DNA of 64,000 nt, taken from Brevinema andersonii. Its GTDB lineage: Bacteria; Spirochaetota; DYKD01. The notes under the pieces are model-generated. The model did no database searches and had not been told where the DNA came from. It worked only from the letters and a program-made list of their open reading frames with translations. Each line of letters opens with the position of its first letter. Positions within the stretch are counted from its first letter, which is position 1. The DNA lies in NCBI GenBank assembly GCA_020722765.1, contig DYKD01000009.1:1718-65717 (forward strand), given 5' to 3'. The position numbers were made by a program, and so were the translations under genes. Shown piece after piece: positions 1-64,000 of the stretch.

Positions 1-47
1 TGTTACCGGCAGTGGGCATACGAACCACTGGGTATGGAGGCGTTAAC

Positions 48-218
48 ATGGGTGGATGGGACATCGGTTGGAACGGCGTGGAATGGATTTATTTCTGCAT
101 ATTCTGCGCCGTGATAATGTTCGGAATACTGGTGGTCATATACGAATTCATCAAGGCACACATCAACAGACATGATGCCATCAGGCACCGAATGATGAGA
201 ATACGGGATGACGACTGA
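48..218 (+). CDS. small membrane protein (hypothetical)
   Basis: GGAGG lies 7 nt upstream of the ATG at 48 (track ORF 12..218). Hydrophobic helix WIYFCIFCAVIMFGILVVIY. A terminator follows. Confidence 0.55.
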   Translation: MGGWDIGWNGVEWIYFCIFCAVIMFGILVVIYEFIKAHINRHDAIRHRMMRIRDDD

Positions 219-222
219 ACAA

Positions 223-263
223 ACGGAGCAGAGCCAACTAAAGGCCCTAGCTCCGTCTTTTTT
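223..263 (+). terminator. intrinsic terminator T1
   Basis: ACGGAGC (223-229) pairs with GCTCCGT (250-256), followed by a T-run at 258-263. Confidence 0.7.
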
Positions 264-289
264 AAATATTCACAATGGAGGTATTCATC

Positions 290-490
290 ATGGGTAAGAA
301 GAATCTGGAAGACACTCTGGCATTAGCTGGAGCTACCGCAGGACTTGCATTGGCGAGGACATTGAAGAACATAGGTTCTATTGCGACATCCACAGGAAAG
401 TTCGTGGTTGATTCGACCAAAGGGATTGGCAAAGTAGTCTCAGAATCCGCCAAAACGAACTACCGTGAACTCAAACTCAGGAAGCGGTAA
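290..490 (+). CDS. hypothetical small protein
   Basis: GGAGG lies 8 nt upstream of the ATG at 290 (track ORF 275..490). A terminator follows. Confidence 0.55.
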   Translation: MGKKNLEDTLALAGATAGLALARTLKNIGSIATSTGKFVVDSTKGIGKVVSESAKTNYRELKLRKR

Positions 491-496
491 GAAGAA

Positions 497-531
497 CAGG
501 AGCCAGGTCCAGGACCTGGCTCCGTCTTTTT
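497..531 (+). terminator. intrinsic terminator T2 (CCTGGCTCCGTC family)
   Basis: GGAGCCAGGTCC (499-510) pairs with GGACCTGGCTCC (512-523), followed by GTCTTTTT. Confidence 0.75.
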
Positions 532-554
532 CAAACAAGCACAAGGAGGTTTAT

Positions 555-929
555 ATGGAAATTACCATAGCATTCATCTGTCTTATTGTCATAGGCGTTC
601 TCATGCTGTTCAAACCGGAACCTGACCCGAAAGGGTTGAGCTATTTCAGGTTCAGGATCTGGTTCCCTGACCAGGATTATACATACACGGAGGACTATTG
701 CATGCCGGATGGTCCGGTAGTCCTGTTCGGACGAACCATAGTTCTCAACCTCACAGTGGGAGTCAGACCTGAGATGGTGCATGTATTGGGGGATGAACCC
801 GAGAAACGAGTACACAATCAGGCGACGCTCATCGCACTGGTTGAGGCGGAAACAGACCCGCTAATCAAAATCGCCTATGCACATGGAAGCGGGAATTCCA
901 AGCTCAAAGCCAAATATCCACTTAAGTAA
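555..929 (+). CDS. hypothetical protein with N-terminal TM helix
   Basis: AAGGAGG precedes the ATG at 555 (internal Met of track ORF 465..929). N-terminus is ITIAFICLIVIGVLMLF. Confidence 0.6.
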   Translation: MEITIAFICLIVIGVLMLFKPEPDPKGLSYFRFRIWFPDQDYTYTEDYCMPDGPVVLFGRTIVLNLTVGVRPEMVHVLGDEPEKRVHNQATLIALVEAETDPLIKIAYAHGSGNSKLKAKYPLK

Positions 930-941
930 AGGAGGCAACAC

Positions 942-1307
942 ATGTATGGTATAATGTTCATCACACTTTTCATCGTAATGCTGATAACAACCATAGCATT
1001 ATACGAAGCCATGAGCTCGTCGAAAGCGACAGAATGGCTTGTCCAGCTAATGGATAAGAACGTCCTGCTGGCCGCGGCCGTCAACTTCGGCATTTCCAGC
1101 ATCATCGTACTGTTCACTGGTGAGGGTACCGCATCGGGCGCTGCAAATCTTGCGGCAAGTATCGTATTCCCGACATACTGCGTATTGAAACGCAAAGTAT
1201 TCAAGGTACCATACAGGTTCACATACGGGAAAGGTACGGTGGCTGTCGCCATTGGCATTCTGGTAATCGTCATAGCGGTCATAGTCGCGGCAACCATGAC
1301 CAAGTAA
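942..1307 (+). CDS. multi-pass membrane protein (hypothetical)
   Basis: AAGGAGG SD. Several hydrophobic segments. A terminator follows. Confidence 0.65.
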   Translation: MYGIMFITLFIVMLITTIALYEAMSSSKATEWLVQLMDKNVLLAAAVNFGISSIIVLFTGEGTASGAANLAASIVFPTYCVLKRKVFKVPYRFTYGKGTVAVAIGILVIVIAVIVAATMTK

Positions 1308-1312
1308 GCAAT

Positions 1313-1350
1313 ACGGAGTCGGGACTTCCAAGTCCTGGCTCTGTCTTTTT
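1313..1350 (+). terminator. intrinsic terminator T3 (CCTGGCTC family)
   Basis: 15-bp stem ACGGAGTCGGGACTT/AAGTCCTGGCTCTGT containing 3 G-U pairs, followed by CTTTTT. Confidence 0.8.
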
Positions 1351-1377
1351 CAAATAATACTTTAAGGAGGTCCAAGT

Positions 1378-1752
1378 ATGGACACTATTATCCTCCCTCA
1401 GAACGATGAACGCCTGGAATTCAGGTTCCGCGTTCATGTAAAGAACAACATGGTCGGTTACGTTGAAGTACGTGACATCGGGCTCCATGGCTATCAGTCC
1501 TGCTCTTACAGGGTCTTCAAATCAACGAAGAATCCAGGTGAAATCTTCACAATGGGCAAACTGGAATACCAGTACAACGGGGCGACAAAGAGCCTCGGGT
1601 ACGCCTCCAAGGACAGGAAGGCATACATCAACAAGGTACTTCAGGAAAACATCGACCTTATCCTTTCAGGCACAGCAAGCCCGTCAACGAGTTCCGCTCC
1701 ATCCAAAGTGGTGGTCAGTGCCGATGATGAGCTGTTAGAGGAGCAAGCGTAG
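1378..1752 (+). CDS. hypothetical protein
   Basis: TAAGGAGG SD. 124-aa ORF. A terminator follows. Confidence 0.65.
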   Translation: MDTIILPQNDERLEFRFRVHVKNNMVGYVEVRDIGLHGYQSCSYRVFKSTKNPGEIFTMGKLEYQYNGATKSLGYASKDRKAYINKVLQENIDLILSGTASPSTSSAPSKVVVSADDELLEEQA

Positions 1753-1758
1753 GCATAT

Positions 1759-1801
1759 CCGGGTCAGGATTCCAACAAGGAATCCTGGCTCGGTCTTTTT
1801 T
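1759..1801 (+). terminator. intrinsic terminator T4 (CCTGGCTC family)
   Basis: 15-bp stem CCGGGTCAGGATTCC/GGAATCCTGGCTCGG containing 2 G-U pairs, followed by TCTTTTTT. Confidence 0.8.
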
Positions 1802-1832
1802 AGGAAAGAATCCAACTAAAAGGAGGTTCACC

Positions 1833-2339
1833 ATGAGTGAACAGATACAGAAAGCGGTTGAGCAGGCGAAAGCCCAGGAACAGTCGACACGTCAGGCAAT
1901 CAGCAAAGCGCATGGCCAGAAGAAGGATATCAATCTCACCCTCAAGGAAGCGTCAAAGAAGGTTGTCCTTCACATCAAGGGCGGAATGGAGAAAGCGTCG
2001 GTCTGGTATGAGGAATACATGTTCCATACCATGGCGGGAGGTGCCGTTATAGGTTCCACCATGATGATAGTGGCGAACATCCTCGCCGTCAAGTACGGCA
2101 TTACTGGCACCCTTGTAGCATTGTATGTGACAGGTGGATGGGTGCTGTTGGCTCCATTCCTATTCGCAATATTGTACTTCGCAGCCAAGCTCACAATCAA
2201 ACTGGTACGGGCAGCAGTCAATGGGATCAGGAAAGCGCACGCACATGGCCCGGTACTGAAGAAAGCCATTGACGAGAAGATTGAAGAGCTTAAGGTCAAA
2301 CTCGAGAACGGAGTTGACCCTACAGCAGAAACTGCATAA
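1833..2339 (+). CDS. hypothetical membrane protein
   Basis: AAAGGAGG SD. Polar N-terminus followed by 2-3 hydrophobic helices. A terminator follows. Confidence 0.65.
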   Translation: MSEQIQKAVEQAKAQEQSTRQAISKAHGQKKDINLTLKEASKKVVLHIKGGMEKASVWYEEYMFHTMAGGAVIGSTMMIVANILAVKYGITGTLVALYVTGGWVLLAPFLFAILYFAAKLTIKLVRAAVNGIRKAHAHGPVLKKAIDEKIEELKVKLENGVDPTAETA

Positions 2340-2355
2340 CCATTTCCAACTAAGT

Positions 2356-2397
2356 AAGCCGGTAGCCACCCAGTGGCCGCTACCGGCTTGTTTTTTT
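2356..2397 (+). terminator. intrinsic terminator T5
   Basis: AAGCCGGTAGC (2356-2366) pairs with GCTACCGGCTT (2379-2389), followed by a T7 run. Confidence 0.8.
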
Positions 2398-2418
2398 GCC
2401 TGAAGAAAGGTGTAGGAA

Positions 2419-2703
2419 GCGGGGCGGGAGCCCCGCGTAGATGGGAAGGGCCCCATATCCGGATGGACAGTATCACGGGACAACCGAAGTGTGGACGGAA
2501 CGGTCACCAACCATGGGAAGGGACCCATAACAGATCTGCCGGCGCCATAAACAATGGACTGGTAAGGGAATTGTTGCGGGCCGGGAGATTTGGAGCACGG
2601 GCAGGGACCCGTGCGGGCGCAGGATCTCCAAGTGGAGAACCTGGCGCGGGCATTCTTGAATGACGCGCAAGCACAGAGGATGATAGTCGGGCAGGGCCCC
2701 GAC
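2419..2703 (+). repeat. array of five GC-rich stem-loops with a conserved purine-rich loop (candidate structured RNA or protein-binding array)
   Basis: Hairpins lie at 2419-2436, 2441-2456, 2513-2528, 2595-2614 and 2686-2703. Stems end in GGG/CCC. Loops are CGGGAG, AAGGGC, AAGGGA, CAGGGA and CAGGGC. The region has no SD-led ORF. Confidence 0.6.
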
Positions 2704-2733
2704 GTTAAAACTTAGTCTTAAGGAGGTTACACC

Positions 2734-3033
2734 ATGGAAAATGTACGCATGTTCTTCGGAACAGTGGAGTGGTCAGATTCCGAGCTGACAGCCATCGACA
2801 TACCGGCATTCGGAAGGCTCATGATTGACACGGTAGGAAAGCTGGAAATCAGGGCCGGCCAGAAAATCGGAGGCTGGATAGACGAACGGTTGCTGGCTGA
2901 AACGGAGCGCGGACATATTGCTGACATGAGTGTCATAGGTTATCTGGACGGGAAATATGTCCCGTTCAATGCCATGAGATTCGTGGCACAATGTGAAACC
3001 GAGGCGATTGCCAAATCGGCGCTTGAAGACTGA
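2734..3033 (+). CDS. hypothetical protein
   Basis: TAAGGAGG SD. 99-aa ORF. Confidence 0.65.
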   Translation: MENVRMFFGTVEWSDSELTAIDIPAFGRLMIDTVGKLEIRAGQKIGGWIDERLLAETERGHIADMSVIGYLDGKYVPFNAMRFVAQCETEAIAKSALED

Positions 3034-3040
3034 ACAGTAG

Positions 3041-3067
3041 GTCCCCCTGCTTTGGGAACAGGGGGAC
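3041..3067 (+). terminator. terminator-like hairpin with a weak U-tract
   Basis: GTCCCCCTG (3041-3049) pairs with CAGGGGGAC (3059-3067). The downstream sequence is only TTACAAC. Confidence 0.35.
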
Positions 3068-3538
3068 TTACAACTAAAGGTACCCCCTTTCCAAGGGCCC
3101 GCTAACAACAACATCATCCAGGCATTTCCCTGTAGGGAAAACCGGATCTGATTGTCATAAAGGAACCATTCATGCCTTCTGTTAACGATAACGGAAGCTA
3201 CCCCCCGTAGAATGGCTCCTTTAGGGTGTTTAGTGGCATTATACGTTGGGTACGAAAAAATTCACGCAAATCATCCATCCTATACCATATGACATACCGT
3301 TAATGCATATGTTATGGGATATACGCCTGTTCCATATGGGATAACTGGGAATAGGATGTTTCCGGCGCCTTTAAAATGGGTATTTTAAGGCCTTATACGG
3401 GCATCGCAGACGGAATTTCACCTTATCACACTCGTGCGATACGAACCATATTCCCTTGAGGAATTATCATACTCATATGGTTTGCACACTGGCTTGTATA
3501 TCACCATTATCCTATGTGAAATAGGAAAGGAAGGAAAC

Positions 3539-3871
3539 ATGAACATATTAGATATGGCGTTGAAACGGGCTTCAATATCTGTTACTCGGCGCCTCAATAA
3601 GGCCATCGACGGGACGGCGATACGGGTGGAGAGCGTATGCGAGCGCAATGGCGAGGTCATAGTGACGTTGCTTGTGACATCACTGGCGGTTACGATAGTA
3701 TACTCGTATGTCACGGGACAATGGGAAACCACCTCGATATTCGTCGCATGGATGGTCAGCGCAAGCATCGATATAGGTGGTTCCGTATTGAGTGCGGCGG
3801 CATGGCGCAAAATAAAGGAGTATATGAATGAACATCAACGACGCAATGGAACAGCTCCGCAACCAGCCTAG
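3539..3871 (+). CDS. hypothetical membrane protein
   Basis: GGAAAGGAAGG precedes the ATG at 3539 (internal Met of track ORF 3434..3871). Two hydrophobic segments. Confidence 0.5.
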   Translation: MNILDMALKRASISVTRRLNKAIDGTAIRVESVCERNGEVIVTLLVTSLAVTIVYSYVTGQWETTSIFVAWMVSASIDIGGSVLSAAAWRKIKEYMNEHQRRNGTAPQPA

Positions 3872-4121
3872 TACCGGCAGGCTGCGTTCGATGAGATTCA
3901 TCGACGGAGAACTCATGGAACAGAACCAGAAGAAGGACAGCTACTTCGCAAGGTTCGCAAGACATAACCAGGAATATTTCCTGGCCTGGCTGATACCGTT
4001 CGACAACAGCCAATGGAAACTCTATCTTCATGATGGCAAACAGACAATCAGGGTGGACGGTACGAATCAGGAAAAGATAACATTCCTGAAAAACAAGTCA
4101 CTTCACGTCATCGGAGAATGA
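3828..4121 (+). CDS. hypothetical protein
   Basis: AAAGGAG SD. 97-aa ORF. Confidence 0.6.
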   Translation: MNINDAMEQLRNQPSTGRLRSMRFIDGELMEQNQKKDSYFARFARHNQEYFLAWLIPFDNSQWKLYLHDGKQTIRVDGTNQEKITFLKNKSLHVIGE

Positions 4122-4172
4122 CCGGAAACGGCCGCTATGGCAGGTAATGGATCATATAAACCCCCATTCCGG

Positions 4173-4218
4173 CGGAATCAGGCTCCTTCCAACATGGGAG
4201 CCTGGCTCCGTCCTTTTT
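4173..4218 (+). terminator. intrinsic terminator T6 (CCTGGCTCCGTC family)
   Basis: CGGAATCAGGCTCC (4173-4186) pairs with GGAGCCTGGCTCCG (4197-4210), followed by TCCTTTTT. Confidence 0.75.
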
Positions 4219-4244
4219 GAATATCAGAATAGAAGGAGGTTCTT

Positions 4245-4412
4245 ATGGCACGACAGGATGATGCACAGCTCACCATTGATGAGTTCGAGGCGGAACTGGA
4301 AGGTGACAGGATGGCCGACTTTCAGGATTTCCGCATGGAAATGACCGTTCCGGGTGAGACCCATACGCTCGATGAATGGTACGAAATACTTGATGTTTGG
4401 CTGGTAAAATAA
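4245..4412 (+). CDS. small acidic protein (55 aa, below the track cutoff)
   Basis: AGAAGGAGG SD precedes the ATG at 4245. Translation is MARQDDAQLTIDEFEAELEG...; stop TAA at 4410-4412. Confidence 0.5.
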   Translation: MARQDDAQLTIDEFEAELEGDRMADFQDFRMEMTVPGETHTLDEWYEILDVWLVK

Positions 4413-4423
4413 GGAGGTATATC

Positions 4424-4708
4424 ATGGAATTGGACATGAGAATCAGGAAATTCCGTGACATGTCACTGGAGCTTATCAGGAACGGTTTCAGACTGATGAC
4501 ATACCAAGTGGCAGGTAATGCTACACGCATGGCCAAATTCGTATCCGATGAGGATGTACATTATCTCATCGACGACGGAGAAACAGTGAAGTTCCTGTCC
4601 GCGGATGACAAGGATGACATCGATACCATCATGTCATTCGAGACGGTAGCGCAAGAATTTGAGCACTACGAGATGGGCGGAAGAACAGTTTTCGCATTCA
4701 ACCAATAA
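4424..4708 (+). CDS. hypothetical protein
   Basis: AAGGAGG SD precedes the ATG at 4424 (internal Met of track ORF 4397..4708). Confidence 0.6.
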   Translation: MELDMRIRKFRDMSLELIRNGFRLMTYQVAGNATRMAKFVSDEDVHYLIDDGETVKFLSADDKDDIDTIMSFETVAQEFEHYEMGGRTVFAFNQ

Positions 4709-4721
4709 GCACTAAGTTGTA

Positions 4722-4755
4722 GGTATACCGGGGCGGAGGAATCCGCCCGGATACC
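4722..4755 (+). other. GC-rich imperfect hairpin after a CDS, without a U-tract
   Basis: GGTATACCGGGGCGG-aggaat-CCGCCCGGATACC. Confidence 0.35.
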
Positions 4756-4942
4756 ATCATTAAATTCCCTGACAGGTAAACGGTTCAGCTCATAAATGTT
4801 CCTACCGATGGAATCGATGGGATCGGTGCCATTTATGATATCATAGGTACCGACGAGGTTAACATGAAGGAAAGCCGGCAAGTCGCTGGTAGCTTCCCCG
4901 AGGAATAACGTCATGATACTAAAAGAAATAGGAGGAATCACC

Positions 4943-5377
4943 ATGGGAATGTATACGGAACTGAAACTCAATGTCGAACTTAAGCAGGATGTTCCAGATG
5001 AAGTAATTCATATATTGGAATACATGCTCGACGATTCGGCTCACCAACCACCATTACCTGACCATCCGTTGTTCAAGACCGCAAGATGGAGCAGGATGCT
5101 ACACTGTGGTTCACCGTACTTTAATACGCCGACCTATTCTGAACTGCTGCACGAGGACTCGACATATGTCCTGAACATACAGTGCAACTTCAAGAATTAC
5201 GACGATGAAATCGACAAGTTCCTTGACTGGCTACGGCCACATATACAGACCGAAGGCATAATAGGCCATCATTGGTATGAGACGGATGATGAACCGACGG
5301 CAATATGGAATATGTGCCAAGACGTCGTCTCTGAAGATTTGAGTCTGGAAAAACATACCATCGTGGAGGAAGTGTGA
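4943..5377 (+). CDS. hypothetical protein
   Basis: AGGAGG SD precedes the ATG at 4943 (internal Met of track ORF 4913..5377). Confidence 0.65.
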   Translation: MGMYTELKLNVELKQDVPDEVIHILEYMLDDSAHQPPLPDHPLFKTARWSRMLHCGSPYFNTPTYSELLHEDSTYVLNIQCNFKNYDDEIDKFLDWLRPHIQTEGIIGHHWYETDDEPTAIWNMCQDVVSEDLSLEKHTIVEEV

Positions 5378-5586
5378 TGAGCACGCAGAATATATTCATC
5401 GAAAAGGCATCATTCGAGGCACTACATACGGAGAGCGTGCTCGTAAGTACGCTGCTGGACAGCAACCTGACGCGCAAGATGAGATGGCGATACCAGGATT
5501 ACCTGGCAGCCATCCACCGGCGCATGAAGGAATTACAAGGAGGTCGAGATGGAATTCAAGCTACTGATCGCAACACTGCTGGTTGA
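5374..5586 (+). CDS. hypothetical protein
   Basis: ATGA start/stop overlap with the upstream gene. Confidence 0.5.
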   Translation: MMSTQNIFIEKASFEALHTESVLVSTLLDSNLTRKMRWRYQDYLAAIHRRMKELQGGRDGIQATDRNTAG

Positions 5587-5920
5587 GACCTGTCTACTCA
5601 TAATGCGTAACCAGGTATCATCGTTCCTATATGAACAAACGGTACAACATGCAGCTGACGTACCGATCAGACGGGAACGGATAAACTGGCTCGTTCCAAG
5701 CGTATTGCTGACCCTGTTATATACCGGTTTGCTGATTGGAATACTGTTCACAAGGATATGGTGGTTTGCAATCATCATCTTTGGGCTATCAGTCATCACC
5801 TCCAGATTCATGAACAAGGCAGAAACATTGCAGGAAATAAAGGATATTGCGCTATTTGATAACCTCATCAGTATTCTCATCACATTTATTGCGATGATAA
5901 TACTAAAGGAGATATCATGA
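5549..5920 (+). CDS. hypothetical membrane protein
   Basis: AAGGAGG SD. 3-4 hydrophobic helices. Confidence 0.6.
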   Translation: MEFKLLIATLLVETCLLIMRNQVSSFLYEQTVQHAADVPIRRERINWLVPSVLLTLLYTGLLIGILFTRIWWFAIIIFGLSVITSRFMNKAETLQEIKDIALFDNLISILITFIAMIILKEIS

Positions 5921-5926
5921 GCAGCT

Positions 5927-6130
5927 ATGAAAGAATGTCCTCATTGCAATGGTTTCGGCTCATCATTCAAGGATCCGGAAGGAGTAGACCACTGCACAAT
6001 GTATGACTGTTCAGGCCTAATAAAGGATGAAACCAAAGGAGAACCAGATGGAACACATATACCATGGCGACCGGAAGATCGCCGAAAAGGAGGACGAGGA
6101 TTATCGTCAGGAAGTGACATTCCTGCTTGA
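5927..6130 (+). CDS. small zinc-finger protein (CxxCxGxG)
   Basis: Contains a CPHCNGFG DnaJ-type Zn-finger motif. The SD is weak and the 3' part overlaps the next ORF. Confidence 0.45.
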   Translation: MKECPHCNGFGSSFKDPEGVDHCTMYDCSGLIKDETKGEPDGTHIPWRPEDRRKGGRGLSSGSDIPA

Positions 6131-6338
6131 AGACAGGGAAGAAAACTTCCTGTTTGAAGAGCAAACATGTATCCATGGAAACCCGTTGGCATATCCTTGT
6201 CCTGACTGCGCGGTCGAAAGACTGGCGCATGGAACAAAGAGGAACGAGGAGAAAATCCCATTAAGGAGGTTAGATGAAAGTCATGCAAAATCTGCGTCAT
6301 ATTTATCTGAAATGGAAGATGCGGAAGACACTCAATGA
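6048..6338 (+). CDS. acidic hypothetical protein
   Basis: AAAGGAG SD precedes the ATG at 6048 (internal Met of track ORF 6027..6338). Confidence 0.5.
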   Translation: MEHIYHGDRKIAEKEDEDYRQEVTFLLEDREENFLFEEQTCIHGNPLAYPCPDCAVERLAHGTKRNEEKIPLRRLDESHAKSASYLSEMEDAEDTQ

Positions 6339-6477
6339 TATTGCCAGAACAGCTTTGTCACTGGCTAAAGAACCGGATAACGCGAAGAAGGCTGCCAAGC
6401 TGAGCAAGCTGTTATCCGCAAAACACCTGAAAGCAATCAACAGACTAATGTCAGATATTACGATACCAAAGGAGTAA
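6274..6477 (+). CDS. hypothetical basic protein
   Basis: AAGGAGG SD. 67 aa. Confidence 0.5.
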   Translation: MKVMQNLRHIYLKWKMRKTLNDIARTALSLAKEPDNAKKAAKLSKLLSAKHLKAINRLMSDITIPKE

Positions 6478-6514
6478 ATATAAAGAAGAAATGACATCAG
6501 AATAAAGGAGGTCT

Positions 6515-6577
6515 ATGATGAAGCGTAAAAAGTTATCCAAACTTGCCCGCAGATTCATCAGGAGATTCCTATCATGA
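6515..6577 (+). CDS. 20-aa Arg/Lys-rich peptide ORF
   Basis: AAAGGAGG SD. Translation is MMKRKKLSKLARRFIRRFLS. Too short to be confident it is coding. Confidence 0.3.
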   Translation: MMKRKKLSKLARRFIRRFLS

Positions 6578-6695
6578 GATATGGGCGGCGCTCCGGTGCC
6601 GTCCTTCCTCTTGAATTCCATGTCTTCCTAGTGAAGACCGACCAACAACCTGGCGCAGTCATTTTCAGACGTTATAACGTATTAAGGAGGTCCAT

Positions 6696-7166
6696 ATGGA
6701 CAACAAAATCATGGTCGAGAAGACCGAAAGAATCGAGCTCGATGTCTCATCATTTGAAAGCTCGGTAAGTGTCAGTTTCAGGTCATATCCAGATGACAAG
6801 AAACTCGGTTTCGCAAACGTCACTTACAAGAACGCATTTGGTGGAACAGAGACAAAACGCCTTACAGTATGGAAGAACCGTGATGGTTCTCCAAGAATAG
6901 GCTGGATCAAGACATACGATGGTTATACCACCAGTGTCTACAAACCGACTGATCCTGAGAAGTCGAAGTTCATCAATCCATCGGAAGGAAGTATCGACAG
7001 TATGACAAAATCAATTATCGATTACTTCGTGTTCAAAGCTGTGGCCGATGTCAAACAGCACATTGCTCCCAAACCCAGCACCAAACCGGCGAAGAAGATG
7101 GTGGATAATGCCGTTTCATCGAAGGATCTGCAGGATAGTCTGGAAGAAGCTTCAAAATCAGCCTAA
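6696..7166 (+). CDS. hypothetical protein
   Basis: TAAGGAGG SD. 156 aa. Confidence 0.65.
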   Translation: MDNKIMVEKTERIELDVSSFESSVSVSFRSYPDDKKLGFANVTYKNAFGGTETKRLTVWKNRDGSPRIGWIKTYDGYTTSVYKPTDPEKSKFINPSEGSIDSMTKSIIDYFVFKAVADVKQHIAPKPSTKPAKKMVDNAVSSKDLQDSLEEASKSA

Positions 7167-7170
7167 AGTA

Positions 7171-7206
7171 ACGGGGCATAGGGAAACCTATGTCCCGTCT
7201 TTTTTG
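7171..7206. terminator. bidirectional intrinsic terminator between convergent genes
   Basis: 12-bp stem ACGGGGCATAGG/CCTATGTCCCGT with a GAAA loop, a T-run downstream and an A-rich stretch upstream. Its 23-bp core recurs at 18588-18610. Confidence 0.8.
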
Positions 7207-7227
7207 GTTGAGGGCTTGAACTGCGGG

Positions 7228-7494
7228 TTATCTGACCTCTATCATCCGCGGTTTCTTCTCTTCCGCAGTAGGCATGTCAACTTCCAGCATACCATCCTCA
7301 TATTTGGCTGTAATGCGTGTCTGGTCTACATCGGTTGGCAGGAGGCGTCTGAATATTATACCATTGTCCCTGATACTGACAGTTATGGCATTGTTCCGGA
7401 CGCTTACCTCTATGTTCTTCTTCCCGATACCGGGAAGCGGTAGGGAAAGCTTGCCATCGGAATAGTCATAATTCCACATAGTTCCAAATATCAT
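7228..7494 (-). CDS. small heat-shock protein (Hsp20/alpha-crystallin domain, unusually short)
   Basis: LPLPGIGKKNIEVSV...FRRLLPTDVDQTRITAKYEDGMLEVDMP matches alpha-crystallin-domain (ACD) hallmarks. AAGGAG lies 8 nt upstream of the ATG (plus-strand CAT at 7492-7494). Confidence 0.75.
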   Translation of the reverse strand: MIFGTMWNYDYSDGKLSLPLPGIGKKNIEVSVRNNAITVSIRDNGIIFRRLLPTDVDQTRITAKYEDGMLEVDMPTAEEKKPRMIEVR

Positions 7495-7498
7495 AATC

Positions 7499-7527
7499 TT
7501 GACTCCTTGGAAAATTATGCACATAAT
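7499..7527 (+). promoter_or_regulatory. sigma70-like promoter TTGACT-17-CATAAT
   Basis: -35 at 7499-7504, -10 at 7522-7527. It points toward the gene starting at 7624. Confidence 0.45.
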
Positions 7528-7553
7528 ATAATGCCGGGCACACTGTAAATCAA
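7525..7553 (-). promoter_or_regulatory. sigma70-like promoter TTGATT-17-TATATT for the sHSP gene
   Basis: On the minus strand, -35 corresponds to plus 7548-7553 and -10 to plus 7525-7530. Its -10 overlaps the -10 of the + strand promoter. Confidence 0.5.
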
Positions 7554-7575
7554 GGCATCGAACCATATTGCCTTG
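7551..7575. promoter_or_regulatory. 7-bp inverted repeat (candidate operator or 5'-UTR hairpin)
   Basis: CAAGGCA (7551-7557) and TGCCTTG (7569-7575). The repeat overlaps the -35 of the sHSP promoter. Confidence 0.35.
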
Positions 7576-7623
7576 GCACGCCTGGAGATGGTGCGGCCAA
7601 TTATCATTCGATCAGGAGATCCA

Positions 7624-7980
7624 ATGGACATAGATGATATACCGGTCGGAATACCGTTGATGATGAACTGTCATATATTTTTCCATCATCTACCGAATAA
7701 GCCTGTCAAATGCTGGCTTGAAGTCAATCCCAATGCTCCATTCAACAGGATAATAATACTCGATGATCCGAATTTAGGCGGCCATAATTGCACCATGTCT
7801 GGTAAAGACGCTTTTGTAGACTACGTACGTAGCAAGTACGGTAACATCACAGGAAGATGCATTTGGGCAAATGGACCCATATCTGGGATAGAAGTCTACT
7901 TTCCAGACGGAAAAGCCAGGGAGGAAACGCCAGAAATTTCCAATTCGCTGTCATTGGAAGGACGAATAGACATCTTATGA
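7624..7980 (+). CDS. hypothetical protein
   Basis: AGGAG lies 5 nt upstream of the ATG at 7624 (internal Met of track ORF 7573..7980). Confidence 0.55.
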   Translation: MDIDDIPVGIPLMMNCHIFFHHLPNKPVKCWLEVNPNAPFNRIIILDDPNLGGHNCTMSGKDAFVDYVRSKYGNITGRCIWANGPISGIEVYFPDGKAREETPEISNSLSLEGRIDIL

Positions 7981-8008
7981 TAATGCGGACAAAATTAAGG
8001 AGGTAAGG

Positions 8009-8143
8009 ATGCAGAAGACAGAATCAACATTTGACATGATTCAGCGCTTATGGAAGGAAGAAACCGAACGCATAAGGCAGAAAGAGGAACAGATACGCAA
8101 GCTTAAACGGGAGGCAACACATGAACAAGATTCTGATTCCTGA
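8009..8143 (+). CDS. small charged/coiled protein (44 aa, below the track cutoff)
   Basis: TAAGGAGG SD. Translation is MQKTESTFDMIQRLWKEETERIRQKEEQIRKLKRE... Confidence 0.45.
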   Translation: MQKTESTFDMIQRLWKEETERIRQKEEQIRKLKREATHEQDSDS

Positions 8144-8339
8144 GGAATTTCTGATGGTGAGTTCAGGTCTGTCCGGACAAGCGGATGCAGTGGCTGAATA
8201 CATGGAAACACACCGGAAATGTTATGTATGCGGGAAACCGCATCTCAGGAAAGGTCGAAAGACATGTTCCGACAGGTGTGAGGAGGCCTATCGCGGCAAT
8301 CACACGTTGTACAGACAAATCAAGGAGGAATTGAAATGA
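8121..8339 (+). CDS. zinc-ribbon protein (CxxC...CSxxC)
   Basis: Contains CYVCGKPHLRKGRKTCSDRCEEAYR. Confidence 0.55.
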   Translation: MNKILIPEEFLMVSSGLSGQADAVAEYMETHRKCYVCGKPHLRKGRKTCSDRCEEAYRGNHTLYRQIKEELK

Positions 8340-8494
8340 ACGTTGCTGATGAAATAACTGAAATGATGATCAAAATACAAAAACTTGACACCAACTACTC
8401 GAAGCTTTTGGCTATTGCCGTTGAAGCACTTACACATGACGATACGCCGAAAGAACTTAAAGACCGTATCAAAGCTTTTATAGGAGAAATATGA
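8336..8494 (+). CDS. small hypothetical protein (52 aa)
   Basis: AAGGAGG SD. ATG at 8336 and stop at 8492-8494, overlapping the neighbouring genes. Confidence 0.45.
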   Translation: MNVADEITEMMIKIQKLDTNYSKLLAIAVEALTHDDTPKELKDRIKAFIGEI

Positions 8495-8895
8495 TGATAC
8501 AGGAACGGAAAGGTCTATGTTTCAGATGCGAATACCGGGCCCAGTATTTCGAATCAGGGCATGCTCCACGTATGGAATGCGGATTGCCAGATACATGCAA
8601 ATGGGCCTGTTTTATGTACAAACCTGTATTACCTGTCATCATTGGCAGGCTGAATAAGAGGGATCCGCGTCCCATAACATTGAATATCCTCTCAGCACGC
8701 GTAACTTATCTAGATACCGCAAAAAGTGAGGATATGGAACTGGTGTCTGTCCATGGAAAGACCAATAAGGAACCAAGCATGCTTGTTTACTGGAGACCCA
8801 AAATGAAGGCTAAAATTAGTAAATCTAAAATACAAGGAGTCAAAAATGCAACAGGACGAAAGACAGGAAAGACCGGAAAGGCAGCACGGAAATAA
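8491..8895 (+). CDS. Cys-rich protein with a basic tail
   Basis: 134-aa ORF with a CFRCEY...CGLPDTCKWAC cluster and a Lys-rich C-terminus. Confidence 0.55.
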   Translation: MMIQERKGLCFRCEYRAQYFESGHAPRMECGLPDTCKWACFMYKPVLPVIIGRLNKRDPRPITLNILSARVTYLDTAKSEDMELVSVHGKTNKEPSMLVYWRPKMKAKISKSKIQGVKNATGRKTGKTGKAARK

Positions 8896-9148
8896 TCCGT
8901 TTACCAGGAAAATGCTGGAAGGCGCCTGCCAACTGGAAAACAAGGTATGGGTATATTACCCTAATACGAAGAAACTGAGCCAGAACAGGAAGGACAAATT
9001 GGTTGAATTCAGTAACCACTTGTCAGATACATTCGGACAACCTATCTTCGCAATCTACATGAATCCCAACCAGGAGAATGACGAGTTCCTGTGGGATATA
9101 AGGTTCAAATTCCGCCACACAGCAGATGGCAGGCAATTCAGATCATAA
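8846..9148 (+). CDS. hypothetical protein
   Basis: AAGGAG SD. 100 aa. Confidence 0.5.
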   Translation: MQQDERQERPERQHGNNPFTRKMLEGACQLENKVWVYYPNTKKLSQNRKDKLVEFSNHLSDTFGQPIFAIYMNPNQENDEFLWDIRFKFRHTADGRQFRS

Positions 9149-9165
9149 ATTATAAGGAGTCCAAA

Positions 9166-10362
9166 ATGCAGAGACTGTTACAATTCATAAGGAGCCATCG
9201 GGAACAATTACTCATAATACTTGCGTTGACTGCAGCATTCATACTTACCAGCACAGTCACTTCAATCATCACTTCCAGCAATGAAAGATCAAATATCATC
9301 AGGGAACTGGTGGAAATACAGAAGATCCAGTCAACCACACTCGAAGATTACAGGCGTGACTTCATCCAGAAGGGATTACTGGCCAGACAGGTATACCAAT
9401 GGAGCTGGTACAAATCGGTTAACACCAAGGTAGGCAACCTTAATCTCAACAAGTATTACGCGATGAGCCTTGTTGAATTCAACCAGTTGCTTGAATGGTC
9501 ATGGGAATTCAACCGGCAGCTGTCAATCCCGCCTGACAGTTGGGAAAATTACATCATGCTCGCAAAGTGGATACTTGAAAGCAGCATCTACCTGCAAGCG
9601 GAACACAAGACAGGTGAAATCATCCATATGGCAGGATACACAAGACCAGGTTTCGAGCATGCGCTCATCCAATACAAGTACAAGATGAACATCAATCCAG
9701 GCCATAAGTTCTACATCAGGGACCTTGATATTGCAAGAACAATATCAGACCAGGAAATAAGGCAGATATTCTCGACAACCGACAATGTCCTCAAATTTGA
9801 TTATACCTTCATCCATTACCTGTTGATGAAATATGATTATAAGTGGGACTGGGTTTTGACCGCCTTCCATTTCGGCGAGGACAAGACCGAATATTGGAAT
9901 GGTTTAGGACTGAAGGACATACCCAACTTCAGGCTGGATGGGCAATGGGAAACCCATTACCTGAGGGAATATTACCAGACCGTATTCGAGATAGCCAAAG
10001 GCATAGCCGATGGCACATTCTCCAGAATCAGCAGGTATGAGGAAACCGTCAATAGACTGGCACATAGGGATGCCAGAAGGGACAGGTTCATCAGTGTACT
10101 AAAGTTAAAGGCCAGATCTGAAGACAAGTTCAGGGATCTTGAAGAGAAGTACAACCTATTACGGAATGACTTCAAGGAATACAAGGAAGTCAACGAGCAG
10201 ATATTGCAACAGATGGCGGAACTGAATGATATGTCATTGGCTGATCAGAACAATTCTGATATAAAGGAACAAATTAGACAACTGAAGAAAAGGATCAGAC
10301 AGACGTTCAAGCATCTGAAATTTCCAAATAGGCAGGTACAAACCAATGTACATACCAATTAA
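9166..10362 (+). CDS. membrane-anchored protein with a possible SLT-like lytic transglycosylase core and a C-terminal coiled coil
   Basis: TAAGGAG SD precedes the ATG at 9166. N-terminal TM helix. ILESSIYLQAEHKTGEIIHMAGY and LTAFHFGE loosely match the ES...GLMQ and AYNAG motifs. Confidence 0.5.
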   Translation: MQRLLQFIRSHREQLLIILALTAAFILTSTVTSIITSSNERSNIIRELVEIQKIQSTTLEDYRRDFIQKGLLARQVYQWSWYKSVNTKVGNLNLNKYYAMSLVEFNQLLEWSWEFNRQLSIPPDSWENYIMLAKWILESSIYLQAEHKTGEIIHMAGYTRPGFEHALIQYKYKMNINPGHKFYIRDLDIARTISDQEIRQIFSTTDNVLKFDYTFIHYLLMKYDYKWDWVLTAFHFGEDKTEYWNGLGLKDIPNFRLDGQWETHYLREYYQTVFEIAKGIADGTFSRISRYEETVNRLAHRDARRDRFISVLKLKARSEDKFRDLEEKYNLLRNDFKEYKEVNEQILQQMAELNDMSLADQNNSDIKEQIRQLKKRIRQTFKHLKFPNRQVQTNVHTN

Positions 10363-10990
10363 TACTATGATTAAAGCCACCATTATATGTGGCATTATTG
10401 CCGTAACGTTCATGATCATATCAATGACCAATACCAGAGATGTATTCTTCTATGATAAGCCTACAAAATTGACTATTGCCACAAAGTACATAAAGAATCC
10501 GGCACATGCCATCGCATTTGTCGCTTTATGTGATTATTTGGGTATTGACCTGGCATTGGGACTAGCAGTAATGGAACGTGAGAGCCATTTCAGACAATAT
10601 GCATACTCGTCAAAAGTGGTAAATGGTAAACGCCAAATCATAGCGAGAGGTTATATGGCAACGCATGTCACTACCAGCAAGTTCATAATGACGAAGACCC
10701 CTGGTATGGAATACAGGGGTTCCCAGTCGGAATACGACTCTGCCAATAACATGTATAACGGATTAGTCCACCTCAGATACTGCATTGAAACATTCGGTTA
10801 TAACAAAGGTATAGAGATCTATAATGTAGGTGAAGGAAATTATAAGAAGAGAATACGCAATCCGGACTATACCGCATACGTCCTTACAAGAGCAGATATG
10901 ATCAAAGAGGAAATGCAGGAATTACGGAAAGAACAGGAACGGAAACAGGTTTTCCAACCATTATCGATATATGCATGGAGATTCAAATGA
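10346..10990 (+). CDS. membrane-anchored lytic transglycosylase (SLT domain)
   Basis: N-terminal TM helix. MERESHFRQYAYS (catalytic E-S motif), ARGYMATH and IYNVGEGNY all fit the SLT family. Confidence 0.65.
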   Translation: MYIPINTMIKATIICGIIAVTFMIISMTNTRDVFFYDKPTKLTIATKYIKNPAHAIAFVALCDYLGIDLALGLAVMERESHFRQYAYSSKVVNGKRQIIARGYMATHVTTSKFIMTKTPGMEYRGSQSEYDSANNMYNGLVHLRYCIETFGYNKGIEIYNVGEGNYKKRIRNPDYTAYVLTRADMIKEEMQELRKEQERKQVFQPLSIYAWRFK

Positions 10991-11051
10991 CTACCAAGTT
11001 TACAAGTAAAGACATATTAGTACCTGGCGCTCCTTTTCCCGGAGGTTTGGC

Positions 11052-11480
11052 ATGATAACAATATACGTAGACGGGTCAAGTCTGGGAAATCCGGGAAATG
11101 CGGCCTGTAAGATGGTTATTGAGGATGGGGACAGACATGATGTCCTTGTAAAGGATCTGGGCTTCCATTCCAACAATTATGCGGAACTGGCGGGTATTCT
11201 CATGGGTCTTGAATACCTTGAGAAGAGACGGATGGCAGGCGAACTCGATGGATCCAAAATCCAGATATGGTCTGATTCAAGGATAGCCCTTGGTTGGATG
11301 ATAAACGCGCCAACCAAAGGCGTATTGGATTATCGTGAACTCATGCTGATGATTGATCGCATCCATGAGATAAAAAGTAAGTTACCACAAATTGTCATAT
11401 CCCACTGGCAGACCAGGGCTTGGGGTGAGATCCCTGCAGATTTCGGTAACAAGACAAAAAGCAGGAAGGAGGCAAAATGA
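11052..11480 (+). CDS. rnhA: ribonuclease HI
   Basis: IYVDGSSLGNPGNAAC, NNYAELAGILMGLEY and IWSDSRIALGW match RNase HI motifs. Confidence 0.85.
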   Translation: MITIYVDGSSLGNPGNAACKMVIEDGDRHDVLVKDLGFHSNNYAELAGILMGLEYLEKRRMAGELDGSKIQIWSDSRIALGWMINAPTKGVLDYRELMLMIDRIHEIKSKLPQIVISHWQTRAWGEIPADFGNKTKSRKEAK

Positions 11481-11758
11481 CCAATGATGACATCTCTTTG
11501 GTAAATATCGTATCGGTACTTACCCCCGAACAGAAAGCTGTTTTTGATAACAGCGGGCTTCACAAGGTCGTGGAAACATTCGGTACTAAGGAAGACAATG
11601 TCACAGTCCTAAAGACTGAGTTGGGCAATCTGGTAATAGCCGAGAATCTCAGGCATATCATACCGGTGAAAATAAATATGGATTTAAGGCATCCTGTACT
11701 CATGCTTGGCGCTTTCAGATGGAGGATATTCGACGACGGAATAGAAATTCATATCTAG
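11477..11758 (+). CDS. hypothetical protein
   Basis: ATGA overlap with the RNase H gene. 93 aa. Confidence 0.55.
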   Translation: MTNDDISLVNIVSVLTPEQKAVFDNSGLHKVVETFGTKEDNVTVLKTELGNLVIAENLRHIIPVKINMDLRHPVLMLGAFRWRIFDDGIEIHI

Positions 11759-11766
11759 GAGGCAGT

Positions 11767-14406
11767 ATGATCGTCCATGTTGACGGAACTGCGATAGACA
11801 TATCCCGGACAAGAAATACCAAGGACAATTTGCTCATTGTCATCAAGGTAACCGGGAACATAGTCAGAAACTATGAGCTGGAAGTGGTAGATTATAAGGC
11901 TATGACTAGCCGATCTACGGTTGAATTTGCCCCAATCCATATGGATTCCAAAGGCAATATCATCGTCAATAATCATGTTGTCATAACCGAAGACAATCTA
12001 ATAAGACTTAACGATGGAACATTCGAGAACTCAGCAATAACGAACGAATTCAATGCTCAGAAGATATTGAATAGAACAATCATAGATAATCCTATCTATG
12101 GCGCACTATTCTTGGCTATTACAGGAAAGGAACCTGAATCTATCAACATGTTATCTCTCAATGATGTAAATGAGATCATCAGTAATAGGGACATTATACC
12201 TAAGATCTGGAATGTCAAATATAAAGGTCTCCATATATGGCGTCTTAATCAGAGAGAAGAATATGTATATCAGGCTGTACTCAGAAAAGTTTACCAGATG
12301 GTATTTGAGAATCTAACAGAATCAAGGCTCAAGTATGCCATACGAAAACTGAATCTTTCCAAACAGGAAGCTATCTTCAACAAGCATCAGGCAATTGCAG
12401 CAAGCCATAAGGTTGATATCCCATGGGAAGCTGGCATGATAAACATGCTGGAATATGATGCCAATCTGATCCCTAATGATACCCCGCAGAACGGAAACGC
12501 AGGTCTGGTTGTCGCCAAAGTCTATAAGGAACAGAATGGAAAACGTTTCTCATATCTTCAGTGGATAAACCAATGGGCTGAAAACTGCTCCCCTAACCGG
12601 CAGATTGTAGCTAGATATGTCACTCAGATTTGCGAACTTACAAACCGGAACTTCAAGGACAATCTTGTCAACCTCTTCGCTGCCAGAATGACATACATGG
12701 GATATACGCTAGAAGATGGTTGCGTCATATCTGAAACAACCGCCGAGAAATTCAGATGTTACGACATCAATATTGACAGGTTCATAGTCCGCAATCCAAA
12801 ACTGACGGTCCAACCTCTCGCCAATTTCGACGCATACATGTACGAATACCTGATACAGGATGATGCGCCATTTGTCAACAGGGGTTACCTTGGAACATAT
12901 AATGGTGATAACGAAATCAGAAGCAAATATTATGGCATAGTCACCAATATTGACATAACAGAAACGGAAATCGAAGGTGAATACCTGGTCATTGTCGAGA
13001 CCACATCAGTATTGAGATTACGTGAAGGGGATAAGTTAGCTGATTTGCATGGCAACAAAGTCACAGTAACAAAGATACTGCCTAGTGAACTGATGCCAAG
13101 AGCTTGTGGTAAATATCTTGATATCATTGTCCCACCATGGATTGGCAAACGCGGTTCTGCAAGCAGACTGAAAGAAGAGGAACATTCAACGGTTCATAAT
13201 GTCGCAGTAGTGACAGATTCCCTGAATGACACATTCTATCAGGATGTGGCGGTAGGTCATGTGACCTATATCCGGTTAAGCCAGCATGCAAAGAAGAAAC
13301 TCAACTATAGCCATAAGACAGAAACCAATTATATGGGGCTGGTACCTAAAGGTTATGGGTTGTACAGTTTTGCAGATGCAATGTACCACATGGAAGCGGT
13401 TGGTGCCAAAGACCTGATGATGGAAATCCTAAATAGGACATATGATACAAACAGTCCAGAACTCCTGAATCAGCATCTCAAATGCTTCGGCTTCGAACTG
13501 ATAAAGGGTAGAATTACAGGGCTTTCAAAGACCCCATTCTTCACTGCTCCTGATAATGATATTATCCTAGACAAATTCGTTAATGCTGAAGAGATTGCAA
13601 CACTTGCAGATCCTACCGGTACGGTCCTTGATCCTAGAATATTATATTCTCATTCATGGATAAGAATACCTGAAGGATTACAGCTGACTTTCCATGCCCT
13701 TACCTCGCAATTACGTATCCACAGCTATGACCATGAATATGTGACACACAAGCTGGTAGATGATATGAGCTGGATGAAACGCTATGATATAAGTTTCGGC
13801 CATCTGATGACAGATGGTAAGAAACAGGTATTCATCCGCATACCTCCCGGATTGCGGACATGGACAACGAAGACAGATACAGTGACCTTATCAGATATTC
13901 AGCATCAGTTAAACCAGCTGATAATGCAATTGAAGACATATGAGCAGACAAGGTTCAGGGCCATGCAATTTGATCCTTCAAGACGAATCAATATGCTCGT
14001 GAACAAGCTGTTGGATTCGATGCTGTCAAGAATATTCACGAAATCAGGATTACTCCGCAACACCATCCATCCAAGAACAAAGTTCTCCATGAATGCGGTA
14101 TTAGGCTCGAATCCTGAACTTCCACTTGACACATGTGAAATCCCATTAGAAGCATTCCATGATTATCTCAAAGATGAGGAATTCCGCAAAGCATATGGAC
14201 TAAGTGAGATAGAAGACCCTGACATAGGCGAGATTAATTTCGCCATTGAAAAGATGGATGCAAGATGCCTCGTAATGAGAAATCCTGCACATCAGGTAAG
14301 GAACTGCCAAGGAATGCGATTTAGAGTATGGGCTGGAAATTCAATCAGGATAAATCCGGCAATCGTCAAAGTCTTCGATAAACAAAACAATCTCCGTATG
14401 TGTTGA
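11767..14406 (+). CDS. single-chain beta/beta-prime-like RNA polymerase, 5' exon (raw ORF; the last ~11-17 codons are probably intronic read-through)
   Basis: AGGAGG SD. Beta motifs: MGYTLEDGCVISE, GDKLADLHGNKVTVTKILPSELMP...DIIVPPWIGKRGSASRL and FADAMYHMEAVGA. These are followed by the beta-prime motif RNPAHQVRNCQGMRFRV...IRINP. Confidence 0.8.
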   Translation: MIVHVDGTAIDISRTRNTKDNLLIVIKVTGNIVRNYELEVVDYKAMTSRSTVEFAPIHMDSKGNIIVNNHVVITEDNLIRLNDGTFENSAITNEFNAQKILNRTIIDNPIYGALFLAITGKEPESINMLSLNDVNEIISNRDIIPKIWNVKYKGLHIWRLNQREEYVYQAVLRKVYQMVFENLTESRLKYAIRKLNLSKQEAIFNKHQAIAASHKVDIPWEAGMINMLEYDANLIPNDTPQNGNAGLVVAKVYKEQNGKRFSYLQWINQWAENCSPNRQIVARYVTQICELTNRNFKDNLVNLFAARMTYMGYTLEDGCVISETTAEKFRCYDINIDRFIVRNPKLTVQPLANFDAYMYEYLIQDDAPFVNRGYLGTYNGDNEIRSKYYGIVTNIDITETEIEGEYLVIVETTSVLRLREGDKLADLHGNKVTVTKILPSELMPRACGKYLDIIVPPWIGKRGSASRLKEEEHSTVHNVAVVTDSLNDTFYQDVAVGHVTYIRLSQHAKKKLNYSHKTETNYMGLVPKGYGLYSFADAMYHMEAVGAKDLMMEILNRTYDTNSPELLNQHLKCFGFELIKGRITGLSKTPFFTAPDNDIILDKFVNAEEIATLADPTGTVLDPRILYSHSWIRIPEGLQLTFHALTSQLRIHSYDHEYVTHKLVDDMSWMKRYDISFGHLMTDGKKQVFIRIPPGLRTWTTKTDTVTLSDIQHQLNQLIMQLKTYEQTRFRAMQFDPSRRINMLVNKLLDSMLSRIFTKSGLLRNTIHPRTKFSMNAVLGSNPELPLDTCEIPLEAFHDYLKDEEFRKAYGLSEIEDPDIGEINFAIEKMDARCLVMRNPAHQVRNCQGMRFRVWAGNSIRINPAIVKVFDKQNNLRMC

Positions 14407-14798
14407 CATCAGACCAAAAGTGTTATCTAATATGAGTATCCAGAACTAAGGAGACTCATATGAGAAAGTATTTTACTGGTCGGAAGTACAACAAGAACTT
14501 CTTTAACCAAATCGATTCAAAGGAGAAAGCCTGAAACTTCAAGATATATTCTATGCAGAACCTCCAAAATTCAGGTTAAAGAGGAAAGAGATTAAGTTTC
14601 AACTGTCGAAGTAAAATCCTTCTCAAACGGTGAATCCCCACTTAAATGAGGGCAACGCCGTACCAAAACCCATAGGAATATGGATAATGGTCTATCGACT
14701 TATAGGACTCCAGAACGGAGTTACTAGGAGGCTTTCAAGCCTAAATGAAGGACATCCGAAAGGATGAAGGAATAGTCAGTGCCACTAGTAATAGTGGG
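14356..14798 (+). mobile_element. putative self-splicing (group I-like) intron in the RNAP gene; outer bounds of two candidate 426-nt solutions
   Basis: A ~370-nt ORF-poor gap splits a conserved motif. GNRA-capped hairpins: CATCC-GAAA-GGATG at 14752-14765 and CCACTA-GTAA-TAGTGG at 14782-14797. Long-range pair CCTGAA/TTCAGG at 14529-34/14569-74. Candidate U/G splice pairs are 14355/14781 or 14372/14798. Confidence 0.6.
14459..14533 (+). pseudogene. possible remnant of a LAGLIDADG-type homing endonuclease ORF inside the intron
   Basis: An AAGGAG SD (sequestered in hairpin 14429-14460) precedes MRKYFTGRKYNKNFFNQIDSKEKA*. By my recollection this resembles the ..FF..ID.EEKAYWLG lead-in of LAGLIDADG enzymes, and it stops right where the motif would start. 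Confidence 0.3.
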
Positions 14799-15666
14799 GA
14801 ACATGGGTGATTTCGATGGCGATACTGCGATTGGATACTTTCCAATAAGCAAAGAGGCAATGGAAGACCTGAAGAAATTCACATTGGAAGACCATATCAG
14901 ACATTTTATAACAGAGAAAGACCTGAAAGGATTCAGGATATTACCGACACTACGCCAGAATGATATGTCTATCCGACGATGGTACAAGCACAATACGGGC
15001 ATATCAGAGACTAAGAAAGATCTTGTGGCTCGTTATGGAGAAGCCAAAGCTGCTAACTTCAACAAGCTGTATAATGCAGAATATTCACCAGAAGAACTGT
15101 TCGACATGCAGAAGGATGCAGCTGGTGAATTCAGTTACATGAAATCAGGAACTGCGAATGCCGGCAATATTGGTAACCTGTTACGCAACCTGATGTACAA
15201 GGAACATGGGATGACCGGTATCAAGGTCGCCAACCACGTATATCATGTGCTAGCCCAAGCGGCACTGGATTGCAAGAATTCACTGACTGATAGGGCGAAA
15301 CTGGATACCGCATTCATGGCTTTCAGAAGTTACAAGATGGATAAGCCGACATTCGTGGAAGCGCTAAGTCCATACTTTAAGGACATAATAATAGACACAC
15401 TATGGAAGGTTCTGACAAAGAACGGACGATGGCAGGGAAACATAACAAGCGTGATAGCAAGGAACATGCCGATAGCCCACATAGTGAATGCTGGCAAAGT
15501 ATCAGACCTGTATCTTGCCGCGCTGAATACCAAACTAGGGAAGAAGGAAGGAAGTTTCGTCGAGTATCTGACTGAATTCATCCATCCTCGCAACGATCTG
15601 ATGATTAAGAAAACACTGACTAAGGAAGAGGACATAGTGATCCTATCCACGGACGACGAACCATAA
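14779..15666 (+). CDS. single-chain beta/beta-prime-like RNA polymerase, 3' exon (raw ORF)
   Basis: PLVIVGNMGDFDGDTAIGY matches the universal NADFDGD Mg-binding loop. AGNIGNLLRNLMY resembles the bridge helix. There is no SD or ATG at the ORF start. Confidence 0.8.
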   Translation: MPLVIVGNMGDFDGDTAIGYFPISKEAMEDLKKFTLEDHIRHFITEKDLKGFRILPTLRQNDMSIRRWYKHNTGISETKKDLVARYGEAKAANFNKLYNAEYSPEELFDMQKDAAGEFSYMKSGTANAGNIGNLLRNLMYKEHGMTGIKVANHVYHVLAQAALDCKNSLTDRAKLDTAFMAFRSYKMDKPTFVEALSPYFKDIIIDTLWKVLTKNGRWQGNITSVIARNMPIAHIVNAGKVSDLYLAALNTKLGKKEGSFVEYLTEFIHPRNDLMIKKTLTKEEDIVILSTDDEP

Positions 15667-15672
15667 TGGATT

Positions 15673-15700
15673 GAGGGCGGGCGGATCCCCGTTCGCCCTT
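15673..15700 (+). terminator. hairpin terminator candidate after the RNAP gene
   Basis: GAGGGCGGGCGG-atcc-CCGTTCGCCCTT stem followed by a T-rich TAATTCCTTTATT. Confidence 0.45.
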
Positions 15701-15724
15701 AATTCCTTTATTAAGAGGGTAAGT

Positions 15725-16357
15725 ATGAGAGAACCAGTGATGCGTATCAATAAGCGCTGTATCATATGCAACACTGATATGGGGCTAGTCCTCCCAAAGA
15801 AGAAAGTCTGCAGCGAAAGTTGTGCGAACAAACTATACTATAGAACCAGGATGATTAACGGTAAACAACATGCATACCGTAAGAAGACAGCGGAAGCTTT
15901 CCGGCAATACTATAAGGAATATATGGAGAAGCTCCGCAAAACCGGCAAAGACAAACAATACCGGGAAAAAGGCAAGCATATGCTGCGTCTGAAAAGATGG
16001 TTAAACCGTGCTTTGCATTCCCTAAGACTGGAAGAACCCAGAAGGTGCCCCATCTGCAACAGGCAGATCCTCTCCAGGATATCAGCAGAATCTGCAACAG
16101 GATCAAGAGGGAAATATTGTTCCGCCAAATGCAGGAGCCGCGCCAACTACCTGGAACTCAAGACAAACAGACCGGAGATACTACGTAAATACCGGCGTAC
16201 AAATGTAATTAATAACCATGAATATTTAAAGGCATATTGGCGGAAATATTCCAAACGCAAATATGAACGGTTAAAGGAGGTAAAAAATCATGACATATCA
16301 GGAAGCGAGGCAGCTAGCATCAGAAATACTGGAGCAGAAGGTGGATGCCAGATATGA
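15725..16357 (+). CDS. basic protein with two CxxC...CSxxC zinc ribbons
   Basis: GAGGG SD precedes the ATG at 15725. Contains CIICNTD...KKKVCSESCANKLYY and CPICNRQ...GKYCSAKCRSRANY. Confidence 0.6.
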   Translation: MREPVMRINKRCIICNTDMGLVLPKKKVCSESCANKLYYRTRMINGKQHAYRKKTAEAFRQYYKEYMEKLRKTGKDKQYREKGKHMLRLKRWLNRALHSLRLEEPRRCPICNRQILSRISAESATGSRGKYCSAKCRSRANYLELKTNRPEILRKYRRTNVINNHEYLKAYWRKYSKRKYERLKEVKNHDISGSEAASIRNTGAEGGCQI

Positions 16358-16487
16358 GGACCTGGCGCATTCCACCATCAGGATACCGGTCTCAGAAGGC
16401 TCGAAGAACCGGCCAAAATCCGGCTATTACGAGTTCAGAATAGATAACAATCTGCAGCTGGATTATCCGAACAGAATGTGGCATTAG
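16290..16487 (+). CDS. hypothetical protein
   Basis: AAAGGAGG SD. 65 aa. Confidence 0.5.
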   Translation: MTYQEARQLASEILEQKVDARYEDLAHSTIRIPVSEGSKNRPKSGYYEFRIDNNLQLDYPNRMWH

Positions 16488-16497
16488 GGAGCATAAC

Positions 16498-17007
16498 ATG
16501 GGTACCAATTATTACTGGATCGAACACAAGCATTCACCATTCCATGCGCTGATACTGGCAAGCAGGCGGAATATTACGGAAGATAGTCCTTTCATGCATA
16601 TAGGTAAACGCTCCGCAGCTGGCTTGTACTGCTGGTCATGCAAGACCACCCTATGCTCGCACGGAACGGCTCATGTGCATGACTCTGACAGCCAATGGGA
16701 GAAAAGTTGCCCATTCTGCCATGCGATACAGATACCTGAATCACTTGATGAGAGTGCCATGGGAAAGGAGTTAGGATTCAATAGGAAACCCAACAGGCGC
16801 AGGACCGGCGTATCATCCTGTTGCTCGTTCACAATCACCAGCCAGAAGCATTATGATGCCATATACAGGTACGCGCAAAGCAGGCGGTTCAGGAAGAAAC
16901 TGGTAATAAGGGACGAATATGGTGGCCAGTTTACAGCCAGGGAATTCCTGGATGGGATATTCGATGATTGCCCTATCCATCTCCAGACACCCGGAGAATT
17001 CAGCTAG
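16498..17007 (+). CDS. Cys/His-rich hypothetical protein
   Basis: 169-aa ORF with CWSCKTTLCSH...CPFCH clusters. Confidence 0.6.
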   Translation: MGTNYYWIEHKHSPFHALILASRRNITEDSPFMHIGKRSAAGLYCWSCKTTLCSHGTAHVHDSDSQWEKSCPFCHAIQIPESLDESAMGKELGFNRKPNRRRTGVSSCCSFTITSQKHYDAIYRYAQSRRFRKKLVIRDEYGGQFTAREFLDGIFDDCPIHLQTPGEFS

Positions 17008-17015
17008 GAGAAGAC

Positions 17016-17120
17016 ATGCTCGGAATAATACTGTTGTCGTTGATAACCATAACCATCATGCTTGTAATGTACATATTTGCGATTGTGGCATATCTGGTAT
17101 TCACGAAAACTGTACCATGA
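17016..17120 (+). CDS. 34-aa single-TM peptide
   Basis: AGGAG SD. Translation is MLGIILLSLITITIMLVMYIFAIVAYLVFTKTVP. Confidence 0.45.
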   Translation: MLGIILLSLITITIMLVMYIFAIVAYLVFTKTVP

Positions 17121-17130
17121 AAGATTCATA

Positions 17131-17293
17131 GGATACTCCGGTCACCTGTACCCGTAAGGATCAGGTATGATGTTAATATGGTAGCCTCAAAAGATGACGT
17201 TATAGGACATAAGGACACGAACAGCGGTGAGCAACATCGGCGATTCCGCGAATCCCCAGTCGGCCAATCATCTACCAGCAGACCGGAGTATCC
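17131..17293. repeat. 163-bp element bounded by a perfect 13-bp inverted repeat
   Basis: GGATACTCCGGTC (17131-17143) and GACCGGAGTATCC (17281-17293). Internal pairs are ACCTG/CAGGT and TGGTAG/CTACCA. Confidence 0.5.
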
Positions 17294-17490
17294 ATCTGTC
17301 ATAAGGAGATATCATGCGCCATTCAGCCAATATGAAAGAAAAGCAGCGGAAGCTGGTACAATTATGGTGTTCGTGGGCTTAAGTACCTTAACCGTATCCA
17401 TAATGTTATCAGTGTATAATGGAGCACCAAAACAGTCCCATATCGGAATATCATTCGGAATATCATATGGAAAAAACAAAGGAGAAAAAC

Positions 17491-17760
17491 ATGAATGACA
17501 AAGACATTTTCTGGGCGAAAGCCCAGATCGAAAGTGGGCAAATATGCCCCTGGCAAAATGACGAACTGCTCATCCAAAATGGATGGGTAGAGGTTGACCA
17601 CAGAGATGACATTACTAACATAAGAAATTCATACGGTGCCCTAACTGTAGGGCACGTGTGTGACTACAAAAAAAATGGCGAGACCATCTCCATGTATATA
17701 CATGGAAATGACCATTATTATAATTATTTCGGCCAGAACACATTTGATAAAATAGATTAA
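17491..17760 (+). CDS. hypothetical protein
   Basis: AAAGGAG SD precedes the ATG at 17491 (internal Met of track ORF 17419..17760). Confidence 0.55.
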   Translation: MNDKDIFWAKAQIESGQICPWQNDELLIQNGWVEVDHRDDITNIRNSYGALTVGHVCDYKKNGETISMYIHGNDHYYNYFGQNTFDKID

Positions 17761-17821
17761 ATCCATTTCGATGGAAGGGACAGAAATTCATCCATCTAAT
17801 GAAAAATAAAGGAGCAAGAAC

Positions 17822-18142
17822 ATGACAATAACAATTATCAACATGACACCCCACGATGTTGTGATAGTAAACAAGGACGGACACGTGCTGAGGACATATC
17901 CTTCAGCTGGGCAGATAAGGCTCAGCTCCAAAACGGTCATTGTCGCTGATATTGATGGCATTCCTTTATCAAGGACTGAATACGGAAGTACCGAACTCCC
18001 TGAATATAGAGATGGGACATATTACATTGTCTCCCAGCTCGTGAAAAGCGCATATCCTGACAGAAAGGATTTGCTGATCCCTGCCGAACTGGTAAGGGAC
18101 GAGAAGGGAGTGATAATAGGGGCTATGAGTTTGGGGATATAA
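17822..18142 (+). CDS. hypothetical protein
   Basis: AAAGGAG SD. 106 aa. Confidence 0.6.
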   Translation: MTITIINMTPHDVVIVNKDGHVLRTYPSAGQIRLSSKTVIVADIDGIPLSRTEYGSTELPEYRDGTYYIVSQLVKSAYPDRKDLLIPAELVRDEKGVIIGAMSLGI

Positions 18143-18181
18143 GAACATCATGCGGAAAACATGAATATGAAGGAGCCAGAC

Positions 18182-18574
18182 ATGAAAATTATACTTAACA
18201 AGAGCCATCTAGGCCTTTTTCTTAACGCCGTCACCCTGAAAAAACTGGCTATGGAGAATGGTCATGGTGTTAGAGCCATGACCATCAAACAATTCCATTT
18301 TACAGACGAGCATGTACTACATGCCATTGGTGACGGTTTTATGACAAATGAAATTGAATCTTATGTTAAAAAGGGAGATATAATTTATTTCCCTGAATAT
18401 GGGAATGAGCTGAGGACTTCTCCTGAGCTTATAAAAATGGTCGAGAACGACGAACAGATCGGCAGTCCGGAAACGGTCTACAAGGTGGTGGAAATACCGG
18501 ATGACGTGGACTGGTATATAGATGACCGTAACGGCCAGGAGTTTGTGGCCGAAAAACACAGAACATGGGAGTAA
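18182..18574 (+). CDS. hypothetical protein
   Basis: AAGGAG SD precedes the ATG at 18182. Confidence 0.6.
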   Translation: MKIILNKSHLGLFLNAVTLKKLAMENGHGVRAMTIKQFHFTDEHVLHAIGDGFMTNEIESYVKKGDIIYFPEYGNELRTSPELIKMVENDEQIGSPETVYKVVEIPDDVDWYIDDRNGQEFVAEKHRTWE

Positions 18575-18661
18575 TGCTCTTGCAAGCGGGGCATAGGGAA
18601 ACCTATGTCCGGCTTTTTTGATTGGTTTCAATCACTCGAAAGGGAGTAATGCTCTTGCAAG
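18567..18661. repeat. 20-bp perfect direct repeat flanking a terminator cassette
   Basis: GGGAGTAATGCTCTTGCAAG occurs at 18567-18586 (spanning the CDS stop) and again at 18642-18661. Confidence 0.85.
18587..18620 (+). terminator. intrinsic terminator (copy of the 7171 terminator)
   Basis: CGGGGCATAGG-GAAA-CCTATGTCCGG followed by CTTTTTT. The 23-bp GGGGCATAGGGAAACCTATGTCC is identical to 7173-7195. Confidence 0.8.
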
Positions 18662-18809
18662 TAAAAAATACAAGGAGTTATATATGCAGAATGGCATTCA
18701 AACTTGGTGCAAACCATTATAGAGAACAATTACACAAATTGCTTTAGGGTTTCGATGGAACTACGAGTCATAATTATGAATGGCCATTGAGGAATAGGAG
18801 GAATTAGGC

Positions 18810-19214
18810 ATGGAAATATGGTTTTGTCCTATTGGATTCTTACTCGGTCTTATTGTTGGCGGAATAGTCGTATGTATCAATGAATTTAGGTATATCAAAT
18901 ACGGACATATTCATAGTCCTAACGATACATTGGTTCATAGTGCAAATCTTGAACGGAAGAATGACTATGAAACCGAAGATGTAGAGACGGCAACAAGACC
19001 GCAATTCACAGGCGCAAACCCGGACAAAGACATTACCAGATGCGAATATTGCGGGAAACCGTTGACATGGGTAGGGCATGGAATAGGCTATGAATGCCTG
19101 AATGAGAAATGTATGGCTGCACAGGATCCAGGTTCCAGATCCAATGCCAGAAGAAACATCAAATCCAAGAAAAGGAGCAAAGATCGTCCAGACAGGTTAA
19201 GAAGCAAATCATAA
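18810..19214 (+). CDS. membrane-anchored zinc-ribbon protein with a basic tail
   Basis: AGGAGG SD. N-terminal TM helix. Contains CEYCGKPL...YECLNEKC. Confidence 0.6.
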   Translation: MEIWFCPIGFLLGLIVGGIVVCINEFRYIKYGHIHSPNDTLVHSANLERKNDYETEDVETATRPQFTGANPDKDITRCEYCGKPLTWVGHGIGYECLNEKCMAAQDPGSRSNARRNIKSKKRSKDRPDRLRSKS

Positions 19215-19353
19215 CTGGGGTGATAGTCCTGTATCCCGGGGATTAACAGATAAGCTTGAAGAAGTTATGACTGTAGGACACAATTCATGGTTTCTCCTGG
19301 ACACATTCTACCGATAGAACAAGGATGAGTTGAAATAAAGAATGGAGGTACAA

Positions 19354-19563
19354 ATGATCAACATGACAAAATATCCCAATAGCGGTGGTTCTTTTTTGGG
19401 AGACCATGGAAAGCGCGCCAGTGATAAAAGGAAGATCAGGAAACTGAGACGCGAACTCGGCACCATGACAAGACTGTTTTATGCTTGCGCTTTGGGAGAT
19501 AAAATACCGGATGTCCTTGTGGGAAAATACAACAGGTTGATGGGAGATGAAGGAAATGGGTGA
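19354..19563 (+). CDS. hypothetical basic protein
   Basis: GGAGG SD precedes the ATG at 19354 (internal Met of track ORF 19342..19563). Confidence 0.4.
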   Translation: MINMTKYPNSGGSFLGDHGKRASDKRKIRKLRRELGTMTRLFYACALGDKIPDVLVGKYNRLMGDEGNG

Positions 19564-20194
19564 TTTCGTGATATCAGACACACATTTCGGTCATGGAGGG
19601 CATGATGGAACGGAAGGAATCCTGAAATATACGGACAGAGGATTTGCAACCATCAAGGAACACGATGACTACATAATCGAGATGTGGAACAAGACGGTAT
19701 CTCACAAGGATCGTACCATCATCGTTGGTGATTTCGCATGGAAGAACCATGCATACTATCTTGACCGGTTAAACGGAAAGAAGGTACTGGTAATCGGCAG
19801 CCATGACAAGATGTCACAAATGGACAGACAGCTGTTCTCCGAGATACACGAACTATATTCCTCGAAGATCCTGGAACATTTCTTCGTATTCAGCCATTGT
19901 GCCATGCGTACATGGGAGCGCAAACACTATGGTTCAATCAACATACATGGTCATAGCCATGGCCGTTTACCGCCTATACCGGAAATACGCCAGATGGATG
20001 TCAGCGTTGATGTGCTGCCAAACATGGCGCCACTGCCGATAGAATACATCATTTGGCGTATGGACAAGATAGATTACAGGAATGAGCCGGATCATCTTGC
20101 ACACAATGACAGATATGTCAGACTCCAGCGAGACTTCAACCTAAATGATTTCAACCAATATATTGGACAGTTACCGGAAAGAGGAGACAAATGA
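19547..20194 (+). CDS. calcineurin-like metallophosphoesterase
   Basis: Contains ISDTHFGH, GDFAW, GSHD and HGHSHG motifs. Confidence 0.75.
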   Translation: MKEMGDFVISDTHFGHGGHDGTEGILKYTDRGFATIKEHDDYIIEMWNKTVSHKDRTIIVGDFAWKNHAYYLDRLNGKKVLVIGSHDKMSQMDRQLFSEIHELYSSKILEHFFVFSHCAMRTWERKHYGSINIHGHSHGRLPPIPEIRQMDVSVDVLPNMAPLPIEYIIWRMDKIDYRNEPDHLAHNDRYVRLQRDFNLNDFNQYIGQLPERGDK

Positions 20195-20195
20195 C

Positions 20196-20360
20196 ATGTT
20201 TCGATTCAATGGTGGAACAGGCGCTATCACCTGTGACAAATGCAATGTGATCTTCAAGGAACCATGTAGCAAGGCTTTCTATCTGAGGTATATGCGATTC
20301 AGAAGGTTTTTTGGTGTAAAACAGGATCTATGCAAGAAACATAAGAAGGAATTCAAATGA
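20196..20360 (+). CDS. small Cys-containing basic protein (54 aa)
   Basis: GAGGAG SD precedes the ATG at 20196. Confidence 0.45.
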   Translation: MFRFNGGTGAITCDKCNVIFKEPCSKAFYLRYMRFRRFFGVKQDLCKKHKKEFK

Positions 20361-20408
20361 TAATGGCTATGGATCCTGATGGACTGACCATAGGCAAGGA
20401 GATAACAG

Positions 20409-21539
20409 ATGGGATATTTCAACAGTGTCGATGATGATGAGAAAGAGGCGTTTTACGGATCTACACGCGAAGACCAGATCCAAATAATCAAGGAGCATCT
20501 GCCTATAAGAACTCTCATGATGGCATTGGACAAGGCCACAGATTGGCCGGAACTTATCACATTGGTCGATGACATCGAGATTAGGATACCGCGCAGTTCC
20601 AAATATGCCAGATTTTTAACCCTATATTCACACAGAAGCAATAGTAGCTATGAATATGTCCATTTACACGAATTCATGCACCTGTTCCACATGCCCAGAT
20701 TCTATGTCCGTAACAACCATGTAAGCAATACCAGACTGTTCACAAAAGGGTATATAAATGCAAAGTTCAAGGCATTGACGCTTGATGGCAGCAGTGCATG
20801 GATAGATAACATAAGCGCGGCCTATCGAATAGCTGCGCTGATGAGCGGTTATTTGCCGGTTGAACTATGTCCGAACAAATATATCACGAACGAGGAAAAG
20901 ACTGCAAGGTTCCTCATGCATAAGCTGGATAAGAAGATTATACCATATATCGTACCAGGTTCCAACAGTTATTATGGCAACCGTGCAATCGGACTGGACA
21001 ATACGAACATGATGAATATCCTGTTGTTATCATTGAATGATATGCCACTGGAACAGGATATGATTGGAACAATGGACTATGATGTGGCATCCGCCATCGC
21101 TGGGCTAATAAATCCCAAATATGCTAGACAGACAGAAATGAATAGGCTGATGGTCGCATGGTATCAGAATGACATACATGCCATATATCCAATGATCTCA
21201 TCTGAAAACCCTATATTGGCACTATGTGCATTACTGCTCAATCCGGGCAAGAAACAGTATCATGTCATGCACCCCACATTCATCCTTGCACAGGCGATAC
21301 TAGGTTATGAGCCGCAGGTCATACCTGATACAATCTGGAAGGAGAGCGGCGAGATAGCCAACATATTGATACAGGTATATTTCAGGAAGATAAGGATAAA
21401 TCCTCCAGGTGGCTTATGTGAACATGAGCAGCTTATCTATGACAGGTTTACGGAACTGCAGACTGAACCAGGTATCAAATATACGTTCGACGATGCCCTT
21501 CCACCAATGACAAAGGAGCAGGATGATGATTGTTATTAA
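20409..21539 (+). CDS. hypothetical protein (376 aa)
   Basis: Long ORF with no motif I recognise. Possibly a distant paralog of 27382..28494. Confidence 0.65.
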   Translation: MGYFNSVDDDEKEAFYGSTREDQIQIIKEHLPIRTLMMALDKATDWPELITLVDDIEIRIPRSSKYARFLTLYSHRSNSSYEYVHLHEFMHLFHMPRFYVRNNHVSNTRLFTKGYINAKFKALTLDGSSAWIDNISAAYRIAALMSGYLPVELCPNKYITNEEKTARFLMHKLDKKIIPYIVPGSNSYYGNRAIGLDNTNMMNILLLSLNDMPLEQDMIGTMDYDVASAIAGLINPKYARQTEMNRLMVAWYQNDIHAIYPMISSENPILALCALLLNPGKKQYHVMHPTFILAQAILGYEPQVIPDTIWKESGEIANILIQVYFRKIRINPPGGLCEHEQLIYDRFTELQTEPGIKYTFDDALPPMTKEQDDDCY

Positions 21540-21948
21540 TGATCCGCCATTCATGGCAAGGCTTGTCGGGCGCAAAGACATAGATAATGGCAATGTCAGG
21601 ATAGATCCAAGGAGCCTTATTTCACCAGGCCTGCCAAAGCTCATAGCGAAATCGGAATTATTCGCGTGGATAGACAAGATCGTACCATATGACCATAATA
21701 ATGATTCATACATTTGCCGGGTATCCATGCTTGGCGTAATTCCTGGTAGCATCATGTATAATGAGGCCAAGCATGTAATGGCTTTCCAATATATTGCCAG
21801 TAATAGTGTAGATATAAAATGGGCGCATCAAAGCTGGCTATTGCCATGCAGACCTATGCGGATAGTGTTGAATGACCAGATCATAGACATCGGAACCGAA
21901 ATCATAAGGAGACAAGATGAGAGAGTCGCAGTTTCACTCAGAGATTAA
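21523..21948 (+). CDS. hypothetical protein
   Basis: 141-aa ORF overlapping its neighbours. Confidence 0.55.
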   Translation: MMIVINDPPFMARLVGRKDIDNGNVRIDPRSLISPGLPKLIAKSELFAWIDKIVPYDHNNDSYICRVSMLGVIPGSIMYNEAKHVMAFQYIASNSVDIKWAHQSWLLPCRPMRIVLNDQIIDIGTEIIRRQDERVAVSLRD

Positions 21949-22420
21949 GGAATCATTCCTGCACTATTATCCTACAGGTTTATATCTCAAGATCCCTGAT
22001 ATGCCAAGGGGACCAACAAGCAGGTTCATTCCGATGAAGCCATTCGATATCATACTGTTCATCAGGGATAAGGCGATAATGATAGAAGCCAAACTGCTCA
22101 AGAACGGGAAAACATCTGTCAACCTCGGCGATAGGCCAGGCCAGAACATGCTCCGGCAACTGAGGGAACTATCCTATCTGTCCTCGCTTAACCACGAATC
22201 ATATCTGGCAGTGGAAGTTGTAGGCAAATTCCGCGGTATGGCCGAGAAAATAAAGAAGTGCTATTTTTTTACTCCGGACAGTCTGATTGAACTGCTGGCA
22301 ACCCAGAAATTCGATGTTCCAATGGTAATGAGGAACGGTATCGAGATACCGAGAAAAGGTGCCTATTGGGACCTTAGCGTAATATTAGGCAAAAGCCAAC
22401 AAGGAGAAAATAATGATTAA
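21917..22420 (+). CDS. PD-(D/E)xK-type nuclease (possible junction resolvase)
   Basis: The pattern E...KIPD...PFDIILF...IMIEAK fits a D...ExK nuclease core. Confidence 0.5.
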   Translation: MRESQFHSEIKESFLHYYPTGLYLKIPDMPRGPTSRFIPMKPFDIILFIRDKAIMIEAKLLKNGKTSVNLGDRPGQNMLRQLRELSYLSSLNHESYLAVEVVGKFRGMAEKIKKCYFFTPDSLIELLATQKFDVPMVMRNGIEIPRKGAYWDLSVILGKSQQGENND

Positions 22421-23012
22421 CAGCCTGTTTGTACCCCAGATTCTGGAGAGGAAAGATGATCGGACAATGAGCTATGACCTGTTCTCAAGGATGTTCGAAC
22501 AGCGTATCATATTCCTGCACGGCGAAATCGAACCGTATATGGTACAGGTTGCGATCGCTGAACTGCTTTATCTTGGCGCCAAAAGCGATGATCCTATCAA
22601 GATGTACATAAACAGTCCGGGCGGATCCGTGATTGACGGTCTTGCAGTCATTGATACCATGAATGCGATCAAGGCCCCAGTATATACCTTCTGTACCGGA
22701 ATGAGTGCTTCTATGGGCGCAGTAATTCTAGCTAGCGGTGAGAAAGGACACAGATATGCTCTCTCCAGTTCAGAGATCATGATTCATGAAATCGCCAGTT
22801 CCATACATGGGAAATTCAAGGACATGAAAGTCAACTTCGAGCATTCCACCAGGCTTCAGGACAAGCTATACAGGATACTGGAAAGCACTACCGGACAGAA
22901 ATATGAAGTGATCGACCGTGAATGCAAAATCGACAAATGGTTTACTTCCCATGAGGCAAAAGACTTTGGTCTCATTGATACCATCCTTGAAAAGAACCAA
23001 GGCACAGTATAA
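22413..23012 (+). CDS. clpP: ATP-dependent Clp protease proteolytic subunit ClpP
   Basis: Contains INSPGGSV, GMSASMG (catalytic Ser), MIHE (His) and an Asp region DRECKIDKWF. AAGGAG SD. Confidence 0.9.
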   Translation: MINSLFVPQILERKDDRTMSYDLFSRMFEQRIIFLHGEIEPYMVQVAIAELLYLGAKSDDPIKMYINSPGGSVIDGLAVIDTMNAIKAPVYTFCTGMSASMGAVILASGEKGHRYALSSSEIMIHEIASSIHGKFKDMKVNFEHSTRLQDKLYRILESTTGQKYEVIDRECKIDKWFTSHEAKDFGLIDTILEKNQGTV

Positions 23013-23031
23013 GCGATAATAAGGAGACAAG

Positions 23032-25185
23032 ATGATTACCGTAGACAACGAAGTATACTACGTCCCGCAAGCGATCAAACCAAAAGAAAAAGTCAGAGGT
23101 ACCAGGATATTCCAGTCGATCGCATCGGTTTGTACCAAGATAGGTAAGACATATCTGGCGGAGATCGCCCAGGAAATGGCGAAATTATCCAATAAGACAA
23201 CTACCATAGATACCGTACTTGAGCGCGCAAAAAGCATCACCTTGAGGGATGCCCGCACTGAAGTCAACATGCACGACCTCATAATAGCTACAATGATGGA
23301 AACAGGTATCCAGAACCAGAAGATACTTCAGGTAGTTACCAGATTAGGTGTAGGCAACTCGCCGCTTTATTCGCCACTTGTCGGTAACATACTCCCTGAT
23401 GCCCTGGAGGCGGTCATCGTCGGACGCAGCAACGAGATTGCGAAAGTAGCAATGATGATGAACAAGCGTTCCAGAATCATCGCTCTTGTAGGAAATAAGG
23501 GCGTGGGTAAGAACTCAATCGTGACTGGCGTAGCAAAGGCCATAGCTTCGGGTAAGTTCCCAAGCCTGCATTCAGCTATCCTGGACCTGAACCGCATACT
23601 AGATTTCACCGCCAAATTGGCACCTGAAAATGACGCCAAGAGGATCTTCTTACCAACTGCCATGCTAGAAGATAAGAACTGCTATGTATATATCAACCAT
23701 GAACAATTCGCGAGATCCGTGAATATCATGGATGCTATCGTCTTCCTGATCGACAATGGCCTCAATATCATCCTGAATACCACAGCAGATTACATCAAGC
23801 ATGTGGAAAAGAACGCCAACCTGTTCCATCACATCGAACGTCTGGATGTGGAACAGATGCCGAAGGACCTTGCATTGCAGGCCATCAAGATCTCCAAACC
23901 GCGGATAGAGGAGAAATACATGTGTGAGATTCCGGATTCGATCTGTGAGTTCACAATGAGCATATCCTCGCGGTTCCCGATGGAACAGTCCCAGCCAGGC
24001 AGGACTCTCACTATCCTGGAACAGGCGGTCGCCGTGAAACGGCTCGGTAATCTTGATACAATCGAGAACCTCAATAAGACTGATATTTCCAAGCTGCTGC
24101 TGGACCAGAAGTACCAGGAAGCGAAAGAGCTGATAACCACCAACCATGATTATATCATGACTGGCCTGAAAATAAGCAGAATCATCGTGGAAGAGAAGGA
24201 TATCTCCGACCTGATGGTATCCCATCTGGGAATCAGTCCGAATGTACCGGCAGGTGCTATCACTTCCGACAGCATCAAACAGCTCAGTTTCCTTGAGACA
24301 TATGTCAATGAATACGTCTTCGGGCAGAAGGAAGCTGTAAAGGCCATCTGCGATTCGATCCGCAGAAAGGCGCTGAACATGACAACTGAACATACACCTC
24401 CAAGTTTCCTATTGGTAGGAACTACAGGTACAGGTAAGACATATACTGCCAAGAAGATCGCCGAACTCATGTTCGGTAGCGAGAACGCGCTTATCAGGAT
24501 TGACATGTCGGAATATACCGAACGCCATACCATCTCAAAACTGGTAGGAGCCCCTCCCGGATATGTGGGATATGAGGATGGCGGGCAATTAACGGATAAA
24601 GTCCGCAAGCGGCCACATTCGGTTATCCTACTTGATGAAATCGAGAAAGCGCACAAGGAAGTCCTAAATATCCTGTTGCAGGTCTTATCGGATGGCAGAC
24701 TGACTGATGGCAAAGGAAGGACAGTGTCCTTCAGCGAGTCCATAATAATCATGACATCAAATCTGGGTACTAAGTCCCAAGTTGGCGATATCGGTTTTGG
24801 CGCGGATACTACGAAGATCACCAAAACCAACGTCATGGATTCCGTCAAGGCATTCTTCTCGCCTGAGCTGTTCAACAGGATAGGCAGAATTGTGATGTAC
24901 AACAGTCTTGGTAAGGAAGAGATCCGCAGGATAATCCTACGTGAACAGGATATAGCCTCCAAGAATACAAAATTCAAGTTGCAGTTCACTGAGAAAGTGA
25001 CAGCATATCTTGAGAAGAAGATCGCCGATAACGGTAACGTCGAGATTTATGGAGGTAGGGAAGTCAACAGACTAGTACAGGAACACCTGTTCGACCAAGT
25101 TACTGAAATGATACTCAAGTATGGGAAAACCCCGACAGAAGTATCGGTTGATTATGATACAGAACTTAAAGTGAGCGTAAAATGA
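23032..25185 (+). CDS. ClpC/ClpA-type double-ring AAA+ unfoldase with a degenerate first AAA+ ring (D1)
   Basis: The second ring (D2) has GTTGTGKT, ILLDEIEKAH, GAPPGYVGY and TSNLG...DIGFGA (ClpP-docking loop). D1 has Walker A GNKGVGKNS and Walker B VYINHEQF. Confidence 0.9.
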   Translation: MITVDNEVYYVPQAIKPKEKVRGTRIFQSIASVCTKIGKTYLAEIAQEMAKLSNKTTTIDTVLERAKSITLRDARTEVNMHDLIIATMMETGIQNQKILQVVTRLGVGNSPLYSPLVGNILPDALEAVIVGRSNEIAKVAMMMNKRSRIIALVGNKGVGKNSIVTGVAKAIASGKFPSLHSAILDLNRILDFTAKLAPENDAKRIFLPTAMLEDKNCYVYINHEQFARSVNIMDAIVFLIDNGLNIILNTTADYIKHVEKNANLFHHIERLDVEQMPKDLALQAIKISKPRIEEKYMCEIPDSICEFTMSISSRFPMEQSQPGRTLTILEQAVAVKRLGNLDTIENLNKTDISKLLLDQKYQEAKELITTNHDYIMTGLKISRIIVEEKDISDLMVSHLGISPNVPAGAITSDSIKQLSFLETYVNEYVFGQKEAVKAICDSIRRKALNMTTEHTPPSFLLVGTTGTGKTYTAKKIAELMFGSENALIRIDMSEYTERHTISKLVGAPPGYVGYEDGGQLTDKVRKRPHSVILLDEIEKAHKEVLNILLQVLSDGRLTDGKGRTVSFSESIIIMTSNLGTKSQVGDIGFGADTTKITKTNVMDSVKAFFSPELFNRIGRIVMYNSLGKEEIRRIILREQDIASKNTKFKLQFTEKVTAYLEKKIADNGNVEIYGGREVNRLVQEHLFDQVTEMILKYGKTPTEVSVDYDTELKVSVK

Positions 25186-25919
25186 ACATCATCACATACA
25201 ACACCCCATTTACCTGCATGAACAATTGTCCCGGTTGTTACCTGAAAAAGACAATGGATATGTCAAATATCGACATGATAAAAGGCATGTCCAATCTGTC
25301 CACATTATTAGTAGCAGATAAGAAGGCAACACTCGTGATTGCCATGATGAACAACAGGAAAGTGTATGAACATGTGGATATCCTTCTTAAGAAGACCAAG
25401 CATCTACGTAAGTATAGGGAAACTCACATATTGGCAAATGTAGAAGGATATGATTGCAACAGTACCGGTGAACTGTTCTACAAATGGAATTTGGATGAGA
25501 TCAGCTTATCATGTGATATTGACAAGTATGAAAAAGCCATCTCATTGATGGCGGCAACAGAAGCCATGGCTAACAGGAAAATCAGGAAGACAGTGATAAC
25601 GGTACTGGATAGGCAGAATCCCGAGGAACTTGTATCGAAGATAAAGCGGGCACAGGCGACAGGAATCATCGATGAATTCCATCTCTTGCCATTGATAGAT
25701 GCCGGCGAAGTTACGAAAATGGAACGGACTAACCGATTCCTACCGACGATAATGAAACTGACACTTGAAAACCCGACATTCCCAGTGCATCTTACTGGAT
25801 GTGTGTCATGCTTCGGAACGGACAGGTGTCCGGGAATGGATAACGGATATTTGGAAATCACAGGACGTGATATCCAGAGGGTATGTCCTTACGGTGTACA
25901 GAAGGAGTGCGGCAAATGA
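25182..25919 (+). CDS. radical SAM enzyme (small, with a C-terminal Cys cluster)
   Basis: N-terminal CMNNCPGC (CX3CX2C). C-terminal CVSCFGTDRC...C...C. ATGA overlap with the ClpC-like gene. Confidence 0.7.
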   Translation: MNIITYNTPFTCMNNCPGCYLKKTMDMSNIDMIKGMSNLSTLLVADKKATLVIAMMNNRKVYEHVDILLKKTKHLRKYRETHILANVEGYDCNSTGELFYKWNLDEISLSCDIDKYEKAISLMAATEAMANRKIRKTVITVLDRQNPEELVSKIKRAQATGIIDEFHLLPLIDAGEVTKMERTNRFLPTIMKLTLENPTFPVHLTGCVSCFGTDRCPGMDNGYLEITGRDIQRVCPYGVQKECGK

Positions 25920-26560
25920 GTAGAGAAGATAGATGTTATAGCAGAGGGTCCATCCTCGCCAAACTGATGATAATCGGTCAGGCTCCAGGTAAGGAAGAAT
26001 CCAGGAAGATATGGATAGATAAGGATCTTGACAATGAAGTCAGGATACCTGTACCATTCTGCGGGGTAGCCGGCATCCTGTTGATGTCAGTCATGAAAAG
26101 ATTCGATATCCAGGAAGGCGATTACATAATGACGAATACTGTATCATTCTTTCCCACAAGTGAGAACGATACGCTGCGTCCACCATCTTTGGACGAGATA
26201 AGGGAAGAACGCCCGCGTCTCCTGCGTGAAATCTTCACTATCAAACCAAAGCTGATTCTTGCATTAGGTAAGGAAGCAATATGGTCGACAGTATTCTATG
26301 GCAATCAGCCATTGACTGCTGTACGTCCGACACAGATGAATGGAATCCTGGAAAACTGCGTATTCGTCGATCCGGACGACGAGAACCATACCCATCAGTG
26401 CAAAGTACTGATGTTGTATCATCCTTCCTACCTGAGAAGGAAGAAAAAGGATGATGATCCGGAATACCATGATCTAATGACCAAGTTCATGGCTGCATTC
26501 CTCAACAATAAGGAACATATTGAGGAAGCGATAGGTAGACAATTATTAATAGGCAGGTAA
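25916..26560 (+). CDS. uracil-DNA glycosylase superfamily protein (family 4-like)
   Basis: Contains IIGQAPGKEE, PFCGVAGILL and YHPSYLRR. ATGA overlap with the radical SAM gene. Confidence 0.7.
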   Translation: MSREDRCYSRGSILAKLMIIGQAPGKEESRKIWIDKDLDNEVRIPVPFCGVAGILLMSVMKRFDIQEGDYIMTNTVSFFPTSENDTLRPPSLDEIREERPRLLREIFTIKPKLILALGKEAIWSTVFYGNQPLTAVRPTQMNGILENCVFVDPDDENHTHQCKVLMLYHPSYLRRKKKDDDPEYHDLMTKFMAAFLNNKEHIEEAIGRQLLIGR

Positions 26561-26561
26561 C

Positions 26562-27395
26562 ATGCTGATTTGTCGTTATACATCACATGCTGAATTCGAC
26601 CTCGATATGGAACACAAAGGCATAGCCACGGAATATCATGCGAATTTGGCTAAACTGATATTTACTCATGTTGCACCGATTATCAGATCTGGAAATGCGT
26701 ATGTCGCAGGGGGTGCAGCAAAAGACCTGATGGCAGCGGTCTATCCGACTACAGATCCTGGTATGAGGGCAAAACTGGCCAAATATGGATCAACATCAGA
26801 CGATATAGATATCTACATGAGAAGCGATGACCCGGCAAAACTTCAGCTGATGCAGGATGAAATAGAGAGTAAGTTCAAGCTGGTGAACGAGACCCAAATC
26901 TCGCTCAATTACATTATTGAAACAAGATACATGACAAAGAAGTTGCAGCTTATCAAACCAAACATAACGGATAATCGCGCATCATTCTACGGAGAGCCAG
27001 ATGAACTCGTATCGGCGTTCGACCTAAGTGCCTGTCAAGCCAGCTTGCAGTGCACGATGCCGGAATGCATAGAATTACGGAGTACCTCGGATTGGGAGGA
27101 AACAATGACCACTGGAATCGTGAAACTAGTGAACCAATACAACCCACTATCAGGATTGTTACGGTTAAGCAAGTATGCCGCGAAAGGATTCAAGATCCAG
27201 TTAAAATCATATGTGAATATCCTGAGATATTGGGATGACCGTACAGACATCGAGAAGACGGAATTCTTCAAGCTTGTCGGCAAAATGTCAGAAGGCAAGC
27301 AGTTAAGCAATATGGAATACGAATTCGCATTGAGGACAACGATAGGTATGGCAGGAATGCTAAAATACAAGGAGCTAAGGAATGAATCCGGTTGA
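26562..27395 (+). CDS. possible Pol-beta-fold nucleotidyltransferase
   Basis: AGGAAKDL ... DDIDIY resembles the GG..RD / DxD motifs of CCA-adding-type NTases, but the spacer is unusually long. Confidence 0.4.
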   Translation: MLICRYTSHAEFDLDMEHKGIATEYHANLAKLIFTHVAPIIRSGNAYVAGGAAKDLMAAVYPTTDPGMRAKLAKYGSTSDDIDIYMRSDDPAKLQLMQDEIESKFKLVNETQISLNYIIETRYMTKKLQLIKPNITDNRASFYGEPDELVSAFDLSACQASLQCTMPECIELRSTSDWEETMTTGIVKLVNQYNPLSGLLRLSKYAAKGFKIQLKSYVNILRYWDDRTDIEKTEFFKLVGKMSEGKQLSNMEYEFALRTTIGMAGMLKYKELRNESG

Positions 27396-28494
27396 AATAG
27401 CAATGGAACATCGCAGATACAGGGAAGTACTAGAACAGGAACTTGGAGTTACGTATGGTACACGCGCTGCAGTGGAAACCAAACAGAAGGCAATATATGA
27501 ACAGCTATATGGTGAAATAGGTGATGAAACCGCGATATCTTTACAGCTAGTATTTTCAAACCGATATACGACTGATTTCCTGCCACCAGGTATAAATGTG
27601 TTCGATTACAGGATAATCAACCATATATTGTCGAAGGTGAGGACCAATCCAAGAGGACAAGGAAGGATTTACGGCATGTATCCAAAGTTCTGCCGCATCA
27701 TAGCGATGATATCGGGATCAATGGCTCCTAATACCGGGGCTACAATGTACAGGTCGTCGCAGGAGGCATTCGCCAGATCAATAGTGGCCGAATATTGTGA
27801 AACAACCACACCATATACCAGTTATCACCATTCCACCGTTTTGAGTGACATCCTGAAACCAGTACATACCAGGCGATTTCATTCGGAATCCGCCCTTGGT
27901 CTTTCATTGGCTTATGCAACGGGCAATCTGTCGAAAGTTTCAAAAGAGGCGAACGAACAGGTAATAAATGCGATATCATGCAGGAATGACCAGGGAATCA
28001 CGTCCCTGAGCACGCTCAAGGCATATAACGATATAAGCAGCCATGAGAAATTGGGGCAGATATTCGCATATGCAAACCTGTTATGCCGCCACAATGACGC
28101 TTTCAATTTCGGCCATAATTCGGTTTTCCTCATACCGAACCTCATCAAAATACTGGTAGATCCCTTATCAACCGAGAACATCGGAAACATGACGCAGTGT
28201 TTCATAGTTGCAATGGCGGCATTCCTGGCAGGTAAGGAATATAGGGTTACCGATGAGATGATTGCTTCAGTGATTGCATTATACCTGAACCAGAGCGATT
28301 ACGCGGAGATCATGTCCGCAAAACTGCTGAACACTTGGGCATTCCTTACTCATAATGAGGAAAGGTTATTCAGCTTCCTGACGGCCAGCGAGATAGACGC
28401 TCTGAACAAGGCATGGAAATCACAGGATTATCCGGCACTCAAACTGGGCAGGTTAACCAAAATAGACAGAGTAACAAACAATGAGGAAAATTAG
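27382..28494 (+). CDS. hypothetical protein (370 aa)
   Basis: AAGGAG SD. Long ORF. Confidence 0.65.
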   Translation: MNPVEIAMEHRRYREVLEQELGVTYGTRAAVETKQKAIYEQLYGEIGDETAISLQLVFSNRYTTDFLPPGINVFDYRIINHILSKVRTNPRGQGRIYGMYPKFCRIIAMISGSMAPNTGATMYRSSQEAFARSIVAEYCETTTPYTSYHHSTVLSDILKPVHTRRFHSESALGLSLAYATGNLSKVSKEANEQVINAISCRNDQGITSLSTLKAYNDISSHEKLGQIFAYANLLCRHNDAFNFGHNSVFLIPNLIKILVDPLSTENIGNMTQCFIVAMAAFLAGKEYRVTDEMIASVIALYLNQSDYAEIMSAKLLNTWAFLTHNEERLFSFLTASEIDALNKAWKSQDYPALKLGRLTKIDRVTNNEEN

Positions 28495-28652
28495 GATAAT
28501 GGCCGCAAAAGCCAAAACACCCATATCCTACAACCTCAGTGAACTTGTCGACCTTGATAATTATGGTATATATAGTATAGGTTTCACTGCAAAGAAAATA
28601 GAAGTCCAGGAACATAGTGAATCTCATATAAGTATGGATTCTACGATACTTA

Positions 28653-28673
28653 TTTTTGCTTAATAAGCAAAAA
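28653..28673. repeat. AT-rich perfect palindrome
   Basis: TTTTTGCTTA-a-TAAGCAAAAA. Confidence 0.6.
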
Positions 28674-28698
28674 CACCAATTTAAAAATGGAGCTGATC

Positions 28699-28902
28699 AT
28701 GCCTACATACCGCTATAGATGCCCGGATTGCCAGAATGAGTTCGATGAACTGCAGGGCATAAACGACAAACCAGACGCGCAGTGTCCAATCTGCAAATCA
28801 CTCAAACCTGTCAGGATAATAGTTGCAGGGGCAGCGATAATGTTCAAGGGTAAGGGTTTCTACGTAAACGACTACAGGAAAAACAATAACCATATTCCTT
28901 GA
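28699..28902 (+). CDS. FmdB-family zinc-ribbon protein
   Basis: MPTYRYRCPDCQNEFDEL...CPICKS matches the family signature. GGAG SD. Confidence 0.7.
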   Translation: MPTYRYRCPDCQNEFDELQGINDKPDAQCPICKSLKPVRIIVAGAAIMFKGKGFYVNDYRKNNNHIP

Positions 28903-28905
28903 AAG

Positions 28906-28934
28906 TTGACATGTCATGATAAAATGATTATATT
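28906..28934 (+). promoter_or_regulatory. consensus-like sigma70 promoter TTGACA-17-TATATT
   Basis: -35 at 28906-28911, -10 at 28929-28934, about 17 nt upstream of the ssb start codon. Confidence 0.65.
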
Positions 28935-28950
28935 TACCAGGAGGTAAAAT

Positions 28951-29337
28951 ATGGCAAAGATTCAGTTTCATGGGTTCCTCATTGAGGATCCGAAATTCCA
29001 CGTCATGGACAATGGCAGCAAGATTGCTAACATTGTCGTCAGCGCAAAGAGCGAACATCCTGACGCAAGGAAGAAGACACCGGCCGAAAGGCAGCTGTGG
29101 GACGTGAGCGTTTTCCTCACAGCCCAGAACAAGCTCGGTGACTACCTTAAGAAGGGTACGAACGTCAGTGTATGGGGTGCTGTCTATAAGGACACATACA
29201 AGGAAAAGACGTATGTCAAGATCCGCGCAAATGCAGGAGACGTAGAACTTTTACCGTCAGGTAGGAAACCTGAAGGTACAAAGCCTGCTGCTCCATCTGA
29301 AGCTCCAGTGGAAGATGACTGGGACGGAGGGGACTAA
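28951..29337 (+). CDS. ssb: single-stranded DNA-binding protein
   Basis: OB-fold-like N-terminus (HGFLIEDPKFHVMDNGSKIANIVV), a Pro/Ala-rich linker and an acidic tail EDDWDGGD. Confidence 0.7.
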   Translation: MAKIQFHGFLIEDPKFHVMDNGSKIANIVVSAKSEHPDARKKTPAERQLWDVSVFLTAQNKLGDYLKKGTNVSVWGAVYKDTYKEKTYVKIRANAGDVELLPSGRKPEGTKPAAPSEAPVEDDWDGGD

Positions 29338-29339
29338 CC

Positions 29340-30568
29340 ATGGGCAAGGCTGGGAAATCACTGCTTGATCCTGCTACTGAGGAGATTTCCGGCACAGAAG
29401 CCCTACCTGCTAAGAAGATACAGAAACAGATCTACCGTAAGATAGAGGATCTGTATGATTTTGTGTCTACAGGTGTCCCTGTCATGTTCGTACATGACAG
29501 GGACATCCGGGGTTTCTTCTGCACGGACAATACGAAAATCGGGATCGGACCACTATTGGATACACATAAGATCTATATGATGTCACAAGGTTTCAGCATG
29601 ATCTCGATCGAGAAACAGAAATTGGCGAATCATACCATCAAGTTCACTGAAGTGAACGCGCCGGATGAGATAGGAACAATGTCACCAATAACGAATCCGG
29701 CACTGGGCCTGGATTATTTCCTCGACAAGATGCCGACAAAAATTGTAGGTGAAACAACAGATGCAGTCCTGGTTTTGTCATATGATCCGGATATAATCAA
29801 TGACAATAACAAGATAACAGGCACCTTAAGGGACCATTATAATGATATGGTCATGACGATCCAGCGTGACATCGTGAAAAGACGACCAAACCAGCACGTT
29901 AACACAAGGAATAGTCCTACACTACATACATCAGTGGGAGAATATGATCCAGGCTCAAACGATGGAACGCCAGAATCCATTCCTTCTAGAGTTGTGATAA
30001 TATTGAGTTCGAGACCGCAATTACCTCCAAGGCTAAATGGTTATTGTCTCAATGTTGGCACAATCATCAGACATTTGGTCTCGAATACGAAAGGTGAAAA
30101 CAGGTTACCACATAGCCTGACAAGTAGCCTCACCACTACTGAAATACTATTGGCACAAAGGTTATATGATACATCGGCTGATGATGCGAAAGTAAAACGC
30201 TTCAGAAAAGCGGTATTCACTTCCAATAATGTCATTGAAGACATTACTGATTATCCGTCCATGAAAGACATAGGCGGGTATGATAACCTGAAAGCGTTCA
30301 TCGAAACTAGGAAGACATTGCTTGATAAGTACTATAATAAGATGCTGGAACGTAATCTGCAGATCAAAGGTATCTTCATTGCAGGTGTTCCAGGATCCGG
30401 TAAAACCCAGATATTGAAAGCCCTAGGTTCCTACTGGGGATTGCCGGCATACCGTTTACGGCTAGAAGCGGTCTTCGGCAGATATGTCGGAGATTCGGAA
30501 AGTGCGCTGATTTCGGCGCTGGAAAACCTGCAGAAACTGTCCCCTTGCTTCGTATTATTGGATGAGAT
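29340..30568 (+). CDS. classical-clade AAA+ ATPase (CDC48/FtsH-like module), 5' exon
   Basis: Walker A GVPGSGKT, then YVGDSE, then Walker B FVLLDEI at the exon end. The raw ORF runs on to 30596. Confidence 0.8.
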
Positions 30569-31193
30569 TAAATTATCAGTCTCCTTGGCGGCGTGAGCCG
30601 TCATGAAAAAGCGGGTCAATTGCTGGAAACCCCTTAAGCCTATTAGGCTACAACATAATCCGCAAGGATAAGTGTGAATGCTTGAAAACTAATAGGATTG
30701 GACAATCAGCAGCCACTTCCTGGGAACAGGAAAGGTTCAGAGACTACGAGTCCGCTAAGTTGGCAGCCAGCTTCTTCTAGTAGATAATATACTAAATACT
30801 AGAAGGAGTAGGCTATGATGTATAACATTGTACAAGCATCAAAGATGCTAAACAGAAGCAAACGAGAAGCTGTACTAGAACTAGATAATAATGAATGTCA
30901 GTTATGTGGCGATGACCAAGATTTGGTCGTACATCATATAGATGAGAAAAGCAGTAGAAATTCAGATACTCCAAATAATAGTTTGGATAATCTGATTACG
31001 CTCTGTAAACAATGTCATTATTATTGTCATTGGCATACTAGATTTAATGCTATTAAGCATAAAATTCTAGTTATTGCCGACAAGTTCAAGTTATTTATTA
31101 GTGATCAACTTAAAGATATAGTCCGAACTCGTATGAGAATACGAGAGGATGGCAGAAATGACCATCCAGCCGGATAACCGGTGTTAACAGTTG
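30569..31193 (+). mobile_element. group I intron carrying an HNH homing endonuclease
   Basis: R element GTTCAGAGACTAC at 30735-30747. S element AAGATATAGTCC at 31113-31124. P7 pairs GACTA with TAGTC. P1 pairs GAGAT (30564-68) with GTCTC (30579-83), with a U-G at the splice site. P10 pairs TTATCA (30573-78) with TGATAA (31194-99). The terminal intron G (omega-G) is at 31193. There are several GNRA hairpins. Confidence 0.85.
30815..31177 (+). CDS. HNH homing endonuclease (intron-encoded)
   Basis: CQLCGDDQDLVVHHID...NLITLCKQCHYYCH. GGAG SD. AT-rich relative to the flanks. Confidence 0.85.
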   Translation: MMYNIVQASKMLNRSKREAVLELDNNECQLCGDDQDLVVHHIDEKSSRNSDTPNNSLDNLITLCKQCHYYCHWHTRFNAIKHKILVIADKFKLFISDQLKDIVRTRMRIREDGRNDHPAG

Positions 31194-31689
31194 TGATAAG
31201 TCATTAGCAGGAGTAGGAGAAGGTGAAGTAGCAGGTTCCGATGTACCTAAGAGGGTCTTCGGTATCCTATTGGATAAGATGGCTGAAAGTACAGGCATCA
31301 TTTTCGGTGCCAGTGCCAACAGGGTAAAATCCATACCAGAGGAATTCATGAGACGTGGTCGTTTTGACCGCATCTTCTTCATGGATCTTCCGGATATAAA
31401 AGCTAGGATGAAGATCATATCTATCCATCTAGGCAAGCACGGTTACGATCATAAGCAGTTCACACATGATGAACTGACACAGATGGTTGATTCAATGGAT
31501 AAGTTTACAGGTGCGGAAATCGAATCGGTGATTACTGAGGCGATTATCCAGTCCCTGGTAGACAATGATGGTAAGCTTACTGCTAGCCATATCATAAAGA
31601 AAGCCAACGAAACAACAACCATCGACAAGAACAAAACAGACATCAAGGAACTCGCTGCATGGGCTGAAAAGTTCGCAACGAAGGCCTGA
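31194..31689 (+). CDS. classical-clade AAA+ ATPase, 3' exon
   Basis: The spliced junction reads LLDEI|DKSLAG. ASANRVKSIPEEFMRRGRFDRIFFMDLPD matches the sensor-1/Arg-finger/second-region-of-homology (SRH) pattern. Track ORF 31270..31689 has no SD. Confidence 0.8.
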
Positions 31690-31723
31690 TGATACTATAA
31701 ACAAAAGAGGAGGTGATTATCAG

Positions 31724-32062
31724 ATGAGCGCAAAAGCGACAATGACTGTAAAGGCACAGACTGAACAGGCTATTTATGCTGCCGCAAAGATCTTGGATCG
31801 AACGGTAACAAAGACAGCTGAAGGTCTTTCTGTCAACATCAATGGATATCGTCCATTGCAGTTCAACAAGGTGGTAACCAACGGGAAATCACTGTACGAA
31901 GCAAATTACGATAACATGGATGAGGTACAGGTTAAGAAGTTCATTCAGGCAACGGTATTCGCTGAAGCACAAGCTCGCCTTAAGGCACTTGGCTATACAG
32001 TGATGTCTACCCCTTTATCGAACATCAATGAAGGAAAGAACATGGTTCTCTCCATTAGTTAA
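31724..32062 (+). CDS. hypothetical protein
   Basis: GAGGAGG SD. 112 aa. A terminator follows. Confidence 0.65.
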   Translation: MSAKATMTVKAQTEQAIYAAAKILDRTVTKTAEGLSVNINGYRPLQFNKVVTNGKSLYEANYDNMDEVQVKKFIQATVFAEAQARLKALGYTVMSTPLSNINEGKNMVLSIS

Positions 32063-32080
32063 CCTCCCTACACAGCGCTG

Positions 32081-32114
32081 GACGAGGGCAGGAAACTGCC
32101 CTCATCCTTTTTTT
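32081..32114 (+). terminator. intrinsic terminator
   Basis: GACGAGGGCAG-GAAA-CTGCCCTCATC followed by CTTTTTTT. Confidence 0.75.
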
Positions 32115-32138
32115 GAATCTAGTATAAGGAGACTATAA

Positions 32139-32342
32139 ATGAACGACTCACATGGAACAATCATCATTACACCTAATGGTGATATTCAGACAGATATCCA
32201 TTCCAACAAAGGCGAATGCATGAGTGCATTGGAAACAATCACCAGGGCATTTGCGGATATCGCAGATCGTGGTCCTGTCGCAGAGACGATGCACGACTAC
32301 CAGAAAGACGCAAAAGTTGTAGCAAACGTAAACCAGGGGTAA
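32139..32342 (+). CDS. hypothetical protein
   Basis: TAAGGAG SD. 67 aa. Confidence 0.55.
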   Translation: MNDSHGTIIITPNGDIQTDIHSNKGECMSALETITRAFADIADRGPVAETMHDYQKDAKVVANVNQG

Positions 32343-32347
32343 AACAA

Positions 32348-32746
32348 ATGATCATTACCAGAGAAGTCCTCAGACGGGCTGATGCCGTAAAATCCAAGGC
32401 ATTCAACTATATACAGGCACAGGAACCTGAACTGATGTCGGCCATCATGAACGATGTCGATGCCAGATTACCCAAACTCCTTGACCGTATCAGGAACATG
32501 AATCCTGAAGCCGCACATCAGCCAGCGATCGATTTCCTCAAGGATGTAATAGGATTGGCGTTCATGGCAGAAACCATTGCACGCGATATCATGGAGAGCA
32601 AGGACAATAAGGAAATCGCAGCCATGGTCAAGAAATCATATGAAAGCTTGAGTGATGCTGTTGAGAAGGTCTCACCGATGGATGAACAAGTTACCGCAGA
32701 TAGCGTTGATGCTGCACTAAAGGAAATGGAGAATGAGGAAAAATGA
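32348..32746 (+). CDS. hypothetical protein
   Basis: ATG at 32348 (internal Met of track ORF 32216..32746), immediately after the upstream stop. Confidence 0.6.
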   Translation: MIITREVLRRADAVKSKAFNYIQAQEPELMSAIMNDVDARLPKLLDRIRNMNPEAAHQPAIDFLKDVIGLAFMAETIARDIMESKDNKEIAAMVKKSYESLSDAVEKVSPMDEQVTADSVDAALKEMENEEK

Positions 32747-33434
32747 TCTCAAGGAAATACGGAAACTGCTGCTCAAGAACAACCTGACACCTAATTCTGT
32801 CAGGTATCTTGAGAACATCATAAACATTTTCACGCAAGCTTCACCTAAACTGCCTGATACCTATATGAAGCCAGAGCACATATCGAAAATCATAGGACCA
32901 ATAAGGAACAATTATGTCATCCATATATATGGACATCCAGGATCTGGAAAGACAGCAATAGTGTCCGACATTGTGAATTCGTTGCCTGATGACTCCATTA
33001 CATTATGGGTCGACACCAGCTTCACCTTCAGTCCGAACCTTATCGTAAGGAAGGATAATGTTTTCGTATTTCCTACTACTACTGTGAATCAAGTGACGGA
33101 CATCGCCAAAGATTACAGCATGATAGTCATTGATGACTTCGCAGGAGTCATTGATCCTCAGAACATTTCCAAGCTGATCAGCGCCTGTAAGCAGAATAGT
33201 ACGCTGCTAATCATCGCGAACCAGATCAGGCAAATGGGCAAGGTCCCGGTCGCAATGCGTGCTAGACTTATGGTACTAACTGATATTACCATCAATAGCA
33301 GGCGGGCAGAAGTCCGGAATAATTCGGCCTTTTACCAGCTATCAGTAGAATATCATAGACCTCAACCACGGTTAAAAGGACAATATACGATGGTGGAGAT
33401 AACCAAACAAGGAGCACTCAATGCCAAGCAGTAG
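32733..33434 (+). CDS. RecA-fold P-loop ATPase (Sak4-like)
   Basis: Walker A GHPGSGKT, Walker B MIVIDDF, and ANQIRQMG, which resembles RecA NQIR. Confidence 0.6.
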   Translation: MRKNDLKEIRKLLLKNNLTPNSVRYLENIINIFTQASPKLPDTYMKPEHISKIIGPIRNNYVIHIYGHPGSGKTAIVSDIVNSLPDDSITLWVDTSFTFSPNLIVRKDNVFVFPTTTVNQVTDIAKDYSMIVIDDFAGVIDPQNISKLISACKQNSTLLIIANQIRQMGKVPVAMRARLMVLTDITINSRRAEVRNNSAFYQLSVEYHRPQPRLKGQYTMVEITKQGALNAKQ

Positions 33435-33753
33435 GGAAATAGGAGACAGGTTCGCCAAGAAAATGTGCCTTGATCTGAATCAGAGCCTGGCAGAACCTAT
33501 GAAACTGACAAAGAATAGTGGGGCAACCCATAGGGATGCGGACATGAAGAATTCATACATGGCAGTGGACTGCAAAGGTAATGCCGGAGGAGACTTCCGC
33601 AAATCCCTGCCATATGATGAACTCGATAAGGTTACCATGCAGGCTGGAGAGACTGCCAGGATAGGAATACTGATAGTGGAGAGGGAACATGAGGAGCCTG
33701 CAGTGGCTATGTCCCTCAGTGATTTCAAATTATTACTTGAAAGAATACCGTAG
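33421..33753 (+). CDS. hypothetical protein (possible small PD-(D/E)xK nuclease)
   Basis: NSGATHRDADM...AVDCKGN gives a weak D...DxK pattern. Confidence 0.45.
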   Translation: MPSSREIGDRFAKKMCLDLNQSLAEPMKLTKNSGATHRDADMKNSYMAVDCKGNAGGDFRKSLPYDELDKVTMQAGETARIGILIVEREHEEPAVAMSLSDFKLLLERIP

Positions 33754-33763
33754 GGAGGGCAGG

Positions 33764-34360
33764 ATGGAACTTAAATTATCAGCTAAACATAGGATTGATC
33801 TGGAATTGACAGAGGTGGAAGCGGATTACATAACACTCGCCTTGGATATACAGAGTGATGATCTTGCTTCATGTAGAAACGCCAACAAGATACTCATCCA
33901 GGCATTCCAACTGATAAATGTACGCTTGGCTATGCTATCAGGCCGAAAGGAAGAACTGGATTTCAGGCTCTCCGCAAAGAAAGCTGAATACCAGTCGCAG
34001 TTATACTGGGCAAAACATGGATGGGATGACCAGCTGGAAAAGATCAAGGAGAACAAGGAAGCCCGCAAGAAATGGCAGATGGAAGGGTCCCATGGTCCCT
34101 TTGAAGCGCCGCATGACATTAGTACATTCATGGATGTCACGCATATAACTCCGACTGATCCGCGCAAGCTGACAGATCAGTCAGTGAAAGCGATAGCCGA
34201 AACAGCCGCAACAAGGGATCTGGCAGAAGAATATGCGCAGGTCACGAAGTACCAGGAGATACTTAGGCAGTTGAAGGACAGCATAATCAGAATAGCGGAC
34301 AGAGTAAGTAATACAGTCATGTCATTCGGTACTGAGAACAAGATCATGAGGGGGGAATAA
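33764..34360 (+). CDS. hypothetical coiled-coil protein
   Basis: GGGAGGG SD precedes the ATG at 33764 (internal Met of track ORF 33689..34360). Confidence 0.6.
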   Translation: MELKLSAKHRIDLELTEVEADYITLALDIQSDDLASCRNANKILIQAFQLINVRLAMLSGRKEELDFRLSAKKAEYQSQLYWAKHGWDDQLEKIKENKEARKKWQMEGSHGPFEAPHDISTFMDVTHITPTDPRKLTDQSVKAIAETAATRDLAEEYAQVTKYQEILRQLKDSIIRIADRVSNTVMSFGTENKIMRGE

Positions 34361-34581
34361 TGGACATTAAAATCACCGCTAGAGAACTTGCAAGGGTACT
34401 GTTACTGCTTGATATCCAGCATGGATTCATGCCAAGAAGAAGCATGCCACAGCTGTCAAGACAGGTGCGAGAAAGATATCTCAGGGAAGCCGGTAGTTAT
34501 CTTCAGTTACCATTGGATGAATGGCCTAATGAAATAATCCAGAAAGCAGGAGTTGGATATGCCAGCAAAGAAGAGTCATAA
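34360..34581 (+). CDS. hypothetical protein
   Basis: TAATG stop/start junction. 73 aa. Confidence 0.5.
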   Translation: MDIKITARELARVLLLLDIQHGFMPRRSMPQLSRQVRERYLREAGSYLQLPLDEWPNEIIQKAGVGYASKEES

Positions 34582-34741
34582 GATCAGGACATATCAGGTT
34601 ATCATACCATATCTTCATAAGTTTACAGTGAAAGCTGCAACGCCACGGGAAGCATTGTCACAAGCCCATAATGGTACAGGCTCCATCCTTGGATTCGAGG
34701 ATGCCCGTGCTGAGATTACAGAGGTACAGAATGATAAATAA
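34559..34741 (+). CDS. hypothetical protein
   Basis: CAGGAG SD precedes the ATG at 34559. Confidence 0.45.
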   Translation: MPAKKSHKIRTYQVIIPYLHKFTVKAATPREALSQAHNGTGSILGFEDARAEITEVQNDK

Positions 34742-36515
34742 GATACGACTAAACAACATTACCTGTTTCAAGGATACCAAGATTTTCGACAATCTGCCGC
34801 AGTTGGTAACAATATATGGACCAGATGGATCTGGCAAATCAAGCATCATATCAGCCATCAAATTGGCTCTGACCGGCAAGGATGATAATAGGTCACCGAA
34901 GATGATGGTGAACAAGACAACGGTCAATGCCACTGTCAGCATTGAAATAGGACTAAAGGAACGCACATATATAATGGATAGGACTTTCACATCCGACAAC
35001 AAGTCAGTCAGTGGAGGTCTGTCCCCTCAGAAATTAGCATCTGCACTGGGCACAACCAGGGCAGCTATGGAACTTCTGGTAGACTCATGGACTATTCTGA
35101 GGAAATCAGAAACAGAACTAGCTAGTACAATAGAGAAGGCTCTGAACCCAAGTATGACAAAGGATGAACTGGTAACATCACTACTTGCAAAGGTTCCAAG
35201 CGAAGAGACTCCTATATGTAAGAACATAATTGATTCCTTCTCAATGAAGACATCAAATGATATGATTACTGCGCTTGTGAAGAAACTTAATACCGAACTC
35301 AAAACGACAGCATCGGAAATAGCTGCGGATACCAAAGCCAAGGAAGAGATTGACGAGAAGCTATCACGTACAAAGGAACTGAATATTGCAAAAGTCAGGC
35401 TTGCGAAGGAACGTGCGGAGAAACTGGCAGTCATCAGAACCATCCAGGGAGAAATTGACAGCCTGGAAACAAGGATCAGAGACAAATTGGCTCCAGATCT
35501 GCAGGCAAAAAAGGAAAAAAGCCTTGCATCCGTCCGTGCTGATATTGAACCTATCCTGAAGGAAATATCCAGGAAGGAACTGGAAATAGATGGTGTCAAG
35601 AGACAGATGAACGCAATCCCGGAAGAATATACGATTGATGGGACAACCCTACCATGCAAATGGTTCGGTAAATGCGAACTTGATCCCGACATCATATTGG
35701 AGATGCATGAGAAGAACCGGATAGCCAACACGGAGAAGAAATCAAGACTACAGTTACAGCTCGAGACATTGACAGAGGAAATGGGCACATTGAACGCCAA
35801 ACTGACAGCAGCTAAGCTTACTAATGCTTCAGCAGATTCAGCCAAAGCGGACCTTGACAGGGTAGAAGCTGATATCAAGTCTGTCACTGACCAGATCACT
35901 ACCCGAAAGGATACCATTGCCAGACTGAACAAGGAACTCCCTGAGGATCAGGGTGATGTAGGAGCGACACTTATGACCATGGCGGAAGAGGTGGAAACAT
36001 GGACAGCGGAAAGCAACAGACTGACGAGCAACATAATGAGACTGAATTCACTGATCAATCCTATAAAGAATATGCTAAAAGGCATGGAAGAAATAAAGGA
36101 TGCGGCATCCAGCACCAAAACAGCGGCATTCAGAAAGACGTTCCTGGAAGCGGTCACCAGAATATACGGGGACGGAGTGGAATATGGTGATAAAGGAATC
36201 ATCATAAACGGTCTATCACATATCGAGATGAGCATGAGCCAACAGCAACGGATAGGTATAGCGATGCAGTATGCGTTGGCGTTGACTACCGGTATCAAGA
36301 TAATGCTAATAGACAATATGAATATCATAACTGACTATTCAGACATCGCTCCCGTGCTTGAGATGGCACTGGAGGACGGCATACAGATCTTCATGTTATC
36401 ATCACTGGACACAGTATTGTCGTCGATAGTGAAACATGACAAGATGAAACAGATCATACTTGACCCTGTGAACCATAAGGTTCCGGTACAAGCTACAGAA
36501 CAGGCATGGACATAA
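34731..36515 (+). CDS. Rad50/SbcC-like SMC-type ATPase
   Basis: Walker A GPDGSGKSS, a long central coiled coil, a C-terminal signature SMSQQQRIG, and Walker B IMLIDN. Confidence 0.75.
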   Translation: MINKIRLNNITCFKDTKIFDNLPQLVTIYGPDGSGKSSIISAIKLALTGKDDNRSPKMMVNKTTVNATVSIEIGLKERTYIMDRTFTSDNKSVSGGLSPQKLASALGTTRAAMELLVDSWTILRKSETELASTIEKALNPSMTKDELVTSLLAKVPSEETPICKNIIDSFSMKTSNDMITALVKKLNTELKTTASEIAADTKAKEEIDEKLSRTKELNIAKVRLAKERAEKLAVIRTIQGEIDSLETRIRDKLAPDLQAKKEKSLASVRADIEPILKEISRKELEIDGVKRQMNAIPEEYTIDGTTLPCKWFGKCELDPDIILEMHEKNRIANTEKKSRLQLQLETLTEEMGTLNAKLTAAKLTNASADSAKADLDRVEADIKSVTDQITTRKDTIARLNKELPEDQGDVGATLMTMAEEVETWTAESNRLTSNIMRLNSLINPIKNMLKGMEEIKDAASSTKTAAFRKTFLEAVTRIYGDGVEYGDKGIIINGLSHIEMSMSQQQRIGIAMQYALALTTGIKIMLIDNMNIITDYSDIAPVLEMALEDGIQIFMLSSLDTVLSSIVKHDKMKQIILDPVNHKVPVQATEQAWT

Positions 36516-36526
36516 CTGGAGGAGAA

Positions 36527-37564
36527 ATGGCAATCGATCATGAACGTCTTAAGACTATGTACCTTGATAATATAAATCAGGGGCTCCGTAACCTTAGGGA
36601 TAAGGAACGGGAGAAGTATAAGAACAGGCATAAGGATGATACTACAAGATTCAGGGTAAGACCTACACAAGCCTCCATTATTGTACCACTGACCCCAAAC
36701 TATACTTTACTTGCTGGATCATGCAACAGGGCTTCCTGGTTCAACAACTTGGATATTCCCCAGACTAATCCTGCCTCACCTAAAGGTGAGAGAAGGATGG
36801 ATGCTGGAAAAGCCATCGAGGAACAGGAACATCTTTATGCGGCCAATGCGCCGAACATGGTAACAATAGGTAACAATATGGCCTTGAAGACTCCATTGAT
36901 AGACGATGTAAAGATCAACGGAGAAGTGGACAGGCTTATGCAGGACCAGGATGGCAACATTGCCGTCGTGGAAATCAAATCCTTCTATGGATATGATGCT
37001 CGCAAGGAGATCTTCGGATCAAAGGATAAGCTGGGCAGGCCGAAATACCAGCATCTCCTGCAGGTCCTGGTATATCTGTACATGCTCAAACAGAACGCAA
37101 TAGACGTGAAATATGCGTTGATACATTATATTGACCGCTCTGATTTCGAAGAAGACGTCTACATCATAACATGGGATGTGGAAGGTGATGAAGCATATCC
37201 GAACATCAACGGTGTGCAGAATAGGAACATCAAACTATCAGGCATCATTGCCAGGTATACCCAGTTAGCATTGGCGGTCAAGAACAGGACTATACCACCC
37301 AGAGACTGCGAGTTTGTCTACAGTGAAAGGAAGATCCTTGAGCTGGCAGATAATGGCATCATAAGCAAGAACAAAATGAAGAAGTATCTGGCCGGTGAAA
37401 TACATCCCGGGGATTACCAATGTTCATACTGTTCATGGAAGAATCTATGTTATGGCGAGACACCATCGGATCCTAAGACCTGGCGTACGGACGCGGATAT
37501 ACAGGCCATACTTTCTGGTGGAAAGATCCAACCTGCAATCATAGAAGAGACAGGCTGGGAATAG
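36527..37564 (+). CDS. Cas4/RecB-like PD-(D/E)xK exonuclease with a 4-Cys cluster
   Basis: N-terminal C (GSCNRASWF), GEVDRL...VVEIK, QLLQVLVY, and C-terminal CSYCSWKNLC (Cx2Cx5C). Confidence 0.7.
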   Translation: MAIDHERLKTMYLDNINQGLRNLRDKEREKYKNRHKDDTTRFRVRPTQASIIVPLTPNYTLLAGSCNRASWFNNLDIPQTNPASPKGERRMDAGKAIEEQEHLYAANAPNMVTIGNNMALKTPLIDDVKINGEVDRLMQDQDGNIAVVEIKSFYGYDARKEIFGSKDKLGRPKYQHLLQVLVYLYMLKQNAIDVKYALIHYIDRSDFEEDVYIITWDVEGDEAYPNINGVQNRNIKLSGIIARYTQLALAVKNRTIPPRDCEFVYSERKILELADNGIISKNKMKKYLAGEIHPGDYQCSYCSWKNLCYGETPSDPKTWRTDADIQAILSGGKIQPAIIEETGWE

Positions 37565-37572
37565 GAGTACAG

Positions 37573-38037
37573 ATGATTGAACTAGTCAACGAGAAAGCAG
37601 ACATATCAGTGACACTTATCCCACTGTCCATGAAGATAATCATGCGGACACGCTTGCACCAGACGTTTGATAAGGACCATCAGGATACCATCCGTGCCAT
37701 CTATAATGATCTACTTGCAGGCGAGAACAGTTTCCACTACATTATCTCTAATGCTGGCAGGGTAATGGCTGTTGTGGCTATCAAGGATCAACTGACAAAG
37801 ACAATAGGGCGTATCCCTGAGGAAGTGTCTGCAATACTTAAGAAATATGGCATATACAAACCGACAATCCTAAATGTCGAGGTCAGAAAGCATACCGAGT
37901 ACAAGAAAGATACATATTCACCGATATTCGGAATCAATGTAAGGATAAGGACAGACCTGGATATAGGTGTCATGCCTTCATTGACAAGAGATTTTGAACT
38001 AAATATCATGAACAAGGAGAACACAGATGACAAATGA
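37573..38037 (+). CDS. hypothetical protein
   Basis: 154-aa ORF. Confidence 0.6.
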   Translation: MIELVNEKADISVTLIPLSMKIIMRTRLHQTFDKDHQDTIRAIYNDLLAGENSFHYIISNAGRVMAVVAIKDQLTKTIGRIPEEVSAILKKYGIYKPTILNVEVRKHTEYKKDTYSPIFGINVRIRTDLDIGVMPSLTRDFELNIMNKENTDDK

Positions 38038-38278
38038 AGAAGTGATGGCAAAGTTGGACGAAATCCAACAAGTGATGATGAAACAGAATCTTGAAATGTG
38101 GGCAATAGCGACGACCGTAGGCAGTATTAAGCTTTCATTAATAGAAGCCAAACTGGTTACTGAAGAGCAGCTTACGAAGCATGAGACAGAACTGGCAGAA
38201 GAAATCAAGGCTGAAATGGAGAAGATTATCGATGCTGACAACAAGAGCAAGGCAACTGCTGCTAAGGACAATAGCTGA
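38027..38278 (+). CDS. coiled-coil hypothetical protein
   Basis: 83-aa ORF overlapping the upstream stop. Confidence 0.5.
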   Translation: MTNEEVMAKLDEIQQVMMKQNLEMWAIATTVGSIKLSLIEAKLVTEEQLTKHETELAEEIKAEMEKIIDADNKSKATAAKDNS

Positions 38279-38696
38279 ATTAGCGCACTCATTAATAGAG
38301 GAAACAGCCAACGACAGCAGGCTGGTGAGCATAAGCTCGACCGAGATCCACGTTGCATGGTTCGAATCCTCACTCCTGAGATCCGCCATCATGATCACCC
38401 GTGAAATAGACGATAAGGGACAGAAGACTTACCATATAGAAACCGCCAAAATGGAAGAAAATGGCAGCATTCCAACCAGGACATTATGGTCACTCAGCGA
38501 GATGATATCATCGGATGATAAGCTGTATGTGAGTGCCATGAATAATAAGGAAGCATTGTTCAGATGGAATAACATTCCTGAGAAACCATTGCGCAAACTA
38601 TTATCAGTGCTGTGCACATGTGAATATCGTCCATGGATACCAAAAGAAACACGGAGACTTGAAATAACGATGGAAGATAGGGGCATAGATGTATAA
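38181..38696 (+). CDS. hypothetical protein (start uncertain)
   Basis: 171-aa ORF overlapping 38027..38278 by 98 nt. I could not identify an SD-led start. Confidence 0.45.
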   Translation: MRQNWQKKSRLKWRRLSMLTTRARQLLLRTIAELAHSLIEETANDSRLVSISSTEIHVAWFESSLLRSAIMITREIDDKGQKTYHIETAKMEENGSIPTRTLWSLSEMISSDDKLYVSAMNNKEALFRWNNIPEKPLRKLLSVLCTCEYRPWIPKETRRLEITMEDRGIDV

Positions 38697-41169
38697 ACTA
38701 AACGTACCATTAGCGGCATATTTGATGGGTAATCAGCTTTTCCTGGTGAAGGAGAGAAAGATGGTCAAGATGGACGCACCGGTTACATGGACCTATGAAC
38801 CACTAGCGGATGCAGATAATGAGTATTTCTTCACCAGCAAGAGCCAATGGATACCGGCGATCAAACAACCATGTTCATATGAAGAGTGGCGGGAGAATGT
38901 AAAATACCCATTCTCATACCTAACGCACATCTTCCTGACGCAGCCTGACCTAGTGCGGGGGAATGCGCATAATGATGACCTGAAGCTGATGTATTTCGAT
39001 ATTGAAACCATGTCGGATGGTTCAGGTAGATTCCCACGCGCAGAACAGGATCCTTTGATCATGTTCGGATACGCGATAGATGATGGAGAGATAAAGGTAC
39101 ACTATGTTGAAGACCTGGGCAACCGGCCTGCAGGAATAGAGGACCGGGAACTGTTACGTAAGTTCCTGGAAGTCGTAGAGACCGAGAATCCGGACATCCT
39201 GGTAACATATAATGGTTATAGCTTCGATATGCCATATATCCTGACCAGATGCAGGAAACTTGGACTGAATACTGATCCATTATTAAGGATGAATGGGGAT
39301 AAGGAAGCAGATAGGTTGATGATGGCTGAAGCGCAGTTACCTACCGGTCCACTCATCAGCAATATGGGCACTCGTCTGCATTATGACATCTTCAAGGTGG
39401 ATGTTCTCCGGGACCAGTCACTGAGTGGAATAAAGGATCGCCGTATGAAAACGGTAGGCAAATGGTTCCTAACCGATATCGCCGATAATATCATAGATCT
39501 TGAGGATGGTATCTCCAATACTAGGGCAATGATGCTATCGGAAGACGGGATTAGGACGATGATAGATTACCAGAAATCAGATATCATGGTTACCAGGGGC
39601 CTATCAAAGGTATACTTCGACATGAGTGTCTCAGCCGCTAATAGCCTGGGATTACCGTTGAACATGATACTCAACAGGTCATCTGGAACACTTGCTTCGG
39701 CACAAATCATAAGAACATTGTTGGAACATAGGATCATACCTGACCTGCCAAATGAGACAATCTTTGAGGATATGTATGCGCTAATAGAACGCAACAAGAA
39801 GGCAGACAAAGAAATAAAGAAGAGTTTCCAAGGTGCATATGTGGATATGTACAAGCGAGGAAGCTTCAAGAAACTCTATAAGCTGGACTTCAACTCGCTG
39901 TATCCCAGCATCATCATACTGTTCAACCTGTCTTATGAGACAGTAAGGTTCGACAAGGATAAAATGGTGCATCTTGCAGGAGACCGTTCTACCAATTGGA
40001 ACAAGTTCCAATATGACAGGCGCCCATATGAACTGGACCTGTTCATACCAGATGCGAATTTCAAACGTGTTTTGCCTGTGACGATAGATATGGGTTATCA
40101 TGGGATACTGCCTAAGCTCTTGAGTGAAGGCTTGGCCAAACGAAAAGAGATACGCAATAAGATGAAAGACATGGACCATAATGATCCTGAATACATATCG
40201 ATGAATTCGGCTCAGCAAATCGTGAAGGTCCTGAATAACAGCGTGTTCGGGATCCTTAGCAACAGGTACTCAGTAGGTTATCTGCCAATAGGCTTCACTA
40301 TTACGGGACTAGGTAGGATACTCATAAGAAAAGCGATAGAAATAATCAGTGATCCTAAGATGAAAGCGGCGGAATATGCCAGGAGGACACGTGGAGAACT
40401 ATGGTCGGAGGAGTGGAGAAAGACCTGCCCTATAGTTGAAATAGATACGGATGGTTTGCTGATCGAAGGTGATGCAAATGCAGATATTGTCAATGCGGAA
40501 CTGACCAGGATCATCAAGAAGGAATTCGGAATAGACAATAAGGTACTCAAGATGGCAAAAGAGGAGTTCGGGTCAGGCTACATACATGGCATGAAAAATT
40601 ACCTACTGTTGGAACCGGGAAATCCAAAACCCATCATCCATGGTTCGTTCTTCAAGAGTTCCAGGGCAGCGGCAGTGACTGATGCTACAGTGAACTTGCT
40701 TATTGATAATCTGCTGCACAATAGGCTATCGGATGATGAAACCATAAGGAAAGCTACGGATCTTTCATGGGCCAAACCTGAAGATTATAAGATCAAGGTA
40801 AAGATGTCCAAGAATATCAGGGATTATAAGTCGAATGCTGGCCTCATGCGCATATCAATGGATGAGAAATCCTATGATATCGAGGAAACATCATCTGCAT
40901 TGCCTTCAGGGATGATTGCCAAGATAGCGGAATCATACAAGGATGCATATGGATTCACCCCGATGAAAGGTGATATGCTGGAATTCGTAATGGCAAAGGA
41001 CCAATTGACAGGGAAGAGTATCCCCATACCTTACAATAAGATCATGACAACAAGGAGATATGTGATAGATACGGCATATTATCTTGATACGATCAACACA
41101 TTACTTGAACCTATACTGGCCAGGACCAGGGAAAAGACGACAATCATGAACATATGGGAGAACATATGA
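38689..41169 (+). CDS. family B DNA polymerase
   Basis: ExoI MYFDIET, ExoII YNGYSFDMPYI, motif A DFNSLYPSII, motif B KVLNNSVFG, motif C EIDTDGL. Confidence 0.92.
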   Translation: MYKLNVPLAAYLMGNQLFLVKERKMVKMDAPVTWTYEPLADADNEYFFTSKSQWIPAIKQPCSYEEWRENVKYPFSYLTHIFLTQPDLVRGNAHNDDLKLMYFDIETMSDGSGRFPRAEQDPLIMFGYAIDDGEIKVHYVEDLGNRPAGIEDRELLRKFLEVVETENPDILVTYNGYSFDMPYILTRCRKLGLNTDPLLRMNGDKEADRLMMAEAQLPTGPLISNMGTRLHYDIFKVDVLRDQSLSGIKDRRMKTVGKWFLTDIADNIIDLEDGISNTRAMMLSEDGIRTMIDYQKSDIMVTRGLSKVYFDMSVSAANSLGLPLNMILNRSSGTLASAQIIRTLLEHRIIPDLPNETIFEDMYALIERNKKADKEIKKSFQGAYVDMYKRGSFKKLYKLDFNSLYPSIIILFNLSYETVRFDKDKMVHLAGDRSTNWNKFQYDRRPYELDLFIPDANFKRVLPVTIDMGYHGILPKLLSEGLAKRKEIRNKMKDMDHNDPEYISMNSAQQIVKVLNNSVFGILSNRYSVGYLPIGFTITGLGRILIRKAIEIISDPKMKAAEYARRTRGELWSEEWRKTCPIVEIDTDGLLIEGDANADIVNAELTRIIKKEFGIDNKVLKMAKEEFGSGYIHGMKNYLLLEPGNPKPIIHGSFFKSSRAAAVTDATVNLLIDNLLHNRLSDDETIRKATDLSWAKPEDYKIKVKMSKNIRDYKSNAGLMRISMDEKSYDIEETSSALPSGMIAKIAESYKDAYGFTPMKGDMLEFVMAKDQLTGKSIPIPYNKIMTTRRYVIDTAYYLDTINTLLEPILARTREKTTIMNIWENI

Positions 41170-41930
41170 GTATTCCTAACAATGACCGTGCGAAGAACCG
41201 TACGGAGAAGACCAATGATCACATATCAAACATCAACGAATGGCAGCAGAAGATGCTTGATGCAATAGATAGGAAGCTATCAGGCAAAGCTGCAGGTAAT
41301 CTGGCAAGTCTCATTGGCGAAGACAAAGAGATACCTGAAACGACACTGCCAACTGATGAATTTGAAGCATTGACTACTGCCAGGACCACCGTAAACAGGC
41401 TGATGCTAAACGATGCAAACACCAAATACAAGGACAGGATAGAGGATATCAAGACAAACAGCACCGATCCTAAGATAGTGAATTTCATCGCCAAATACAA
41501 GCAATATGCCATCTACATCTTCAATAAGACGGGAATCGATGTTAGGATACCTCTGAGCATTATTGCAATAGAAGGTGCATGGGGCGCAAAGACCCCAATT
41601 ATGGTGGCTGCCAAACCATATGGAAAGAGGACAATCAACTCGAATAACCTGTTTAATATAAAGACAACTCCCGCATATATCAAAGCGGGTGGCAGGTTCG
41701 GATATGCGCAAGATGAGACGCCTACTGAGCAGTTCAGGATATACAGAAACGGCTATGAATCATGTGATGATTGGATTGAACTGATGACTAGACCGTTGTA
41801 TAAACATATCGTGGACAGATACAAGACGCAACCGGAGCAGTTCTTATTTGAGATGTATAAGGTATATGCTACAGATGTTAATGCCGGGCGAAATGCCGCA
41901 AATGTCGCCAAATATTTCGTACCAGTATGA
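41166..41930 (+). CDS. peptidoglycan hydrolase (glucosaminidase/FlgJ-like domain)
   Basis: AIEGAWGAKT, NNLFNIKT and FRIYRNGYESCDDWIELM match the mannosyl-glycoprotein endo-beta-N-acetylglucosaminidase pattern. ATGA overlap with the polB gene. Confidence 0.6.
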   Translation: MSIPNNDRAKNRTEKTNDHISNINEWQQKMLDAIDRKLSGKAAGNLASLIGEDKEIPETTLPTDEFEALTTARTTVNRLMLNDANTKYKDRIEDIKTNSTDPKIVNFIAKYKQYAIYIFNKTGIDVRIPLSIIAIEGAWGAKTPIMVAAKPYGKRTINSNNLFNIKTTPAYIKAGGRFGYAQDETPTEQFRIYRNGYESCDDWIELMTRPLYKHIVDRYKTQPEQFLFEMYKVYATDVNAGRNAANVAKYFVPV

Positions 41931-41942
41931 GGAGTTAGTAAA

Positions 41943-43070
41943 ATGGACCATAAGGTAAATCCTACTTCATTTCTAGGGGATCTTGACAGGATTCAGACGA
42001 TCTCCCGCGGACTGATCCAGAGTGACCAGACAATTATCTCTTTCACGGATGATGCATATTCGCTGCGCGCAGAGTACACATCAGGCGTTTCGAATCTGGG
42101 AACACCAGGTGAAAAACCCTTCATCGTACCTACCAAACAGCTGCAACAGATCATGTCATCCATGAAGTCCGATAAGGAAGTGTCCATCAAGGAGAATAAG
42201 GAATCAATAGAGATAGTTTCAAAGAACAGATCATATCAGATACCGGTCATCTGGCTTACTGACGAGATGAAAGCAGAAGCATTCAATCTTCAGGATACCG
42301 AGAAAGGGCTGGTGAGTTTCCCTAAGGAACTGGTCATTCACATGTCCACAATGATAGGGGCACAATCCCGCATGAACGGCAAGACACCGCTGAGACTCCT
42401 GTTGGACATAGACAATGAAGGATATCTGGTCATGGTAGGCGGACTTTCAGTGGTGGGAACGCTATCATATGAACAGGAAACTGCAACCGAGATGTCCATA
42501 GAATCCAATGATGGCATCCTGATGCACGCACTTAACAAGCTGCCCAACCTGTCATCTGATGCCAACATCATGATACAGGAGAAAAGCTTGCGCATCAGCG
42601 ACGGTCCTGTCTCACTGCTGCATTCAGCCACCATTGGCAAGGCCAGGGAATCGACTTTGAAAGTCATGAATATAATCGAGAACAAGGCCGCCTCCACGAC
42701 AATCGAAATGGAAATAAGCACGTTGCTTGACCGTATTCATAACGCTGAGTTCATCCCTGACAAGAAGGAGAATATCAGTATCAGTTTCAAGACTGACAAG
42801 ATCGAGACGAAGGTATCTACCGGCCTGTTGAAATACAACAGCGAATTCAAGTCGGAGAATATGACCATGACAGGGGAAGAGATCACGTTACTTTTCCCAC
42901 TGGTAATAATCGAACCTATCATCTCATCACTAATGGAAATGACAAGTGGCGGCAAGCTGAAGATAAACGTATATCCTTCAGGCGATTCAAAGATCATCAC
43001 TTTTGAATCGGTACCTGCGCCTGGAATGTTAGCAAGATACATGATGAGAATAACTACAGGGTTACTATGA
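41943..43070 (+). CDS. possible DnaN-type sliding clamp
   Basis: The call rests only on size (375 aa, DnaN-like) and on position between the polymerase and a DnaX-type clamp loader. I recognise no strong motif. Confidence 0.4.
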   Translation: MDHKVNPTSFLGDLDRIQTISRGLIQSDQTIISFTDDAYSLRAEYTSGVSNLGTPGEKPFIVPTKQLQQIMSSMKSDKEVSIKENKESIEIVSKNRSYQIPVIWLTDEMKAEAFNLQDTEKGLVSFPKELVIHMSTMIGAQSRMNGKTPLRLLLDIDNEGYLVMVGGLSVVGTLSYEQETATEMSIESNDGILMHALNKLPNLSSDANIMIQEKSLRISDGPVSLLHSATIGKARESTLKVMNIIENKAASTTIEMEISTLLDRIHNAEFIPDKKENISISFKTDKIETKVSTGLLKYNSEFKSENMTMTGEEITLLFPLVIIEPIISSLMEMTSGGKLKINVYPSGDSKIITFESVPAPGMLARYMMRITTGLL

Positions 43071-43357
43071 GATTAACAGTACATACCCATCCGGCGACGG
43101 ACTTGCTTGATTATCTCAGGGACAAATATGAATTCATTGAAACTCACCATCTCAATGAGACGTACTTGCAACTATTGGCCAATGATGAACTGTTGGCGAT
43201 CATAGGACCATTCGAAGAGATCAGGTTGGTGTATGCAGACCTATGTGTCAAGTTCCCGAAACATATGATCTCGATAGACCTTACACCGATAGCGCTCAAC
43301 GAAAAGATACCAGGTGGTATCACATTTGAAACGGCATACAGATTGGAGGCCAAATGA
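43067..43357 (+). CDS. hypothetical protein
   Basis: ATGA overlaps on both sides. 96 aa. Confidence 0.55.
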   Translation: MRLTVHTHPATDLLDYLRDKYEFIETHHLNETYLQLLANDELLAIIGPFEEIRLVYADLCVKFPKHMISIDLTPIALNEKIPGGITFETAYRLEAK

Positions 43358-44736
43358 TCCGGGCAATAAGCTCGAGATACCTTACCATACCGAAAAACGA
43401 AATGCAGCACGCCAAGATCATCAAGCTCAAGAAGATGCTTACAATAGACAACCCAGCATATAAGCAGTCTAAACTGATGACAGGCAAACCAAATCCCAAT
43501 ATCAGCCAGAAGATTCATGCTTACATTGAAGAGGATGATTACATACATATACCTAGGCATTTCAACGAGACACAGGAGTTCAAGGAACTCGAATTGGAAC
43601 TTGACATAACTTACAGGAAGGAGTATGTTGATAACCATATCGACTTGAAGTGGAAAGAGACCATCAGCCTGCGGGACTATCAGGTAGAACCGGTTGCAAG
43701 ACTGCTCACATCTGGACACATACTGCATGCTGATCCCGGTGCAGGCAAGACAACCATGGCAATCAACATAATGTCGAATCTGAAGCTTAAGACGGCGGTA
43801 GTCGTTGACTCGGATATGTTGGCTGACCAATGGCGGGACAGGCTATTGCATTATACTGATCTGCAGGATGAGGAGATAGGAATCCTGGGTGACAATAAGA
43901 ACAAGGACGGCAAGGTAGTCATCTGTTACATACAGTCACTGTTGCGCCGAACTTACAATGGGAACAAGGATTTCTATAATGCATTCCCATTGGTCATCAT
44001 AGATGAATGCCATAGTACTGGTTCATCTGAATTCTTCAAGGTACTGAACAGGTTTCCTGGAAGAAGGATAGGGCTGACTGCGACCATAAATAGGACAGAC
44101 AGACTTAAGACTTACATATGGTCGATAGGAACTACATTCGTACGAGCAGAAGTAACAATGCTAATACCGGATGTTCATTTCCTACCTACAAAGACCAGCT
44201 TAGATTACAAGCTGGCATATTATAGAAATATGAATACCGTTATCCTAGGCAGGTTACTAGTCAAGGATAAGGAACGAAATAACCGTATCCTAGCCTTCGC
44301 CCAGAAACGCGTCAATGATGGCCGTCATATCATAGTCCTTACACATTCAAGGGAGAATGCGCAATTCTTCTTTGACAATCTCATATGTGATAGGAAAGCC
44401 CTGCTGATCGGCAAAGGCAACAAAGCCTCAAAACAGCAACGGCGTGACCATGATGATCCACAGCTGATATGTGCCACGTTCCAGTTCCTATATAAGGGAT
44501 TCGACAATGCGAAGATGGATACCATCCTGTTTGTGACACCATTCAATGCCGAGAACGTGGTGATACAGAGTACAGGCCGGATAAGACGGTTCCTGGACGG
44601 GAAACCTACCCCCATCATCTATGACATATACGATCCGATGACCACCATATCATTGGAGACCGCCAGGAACAGGCAACGCACATATAAGAGACTAGGATTC
44701 AACATAGTTAAGAGCGTGAAAGATACATATCAGTGA
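43354..44736 (+). CDS. SF2 DEAH-box DNA helicase
   Basis: LRDYQ, motif I DPGAGKT, motif II IIDECH, motif III LTAT, motif VI QSTGRIRR. Confidence 0.85.
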   Translation: MIRAISSRYLTIPKNEMQHAKIIKLKKMLTIDNPAYKQSKLMTGKPNPNISQKIHAYIEEDDYIHIPRHFNETQEFKELELELDITYRKEYVDNHIDLKWKETISLRDYQVEPVARLLTSGHILHADPGAGKTTMAINIMSNLKLKTAVVVDSDMLADQWRDRLLHYTDLQDEEIGILGDNKNKDGKVVICYIQSLLRRTYNGNKDFYNAFPLVIIDECHSTGSSEFFKVLNRFPGRRIGLTATINRTDRLKTYIWSIGTTFVRAEVTMLIPDVHFLPTKTSLDYKLAYYRNMNTVILGRLLVKDKERNNRILAFAQKRVNDGRHIIVLTHSRENAQFFFDNLICDRKALLIGKGNKASKQQRRDHDDPQLICATFQFLYKGFDNAKMDTILFVTPFNAENVVIQSTGRIRRFLDGKPTPIIYDIYDPMTTISLETARNRQRTYKRLGFNIVKSVKDTYQ

Positions 44737-44743
44737 GGTAAAT

Positions 44744-44914
44744 ATGAAGACTCCTAAGGAACAGGAAATAGAACAGCTTCTATTGGAACAACTTGCAAGA
44801 ATACCGACCTGTACCCCGCAAGCGGTAATGATCAAATTCAATGATACGTATCTCAGCATAGGTAATAAGAAGATATGCCCATCAGTTGGGGGAGCAAAAA
44901 TGCCATTCGCCTGA
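44744..44914 (+). CDS. small hypothetical protein (56 aa)
   Basis: GAGG SD. Translation is MKTPKEQEIEQLLLEQLARIP...; it overlaps the next small ORF in another frame. Confidence 0.4.
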   Translation: MKTPKEQEIEQLLLEQLARIPTCTPQAVMIKFNDTYLSIGNKKICPSVGGAKMPFA

Positions 44915-45039
44915 AGTTTGAGCAGCGCTATAGGCTTTCATCAGGTGAATCGCTCCGTGATTATAGGGAAGTAAGACCAATAATAGAAGACATAGAGAGA
45001 AGACAGATAATCCAATATGAGGTATACAATGCAGGATAA
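44875..45039 (+). CDS. small hypothetical protein (54 aa), or the downstream half of a frameshifted gene
   Basis: Translation is MPISWGSKNAIRLKFEQRYRLSSGESLRDYREVRPIIEDIERRQIIQYEV. No clear SD. Confidence 0.35.
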   Translation: MPISWGSKNAIRLKFEQRYRLSSGESLRDYREVRPIIEDIERRQIIQYEVYNAG

Positions 45040-46027
45040 CATCTACAACATAATCAGACCCACATCATTCCAGGATATCTTCGAACATGGCAACCATATC
45101 AGGTCGCTGAAGACCATGATAACAGAGAAGTCATTGCCCCATTCGATCCTGATTGCAGGTGCATCTGGGACAGGCAAGACCACTCTTGCCAATATCATCG
45201 CCAAAGCATTGAATTGCGAGGCGAAGATCAGACCATGTAACAAGTGTTCATCATGCCTCAGCCCGGAATCATACGTGACATGGATACATGCCGGAGATGA
45301 CCGCGGTATTGATCCCATGCGAGAGATAGCCCGCCAGGCCGAATTGAGACCCCTGGCGGCGAATATAGGGGTTACCCTGATAGATGAGGCGGGAGGCCTG
45401 ACAAAGGACGCTCAGCGTGTACTGCGTGAAGTCCTGGAGAATCCTCCGGCACACAGGTATATGATACTGATTACAAGTGAGAAGGAAAAGATCCAGACAG
45501 ACATCCGTAACAGATGCCTGAACATAGATATTGCATCCATGACAGACCTTGAGTCCACGGATTTCATAGCTTATATACTGGACAGATTGAAGGATAAATT
45601 GGGCATTGACCGGAAACTTACGGATGACGAGGTAGGAAAGCTGATTGATTTCCCGGACAGAAACAGCCGCGATCTTATCAACAGGACATATTCATATATC
45701 ACAACAGGCATTATGCCATCCAGCGATAAGGAAGTTCCAGCCAACATCGTATCCCTGTTCCATGATATACTTTATGCTAACAAGACATGGCCAGCATTAC
45801 AGATGCAGGTCAGGGACATGAATGTGCAGTATGCGGAAGCCAAGGCATTCATGTGCAATCTGGCCTCAAAAAACATATATACTTCCAAGGATAGGGAACT
45901 GGTTACCAGGGCATCCATCTTCCTGGATCTTATGCTGCCACCACTCGAACTGGCTAATCCGAAAGCGGACATAGTAAACAGGTTATTCAAGGCTTGGAGG
46001 GCCTGCTATCAGGTTAAGAAAACATGA
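45017..46027 (+). CDS. clamp loader ATPase (DnaX/RFC-like)
   Basis: RPTSFQDI, GASGTGKTT, Zn module C..CNKCSSC, and Walker B LIDEAGGLTKDAQ. Confidence 0.8.
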   Translation: MRYTMQDNIYNIIRPTSFQDIFEHGNHIRSLKTMITEKSLPHSILIAGASGTGKTTLANIIAKALNCEAKIRPCNKCSSCLSPESYVTWIHAGDDRGIDPMREIARQAELRPLAANIGVTLIDEAGGLTKDAQRVLREVLENPPAHRYMILITSEKEKIQTDIRNRCLNIDIASMTDLESTDFIAYILDRLKDKLGIDRKLTDDEVGKLIDFPDRNSRDLINRTYSYITTGIMPSSDKEVPANIVSLFHDILYANKTWPALQMQVRDMNVQYAEAKAFMCNLASKNIYTSKDRELVTRASIFLDLMLPPLELANPKADIVNRLFKAWRACYQVKKT

Positions 46028-46380
46028 CAGAAGCATCAGATGAACTGTTACGCAACATAGTCAAACTTGGTCTCATTGCGGCAAAGAACACGGATATGAT
46101 GATGAAATTAAGACAGAACGAGGAGCTATTGGATTATCTTATCACCAATAAGTTTGCGACAGGAGATGTGATGTTCTATAAGGATATCATAGGCAGACAG
46201 TTCCTGTGCCCAAAATGTGGTAATCCGGTATCATTCACATGCCCAAGGGGCATATGCGGATACTGTTCAACTACCGTAAATATCAACACGAACCATAGCA
46301 AATTGATGTGCCAGGAATGCGCTGGACATCGTAAAGGCGAATGTAAACATCCTGAAAAGGATATACACCATAAACTATAG
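46024..46380 (+). CDS. zinc-finger protein
   Basis: Contains CPKCGNP...CPRGICGYC...CQEC...C. Confidence 0.55.
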   Translation: MTEASDELLRNIVKLGLIAAKNTDMMMKLRQNEELLDYLITNKFATGDVMFYKDIIGRQFLCPKCGNPVSFTCPRGICGYCSTTVNINTNHSKLMCQECAGHRKGECKHPEKDIHHKL

Positions 46381-46389
46381 GAGGATACA

Positions 46390-47547
46390 ATGGCACGTAC
46401 GAATGCGGATATGTTAAGGGCATATCTGCAAAAGAAAACAGAGGGCGCGAAATCAAAATACGCCAGGATCATAACTGCCTCACAGGTAGGGAAAATAGAG
46501 TATATCAAGACCGGGATCCCGGAATTCGATATCATGTTCGGAGGTATTGCGAGAGGTCGTCATACGATGATATATGGCGGGCCAGGAGGTGGAAAGTCAA
46601 CACTCATTGCCAAGATGATCGGCAACCTGCAGAAGCAGGGATTGGGCGTGTTCCTGGCTGAACCTGAAGAGACGTTCGAACCTGATTGGGCGGCCAAACA
46701 GGGAGTAGATCTGGACAACTTACTGATGACGAGAGAAACCTCTTTCGGAACAGTAATGGATGCCGTAATAGATATGGCAGGATCAGGTTATACGGATGTC
46801 ATCTTTATCGACTCATTGGCGGCATTGAAACTGAAGGAACTGGATAAGAAGACCAGTGAAGATGATTTCATGGCACTCATGGCAAGAAGATTGAGCATCA
46901 ACTACTTTCCTAAGGTGAATGAGATACTGGCAAACAACAGGGTAGCTATAGTATATGTAAGCCAGAAGAGATCCAATCTTGATCCTTATGGCGCAGGTAT
47001 TGAAGAGTATCCAGGTGGAAATGCGCTTAAGCACTATCTCAGCTTAGCGTTGAATATCAGGAGATCCTCACCCAATGACCTGATGGATCATGGTGATAGG
47101 TTCAAAGCGGGAGACGAGCGGCTTGGTTTCTATACGAAGATCAAGGCAGTCAAGACCAAACTTCCGGTTGTTACGGAGAACGAGTCAATGGGCATGTCAT
47201 TCTTCCATGGTAAAGGTTTCGATTCATCATATGGACTGCTTGATTTGGCCATTACCTATGATATCCTGAAAAGGAAAGGGCCGCATTATACCATGATCAA
47301 ACAGGATAAATCAGAATACAGCCAGATAGGTATGAATAACGTGCTCAGGGATATCCAGGAGAATGAGACATTCCGGAATGATATTTCGGCATTACTCACC
47401 TATAGGAAAGAGAATGGACCAGTGGAACCAACAATCGAGGAGGAAATACCAGATGAAGCAACAATACCTGATACCGACAAGGAGTCATCTGAAACTTCTG
47501 CAGAAGGAACAGCTACTAAAACTACTAGGAAAAAGAAAGCAAGATAA
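46390..47547 (+). CDS. RecA/UvsX-type recombinase
   Basis: GIPEFDIMFGGIARGRHTMIYGGPGGGKST, VIFIDSLAAL and VSQKRSNLDPYGAGIEEYPGGNALKHY. Confidence 0.85.
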   Translation: MARTNADMLRAYLQKKTEGAKSKYARIITASQVGKIEYIKTGIPEFDIMFGGIARGRHTMIYGGPGGGKSTLIAKMIGNLQKQGLGVFLAEPEETFEPDWAAKQGVDLDNLLMTRETSFGTVMDAVIDMAGSGYTDVIFIDSLAALKLKELDKKTSEDDFMALMARRLSINYFPKVNEILANNRVAIVYVSQKRSNLDPYGAGIEEYPGGNALKHYLSLALNIRRSSPNDLMDHGDRFKAGDERLGFYTKIKAVKTKLPVVTENESMGMSFFHGKGFDSSYGLLDLAITYDILKRKGPHYTMIKQDKSEYSQIGMNNVLRDIQENETFRNDISALLTYRKENGPVEPTIEEEIPDEATIPDTDKESSETSAEGTATKTTRKKKAR

Positions 47548-47554
47548 TACGTTC

Positions 47555-47824
47555 ATGAATGATCTCATAGGAAATCTGTGCCATATCATTACAGTGCTTG
47601 ATATCCTGGTGATAAAGACTAAGGATATTTCAGAAGATCAGAAACTCAACATAGATAAGAAGAAGATCATGGCAATAGATCTTATCAATAATGCACAGTT
47701 TACATTGACGACCATTTTAGAACTCAGCGGCAGGGATCCGACTACTCGAGTAAATGCGGATCTTGATCATGAATTATTGAATAATTACGAACAGATGATA
47801 AGGAGATCGGTATTATGGCAGTGA
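47555..47824 (+). CDS. hypothetical protein
   Basis: ATG at 47555 (internal Met of track ORF 47363..47824), just after the recA stop. Confidence 0.5.
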   Translation: MNDLIGNLCHIITVLDILVIKTKDISEDQKLNIDKKKIMAIDLINNAQFTLTTILELSGRDPTTRVNADLDHELLNNYEQMIRRSVLWQ

Positions 47825-48759
47825 AATTCGCAGTACTATACATCAAATCCAATGCTGGTACGACATTGAAACAGGTTGGGGACATGATGGTACAGACGGT
47901 GAAATCCTTCCTGAAGATAAGGGAAGTCAATTACAGTGAATTCCAGACATACACAAGGAGCAAACCTATCTCCAGGTATATCATGCTTGCAAAGGAGGAA
48001 GCCCGCAAGAAGATAGAGGATGCAAAAGAGATGCTATCCAATGGTATCAAGTACAAGCTTGATACTAATCTTGGAGGCTTCCATGCAATCAAGACAAAGG
48101 AGAAAGACGTTTATGACCATGCCAAAATGGCGGATCCTTCATATGCTATCATAGATGTACACCAGATATCCGCGACTGAATTCGCGATCATGTTGAACCG
48201 GAATCCGGGTATACCTATCTATAATCACCTGTTCCTGCAGAAGATAGCCGTAAAGTTATGCAAACTGTTCATGACTGCGGTTATGGCGGTGGATGACTAT
48301 CGTGGAACATACATTGAGCATCTTTCCTACTACGTCAATGGGTCGGCAGTAAAGAATGTTACGGTACCGGCTGGCGCAAAACTGATGAGTGAATTCATGA
48401 GGCTTACCACGATAGACATTAACAATATCCTTAAGACTGCAGACATGAATATTGATATCCTGATGGCACCATATGACCTATCTGACTATAATGCCATCCT
48501 AGCGAAGCAGCTGGAGAGCAAGGTTTTCATGGAAGGTATGAATGCGCATAAGCCAAATGCTGATCCTATGATACATGCCGATTATCTTGCGCTATTGTCC
48601 GAACTGAAGATAACGGAGGAAAATATAGGAGTCATAAACCAGAGGATCAGGATTGACCCGCCGATCGATTCCAGGTATATCAAGTTCGACAATCCGCCTG
48701 AATTGGAGGCATTTGCAAAGAGACCCTTGACAAGCATTAGACCGGAAGGATTATACTGA
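47815..48759 (+). CDS. hypothetical protein
   Basis: 314-aa ORF. Confidence 0.6.
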   Translation: MAVKFAVLYIKSNAGTTLKQVGDMMVQTVKSFLKIREVNYSEFQTYTRSKPISRYIMLAKEEARKKIEDAKEMLSNGIKYKLDTNLGGFHAIKTKEKDVYDHAKMADPSYAIIDVHQISATEFAIMLNRNPGIPIYNHLFLQKIAVKLCKLFMTAVMAVDDYRGTYIEHLSYYVNGSAVKNVTVPAGAKLMSEFMRLTTIDINNILKTADMNIDILMAPYDLSDYNAILAKQLESKVFMEGMNAHKPNADPMIHADYLALLSELKITEENIGVINQRIRIDPPIDSRYIKFDNPPELEAFAKRPLTSIRPEGLY

Positions 48760-49058
48760 TGGAACCTATCGACGGACTCACCATAGTTACCAGGACCGAG
48801 AAAGCGTATCTGATAGCGAATACACAATGTTACAGGCGCGCAATATCCCAGGCCAGGATGAATGGCCGCCATAACATGTTCATGGTTAATAAGCGTATGA
48901 TAGAGAGCGGGCAAGCCAGATGGTTCCCAAAGACCACTATCATTACCGGCAAAGGGATAACATCACGAAGAGAAGATATCATAAAGACACTGAAGAATAT
49001 GGCAGCATTGTCATACTCGGACTCAGACGACACAAATATACAGAAATGGATACTATAG
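48759..49058 (+). CDS. hypothetical protein
   Basis: 99-aa ORF with a stop/start overlap. Confidence 0.55.
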   Translation: MEPIDGLTIVTRTEKAYLIANTQCYRRAISQARMNGRHNMFMVNKRMIESGQARWFPKTTIITGKGITSRREDIIKTLKNMAALSYSDSDDTNIQKWIL

Positions 49059-49067
49059 GAGGTAACC

Positions 49068-49835
49068 ATGGACAAGACTATTGAACAATTATCAGCACAA
49101 TTCCCGGCATCACAGGTAAAGGAGCGGGAAGGTGGCGGCAAGAAAACCTTGCTGTACCTCAGCATAGACAGTGTGATGAACAGGATTAACGAGACTATTC
49201 CTGGAATGGAAAGTGTGCAGATCGAAATTACCGACAAATTCCAGAACGGGCCCTTCAATGTCGTCAAGAACGCAATGGCAAATGACAAAACATGGTTCAC
49301 TGATACACTGCAGCAATATACGGTCACAGTGACAGTGGCAATGACAATCAATGGCTCACGCAGGGATGGTATCGGATCTGACGAAGTGTTTGAATTCCGT
49401 CCTAACAAGTATGCCAAGAAGTTCGAACCTGTGATGGATATGGATAAGGCATGGAAGACAGCATATGCAAATGCCATCAAGAAAGCAGCGGACAAGTTCG
49501 GCATCGGCACATATCTATGGAAAGAGGAAGAACGCAATAAGATCATGCAGTCAAAATCAGGCGATGATCAGGACAATGAATATCATGCAGATGATATTCC
49601 TGTTATGAAAAAACCTACAAAACTTCCACAGGAACTAATGGATATGATCCAAAGTGAGGCCAAGGTATTAGGATTGGCAACAAAAGAACTACAGGATCTC
49701 GTAAAGGAATATATGCTGACAGTTCACAAGAAAGATAGTGATGGCATGCCGGCTTCGTTAATAGCTGAAACGCCTGAAGAGACCAAGAAAATAGTGGATG
49801 GTCTCATCACTTATCTTGACAATCTCAAGAAATAA
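49068..49835 (+). CDS. Rad52/Sak-type single-strand annealing protein
   Basis: VKEREGGGKKTLLYLSIDSVMNRINE and KTAYANAIKKAADKFGIGTYLW match Rad52-family hallmarks. Confidence 0.65.
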   Translation: MDKTIEQLSAQFPASQVKEREGGGKKTLLYLSIDSVMNRINETIPGMESVQIEITDKFQNGPFNVVKNAMANDKTWFTDTLQQYTVTVTVAMTINGSRRDGIGSDEVFEFRPNKYAKKFEPVMDMDKAWKTAYANAIKKAADKFGIGTYLWKEEERNKIMQSKSGDDQDNEYHADDIPVMKKPTKLPQELMDMIQSEAKVLGLATKELQDLVKEYMLTVHKKDSDGMPASLIAETPEETKKIVDGLITYLDNLKK

Positions 49836-49852
49836 TATAAGAGGAGCCGTTA

Positions 49853-52225
49853 ATGACAGCATATAAATTCGTAGGACTGAGTCTTCTCGAGGAAGAACTT
49901 GATGTCAAACCGGAGAAACCACTTGACCCGTCCATACCTGTTGTACTGGCAGAGAAAAAGACAGATAGGAAACTGGCGACCGCACTTGATGCAATAGGTA
50001 TCGGCAGGGATACGGTGATAACCCATTCCAGTCTTACCGTGCTTATTGATATATCTGATACGGATAAACTTGCTGAGACGATCCACCTCGTGAACAAACG
50101 GAACAGGATTGTCATTGTCTCGGACAAACCAGGAATAAGGAATATAGCCAGACCCAAAGGATTGGTATATGATTCGTTTATCCTGACGGATGATGCAAGA
50201 AGATATCCCAAACTGGGCAGCAATTGCCGTTTGCTAAATGTCAATACATTGATGGTCCGTACCACCTTTAAACGACCGGTAACAGGACAATTCGCCAATA
50301 TATCGCTGGATCACGGCCGAAAAACGATCAACCTTAATTTGAGGAATATTGACTACAGGCAGACACGGAATGCGGTACTGACAAGTATTCACCAGTTGGC
50401 ACAGATGACACAAACATACAGTTTGCCGGAAATGAGGACTGATCTAAGCCATTACACTGGTGACTATTCAAGTCTTAAAGTGACAGGAGACCCTGCAATA
50501 TATGATGCTGAATTGACAAGCGAGCTATTGCCCACCACAATTCATGTGCAGATTTCAGCGGTAGATCCCTTATGTATCATATTTGCCAGGTTATATGCTG
50601 TTCATTACACGCTGAGACCCGTCATTACAGTCAGTGATATCAATCAGATTGTCCATATGAGGAGATCGCTCGCAGCTTTCCACATAACACCAGAGACATT
50701 GCCTAATGACGAGTATACTAGGATCATTAATGCAACAGATGAGAAATACAACCTAACGCTGAAATATCATCAGATGTATGCGATCCATAACATGATGCGG
50801 CACAATAGTCCTATCATGAACTGCGCTACAGGTATCGGTAAGAGCAGGATGGCAATTGGTGCATGCCTTGCCCTTGATATCAAGTCGGTATTATATGTAA
50901 CGGAACCGAGCATCGTACTTGAAGTAGACAGGGAAATGAAGAAGATAAACTTCACCGACTACCAGATCGTGAAAAATCCTGATAACAGGAACCTCAGACG
51001 GTTCAACATAATAAGCTATAGTATGTTATCCCGCAAGACAATAAAAGGTATCCTGAAGACCAAGCGGTTTGGTGCCATAATATGGGATGAATGCCAGGAA
51101 TTGCGCAACATGGATTCGTTACGGACGCGCAACGCGATGAAATTAAGGGCCAAACGCCATTATTTCATGTCAGCAACATCTGTAGCCAACGACATATCAG
51201 ACATCTTATCCTATATAATGGTCGCCAAGAAGACCGTTACCACATACTATGACTTCTCAAGGAAACTCAGTGGTGGAGCAACATGGAGAAAAGGATTCAA
51301 ACGTGCGAAGAACAAGAACGATGTCAAGGGTTTTATCAGCCTTATAACTGAAAAATACCCCATGTTCGAGGAGATCAGAAGACGTCTCATAAACAACAAT
51401 CACCAGCTGCTGGAGAAGTTCAGAAATGAGAACATGGTAATCATAAACAAATCAGACAAGCAGCTGGTCAAGGATAACACTTTCCGGGTAACAGCCAAGA
51501 CACTGAAAATGACCACGACACCTGATAAGGAACATATGGAGTTATACCTGGAGAAGCTTGATGCCATCAATAGGGCATATCATCCTGAACAGACCAGCCA
51601 TGTCAGCCTTCAGATGATAACCGAGCTGCTTAAGATATCGGAGATACCCAATGCCGTCGACGGGAAATCCCGTGTTACCAGCAAACAGAGAAAGATACTT
51701 GCAGCGGTAAAGGATGTCAGTGAACGGAAGAACTCCGTAATCGTATTTACAGGCTTCACTGAATCAGCCAAACAGCTGCATAGCCTGATAAGTACCGACC
51801 ATAAATCGACGATCCTTATCACATCTGATTCAAATGTAGACCAGAGATATAGGAAGATCGAGGAATTCAGGAAGACCAAGAACGCCTGTCTGATAGGGAA
51901 CATCGATCTTATAGGCAAAGGTTTCAACCTGGAAGTCGCTGATACGATCATCATGTCCGACATACCTTGGAGTCCGTTCAAGTATGAACAATCCATTGGT
52001 AGGATTCTCAGACCCGATCAGAAGGGACAGCCTGAGATCATCAACTGCATCAACAGGATGATGATTGACGAATACAAATTCGAGGTACTTTTATCGAAAC
52101 AGAACAGGATAGACAAGATGATAAATAAGGATAGCTCAGTGTCGGATAAGGACATGCAGCATATGAATTTTACGGACTTCCTTACAGGTGTCATCGAAAG
52201 GGCAAAGGAGGAAGGCCTGATATGA
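49853..52225 (+). CDS. SNF2-family helicase with a large N-terminal extension
   Basis: CATGIGKS, IIWDECQE, FMSATSV and GKGFNLEVADTIIMSDIPWSPFKYEQSIGRILR. Confidence 0.85.
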   Translation: MTAYKFVGLSLLEEELDVKPEKPLDPSIPVVLAEKKTDRKLATALDAIGIGRDTVITHSSLTVLIDISDTDKLAETIHLVNKRNRIVIVSDKPGIRNIARPKGLVYDSFILTDDARRYPKLGSNCRLLNVNTLMVRTTFKRPVTGQFANISLDHGRKTINLNLRNIDYRQTRNAVLTSIHQLAQMTQTYSLPEMRTDLSHYTGDYSSLKVTGDPAIYDAELTSELLPTTIHVQISAVDPLCIIFARLYAVHYTLRPVITVSDINQIVHMRRSLAAFHITPETLPNDEYTRIINATDEKYNLTLKYHQMYAIHNMMRHNSPIMNCATGIGKSRMAIGACLALDIKSVLYVTEPSIVLEVDREMKKINFTDYQIVKNPDNRNLRRFNIISYSMLSRKTIKGILKTKRFGAIIWDECQELRNMDSLRTRNAMKLRAKRHYFMSATSVANDISDILSYIMVAKKTVTTYYDFSRKLSGGATWRKGFKRAKNKNDVKGFISLITEKYPMFEEIRRRLINNNHQLLEKFRNENMVIINKSDKQLVKDNTFRVTAKTLKMTTTPDKEHMELYLEKLDAINRAYHPEQTSHVSLQMITELLKISEIPNAVDGKSRVTSKQRKILAAVKDVSERKNSVIVFTGFTESAKQLHSLISTDHKSTILITSDSNVDQRYRKIEEFRKTKNACLIGNIDLIGKGFNLEVADTIIMSDIPWSPFKYEQSIGRILRPDQKGQPEIINCINRMMIDEYKFEVLLSKQNRIDKMINKDSSVSDKDMQHMNFTDFLTGVIERAKEEGLI

Positions 52226-53166
52226 AAACTTTCACGACAGCTTACACATCATTGAATGCAAGTCCAAATGACACATGGCTGTCATTGAACAGGCGTGCAG
52301 AAGATTTTTCCCCTCCAAGTGTCACCACCGATAGGGTGTATGATACGCGTTATAGGACGGCATTACCAGCAGTATTAACGGTCAATAAGCTCAACCGACA
52401 CGCCGGATATAACATTGTCAACACTACATTGAATCTGACAAAACCGCACAGCACATATGCAAGAGCATTGGATATCAGTCCAAGCCTGTGTACAATAGTA
52501 CCAAACCTGGTAACTGCAAAACAACAAATCGCATCATACCTGTTATACACGTGTATTGCGACCTATAAGCAGATCGGCGATATCATAGAACATGTGCATC
52601 ACATGATGGACCTCTCAACTGAGGCATTGAGCAATATACACATCGTATATGGAGAACCACAGGATCCGTCAAACGCGCATGCTAGTTGCATGTTCTGCAC
52701 GAGAATGGATAATACTCGATACTGTGATTTCCAATTCACAGTAGACACCAAGTTGCGGCATCATTATGACGTTTCAAGCAATATTGATGCCGCACCCGTA
52801 TTCAAGAACCTGCTGTTTGCGGCTGAACTGAACAAAACGATCCTGCTGCTTGCGGTCGGTACCAAGAATGTATATGAAGCGTTCGATATTGCGCTCAATA
52901 AGGATATTGATGGCATCATCGAAGCGTTATCCGCATCACTTGAAATGCGCATAGTTGCCATCGAATCATATGCAAAAGGGCATGGTATGAACCCTGCCCC
53001 AGTCGACAGGGCATATTCAGTGATACAGGTTCCTACTGGTATTGATTCCGATGAAACAAGCGATAAAACATTCAGACTTATCACTCAGAAACGGAGCAAT
53101 CTGAAACAGGAAATTTATAGCTCGATCTTTGAAAATGTGCCACAGGAGACAACTGATGTCAAATAA
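52222..53166 (+). CDS. hypothetical protein
   Basis: 314-aa ORF with an ATGA overlap. Confidence 0.6.
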   Translation: MKTFTTAYTSLNASPNDTWLSLNRRAEDFSPPSVTTDRVYDTRYRTALPAVLTVNKLNRHAGYNIVNTTLNLTKPHSTYARALDISPSLCTIVPNLVTAKQQIASYLLYTCIATYKQIGDIIEHVHHMMDLSTEALSNIHIVYGEPQDPSNAHASCMFCTRMDNTRYCDFQFTVDTKLRHHYDVSSNIDAAPVFKNLLFAAELNKTILLLAVGTKNVYEAFDIALNKDIDGIIEALSASLEMRIVAIESYAKGHGMNPAPVDRAYSVIQVPTGIDSDETSDKTFRLITQKRSNLKQEIYSSIFENVPQETTDVK

Positions 53167-55588
53167 GATATCTGCCGTCATCGATAAGCTAAAGGATAAG
53201 CTTGAAGATTACATGTATCTGACAGGGATCCATCCGCCAAAGGGTGCCAGGCATTTCAGCTGCCCGAATAAGGCAGGACATGTCAATGGGGATGCGAACC
53301 CTTCAGCATCGCTGTTTAAGGGCAATGATGGGAAAATGAAATGGAACTGCTTCTCATGCCATAGCGGCAGCGACATATTTGCAATGGCGCATTATATCGA
53401 CAATCTTCCCCTGGATGGGCCTGAATTCATAACTGTGACAGTCAAGACATTGTGCGAGAAACTAGGGATGGAATTCGACCTGGAGAAAGACCTATCTGAA
53501 GAAGAAAAAGAGAGGCTTGATTGCTTCAAGGCGAACAAGCTTATCGCAGATTATCTGGCAACGCATCAGATTGAGACATACCTGATCTCTAGGGATATTG
53601 ATGAGCATATCGCCAAGAAATTATCCATTGGCAGCATAGATAATGACGCACTCTCAAAACTCATAAAGGAAGCGAAGATACCGAAGGAGATCCTGACAAA
53701 GGTATCCATCTATAATCAGGTGATCCCAGGATCATATACGGGCAATCTTTCGCGGGCGATGTTCAATAATAACAGGCTTATCTTTACCATCCATGACAAG
53801 GACGGCAATCCTATAGGATTTACAGCAAGGGATATGACGTGGACAAAGGAATCCAAGAGTCCTAAGTATATCAATTCTGCCAACAATCCCGTATTCAGGA
53901 AATCGGAAGTATTGTACCTGATAGATAAGGCCAGGAAAAAGATCAACGAATCGGGAATGGTCTATATCGTAGAAGGTCCCACTGATGCGGTCAGACTATA
54001 TGCCAACGGCGTATCTAATGTAGTTGGGCAATTAGGCACAGCATTTACTGAACTTCATCTGGATATGCTGAAAAATATAGGGGCTACCCATATAATATTT
54101 GCACTTGATGGTGATAAGGCTGGCCATGATAGCATGATCTCAAATATCGAAGACATCATGCAGATGGATAAGGAAATAAAACTGTCCGTAAAGATCCTTC
54201 CGGATCACGAGGATCCCGACAGCCTGATACGGAAATCGGGAATTGCTGCATTCATCGATCTACCCACTTATGAATTCCCGGAATACGTCGGCATGCTCAT
54301 GCTTGCCAAGATGGGTAAACCTCAGGAAGAGCTGATCAATGAATATATCAAATGGCTGCTAACAAACGTCCCAAAACCTATCAGCAGATCGCGTTACATT
54401 GAACGACTGGCCAAGATGACGAATGTCGACATCAAACTGCTCAATGACCAAATGAATTATTACATCAAGATAGGCGAAGTTGAAGCCAAGGGGACCATGG
54501 AGAAGATATTCTACAAGCTCTCCAGGGACTGGAAGGAATCATCACCTGACAGCAAGTTGGGTCTATTGGACAGTGCCAGAAAGGAAATGGGCATTCTCTT
54601 ATGGAAGGCCAATTCCGACATCATAGGATCCAACCGTACGGATCTGACAGACATGGAAGAACGGCTAATCAATAAGGAAAGTGAGGCACTGGTAACGGGC
54701 TATGCAAGATTCGACCATAATATAACGATACCAAAGAGTGATTCAAGGATATTGTTCGGCGCATATCCCAACATAGGCAAATCAAACTTTACCAGGAATC
54801 TCGCCTATAATATCATCATCCATAATCCTGATGTATCGGTATTGTATTGCAGCCTTGATGACCCTAAGATCAAGACAATTCCTGCGTTCATAGGTATGAT
54901 GAAGAACCATCCCATTAACAATATCAGATATCCGAAATCATTGCCACCAGGTGAACGTAAGAATACCGAGATGTTGCTGAGGAGCGGTTTCAGGGAACTG
55001 CACGAACTCATAGGTTCAAAACGCCTGATCATAAAGGATCAGGTGGATATTCCCACGGTGGATGCATTGGAAAGTCACATCATAGCTTACGTGGATGAGC
55101 TGAAAGAACTGGGCAATAAGCTTGTCGTATTCGTGGATAGCTTGCATTCATTCATGGACCTTAAGGGTAACCAGGATATCCGTGGATCAGTCATCCAGGC
55201 TATCAGTGAAATGAAACGACTAAGTAATACGTATCATCCCACGATTATTATGAACGGTGAACTGAACAAGGAAGGAAGGTATACAGGCAAACGCCCGACA
55301 TTGGCCAATCTCAGTGAAACGGGGAGAATCGAATACCTAGTCGATGTCGGTGGCATAATCCATTCGGACATGTTCTATAAGAAGAGCGATACTGAACGCA
55401 AGTGGCGCAAGAAGGATGTAGACATTGACCTTCCAATACTTGAAATACATATTGAGAAGAACAAGGAAGCCTACTATAAAGGCGATATCTGGTTCTATCT
55501 TGACCCAATCTGCGGTACCATGCGGGAACTTACCGTCGAAGACGAACGCGATATCCGCAGCAAGGAAGAGGAGAAACACAAGAAGTGA
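53156..55588 (+). CDS. bifunctional primase-helicase (CHC2 zinc finger + TOPRIM + DnaB-like)
   Basis: CPNKAGHVNGDANPS...CFSCH, IVEGPTDA, ALDGDKAG, Walker A GAYPNIGKS, Walker B VFVDSLHS. Confidence 0.9.
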   Translation: MSNKISAVIDKLKDKLEDYMYLTGIHPPKGARHFSCPNKAGHVNGDANPSASLFKGNDGKMKWNCFSCHSGSDIFAMAHYIDNLPLDGPEFITVTVKTLCEKLGMEFDLEKDLSEEEKERLDCFKANKLIADYLATHQIETYLISRDIDEHIAKKLSIGSIDNDALSKLIKEAKIPKEILTKVSIYNQVIPGSYTGNLSRAMFNNNRLIFTIHDKDGNPIGFTARDMTWTKESKSPKYINSANNPVFRKSEVLYLIDKARKKINESGMVYIVEGPTDAVRLYANGVSNVVGQLGTAFTELHLDMLKNIGATHIIFALDGDKAGHDSMISNIEDIMQMDKEIKLSVKILPDHEDPDSLIRKSGIAAFIDLPTYEFPEYVGMLMLAKMGKPQEELINEYIKWLLTNVPKPISRSRYIERLAKMTNVDIKLLNDQMNYYIKIGEVEAKGTMEKIFYKLSRDWKESSPDSKLGLLDSARKEMGILLWKANSDIIGSNRTDLTDMEERLINKESEALVTGYARFDHNITIPKSDSRILFGAYPNIGKSNFTRNLAYNIIIHNPDVSVLYCSLDDPKIKTIPAFIGMMKNHPINNIRYPKSLPPGERKNTEMLLRSGFRELHELIGSKRLIIKDQVDIPTVDALESHIIAYVDELKELGNKLVVFVDSLHSFMDLKGNQDIRGSVIQAISEMKRLSNTYHPTIIMNGELNKEGRYTGKRPTLANLSETGRIEYLVDVGGIIHSDMFYKKSDTERKWRKKDVDIDLPILEIHIEKNKEAYYKGDIWFYLDPICGTMRELTVEDERDIRSKEEEKHKK

Positions 55589-56340
55589 GATCTGATATCT
55601 TTGACTATTACTGGGAATGTCCTAAGAAAGCCCATTGGATGACCGGCGGGCAACTGACCATGTTCCCATATAATTATATGATGACTGGACTGATTGAACT
55701 TGTAACATCACCTGGAGCCAAGGTCGACAAAGTAATATCTAAGATATCGGAGTTCCTGGTAGACCCTGACCAGAGACAGAATTACGCCATGATAGCGCAA
55801 TACTTCATGCGCATAAGGAAGTCAATAACTGGCATAGAGATGGTTGTTCCGACCGCACTGGGCAAATATCCTTTCCAGACATACATACCATTCCTACGTC
55901 ATCGGGATTTGTATAAGGGCTGCGATCTGGAATATTTGTGGCCTGATTTTGACGGCAAAATATGGTCACCGCGGGATATGGTAAATAAGCCTGCAATAGC
56001 GGGCATGATCGTATCCTGCCATAAGGAAATGATGCTAATAGATAAGGAAGCTAAATATTCTATAGTGATCATATCCGGGAACATGAGATACAGGTTAAGA
56101 CCAACTAAAGATATACTTGAGCTTGCGGCAAGGCAAGTCATCTCAATATTGGAGGGAGCATATAATGAAGAAGAAAGAACGTGCGCAGGGCCCTATTGTG
56201 ACGAATGTCCAGCCAATAACTCTTGCGATGCTAAATCGTCAGGAATCGAAGATAGCAGTCCAAACTGGGTATTCAAAATATCCAACTGGCAAACTGGACA
56301 AACTGTTGGGAAGAATGATGGCCCTATTACGGAAGAATGA
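55585..56340 (+). CDS. second Cas4-like nuclease candidate (4-Cys)
   Basis: N-terminal WECPKKAHW and C-terminal CAGPYCDECPANNSC (Cx4Cx2Cx5C). The nuclease core motifs are unclear. Confidence 0.5.
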   Translation: MRSDIFDYYWECPKKAHWMTGGQLTMFPYNYMMTGLIELVTSPGAKVDKVISKISEFLVDPDQRQNYAMIAQYFMRIRKSITGIEMVVPTALGKYPFQTYIPFLRHRDLYKGCDLEYLWPDFDGKIWSPRDMVNKPAIAGMIVSCHKEMMLIDKEAKYSIVIISGNMRYRLRPTKDILELAARQVISILEGAYNEEERTCAGPYCDECPANNSCDAKSSGIEDSSPNWVFKISNWQTGQTVGKNDGPITEE

Positions 56341-56527
56341 TATCGACAAGGTTGATGCCATATTCATATCTTCAGCGCTTATGACGACTGTCAAAATGAC
56401 ACATCTGGCAGATGCGTATGCGAGGGGCAACGCGACATATACCGGCATATTCACAAAACAGCACATACATGGGGCAATCGTAAAGAAAACGGTCATGAAA
56501 ATACTTGACAATATGGATAATATTTAG
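56165..56527 (+). CDS. hypothetical protein (start uncertain)
   Basis: GGAGGGAG SD precedes the ATG at 56165, but that start gives a 176-nt overlap with 55585..56340. Later Met codons are possible. Confidence 0.4.
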   Translation: MKKKERAQGPIVTNVQPITLAMLNRQESKIAVQTGYSKYPTGKLDKLLGRMMALLRKNDIDKVDAIFISSALMTTVKMTHLADAYARGNATYTGIFTKQHIHGAIVKKTVMKILDNMDNI

Positions 56528-56550
56528 TATATTCATAGGAAGGAGCTACA

Positions 56551-58569
56551 GTGAAGATTCTCATCATAGGTGAACATCCATCGAACAAGACGGGCTTCGG
56601 AAAGGTCACATCACAGATATACGATTTCCTGCATATCAGGCACCAAACCAAAATATTGGCATATTACGTGCACAATCAACCGGCTGAAAAACACATCATA
56701 CATTCCATGAATCCGAACATACTGCTAGGTGCGGATAAGAATATGATAGCAGACGACAAATTCGGCCGATATACGGCCGCCATTACAATGAAGACATGGC
56801 AACCCGAAATTGTGCTGACTGTCGGCGATATTTGGAACTTCGGATACATTGAACGATTGAGGGCCATCCACCCCAATGTGGTATTCATATCATATTATCC
56901 TATGGAATGCGCGGAACAGCCAGCCAATATTATAGTAAGCTTAGGAGGAGACCAGGCGTTGATAGATATCAGGGATATGGAAAACGCCTATACGTACCTG
57001 GTAGCATATAGTGCCATCAGCCAAAAGCTTCTACCAAACGCAGATGACTACGTATATCATGCGATGGATCCGAAAGAGACGGAAGCGGATGAATATGTCG
57101 ATTTGTCATTCTTCGAAGATAAGTTCGTGGTAGGATCGATCTTCAGGACACAGTATAGGAAAGGGATCGACCAGATGCTGCTGGCAATGGTACATCTGAG
57201 AAACATCTACCCGCAGGCATATGAGAAGACAATATTGTACTTTCATACTGCCAGGATGGATATGATGAAGATAGATATCCCAATGATGATCAAAAGGCTT
57301 GGATTGCAGGATCATGTGATAATGGCAAATGATGTCTATCCTGAAATATTCATGACGAATGGTATCCCTAATCCGGTCCAAGGATTATCGCGTGGCCAAC
57401 TCAATAGGCTGATCAGGCGTTTTGATGCATATCTATCCTTGAGTTATGGGGAAGGCTTCTGCCTGCCATTGATAGAAGCCGCAGCATTAGGCGTAAAGGT
57501 TATCCATCATGATTTCCTGACTATGGGTGAGATTATGAAAGATATCGGCGAACCAGTGAAGAGCATTACTACATTCATGGAAAAGATAAACCAACGTACA
57601 TTCTATATGCCAGATGCAAAGCAAGCAGCGCAGATAATAGCGGACATGGTATTAAAGAAAGCCACTAATGATCGATCAAAGGAAATCAATGACATAATAG
57701 CTTCCAGGTTCTCATATAAGGTCATAGGACCCAAATGGGAATCAATAGTTGAAAAAGCAACAGACAAGCATAGACCTGATACCCGAAACATAACTGTATT
57801 CATCTATCAGAAGGATACTCAGGCTGAATTCATACTGGAAGAGCTGAAACGTGAGCATCCTGCAACATTGCATACCAGCATACGATATGCATATGGTATA
57901 GCCAAGGACTCAATGTTGTTGGCATCAAATCCGAAAGTGGTATGCATGGAATTGATCTATGCAAGAAACAGTATAAGGGCTGATCATATCAAGCAGTTAC
58001 CGACACTGTTAAAGGTCTTATATCCTAACCTGAAAATACATCTAACCATACTCCATGACTTCAATATAATCGATAGTCTTGATACGGCGAAGTATGATCT
58101 GATAAGGTTGCCTGCTGGATGTAAACATAACTTGAAAGTGACAAAGGTAATGGAACTGGCAATTCCTGAGAAACGAGGAGTACAACACGATGATACGCCT
58201 TGGTTCATAGGCAGTAACGAGACAAATGAGGGGGTGATCGAGGCGATAGCGGCGAAACTTCCAGTCATAATCAGAAAAGTCTCAGGTACCGGTAACATTT
58301 ATGAGCATGAACGATTCATCAATTATGCGAAGCGCGCAAAAGGACGATACATGCTTGATACGGATCTGATAGATTCCCCGGCAAAGGACCTAAGGATCCT
58401 ATACTGGTCCAATCACCAACCAGATAATGATTTCCTTATCAGGCATCTGATGAATGATAACCAGATCATAGGTGGGTATCTGACAGTGGACAAGAAGCCG
58501 CATTTCAATATAGATGCGCAACAGTTCAATAGGGTAACGGAATTCATAAAAACACATAAAGGAGCGTAA
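56551..58569 (+). CDS. glycosyltransferase (GT-B, GT4-like core) with a long C-terminal extension
   Basis: GTG start after GGAAGGAG. YGEGFCLPLIEAAALGVKVI matches the E-x7-E motif. Confidence 0.75.
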   Translation: MKILIIGEHPSNKTGFGKVTSQIYDFLHIRHQTKILAYYVHNQPAEKHIIHSMNPNILLGADKNMIADDKFGRYTAAITMKTWQPEIVLTVGDIWNFGYIERLRAIHPNVVFISYYPMECAEQPANIIVSLGGDQALIDIRDMENAYTYLVAYSAISQKLLPNADDYVYHAMDPKETEADEYVDLSFFEDKFVVGSIFRTQYRKGIDQMLLAMVHLRNIYPQAYEKTILYFHTARMDMMKIDIPMMIKRLGLQDHVIMANDVYPEIFMTNGIPNPVQGLSRGQLNRLIRRFDAYLSLSYGEGFCLPLIEAAALGVKVIHHDFLTMGEIMKDIGEPVKSITTFMEKINQRTFYMPDAKQAAQIIADMVLKKATNDRSKEINDIIASRFSYKVIGPKWESIVEKATDKHRPDTRNITVFIYQKDTQAEFILEELKREHPATLHTSIRYAYGIAKDSMLLASNPKVVCMELIYARNSIRADHIKQLPTLLKVLYPNLKIHLTILHDFNIIDSLDTAKYDLIRLPAGCKHNLKVTKVMELAIPEKRGVQHDDTPWFIGSNETNEGVIEAIAAKLPVIIRKVSGTGNIYEHERFINYAKRAKGRYMLDTDLIDSPAKDLRILYWSNHQPDNDFLIRHLMNDNQIIGGYLTVDKKPHFNIDAQQFNRVTEFIKTHKGA

Positions 58570-58570
58570 C

Positions 58571-58897
58571 ATGGCAAACAGGAAATTGTTGGAAGCGCTG
58601 ATTGGCAAGAAGATCATTGTCTTCAGCGGCAATCAGCCCCATATCGGAGTCCTGGATCGTCTGGATGACGATTGGATCAGATTGATAATAGGAGATGGCG
58701 ATGATCCGACAAGTGATCCTATCCCATACCTTGTTCCGATAAAAGGTATAACAATAATAGGGGAAAACGCTGATGCTATACTCAGATCAATTGAGGAAAT
58801 GAAAAAGCGTGCAGCCGAGAAGACGACTCAAGGCGCTGGCAATCATGGCCAGGAACGCAAGATCATCTCAGCACCATCAGGCATGAGGTTCCAATGA
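58571..58897 (+). CDS. possible Sm-like (LSm-fold) protein
   Basis: LEALIGKKIIVFSGNQPHIGVLDRLDDDWIRL resembles Sm1, and LVPIKGITIIGE resembles Sm2. Confidence 0.4.
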   Translation: MANRKLLEALIGKKIIVFSGNQPHIGVLDRLDDDWIRLIIGDGDDPTSDPIPYLVPIKGITIIGENADAILRSIEEMKKRAAEKTTQGAGNHGQERKIISAPSGMRFQ

Positions 58898-59232
58898 GAA
58901 TATTCGATACCAGTATTAAGGAGACTGACAATAAGAATGTCGTCAGTGTCGGTCTCGCGGAAGACAATAAGATATTCTATGCAGCACTAGTCGACCTAAC
59001 AAGCAAGAAATGCTATGTGGAGGAAGTAGGATTGACCGGGGCCAAAAGCGGCTTTACCGGCATCTATAGGAAGATAGACAATGAAGAGGAATGGCAACGG
59101 ATATACAACATGTTCAATAAGGCGGGTGTCTTTGACAAATTCCTCAAAGGTGCAAACTACCATTGGGACAAGAAGAATGGACATTCAAATGTCCCTGGAT
59201 GGTTCAAGGATAAGTTCATCGGACATAAGTGA
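58894..59232 (+). CDS. hypothetical protein
   Basis: 112-aa ORF with an ATGA overlap. Confidence 0.55.
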   Translation: MRIFDTSIKETDNKNVVSVGLAEDNKIFYAALVDLTSKKCYVEEVGLTGAKSGFTGIYRKIDNEEEWQRIYNMFNKAGVFDKFLKGANYHWDKKNGHSNVPGWFKDKFIGHK

Positions 59233-59794
59233 GATATTATCAAGGATCATACGGTTGGTACAGTTCGCACTGAGACATGATGACCTTGATATCACTATAC
59301 AGGGACTGGTGGATGGTGACCAAATGCTGCGATACCTCGTCTATTATATGACAGGTACTACACCGTCCGATGTCACGGTAAGGGAATTTGCAGGCAAGAT
59401 CGGCGATGTAGCTGATCTTCCTGTGGAGGACCTTGAATCGGAACTTTTCCTGGATGCCTATAAATGGCTTATGAAATGGGATAAGGCCAAGTTCAGCGGA
59501 AGCCTTAAGGCTTATCTTGAACGCACATTGCCTTATAGCGTAGCAGGCATTTTATCCAGACATACCAGACATACAGGACTTACCGTTGAACATACTAACC
59601 ATATTGACCTGCCGATGAGCATATTCAAACCTACAGATGATCCAAGGGCATCTATCCTTGGAACAGGTGTCCATATATCTGGACGGACAATTACTGATAT
59701 TGCAAAGCAAATGGGCATCACCTACAGGATGGCTCGATATATAATCACTAAGGAGGCGGACAATGGCAAAGACGAAGACCAGTCTACTAAGTAA
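59177..59794 (+). CDS. HTH-containing putative transcription factor (sigma-like; start uncertain)
   Basis: The C-terminal ISGRTITDIAKQMGITYRMARYIITKE resembles the sigma region 4 HTH. KAYLERTLPYSVAGILSRH resembles region 2. Confidence 0.45.
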   Translation: MDIQMSLDGSRISSSDISEILSRIIRLVQFALRHDDLDITIQGLVDGDQMLRYLVYYMTGTTPSDVTVREFAGKIGDVADLPVEDLESELFLDAYKWLMKWDKAKFSGSLKAYLERTLPYSVAGILSRHTRHTGLTVEHTNHIDLPMSIFKPTDDPRASILGTGVHISGRTITDIAKQMGITYRMARYIITKEADNGKDEDQSTK

Positions 59795-60014
59795 GAAGGA
59801 ATTGGCCAGATTGGATCAGCTCGCAAAATTGCGTATAACCAGGTGGAATCCGGGAGAGAAGCAGAAATTGATTGAAGCGTATAAAAAAGGATATTCAATC
59901 ACAGTCATGAAAAAGGCCAAACTGAGCGATGCAAGCTATACGCGCATATACAACATGCTTGTCAGGGAAAACGTATACCAATATGGGAGGATGCAAGGTG
60001 GGAATCATGAATAA
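59763..60014 (+). CDS. small putative DNA-binding protein
   Basis: 83-aa ORF. WNPGEKQKLIEAYKKGYSITVMKKAKLSDASYTRIYNML looks HTH-like. Confidence 0.45.
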   Translation: MAKTKTSLLSKKELARLDQLAKLRITRWNPGEKQKLIEAYKKGYSITVMKKAKLSDASYTRIYNMLVRENVYQYGRMQGGNHE

Positions 60015-61062
60015 GAAGCTTACAAAAAAAGATGAGCAAACCCTCAGGAAAGAATCCAGGAAAATGAAACTGGACAAGGTCCAATTCGAAGCTCAGCGTA
60101 CGCAGGCTAAACAGGCGGAGAAGATCCGTGAACTGTCGGACATGCTTAAATTGGCAACAGTCCAGATAGAAAGATTGGAAGCGCGCAATGATTTCATTGA
60201 TAAGATAGGAAGTGCACCTGTTAATATCAGACAGATTGAGACAACTTCCTCTACAAACGTGGCAACCGCATTCATGGTATTATCCGATGGTCACATCGAT
60301 GAGACGGTCAATATAAAGTCAGTAAATGGGATCAATCAATATAATCCACACATTGCTGAACAGCGGATAATGGAATTCTATAAGTCCGGTATGCAGCTGG
60401 TCAAGATCCAGCGAAGTGGAATAAAGATCGACAACCTGGTACAACCTATCCTTGGAGATATGATCTCCGGTCATATACATGAGGATCCAAAACAGACCAA
60501 TTCAATGACTCCTACTAGAGCTGTACTATTCGCAAGGGATCTTATCATATCCGGCCTGACTTCATTGCAGAAACATTTCAACAGGATCATTGTTCCATTC
60601 TGTGTAGGCAACCATGGGCAGTTACGGTCAGGTGGTGAGAGGACACTCATCATTGAGAACAACCTGGAATATATCCTTGCACATTTCCTAGCCGAACACT
60701 TCAAGAAAACCAATGTTGAAATCATAATACCTACAGGATACTTCCAATGGTTGAACGTGTATGGTAGGGATATCAGGATGCATCATGGTGAAACTATCAG
60801 ATATGGAGGAGGAATTGGCGGAGTGACCATACCATTACTTAAAGCTATTGCAAACTTTAATACGATAAAGCCGGCGTATATAGACATTATCGGCCATATT
60901 CACCAGTCACTGAGGGGTAAGAACTACATTACAAATGGTTCTGTAATCGGATATAACGAGTTCGCACAATCCATCAAGGCACAATACGAACCACCTTCCC
61001 AGGCTTTCTTTCTGATAGACAAAAAGCATGGATTGACACTGCACACTCCCATATATCTGTAG
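60007..61062 (+). CDS. metallophosphoesterase (possible Mre11/SbcD-type nuclease)
   Basis: ATG at 60007. Contains LSDGHIDE, GDMISGHIHE, GNHGQ, HHGE and GHIHQS. Confidence 0.65.
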   Translation: MNKKLTKKDEQTLRKESRKMKLDKVQFEAQRTQAKQAEKIRELSDMLKLATVQIERLEARNDFIDKIGSAPVNIRQIETTSSTNVATAFMVLSDGHIDETVNIKSVNGINQYNPHIAEQRIMEFYKSGMQLVKIQRSGIKIDNLVQPILGDMISGHIHEDPKQTNSMTPTRAVLFARDLIISGLTSLQKHFNRIIVPFCVGNHGQLRSGGERTLIIENNLEYILAHFLAEHFKKTNVEIIIPTGYFQWLNVYGRDIRMHHGETIRYGGGIGGVTIPLLKAIANFNTIKPAYIDIIGHIHQSLRGKNYITNGSVIGYNEFAQSIKAQYEPPSQAFFLIDKKHGLTLHTPIYL

Positions 61063-61100
61063 GATTACAGGTTTGAATAATAAATGTAAAAGGAGACCAT

Positions 61101-61568
61101 ATGAAGATTTACATCATTGACCAGGAACTGGCACCGGCAAAAGGTACGGCAGCAAGCGCAGGCATTGACCTGAAAGCAAGGTTGGATACCCTCATCAAAT
61201 CAGGACAGGAAGCAAGAGTGCCGTGTAACGTGGTGATTGATTACACCCATGATGCGAGCGTAAGACCTGCGCCCGATTCATTGGTCGCAATAGTATCAGC
61301 GAGATCAAGCCTATTCAGAAACACCGGTTGTATCATGACAAACGGGATAGGCATCATCGACCCTGATTTTTGTGGGAGAGAAGATGAGATCCAGATGTCC
61401 CTGTACAACACTGGCGCGGAAGATGTCATAATCAAGCGCGGCGACCGGATAGGACAGATCCTGCTAATGCACAACCGTCTCGCCAAGATAGAATATCTTG
61501 ATAACGCAGATAACCCGAATAACAGGAACCGCGGCGGCTTCGGCAGCACAGGCGGATATTCCAAATAG
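61101..61568 (+). CDS. dut: dUTP diphosphatase
   Basis: ASAGIDLKA, ARSSL, GIIDPDFCGRED, GDRIGQILL and RGGFGSTG. Confidence 0.9.
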   Translation: MKIYIIDQELAPAKGTAASAGIDLKARLDTLIKSGQEARVPCNVVIDYTHDASVRPAPDSLVAIVSARSSLFRNTGCIMTNGIGIIDPDFCGREDEIQMSLYNTGAEDVIIKRGDRIGQILLMHNRLAKIEYLDNADNPNNRNRGGFGSTGGYSK

Positions 61569-61577
61569 GAGATTAAT

Positions 61578-61796
61578 ATGGCAGGCAACGACAACATTTC
61601 AGGCAAGCATCTCGCAGCTAGGCCTTCTGATGAGGCGATCTATAGGAGCATCACATCATTGAGTAGAACCACGCAGATCCGTCTGGTACGGGAAATATTC
61701 CGCAAGTTACCTATGGAAAGGATAGCCGACATCATGGAGCAATATCCGCAGGCATTGGCAATCATCGAACGGAGGAAAACCGATGGCATACAGTAG
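61578..61796 (+). CDS. hypothetical protein
   Basis: GGAG SD. 72 aa. Confidence 0.5.
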   Translation: MAGNDNISGKHLAARPSDEAIYRSITSLSRTTQIRLVREIFRKLPMERIADIMEQYPQALAIIERRKTDGIQ

Positions 61797-62067
61797 ATGG
61801 CTTGGTTCTTACTGGTATACCTACTGGCATAACCAGGGGAATGTGCCTCAACCTGAACGTAGGGATGACCAGTTATTCAGTGTAGACTGCAACTGGTTGT
61901 TTACTTATCGCCAGCTGAAAGATGATATCGAAGCTTGCATAACCAAGGTAATGGATGGCGTGAAAGCGCGCTATACTGTTCAACCAACGGAAGAGGAAAT
62001 CTCCGAACTCATGGGCTACATGCGCGAGTTCATAAATGATGTCGAAAACAAGCAAGAATTGGTATGA
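61783..62067 (+). CDS. hypothetical protein
   Basis: 94-aa ORF. Confidence 0.55.
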   Translation: MAYSRWLGSYWYTYWHNQGNVPQPERRDDQLFSVDCNWLFTYRQLKDDIEACITKVMDGVKARYTVQPTEEEISELMGYMREFINDVENKQELV

Positions 62068-62178
62068 TGGAAGCAGTCAGTGCCGTCTGAGCCGCTGGTG
62101 TGGACACAATTAATCGAGTCAGGAGGCTGAAAGATCTCGAGCTGACTGTCCTTATTATGCAATGACAGGAGATAATGA

Positions 62179-62466
62179 ATGAAAAGCAAGGTATTACATC
62201 TTCATTGTAACCCAGGCTGCCATCATCTGACTTTCACAGCAATATTCAAAAACTACCATTGCGCATCGGATGACATAGACGAATGGTACATATCGTTCTT
62301 CGGCAACCTGTTCTATGAAGGTCAGTCAACATGGTGGACAAGGCTCAAGTATAGGCTTGAACTTATCTGGGCAATCATAAGAGGCAAGGAATACCGGCTC
62401 TTTGACATGGTAGTATCAGATAAGAACATGAAGGAATTCGTAAGGAAGTATCAGAGCCACAAATGA
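62179..62466 (+). CDS. hypothetical protein
   Basis: AGGAG SD. 95 aa. Confidence 0.5.
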   Translation: MKSKVLHLHCNPGCHHLTFTAIFKNYHCASDDIDEWYISFFGNLFYEGQSTWWTRLKYRLELIWAIIRGKEYRLFDMVVSDKNMKEFVRKYQSHK

Positions 62467-63110
62467 CAAGGAAAACCAGAGCGCTATTGAAGGATATGGC
62501 TGCCAGAAACGCGAAACATTCGATGTCCCTGAAGGATGTGGGGACTAAAGATCTTCGGACATCTTGCAAATGCAGGACACGCCATATGGATGAATTAATA
62601 CTGGAAGGAGAACAGGATATGCAACAAGATGATAAACCAACTAACCAGGTTACGGTAGGGATCTCACCGCAAGATGGGATAAGATCATCATCCGAACCTG
62701 ATATGAAGGATAGTGGGGAACGCCAGGTTTTCGCCACAGGTGCAGTCAGGGATGCAGCAGGAGGCAAAGCTATGCTTAGCCTTATCTCGCCCTTGTTTGA
62801 GGAAAGGCTAGGCCAATGGCTTACGCTCGGTGCGAAAAAGTACAGTGCTGACAATTGGGCACAGGGTATTCCTATGCGCCGTACATTTGACAGCCTGATG
62901 CGGCATGTCAACCAATACAGGTTAGGCGACCGCTCGGAGGATCACCTGGGTGCCATAGCATGTAATGCAATGTTCCTCATTCACTTTGAGGAAATGATTG
63001 CAGCCGGTCTTCTGCCTGCAGAACTGGATGATCTGCCAAGATTTAAGGAAGAAGAGCCAAGGAGATACCTGGTACATCCTAACAACAGGAGAAAAGATGA
63101 TCATATGTGA
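62463..63110 (+). CDS. protein with a domain resembling the phage dATP/dGTP diphosphohydrolase N-terminal domain (DUF5664-like)
   Basis: RQVFATGAVRDAAGGK...LGAKKYSADNWAQG...LMRHVNQY..GDRSEDHLGAIACNAMF matches my recollection of that family. Confidence 0.45.
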   Translation: MTRKTRALLKDMAARNAKHSMSLKDVGTKDLRTSCKCRTRHMDELILEGEQDMQQDDKPTNQVTVGISPQDGIRSSSEPDMKDSGERQVFATGAVRDAAGGKAMLSLISPLFEERLGQWLTLGAKKYSADNWAQGIPMRRTFDSLMRHVNQYRLGDRSEDHLGAIACNAMFLIHFEEMIAAGLLPAELDDLPRFKEEEPRRYLVHPNNRRKDDHM

Positions 63111-63179
63111 AAATCATGAGATATGCGTCAAAATATGCATAATTCATGAATTATAAGCAGTTTTCATAAGGAGCAAACC

Positions 63180-63464
63180 ATGAAGAAGACAAAAGCGTCA
63201 AAGCTGACCAAAAGGAATACCAAGCCAGTCACAATAGAGATAGGCTTGCAGGTAGTTTTTAAGAACAGGTGGGAAAAGACGGTCAAACCACTGGTATTTC
63301 ATGACCTGGTGATCATACCTGCCGTGAGCGCATTATGGTTCAGTGTGCCATGCCTAACCATCCCAGATGATAAACTGGCTGCGTTCAGAGGGATAGAACT
63401 GGAGATTAGATGGTTGTCATTCAGTTTCAATGTAGCCTATAGCTGGGTCCGCAAGAATAAATAA
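63180..63464 (+). CDS. hypothetical protein
   Basis: AAGGAG SD. 94 aa. Confidence 0.45.
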   Translation: MKKTKASKLTKRNTKPVTIEIGLQVVFKNRWEKTVKPLVFHDLVIIPAVSALWFSVPCLTIPDDKLAAFRGIELEIRWLSFSFNVAYSWVRKNK

Positions 63465-63709
63465 CAGGTTATCACCCAGGTGCAACTAGGAACGCAATTT
63501 GGAATAATATGGAGTAGACTGCGAAGACCTCTCCCGGAACTGCGTAGCGGGACCGGTGATGCTGTCTCTTCCTCAGTCTTTCCACTTGTCATGGAACTCT
63601 TCTCCGGAATGGTCTGCACCCCATCCCTGGCTGTCTTTTATGATCTGTCCATCCTGTAAGATATCCATAAAACCAACTGGTAACGGCATGGGACATGATA
63701 AGGAGGACT

Positions 63710-63904
63710 ATGGTGAATACAAAACCAGTATATGACGTGGTGGTTTCAAGGAACAAGCGGTATTCAGAGGTGATCAAACTGATCGAAACTGATGAGCATG
63801 GCTTCAGCCATATATCGCGTGACTTCAAGTGCAGGATAACTGGACCCGGACATGAACAGGAGGCACAACGAATATGTGACGCACTCAATAAGGGAGCCAG
63901 CTAA
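63710..63904 (+). CDS. hypothetical protein
   Basis: AAGGAGG SD precedes the ATG at 63710 (internal Met of track ORF 63695..63904). Confidence 0.5.
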   Translation: MVNTKPVYDVVVSRNKRYSEVIKLIETDEHGFSHISRDFKCRITGPGHEQEAQRICDALNKGAS

Positions 63905-64000
63905 CGACAGATCCAGGATAATAAGATTCAGGCAACATGAGATAAAATCGCCATTCACATGCGGTCCAATGAGCGGACTGAAACCTGATTATAAGGAACG

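Follow-up and report, generated by a model that had tools for sequence, protein, structure and literature searches.

Large phages frequently carry genes annotated as Clp, none of which, to our knowledge, has a known role. The 64,000-nucleotide stretch of contig DYKD01000009.1 analysed here (the window) poses this problem in a specific form: a ClpP homolog is directly followed by a double-ring Clp ATPase, of which an earlier note on this DNA had claimed that the first AAA+ ring (D1) is dead and the second (D2) is intact and docks on ClpP. The question, hence, is whether the two genes specify a protease of the phage's own, and in what capacity a ring stripped of its catalytic residues would be kept. 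We consider it likely that the pair constitutes a phage-borne, self-contained ClpCP-type ATP-dependent protease, which is driven by D2 and in which D1 acts as a scaffold.

The ClpP–ATPase gene pair and its setting

Both Clp reading frames hold at the coordinates first proposed for them, and the features of the region are as follows:

22402-22407, AAGGAG, ribosome-binding site upstream of ClpP
22413..23012, + strand, ClpP proteolytic subunit of 199 aa (Pfam, NCBIfam, alignment to solved ClpPs)
7 nt upstream of the ATPase start, AAGGAG, ribosome-binding site of the ATPase
23032..25185, + strand, Hsp100/Clp double-ring AAA+ unfoldase of 717 aa (phmmer, PHROG, AlphaFold, Foldseek)
7228-7566, - strand, small heat-shock protein (sHSP; HSP20, 3e-10)
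29340-31689, AAA+ gene split by a group I intron carrying an HNH endonuclease ORF

The ClpP and ATPase genes are separated by 19 nt, with no terminator-like site between them on the + strand, and are neighbored by genes for a nuclease, a UDG, an SSB and replication proteins, while capsid and portal genes were not detected near the pair. The carrier is a large uncultured phage; the phage origin supposed in the earlier note fits the one-strand replication module, the PHROG matches and the HNH-carrying intron. Two further claims of that note needed amendment: the alpha-crystallin sHSP placed at 7228-7494 is real, but lies on the minus strand and spans 7228-7566, and the CDC48/FtsH-like protein at 29340-31689 corresponds to a real AAA+ gene, but one that is split by the intron. 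Along with the Clp pair they make up a "proteostasis set" in the sense of co-occurring genes.

The product of the first gene matches CLP_protease (PF00574) at 1.3e-57 over profile positions 5-181 of 182 and aligns end to end with 5g1q (6e-46). Its catalytic triad comprises Ser100 (GMSASMG), His125 (MIHE) and Asp174 (KIDKWF), these motifs being paired in the solved ClpPs with GLAASMG, MIHQ and, opposite IDKWF, RDNFM; among 117 homologs the corresponding columns hold S in 117, H in 117 and D in 112. The N-terminal axial loop, which in ClpPs gates the pore and contacts the ATPase, is likewise retained (LFVPQILER...YDLFSRMF, ungapped on LVPTVIEK...FDIYSRLL of 5g1q), with P8, S25 and R26 as invariant columns of this region. 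With the triad complete and the domain full-length, the sequence supports the earlier view of a bona fide protease subunit. The best NCBIfam matches are ClpP models (182-209 bits, PRK00277 being the top at 208.7), with scores below their cut-offs (181.9 against 308.6 for TIGR00493; 208.7 against 249 for PRK00277); hence, it is a divergent ClpP and not an equivalog of the bacterial housekeeping enzyme.

The two genes are found side by side again in two independent contigs, L001 and L002, and thus in each of the three contigs that represent this lineage. Beyond it, an adjoining phage ClpP and dead-D1 unfoldase is rare: the 80 viral Hsp100 loci sampled from IMG/VR (L003-L082) all code for a canonical D1 and have no ClpP within 10 kb (0/80), and of 80 viral ClpP loci likewise sampled, just two have an Hsp100 in their vicinity, in both cases with a live D1.

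This survey bears on the identity of the partner. An alternative that we hold to be unlikely is that the ATPase works mainly on the host ClpP, or on mixed rings of phage and host ClpP, so that host proteolysis is re-targeted or swamped during infection and the phage ClpP is a booster or modifier instead of an exclusive partner. Pointing in its direction are the viral Hsp100s of the IMG/VR loci, which have a [VI]GF tripeptide but lack a ClpP within 10 kb in 80 of 80 cases; P0121 and P0123 of the sister clade, in whose readable flanks no ClpP was found; and the 44-53% identity of the phage ClpP to bacterial ClpPs, which makes mixed assemblies conceivable. The absence of a ClpP gene from the readable flanks of P0121 and P0123 indicates that proteins of this family can do without a dedicated ClpP, and the host enzyme may be the actual partner of the ATPase or an additional one.

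Against it stand the adjacency of the ATPase and ClpP genes in 3/3 contigs of the lineage and lineage-specific changes in ClpP that suggest a specialized pairing. In the homolog alignment the viral ClpP clade shows F82 replaced by A/M, I90 by F/Y and M92 by T, three positions which, by comparison with E. coli ClpP, we assign to the hydrophobic docking pocket; moreover, the IHQ motif, elsewhere invariant in ClpPs, is altered in this phage lineage. The three changes in the presumed pocket are compatible with co-adaptation to a partner. On the side of promiscuity, ClpE is interchangeable between the ClpPs of two species (PMC13125188).

The unfoldase, its D2 ring and the docking loop

The regions of the ATPase, all on the + strand, are:

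23032..23394, residues 1-121, N-terminal domain, helical by AlphaFold and without a sequence family
23395..24066, residues 122-345, D1 AAA+ module (ClpC alignment, AlphaFold)
23491..23517, residues 154-162, D1 Walker A remnant GNKGVGKNS (alignment)
23683..23706, residues 218-225, D1 Walker B remnant YVYINHEQ (alignment)
24067..24243, residues 346-404, short helical middle insertion and linker (ClpC alignment, AlphaFold)
24244..25182, residues 405-717, D2 AAA+ module (Pfam, ClpC alignment)
24418-24441, D2 Walker A GTTGTGKT
24625-24654, D2 Walker B ILLDEIEKAH
24790..24798, residues 587-589, IGF tripeptide of the D2 ClpP-docking loop (ClpC VGF alignment)

Phmmer recovers the B. subtilis ClpC as the first PDB match in a single alignment over residues 122-696 (5e-85), the PHROG 4871 "ATP-dependent protease" matches at 1e-121, and the AlphaFold model of the 717-aa protein (pLDDT 77.6) finds ClpC–ClpP and ClpC1P1P2 complexes as its best Foldseek matches. 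The tandem AAA+ modules and the D2-small domain are consistently present in the ClpC alignment, in the AAA_2 and ClpB_D2-small matches, in the model and in the Foldseek hits. In sequence and predicted fold the ATPase is thus closest to ClpC and ClpE. The "ClpC-type" label given to it stands as a statement of resemblance but not of family membership, as the protein falls far under every NCBIfam family cut-off and neither a Clp_N nor a UVR (PF02151) domain was found with Pfam.

D2 matches Pfam AAA_2 (1.9e-59) and ClpB_D2-small, is 56% identical to the ClpC D2, and is canonical as first described: GTTGTGKT and LLDEIEKAH fall on the Walker A and B motifs of the ClpC D2, and the pore loop GYVGY, sensor-1 TSN, arginine finger NRI and sensor-2 GGR complete a full set of canonical catalytic motifs. 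K469, T470, D535, E536, Y511, N577, R616 and R676 of this ring are invariant columns in an alignment of 45 sequences. The proposed placement of DIGFGA at the VGF docking loop of ClpC was borne out by both HMMER and MAFFT, which set GDIGFGA opposite KYVGFNV and thus IGF 587-589 in that loop, with G588 and F589 at invariant or nearly invariant columns. IGF or MGF occupies the docking tripeptide in the relatives P0002, P0121, P0123 and P0264 too. In the AlphaFold model the loop (582-594) directly follows the D2 sensor-1 strand and has a pLDDT below 50, as expected of a flexible loop.

ClpB and Hsp104 are distinguished by a long (~120 aa) middle domain and the absence of a ClpP-docking tripeptide. 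A ClpB model does give the best single NCBIfam score of the ATPase, but over residues 337-707 only and with 332 bits against a cut-off of 1232; the middle insertion is of about ClpC length or shorter, and the IGF is present, for which reasons an assignment to the ClpB/Hsp104 disaggregases was rejected. The earlier preference for a ClpP partner over a ClpB-type disaggregase is thus upheld by the ClpC/ClpE–ClpP best matches, the short insertion and the adjoining ClpP gene.

A broader version of the same idea, namely that the ATPase acts by itself as a chaperone or disaggregase, like ClpB, ClpG or ClpL, and cooperates with the phage sHSP, with the IGF as a relic and the ClpP acting separately, is improbable. 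The best-scoring ClpB model (confined to D2), the presence of an HSP20 gene in the window and the orphan state of many phage ClpPs would agree with it. However, IGF or MGF is conserved throughout the viral clade, the long ClpB-type middle domain is absent, no ClpG- or ClpL-type N-domain is matched in Pfam or NCBIfam, and the sHSP is encoded 15 kb off on the opposite strand. Further, little disaggregase activity would be expected with a dead D1 that has no pore loops: when either ring of ClpE carries a single Walker B mutation, disaggregation is the first activity to be lost (PMC13125188).

The N-domain has no Pfam match, and a PDB search with a profile of five relatives found nothing for residues 1-120. 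AlphaFold models show five helices, with one of the five models being confident, and nearly all of the top 30 Foldseek matches are N-domains of ClpC, ClpA or ClpB, at weak scores (E 0.03-0.7, TM about 0.4). We presume it to be a substrate- or adaptor-binding module. The middle insertion (about 349-385) has predicted helices at 352-357 and 361-381 and lacks the UVR match (PF02151) present in most ClpC homologs.

The degenerate D1 ring

D1 is 29% identical to the ClpC D1, and AlphaFold predicts its alpha/beta/alpha fold at pLDDT 80-90. HMMER and MAFFT alignments uphold the two lesions first reported, i.e., the change of the Walker A Thr to Asn and the loss of the Walker B acidic residues. In Walker A, GNKGVGKNS stands opposite GEPGVGKTA, with Lys160 retained and the Mg-coordinating Thr replaced by Asn161, in a column that is T or S in 80/80 of the viral Hsp100s examined and nearly invariant in alignment A3; in Walker B, YVYIN--HEQ stands opposite ILFIDELHT, the Asp being changed to Asn and the catalytic Glu gone. 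The damage extends beyond what the earlier note had recorded: some 10 residues that should follow Walker B are deleted, and with them the GAG loop, both arginine fingers are His (FHHIE in place of ERRFQ) and the pore-1 Tyr is lost (KLAPEND in place of KYRGEFE). The resulting signature is K-N-N-gap-H-H-L, against the K-T-D-E-R-R-Y of the family seen in 146/269 sequences surveyed. Thus, with at least five catalytic or pore residues and one loop missing, we strongly infer that D1 is catalytically dead, as the pseudo-ATPase reading had it. Nucleotide binding to D1 promotes hexamer formation in ClpA, ClpB and ClpC; here Asn161 may weaken such binding.

Among 5.8 billion proteins, the sole close relative of the ATPase is P0002 (63% identical), which matches it in the dead D1 and the IGF and likewise comes with a ClpP of its own. 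In a D2-only tree these two and the more distant viral relatives P0121 and P0123 form one clade (bootstrap 95/100). P0121 and P0123 have lost the Walker B Glu and both arginine fingers and kept the GKT, and show an intermediate state of the D1 decay, which is thus ancestral and progressive.

It is very improbable that D1 is merely decaying, with the gene about to become a pseudogene or to be reduced to D2, and with motif losses devoid of functional meaning. D1 is indeed the most diverged AAA module (29% against 56% for D2 in comparison with ClpC); nevertheless, the 717-codon ORF is intact, the AAA fold of D1 is predicted with high confidence, D1 is 60-67% identical across two lineages (window ATPase and P0002) with saturated synonymous sites (pN 0.25 and pS 0.74 against the relative L001), and the degenerate motifs YVYINHEQF, GxKGxGKN and HH are conserved letter for letter between the ATPase and P0002. 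These remnants, together with the identity and the pN, point to purifying selection on D1 and hence to a retained non-catalytic role, not decay.

The proposed machine and its counterparts

In the machine that we favor, the ATPase would assemble into a two-tier hexamer, as does ClpC. ATP would be bound and hydrolyzed by the lower ring, D2, only, and the substrate gripped by its GYVGY pore loops. The IGF loops would enter hydrophobic pockets on a tetradecamer of ClpP, in all likelihood that of the phage, encoded 19 nt upstream, and the unfolded polypeptide would be threaded to the Ser100–His125–Asp174 chamber. The upper ring, D1, would be a conserved scaffold without ATP hydrolysis and without either of the usual substrate-gripping loops, at most binding nucleotide via Lys160; it probably serves to keep the hexamer assembled, to extend the axial channel and to position the diverged N-domain, which might select phage-specific substrates or adaptors. 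The degraded targets could be host proteins during takeover or proteins of the phage. Since D1 has lost its catalytic residues and yet stays under selection, this would be a rare natural one-motor version of a two-motor machine.

The docking step has a precedent in ClpE–ClpP and ClpC–ClpP, whose VGF loops dock into the H-sites of ClpP (PMC13125188). A point against the model is that proteolysis by canonical ClpE drops strongly once the Walker B of its D1 carries a single mutation (PMC13125188). Hence, with a D1 that is dead by nature, either the loss would have to be compensated for or little unfolding would be demanded of the machine.

We more tentatively entertain a stepwise passage from a two-motor to a one-motor Hsp100. 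The viral clade would first have lost D1 hydrolysis (Walker B Glu and arginine fingers, cf. P0121 and P0123), and the window lineage would then have given up the coordination of Mg-ATP together with the two pore loops of D1; it also carries a ClpP of its own that is altered at the presumed docking-pocket positions. The outcome might be an orthogonal, phage-private protease with a nucleotide-free D1, directed by its N-domain against host proteins during takeover, with defence or housekeeping factors as examples of candidate targets.

That the ClpP homolog is instead a capsid (prohead) maturation protease with an unrelated neighboring ATPase is the least probable alternative of all: its top PHROG matches do read "head maturation protease" (phrog_94, 2.8e-33), because the ClpP fold is shared, but the ClpP models score 182-209 bits against 77.8 for NF045542 (cut-off 120), the axial-loop N-terminus and the 44-53% identity are those of cellular ClpPs, and the module is of a replication and early type.

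The closest counterparts, ClpC–ClpP (B. subtilis and S. aureus ClpC; M. tuberculosis ClpC1) and ClpE–ClpP, share the two stacked AAA+ modules, a middle insertion that is short, a D2 loop whose [VI]GF aligns with the IGF of the phage protein, and a canonical ClpP as partner. Unlike them, the phage ATPase has a D1 without the Walker A Thr, the Walker B Asp-Glu, the arginine fingers and the post-Walker B loop, has no recognizable Clp_N, zinc-finger N-domain or UVR motif, and is phage-encoded next to its own ClpP. ClpE requires D1 hydrolysis for full activity, but resembles the phage protein in a D1 pore loop without an aromatic residue, having Ile194 there (PMC13125188). The Plasmodium apicoplast ClpM, a plastid-encoded ClpC paralog, also has a D1 without canonical Walker A/B, from which no ATPase activity is expected, and lacks the ClpP-binding motif (bioRxiv 10.64898/2026.05.20.726455). 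In contrast, the phage ATPase keeps that motif and an adjoining ClpP gene; the two degenerate D1 rings are of independent origins.

Among the jumbo phages, ClpP, ClpA, ClpB, ClpX and ClpS homologs have been annotated in Agrobacterium phage Atu_ph07, with ClpA in Rak2-like phages, and possible roles in replication control, assembly or aggregate clearance discussed (PMC6102473). Unlike the window pair these genes are scattered (gp2, gp155, gp292, gp492, gp676, gp708), and that account reports no degenerate ring (PMC6102473). Between the window proteins and their matches in Rak2-like phages, identity does not exceed about 31%.

In the D2 of NSF and the D1 of PEX1/PEX6, one non-catalytic ring provides a structural or oligomerization tier and leaves the mechanical work to its partner ring; these proteins belong to different AAA+ clades without a protease partner and serve as an analogy only. 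The division of work between the rings of ClpA, ClpB, ClpC and Hsp104 is still studied with engineered Walker B mutants. Such mutants cripple the enzyme, as seen in ClpE (PMC13125188), whereas the phage protein would be an evolved, conserved ClpP-docking Hsp100 whose D1 is without hydrolysis and substrate-gripping elements. With its partly decayed relatives it offers a ready-made series for what D1 contributes besides ATP turnover, and the operon of adjoining ClpP and unfoldase genes, the latter with its new N-domain, is a candidate phage-private degradation system that lends itself to study; if the pair were merely a diverged housekeeping-type ClpCP, it would be a modest catalog entry. A further viral comparison is the ~670-aa Hsp100 family, abundant in IMG/VR (loci L003-L082), whose members are 31-34% identical to the window ATPase and share with it the [VI]GF loops, with a truncated or absent Clp_N region, but differ in having a canonical D1 (GK[ST], IDE[LIM]H, KYRG, RRFQ) in 80/80.

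The Clp gene pair and its phage setting

The ClpP and Clp ATPase ORFs that the earlier note had claimed within 22413-25185 are both present, adjacent and on the plus strand, and they fill exactly that interval:

22413-23012, + strand: ClpP, 199 aa
23032-25185, + strand: Clp ATPase, 717 aa

An AAGGAG-type ribosome-binding site stands ahead of each; the ClpP ORF overlaps the 3′ end of the preceding gene, the ATPase ORF overlaps the start of the next one, and no terminator-like site was found between the two on the + strand. Judging by this sequence layout, they probably belong to a single, closely packed transcription unit. The window is dense in genes with a single-strand layout, has no tRNA genes in its 64 kb, and codes for a phage-type replication and recombination module comprising a family-B-like DNA polymerase, a primase-helicase, helicases, a clamp-loader subunit, RecA, Rad52, an SbcC-like protein, a Cas4-like nuclease, UDG and SSB. 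The source contig measures at least 66.7 kb and that of a relative (L083) 120 kb, and we accept the source as a phage of an uncharacterised large-genome lineage. A megablast search of the locus against 50,697 GenBank phage records returned no match, all tblastn matches were at most 34% identical, many of them within unannotated fragments, and the best matches of the DNA polymerase, in Vibrio, Aeromonas and haloarchaeal viruses, were only about 25% identical.

Two further genes claimed in the window are real but had to be redrawn. The alpha-crystallin small heat-shock protein (sHSP), placed at 7228-7494, matches HSP20 (3.2e-10) and actually spans 7228-7566 on the minus strand; it is the lone minus-strand gene in its region, the other ORFs examined there all lying on the plus strand. 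The AAA+ gene is a genuine classic-clade member but is not continuous, being split by a group I intron that carries an HNH homing-endonuclease ORF:

29340-31689, + strand: classic-clade AAA+ gene, interrupted just after Walker B (FVLLDEI)
~30570-31190: intron of group I (65.1 bits with Rfam RF00028, E = 5.6e-16)
30815-31177: HNH homing-endonuclease ORF inside the intron

The exon junction (~30569 / 31183-31195) is set by an uninterrupted 559-aa orthologue in L083.

A ClpC-like ATPase with a degenerate first ring

In a phmmer search of all PDB sequences the ATPase retrieves B. subtilis ClpC first (5e-85), in a single unbroken alignment over residues 122-696, followed by ClpE and S. aureus ClpC, and its AlphaFold model (mean pLDDT 77.6) finds its best structural matches in the ClpC-ClpP and ClpC1P1P2 complexes. 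The second ring, D2, is canonical as claimed, with 56% identity to that of ClpC: Walker A GTTGTGKT, pore loop GYVGY, Walker B LLDEIEKAH, sensor-1 TSN, Arg finger NRI and sensor-2 GGR all fall on invariant columns of a 45-sequence alignment. HMMER and MAFFT alignments both place the tripeptide IGF (587-589) at the position of the ClpC VGF docking loop, where the earlier note had put it, and in the model it lies within a low-confidence loop straight after the sensor-1 strand, as a flexible ClpP-docking loop would. Together with a short middle insertion, of ClpC length or below, these results favour a ClpC-like rather than a ClpB-type enzyme. The insertion has no match to a UVR motif. Residues 1-121 match no sequence family in Pfam, nor in the PDB by a five-sequence profile; this N-domain is predicted to form five helices, and its Foldseek matches, which rest on one confident model among five, are weak (E 0.03-0.7, TM ~0.4) and almost all Clp N-domains. 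It may possibly be a highly diverged, Clp_N-derived domain.

The first ring, D1, retains the AAA fold in the model (pLDDT 80-90), with just 29% identity to the D1 of ClpC. Its Walker A Thr to Asn change and its lost Walker B acids are non-canonical on the HMMER and MAFFT alignments too; as the GAG loop, Arg fingers and pore loop are also altered, the damage is wider than the earlier note had claimed.

Table. Motifs of D1 in ClpC and in the window ATPase
Walker A: ClpC GEPGVGKTA; window GNKGVGKNS, Lys retained, Thr to Asn
Walker B: ClpC ILFIDELHT; window YVYIN--HEQ, Asp to Asn, Glu missing
Loop 3′ of Walker B: ClpC, GAG loop of ~10 residues; window, deleted
Arg-finger pair: ClpC ERRFQ; window FHHIE
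Pore loop: ClpC KYRGEFE; window KLAPEND

A search of 5.8 billion proteins returned a single close relative of the ATPase, P0002 (63% identical), present on two independent metagenomic contigs. It has the same D1 remnants (GGKGIGKNT, YVYINHEQF, HH and a missing pore Tyr) and a GDIGF loop, and this conservation of multiple lost motifs supports, at the level of sequence, the proposal that D1 is a pseudo-ATPase ring. A ClpP gene lies ~500 nt upstream of P0002 with two small ORFs in between; these (L001:7085-7496) code for 53 and 79 aa without family, where the window has a gap of 19 nt, and could be adaptors, regulators or plain insertions.

Run exhaustively with HMMER against 1.84 billion representative proteins, residues 1-400 yielded only 15 matches at E <= 1e-10, the nearest being P0121, P0123 and P0264, which all have the unusual N-domain.

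Table. D1 and docking-loop states of the ATPase and its relatives
P0264: Walker A, Walker B and Arg fingers canonical; pore Tyr lost; MGF
P0121: GKT retained; Walker B Glu lost, Asp retained (D-G); Arg fingers lost; pore Leu; MGF
P0123: GKT retained; Walker B Glu lost, Asp retained (D-N); Arg fingers lost; Tyr in pore column; IGF
Window ATPase and P0002: Walker A Asn in place of Thr; Walker B without Asp and Glu; both Arg fingers His; pore Tyr lost; IGF

In a D2-only neighbour-joining tree the window ATPase, P0002, P0121 and P0123 form a clade (bootstrap 95/100), the placement of P0264 receiving 13/100. Given the partial D1 loss in P0121 and P0123, this clade suggests that D1 hydrolysis was probably lost before the window lineage arose, the decay then extending further. 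No ClpP was found in the flanks read around P0121, P0123 and P0264 (19 kb of the 120-kb L083). The P0123 gene (L084:598-4101) also bears an intein with a LAGLIDADG endonuclease inside its D2 Walker A (GSTGVGK/C...SHN/T), adding a selfish element of another kind to the Clp gene neighbourhood across the relatives.

Clp genes in phages are already known: the annotations of jumbo phage Atu_ph07 include ClpX, ClpA, ClpB, ClpP and ClpS, and those of Rak2-like phages include ClpA (PMC6102473). In IMG/VR we examined the best 80 of at least 432 pattern-confirmed viral Hsp100 loci; D1 was canonical in 80/80, most had a [VI]GF loop, and none had a ClpP within 10 kb. Their products, of ~670-700 aa, make up a large family that appears so far uncharacterised and presumably uses host ClpP. 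A profile scan of IMG/VR (a single-sequence query had found one locus) returned at least 587 viral ClpP loci, and two of the best 80 had an Hsp100 within 10 kb, both with canonical D1; this neighbour scoring covers Hsp100, as the ClpC query picks up ClpX weakly. Of the 269 Hsp100s compared, only the window ATPase and P0002 combine loss of the Walker A Thr with loss of both acidic Walker B residues and of the Arg-finger pair. In a few other metagenomic Hsp100s (P0216, P0254, P0208 and P0129) D1 is degenerate in part and a VGF-like loop is present, so that the phenomenon is rare, not unique; the contigs of the D1-degenerate P0216, P0254 and P0127 are short and hence uninformative. As far as the sequences indicate, the uncultured phage thus encodes a ClpC/ClpE-like, putatively ClpP-docking Hsp100, whose D1 is conserved yet degenerate, together with a ClpP of its own. 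The closest case in the literature, apicoplast ClpM, has a degenerate D1 but also lacks the ClpP motif (bioRxiv 10.64898/2026.05.20.726455), whereas the window ATPase has IGF. Proteolysis by ClpE falls strongly when Walker B of D1 is mutated (PMC13125188), so that a ClpP-docking enzyme whose D1 is dead by nature would be mechanistically notable.

The putative ClpP partner and a proposed mode of action

The window ClpP matches Pfam CLP_protease over the whole profile (1.3e-57), aligns along its full length to solved ClpPs, e.g. Francisella 5g1q (6e-46), retains the axial-loop sequence at its N-terminus, and is 44-53% identical to bacterial ClpPs. Its catalytic triad, of which the first reading had noted features, is complete: Ser100 (GMSASMG), His125 (MIHE) and Asp174 (IDKWF) occupy the columns of the catalytic residues, which among 117 homologues are S and H in 117/117 and D in 112/117. 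It has only two close relatives, P0272 (65%) and P0273 (62%), the latter encoded on L001, a related contig, and the three viral ClpPs have common substitutions rare or absent in other ClpPs:

Gln of IHQ (22785-22790, residues 125-126), right after the catalytic His: Q in 117/117 others; Glu in all three viral-clade ClpPs
F82 equivalent: Y or F in 109/117 others; Ala or Met in the viral clade
I90 equivalent: I in 88/117 others; Phe or Tyr in the viral clade
M92 equivalent: V, I or L in 109/117 others; Thr in the viral clade

We take the F82, I90 and M92 equivalents (E. coli ClpP numbering) to line the hydrophobic docking pocket, and infer that their changes reflect co-adaptation with the partner ATPase.

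We consider it fairly probable that the pair assembles into a phage-private ClpCP-type protease, in which D2 would be the sole motor and its IGF loops would dock onto ClpP, the co-encoded ClpP being the likeliest partner. D1, presumably catalytically silent, would serve as a conserved scaffold tier, at most binding nucleotide via Lys160, and the diverged N-domain would pick substrates or adaptors. A host ClpP could instead be the main or an additional partner, as is presumed for the IMG/VR Hsp100s; with a ClpP gene directly upstream and its presumed pocket positions altered, we regard this as unlikely. It is decidedly improbable that the ATPase acts as a ClpP-independent chaperone with the sHSP; the window does encode both proteins, but the aligned IGF loop points to a ClpP-docking enzyme.

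We reject neutral decay of D1, or a pseudogene, as very improbable. Synonymous sites between the window and P0002 genes are saturated (pS ~0.74), which makes a dN/dS ratio unusable, and we used instead the contrast with pN (D1 0.25, D2 0.18, N-domain 0.38). So few non-synonymous differences against saturated pS indicate that D1 is constrained, slightly less than D2, which, with the degenerate motifs themselves conserved, argues for a retained non-catalytic role. Least credible of all is a prohead protease, since the window ClpP, though under the NCBIfam equivalog cut-offs, scores 182-209 bits with ClpP models and 77.8 bits with the ClpP-related head-maturation model, below its cut-off of 120, in keeping with the claim of a true protease subunit.

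The window ATPase and its relatives offer a natural series for dissecting the role of the D1 ring, and the phage-private protease proposed here is a tractable candidate for proteolysis directed by a phage.

Further genes in the window and related contigs

On L083, a 1208-aa RNA polymerase beta/beta′ fusion (L083:3147-6773; Rpb2_6 + Rpb1_2) lies immediately upstream of P0121, and after P0121 come UDG, SSB, AAA and RecA genes, which likewise follow the ATPase in the window. An 895-aa window protein (11719-14406, + strand) likewise matches the RNA polymerase Rpb2 domain 6 (RNA polymerase beta-like), and these two observations suggest that the phage lineage encodes a multisubunit-type RNA polymerase. 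Directly 3′ of the ATPase, overlapping its stop codon, is a 245-aa ORF (25182-25919, + strand) that matched no Pfam or PHROG family and has, close to its N-terminus, a CX3CX2C motif (CMNNCPGC) reminiscent of radical-SAM enzymes; L001 has a 255-aa ORF without Pfam match shortly 3′ of its ATPase. In another phage group (L170-L172) a ClpP 49-53% identical to that of the window lies directly 3′ of an S-adenosylmethionine synthetase gene and is followed by very large ORFs (2474 aa), with no Clp ATPase nearby. Lastly, a 215-aa window ORF (62463-63110, + strand) matches the dATP/dGTP diphosphohydrolase N-terminal domain (PF18909, 2.3e-19), which we take to denote an enzyme of the MazZ type, tied to phages in which 2-aminoadenine takes the place of adenine.

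Follow-up and report, generated by a model that had tools for sequence, protein, structure and literature searches.

The window, by which we mean the whole 64-kb stretch of DNA analysed here, represents the replication module of a large phage, with plus-strand genes throughout. Among them are those for PolB, a primase-helicase, RecA, a clamp loader, an SNF2 helicase and an RNA polymerase beta-like protein, as well as SbcC-like and Cas4-like nucleases. The gene of interest encodes an AAA ATPase, and gene callers split its locus into three ORFs, one of 418 aa, one of 120 aa and one further downstream, with the 418-aa and 120-aa products being on record. Between the two parts of the ATPase coding sequence lies a group I intron that carries an HNH nuclease gene in one of its loops. 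The features of the locus are collected in Table 1; coordinates count from the first base of the window, and a slash within a sequence marks the insertion or splice site or, for helices, parts the two strands.

Table 1. Features of the intron-containing ATPase locus (two ranges denote the two strands of a helix)
Feature	Position	Strand	Remarks
Exon 1, AAA ATPase	29340..30568	+	residues 1-409 and two bases of codon 410; from ORF list, Pfam and alignments
Walker A, GVPGSGKT	aa 349-356		exon 1
Walker B, FVLLDE	ends D408-E409		exon 1
Group I intron, 625 nt	30569..31193	+	inserted behind second base of Ile410 codon
P1	30564-68 / 30579-83	+	exon GAGAU and guide GUCUC; U30568-G30579 wobble at 5′ splice site
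P10	30573-78 / 31194-99	+	UUAUCA (within P1 loop) and exon-2 UGAUAA, 6 bp
P2	30587-92 / 30597-602	+	GGCGGC/GCCGUC, GUGA loop
P3	30610-16 / 30750-56	+	
P4-P6 domain	30621..30736	+	
P4	30621-26 / 30706-11	+	
P5, weak	30630-31 / 30700-01	+	2 bp, then two C-U mismatches
P5a	30640-46 / 30689-95	+	
P5b	30653-61 / 30666-75	+	GCAA loop
P6	30712-14 / 30734-36	+	
P6a	30717-22 / 30727-32	+	GGAA loop
P7	30740, 30742-46 / 31119-24	+	G, bulged A30741, GACUA; 5′ strand inside R element
P8	30757-63 / 31105-11	+	5′ strand AAGUUGG; HNH ORF in loop; from covariance model alignment
Shine-Dalgarno hairpin	30765..30814	+	predicted -23.6 kcal/mol
HNH nuclease ORF, 120 aa	30815..31177	+	34% G+C vs 44% in window; Pfam, PHROG
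P8 3′ strand, J8/7, P7 3′ strand	31105..31124	+	within HNH coding sequence; S element encodes LKDIV
P9	31128-34 / 31139-45	+	GAGA loop
P9.1	31147-54 / 31159-67	+	GAAA loop, bulged A31161
P9.2	31169-73 / 31178-82	+	AUAA loop containing ORF stop UAA 31175-77
Terminal G (omega G)	31193	+	equivalent G at 1095 in L005
Exon 2	31194..31689	+	last base of codon 410, then residues 411-574
Second region of homology, ASANRVKSIPEEFMRRGRFDR (RRGRFDR)			exon 2
Joined exon bases at junction, intron-less form	TTGGATGAGAT / TGATAAGTCA		

An initial annotation of this DNA had proposed a group I intron and suggested a cmscan search of Rfam as a check. Run on the window, that search returned a match to RF00028, the Rfam group I family, at 30559-31145 on the plus strand. 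It scored 65.1 bits (gathering score, 50; E 3e-14) and spanned model positions 1-253 of 253. Such a match is far beyond chance and confirms the observation. No other RNA family was detected by Rfam anywhere in the 64 kb, even with the threshold relaxed to E ≤ 1; a second intron was not found there, either by Rfam at that threshold or with the P3-P6 core model described below, nor were any tRNA genes. The motif strings quoted in the annotation are each present at the given position, including the R element (30735-47), the S element (31113-24) and the GNRA loops GCAA (30662-65), GGAA (30723-26) and GAGA (31135-38). To these loops we can add GUGA in L2 (30593-96) and GAAA in L9.1 (31155-58). Indeed, every defining feature of a group I intron that can be tested in sequence was found. 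We therefore conclude with high confidence that the pre-mRNA of this phage AAA ATPase contains, at 30569-31193, a group I intron predicted to be self-splicing, a reading carried by the sequence, structure, covariation, exact junction and domain identities established in this work.

Removal of the intron joins AU/U and yields a 574-aa product in frame, in which a single contiguous PF00004 AAA domain (residues 346-474, E 2.9e-21) spans the junction at codon 410. The intron had been described as splitting the ATPase at its Walker B motif, and the insertion indeed lies one codon past D408-E409. Similarly, the in-frame restoration of FVLLDEI/D is borne out by the uninterrupted PF00004 domain and by homologs that align gap-free across the junction, and the RGRFDR motif assigned to exon 2 is present there as RRGRFDR and conserved in homologs. 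With GVPGSGKT, LLDE and RRGRFDR all conserved among the ATPase homologs, the protein qualifies as a classical AAA ATPase. For annotation this means that gene callers fragment the gene, whose correct product is the 574-aa ATPase.

A search of 5.8 billion proteins uncovered three uninterrupted full-length homologs, P0002 (577 aa), P0003 (580 aa) and P0004 (559 aa), which are 55%, 53% and 33% identical to the spliced ATPase, respectively, and align to it across the junction without a gap. Over this junction the uninterrupted homologs read LLDEIDKSLAGVGEGEV; P0002 and P0003 read LLDEIDKSLAGVGEGEVAGSDVPKR, an exact match to the spliced window product. The contig encoding P0003 (L001) has the gene order Zn-ribbon, SSB, ATPase, which is also the order around the window gene, as seen in L004, a 12-kb contig that is identical to the window and a duplicate of the same locus; the contig encoding P0002 (L003) is short and starts at the ATPase gene. 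The best 80 ATPase homologs listed from viral contigs are all contiguous across residues 409/410 and intron-less, and hence the ATPase gene does not need the intron. Against GenBank phages, the ATPase gene gave no match by megablast, and tblastn retrieved only distant AAA homologs with at most 37% identity over the C-terminal half.

Note that positions 30569 and 31194 are both U, such that the mRNA alone cannot separate a 30568/31194 junction from a 30569/31195 junction. The latter was rejected because, while giving the same mRNA, it would make U rather than G the last intron base; we chose the former because it leaves a terminal G and lets P1 end in the U-G wobble. The splice sites of the initial annotation, 30568/31194, are thus retained, and three independent lines support them: the covariance model match, the gap-free alignment of homologs over the junction, and an intron at the same site in another phage (L005, below).

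Using the covariance model alignment, pairwise comparison with L005 and thermodynamic folds (RNAfold), we assigned the helices P1 to P9.2. The strands proposed for P1 (GAGAT and GTCTC) and the complementary strands proposed for P10 (TTATCA and TGATAA) can be read in the sequence at the expected places, as can the G at 31193 named as the last intron base; L005 has a compensating P1 pair and an equivalent terminal G. P7 required some revision. While the strings GACTA/TAGTC stand, the helix is longer than proposed, comprising 6 bp with a bulged A30741 and G30740-C31124 as the sixth pair. The neighbourhood of the G-binding site, as read from the sequence, accordingly comprises G30740-C31124, the bulged A30741 and G30742-C31123, and the 5′ strand of P7 is identical in L005. 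Downstream of P9 we recognized two further hairpins, P9.1 and P9.2. The reading frame of exon 1 terminates at a UGA (30594-96) in the P2 loop, and an in-frame stop is placed likewise in L005.

The helices P7.1 and P7.2 define subgroup IA, the classic phage intron type. In the window intron, P7 and P3′ are separated by 3 nt (CGA, 30747-49) and P8 follows directly after P3′, and this spacing means that P7.1/P7.2 are absent; an insertion between P7 and P3′ was likewise seen in none of the 104 relatives in the family alignment. On that customary definition of IA, we rejected an assignment to subgroup IA2 and place the intron in no subgroup. P7.1/P7.2 count as class-discriminating elements (review PMC3984707), and a 2025 survey argues that the old subgroups suit phage introns poorly (PMC11878797).

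The most informative relative resides on L005, a 21-kb metagenomic phage contig on which the gene for the HNH protein P0034 is directly followed by sequence for the C-terminal portion of an AAA ATPase homolog. Its intron sits at the same codon (LLLDEV/EKLLSGVGEGEV), with the 5′ splice site after base 77 and the terminal G at 1095, and the two exon 2 sequences share 42% protein identity. Comparing window and L005 over 13 helices, we counted 17 pairs that changed on both sides (P1, 1; P2, 2; P5a, 4; P5b, 1; P8, 1; P9, 5; P9.1, 3) and none that was broken, which argues for selection on pairing. In P1, for example, L005 reads GAGGU/GCCUC, an A-U to G-C compensatory change, and such changes account for 5 of 7 pairs in P9 and for 3 of 6 in the outer helix of P9.1. 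RNAfold arranges P9, P9.1 and P9.2 alike in the two introns; the sequence of P9.2 differs, and P10 is shorter in L005 (3 bp vs 6 bp).

Between window and L005, ribozyme identity amounts to 75% for the 5′ domain and 65% for the 3′ domain, compared with 51-54% for exon DNA. This better conservation of the ribozyme would fit either lateral spread or a stronger constraint on the RNA. The L005 intron was not detected by Rfam at E ≤ 1, presumably because of its 768-nt ORF, and its homology rests on pairwise alignment and a purpose-built model. Homing is in keeping with the finding of this intron at one and the same site in two phages whose ATPases are 42% identical. A co-conversion signal was absent; that is, exon bases beside the intron are no more alike between window and L005 than those of the distal exon. 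Among the loci found, only the window, its duplicate L004 and L005 have an intron at this site in the ATPase. The window and L005 make a clean natural pair: one intron, one insertion site, and an endonuclease gene that is short in the former and long in the latter.

Beyond this pair, scanning metagenomes with a P4/Q...P4′ pattern recovered at least 120 loci, and Rfam classed 16 of 20 sampled loci as group I introns. With a P3-P6 covariance model (R1) built from the window and L005 introns, we obtained 104 full or near-full matches in metagenome loci. Scored across 98 distinct related introns, the R1 alignment has standard pairs in 87.5% of its cells, compared with 30-44% once partners are slid. 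Both sides have changed in 934 cells (at most 160 in slid controls), and the covariation score is 0.563 (at most 0.10 in slid controls). Note that this alignment was fitted to the model, so that its pair counts favour the modelled structure, and that P4 was preset by the search pattern. P3 shows changes on both sides at all 7 of its pairs. None of the other intron-core loci retrieved by the metagenome scan carried the ATPase. Exact-pattern scans of viral contigs for two family-specific core strings gave no match; the matches of a 15-mer scan (at least 120, over 15 bases only) were taken as chance, none being an intron by blastn with the 5′ domain; and a strict R/S regular expression was dropped because it missed most relatives.

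Among GenBank phages, 221 records contain the P3-P6 core, mostly at 72-80% identity, with 24 records at 80-90%. They include Vibrio ICP1, Bacillus BpSp and phages of Pseudomonas, Serratia, Staphylococcus, Lactococcus and Flavobacterium. Most of the listed records have no annotated feature beneath the match, and intron annotation is absent from those of both ICP1 and BpSp. The ribozyme is thus part of a large phage lineage whose annotation is poor.

As the initial annotation had noted, the HNH ORF and the ribozyme core overlap. The shared segment is 31105-31177: the last 73 nt of the ORF, stop codon included, constitute P8′, J8/7, P7′, P9, P9.1 and half of P9.2. The compensatory changes in P9/P9.1 alter amino acids (RTRMRIRE in the window, QTKQRCLE in L005), so that in this stretch, judging from the pairwise comparison, it is the RNA pairing rather than the protein sequence that is kept. 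Pairing upheld by compensatory changes within coding DNA makes P9/P9.1 a useful teaching case of dual constraint.

The start of the ORF, too, is embedded in RNA structure. A 9-bp hairpin had been placed upstream of the Shine-Dalgarno sequence; its two strings are present (CTTCTAGTA at 30774, TACTAGAAG at 30797), but the Shine-Dalgarno sequence lies inside the hairpin, with GGAG (30805-08) in the 3′ arm. The stem comprises 13 bp (30770-82/30797-809) and an outer 4 bp (30765-68/30811-14). L005 has an equivalent hairpin of other sequence, with a stability of -16.8 kcal/mol, in which its own AAGGAG is likewise enclosed, and in both introns the hairpin is predicted to sequester the Shine-Dalgarno sequence of the HNH gene. 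ORFs that run into the core are tightly controlled (review PMC3984707). With its ribosome-binding site locked in this way, the HNH gene would be expected to show restrained translation until after splicing, or to be translated from a separate transcript.

The coordinates given for the HNH ORF proved right, and its product matches PF01844 (29.1 bits vs a cutoff of 21.4) and many PHROG HNH families. In an alignment of 38 relatives, there is no variation at H40, H41, C64, H68 and H72 and next to none at C28, C31, N59 and C67; the four cysteines and the His/Asn/His positions are all present in the window ORF. AlphaFold2 models the protein with a mean pLDDT of 82.9, reaching 91-97 in 10-residue core blocks, and with a strand-strand-helix arrangement (37-41, 60-64, 65-77) that may correspond to the beta-beta-alpha-metal fold of HNH nucleases. 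The best Foldseek hits of this model, weak and not significant, were Cap5 (E 0.039) and ScoMcrA (E 0.13), both of them HNH proteins. Kinship with I-HmuI was rejected: neither the window ORF nor P0034 matches Pfam HNH_3 or NUMOD, and I-HmuI was matched neither by P0034 in the PDB sequence search nor by the model of the window ORF in the fold search.

When used as query in a word-indexed protein search, the HNH ORF retrieved nothing but itself and no relative sharing 5-residue words. By exhaustive HMMER search, the closest relative is the 255-aa P0034 of L005, whose residues 146-248 align with ORF residues 15-117 at 56% identity. What the window ORF is missing are some 130 N-terminal-side residues of P0034, including a CxxC...CxxC stretch. 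Besides HNH, no domain that could serve as a DNA-binding module was detected in the window ORF by Pfam or PHROG, and the N-terminus of P0034 has no Pfam match. Since the ORF is shortened relative to P0034, the label homing endonuclease is one we infer, and activity is uncertain. Features of the homing class are present, namely, the location of the ORF within a group I intron and the occupation of the same site in diverged host genes (window and L005).

These observations raise the possibility that the ribozyme is functional while the HNH gene is a decaying remnant that has lost, by an in-frame deletion, a probably DNA-binding region still kept by the L005 protein. The intron would then be immobile, or mobile only via a nuclease acting in trans, like defunct T4 I-TevIII; trans-homing of defunct endonucleases is documented (PMC2790892). 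We see this as a serious contender that falls somewhat short of an even chance, and as a refinement of the best explanation rather than an exclusive alternative to it. The first ~15 residues of the window protein (MMYNIVQASKMLNRS) resemble, by eye, those of P0034 (MLYSTVECQKILSKS), and together with the hairpin that precedes both genes, this likeness suggests an internal in-frame deletion; a global alignment, however, did not place the two N-termini together, which leaves the deletion model short of proof. Many relatives, moreover, carry N-terminal CxxC zinc-ribbon extensions, as seen in their consensus, but such an extension is short or lacking in HNH proteins of 83-130 aa, which are common among the relatives as well. 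What further speaks against decay is that the ORF has kept an open frame of 120 codons at a G+C content of 34%, that its catalytic and zinc-binding residues are all intact, and that its core is predicted to fold confidently.

Following the established group I pathway, we infer catalysis, translational control, nuclease activity and homing for the intron as follows. A ribosome arriving from exon 1 would read 9 intron codons and halt at the UGA in the P2 loop, and the RNA would fold into P1-P9.2. Free guanosine bound at P7 would then attack the phosphate after U30568, held in P1 by the U-G wobble, while P10 would align exon 2. With G31193 entering the G site, the exons would be joined at the AU/U codon, giving an ATPase with an intact module from Walker B to the second region of homology. 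The HNH nuclease, in turn, would nick or cut intron-less alleles near GATGARAT/TGATAAG, and recombinational repair would copy the intron into the cut allele.

The overlap of ORF and ribozyme, combined with the Shine-Dalgarno hairpin, also allows for a mutually exclusive switch, in which each transcript either folds and splices to make ATPase, or is translated through P8′-P9.2, which would unfold the ribozyme and yield nuclease with no splicing; we consider such a switch unlikely. If it were true, the element would time the ATPase of a replication module rather than being a neutral parasite, and the short HNH protein would be kept, despite its missing DNA-binding part, for its role in the switch. 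That the intron should be mainly a regulator, with the hairpin and a possible internal promoter timing ATPase production, seems to us equally improbable. The overlap and the conservation of the hairpin are in line with this idea, as is the finding that splicing of td/I-TevI requires delayed translation (Gibb and Edgell 2010, as cited in PMC3984707). The promoter would be a sigma-70-like TTGGCA-17-GATAAT at 30760-88, its -10 element in the hairpin loop, with TGATATAAT at the same place in L005; however, matches of this kind occur at chance level (9 sites vs 7.5 expected), and the best 80 viral-contig ATPase homologs listed do without the intron altogether.

That the locus is instead a splicing-dead relic, be it an ATPase pseudogene or a gene expressed as two polypeptides, one from each side of a free-standing HNH gene, is very hard to reconcile with a complete ribozyme core that scores above the Rfam threshold, two open exons that share one phase, the selection for pairing shown by 17 compensatory changes against L005, and a split past Walker B that would part the ATP-binding half of one AAA domain from its arginine-finger half, even though three separate ORFs are called (418 aa, 120 aa and the downstream ORF) and a TTG-started ORF (31270-31689) lies within exon 2.

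A self-splicing intron in an AAA ATPase gene, as preferred here, is a clean, well-supported case of a mobile element whose kind is well known rather than new. Four textbook traits recur: a conserved phage gene, insertion at a catalytic codon, a loop ORF overlapping the core and a sequestered ribosome-binding site (PMC3984707). Homing endonucleases target functionally critical codons (PMC3984707), and a classical AAA ATPase, hit right past the Walker B Asp-Glu, now joins the list of phage genes with group I introns. This host gene, the absence of P7.1/P7.2, and the pair of long and short endonuclease genes are what is new in this intron; the arrangement itself is textbook, and nothing about it challenges current understanding.

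T4 td belongs to subgroup IA2 with P7.1/P7.2, and its ORF, located in P6a, encodes a GIY-YIG enzyme. The window intron differs from it in having no P7.1/P7.2, an ORF that runs from P8 into the 3′ core, an HNH enzyme and an AAA ATPase as host. In both, a conserved enzyme gene of a phage is interrupted by a self-splicing group I intron whose endonuclease ORF sits in a peripheral loop; the td/I-TevI system likewise has its ribosome-binding site sequestered in a hairpin, with translation delayed relative to splicing (PMC3984707, its refs 35-36). The nrdB intron of T-even phages with I-TevIII resembles ours in being a phage group I intron with an HNH gene that exists in long and deleted forms in related phages, full-length in RB3 and truncated and defunct in T4 (PMC2790892). 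There, the host gene and the ribozyme lineage differ, and what the window ORF retains is the catalytic HNH domain.

HNH-encoding introns in phage replication genes are further known from the DNA polymerase genes of SPO1 and SP82 (I-HmuI, I-HmuII), from Bastillevirinae and from cyanophage Pf-WMP3 (I-PfoP3I), and HNH-encoding phage introns carry the nuclease in a loop, disrupting the ribozyme (PMC11878797; PMC3428280). The enzymes of all these introns carry DNA-binding modules of the NUMOD or I-HmuI type, and most of the introns are IA-like, whereas the window ORF encodes a classical PF01844 protein with a Cys4 zinc site. Within the ribozyme lineage itself, the P3-P6 core of ICP1 also adjoins an HNH homing endonuclease gene. 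Here, the host contexts differ from that of the window: the ICP1 match lies downstream of a tape-measure CDS and the HNH gene, and that of BpSp between hypothetical genes.

The UGA that closes the exon-1 reading frame lies at the equivalent position in the window intron (30594-30596) and in L005 (103-105), a metagenome phage contig with a homologous intron at the same ATPase codon. In both introns it is contained in the GUGA tetraloop that caps P2, a placement that agrees with a stalled ribosome letting the core fold.

Overlapping the stem-loop that covers the Shine-Dalgarno sequence of the HNH ORF, we also noted a σ70-like site at window positions 30760-30788 (TTGGCA-17-GATAAT), the -10 element of which sits in the hairpin loop. 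The equivalent place in L005 (~290-300) reads TGATATAAT, an extended -10. An RNA initiated at the window site would lack the 5′ arm of the hairpin, leaving the Shine-Dalgarno sequence freed. This putative arrangement is reminiscent of the late promoters of T4 I-TevI, where the Shine-Dalgarno sequence is likewise freed. Statistically, the window match is at chance level, with nine σ70-like sites found versus 7.5 expected.

The L005 group I intron itself (78-1095, with a 768-nt ORF in P8) gave no match in an Rfam cmscan even at E ≤ 1. A clear intron was thus missed by the search. The standard Rfam model probably under-detects introns with long loop ORFs. Using a P3-P6 core model built from the window and L005 introns, we found five matches within ~2 kb on the minus strand of another metagenome contig, L208 (ULTU01032625.1, 2133-4184); this tight packing suggests one gene with several introns of the window-intron lineage. 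Two matches each were obtained in L226, L280, L210, L231/L284, L246, L259, L282/L300, and L301. Elsewhere among the metagenome loci, L271 carries a LOOT RNA (5139-5257, 94.6 bits) whose neighbors are tRNA genes and an intron.

Relatives of the ribozyme core also occur in inter-CDS gaps of isolated phages, namely, Vibrio phage ICP1 (MN419153, 2501-2707 of the extracted locus L326) and Bacillus phage BpSp (2501-2631 of L327). Intron annotation is absent over the core matches in both records; the ICP1 match adjoins the tape-measure CDS and a gene annotated as "HNH homing endonuclease."

L001, a contig of a related phage with an uninterrupted ATPase homolog, encodes a GIY-YIG/NUMOD3 endonuclease (21352-21743) ~10 kb downstream of that gene, and homing-type nucleases therefore circulate in the phage group of the window and L001. 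The same contig contains a tRNA-like or YrlA-like fragment (8220-8275) with a subthreshold score of 25.7 bits.

Further genes of the window
Feature	Length (aa)	Position	Evidence
RNA polymerase-like ORF	895	11719-14406	RNA_pol_Rpb2_6 domain, E 2e-9
ClpB-like ATPase	717	23032-25185	AAA_2, E 2e-59; ClpB_D2-small
Candidate Gad2	277	26562-27395	Precomputed PF26128 match of the copy in L004, a 12-kb contig identical to the window

Among other window genes, the RNA polymerase-like ORF looks like a phage-encoded β-like subunit of a multisubunit RNA polymerase. The ClpB-like protein, within the phage replication region, is a second AAA+ protein near the intron-bearing ATPase and unrelated to it. Our own Pfam search with the candidate Gad2 gene returned no match; PF26128 denotes Gad2, an anti-Gabija protein, and the syntenic counterpart in L001 is weakly labeled as Gad2.
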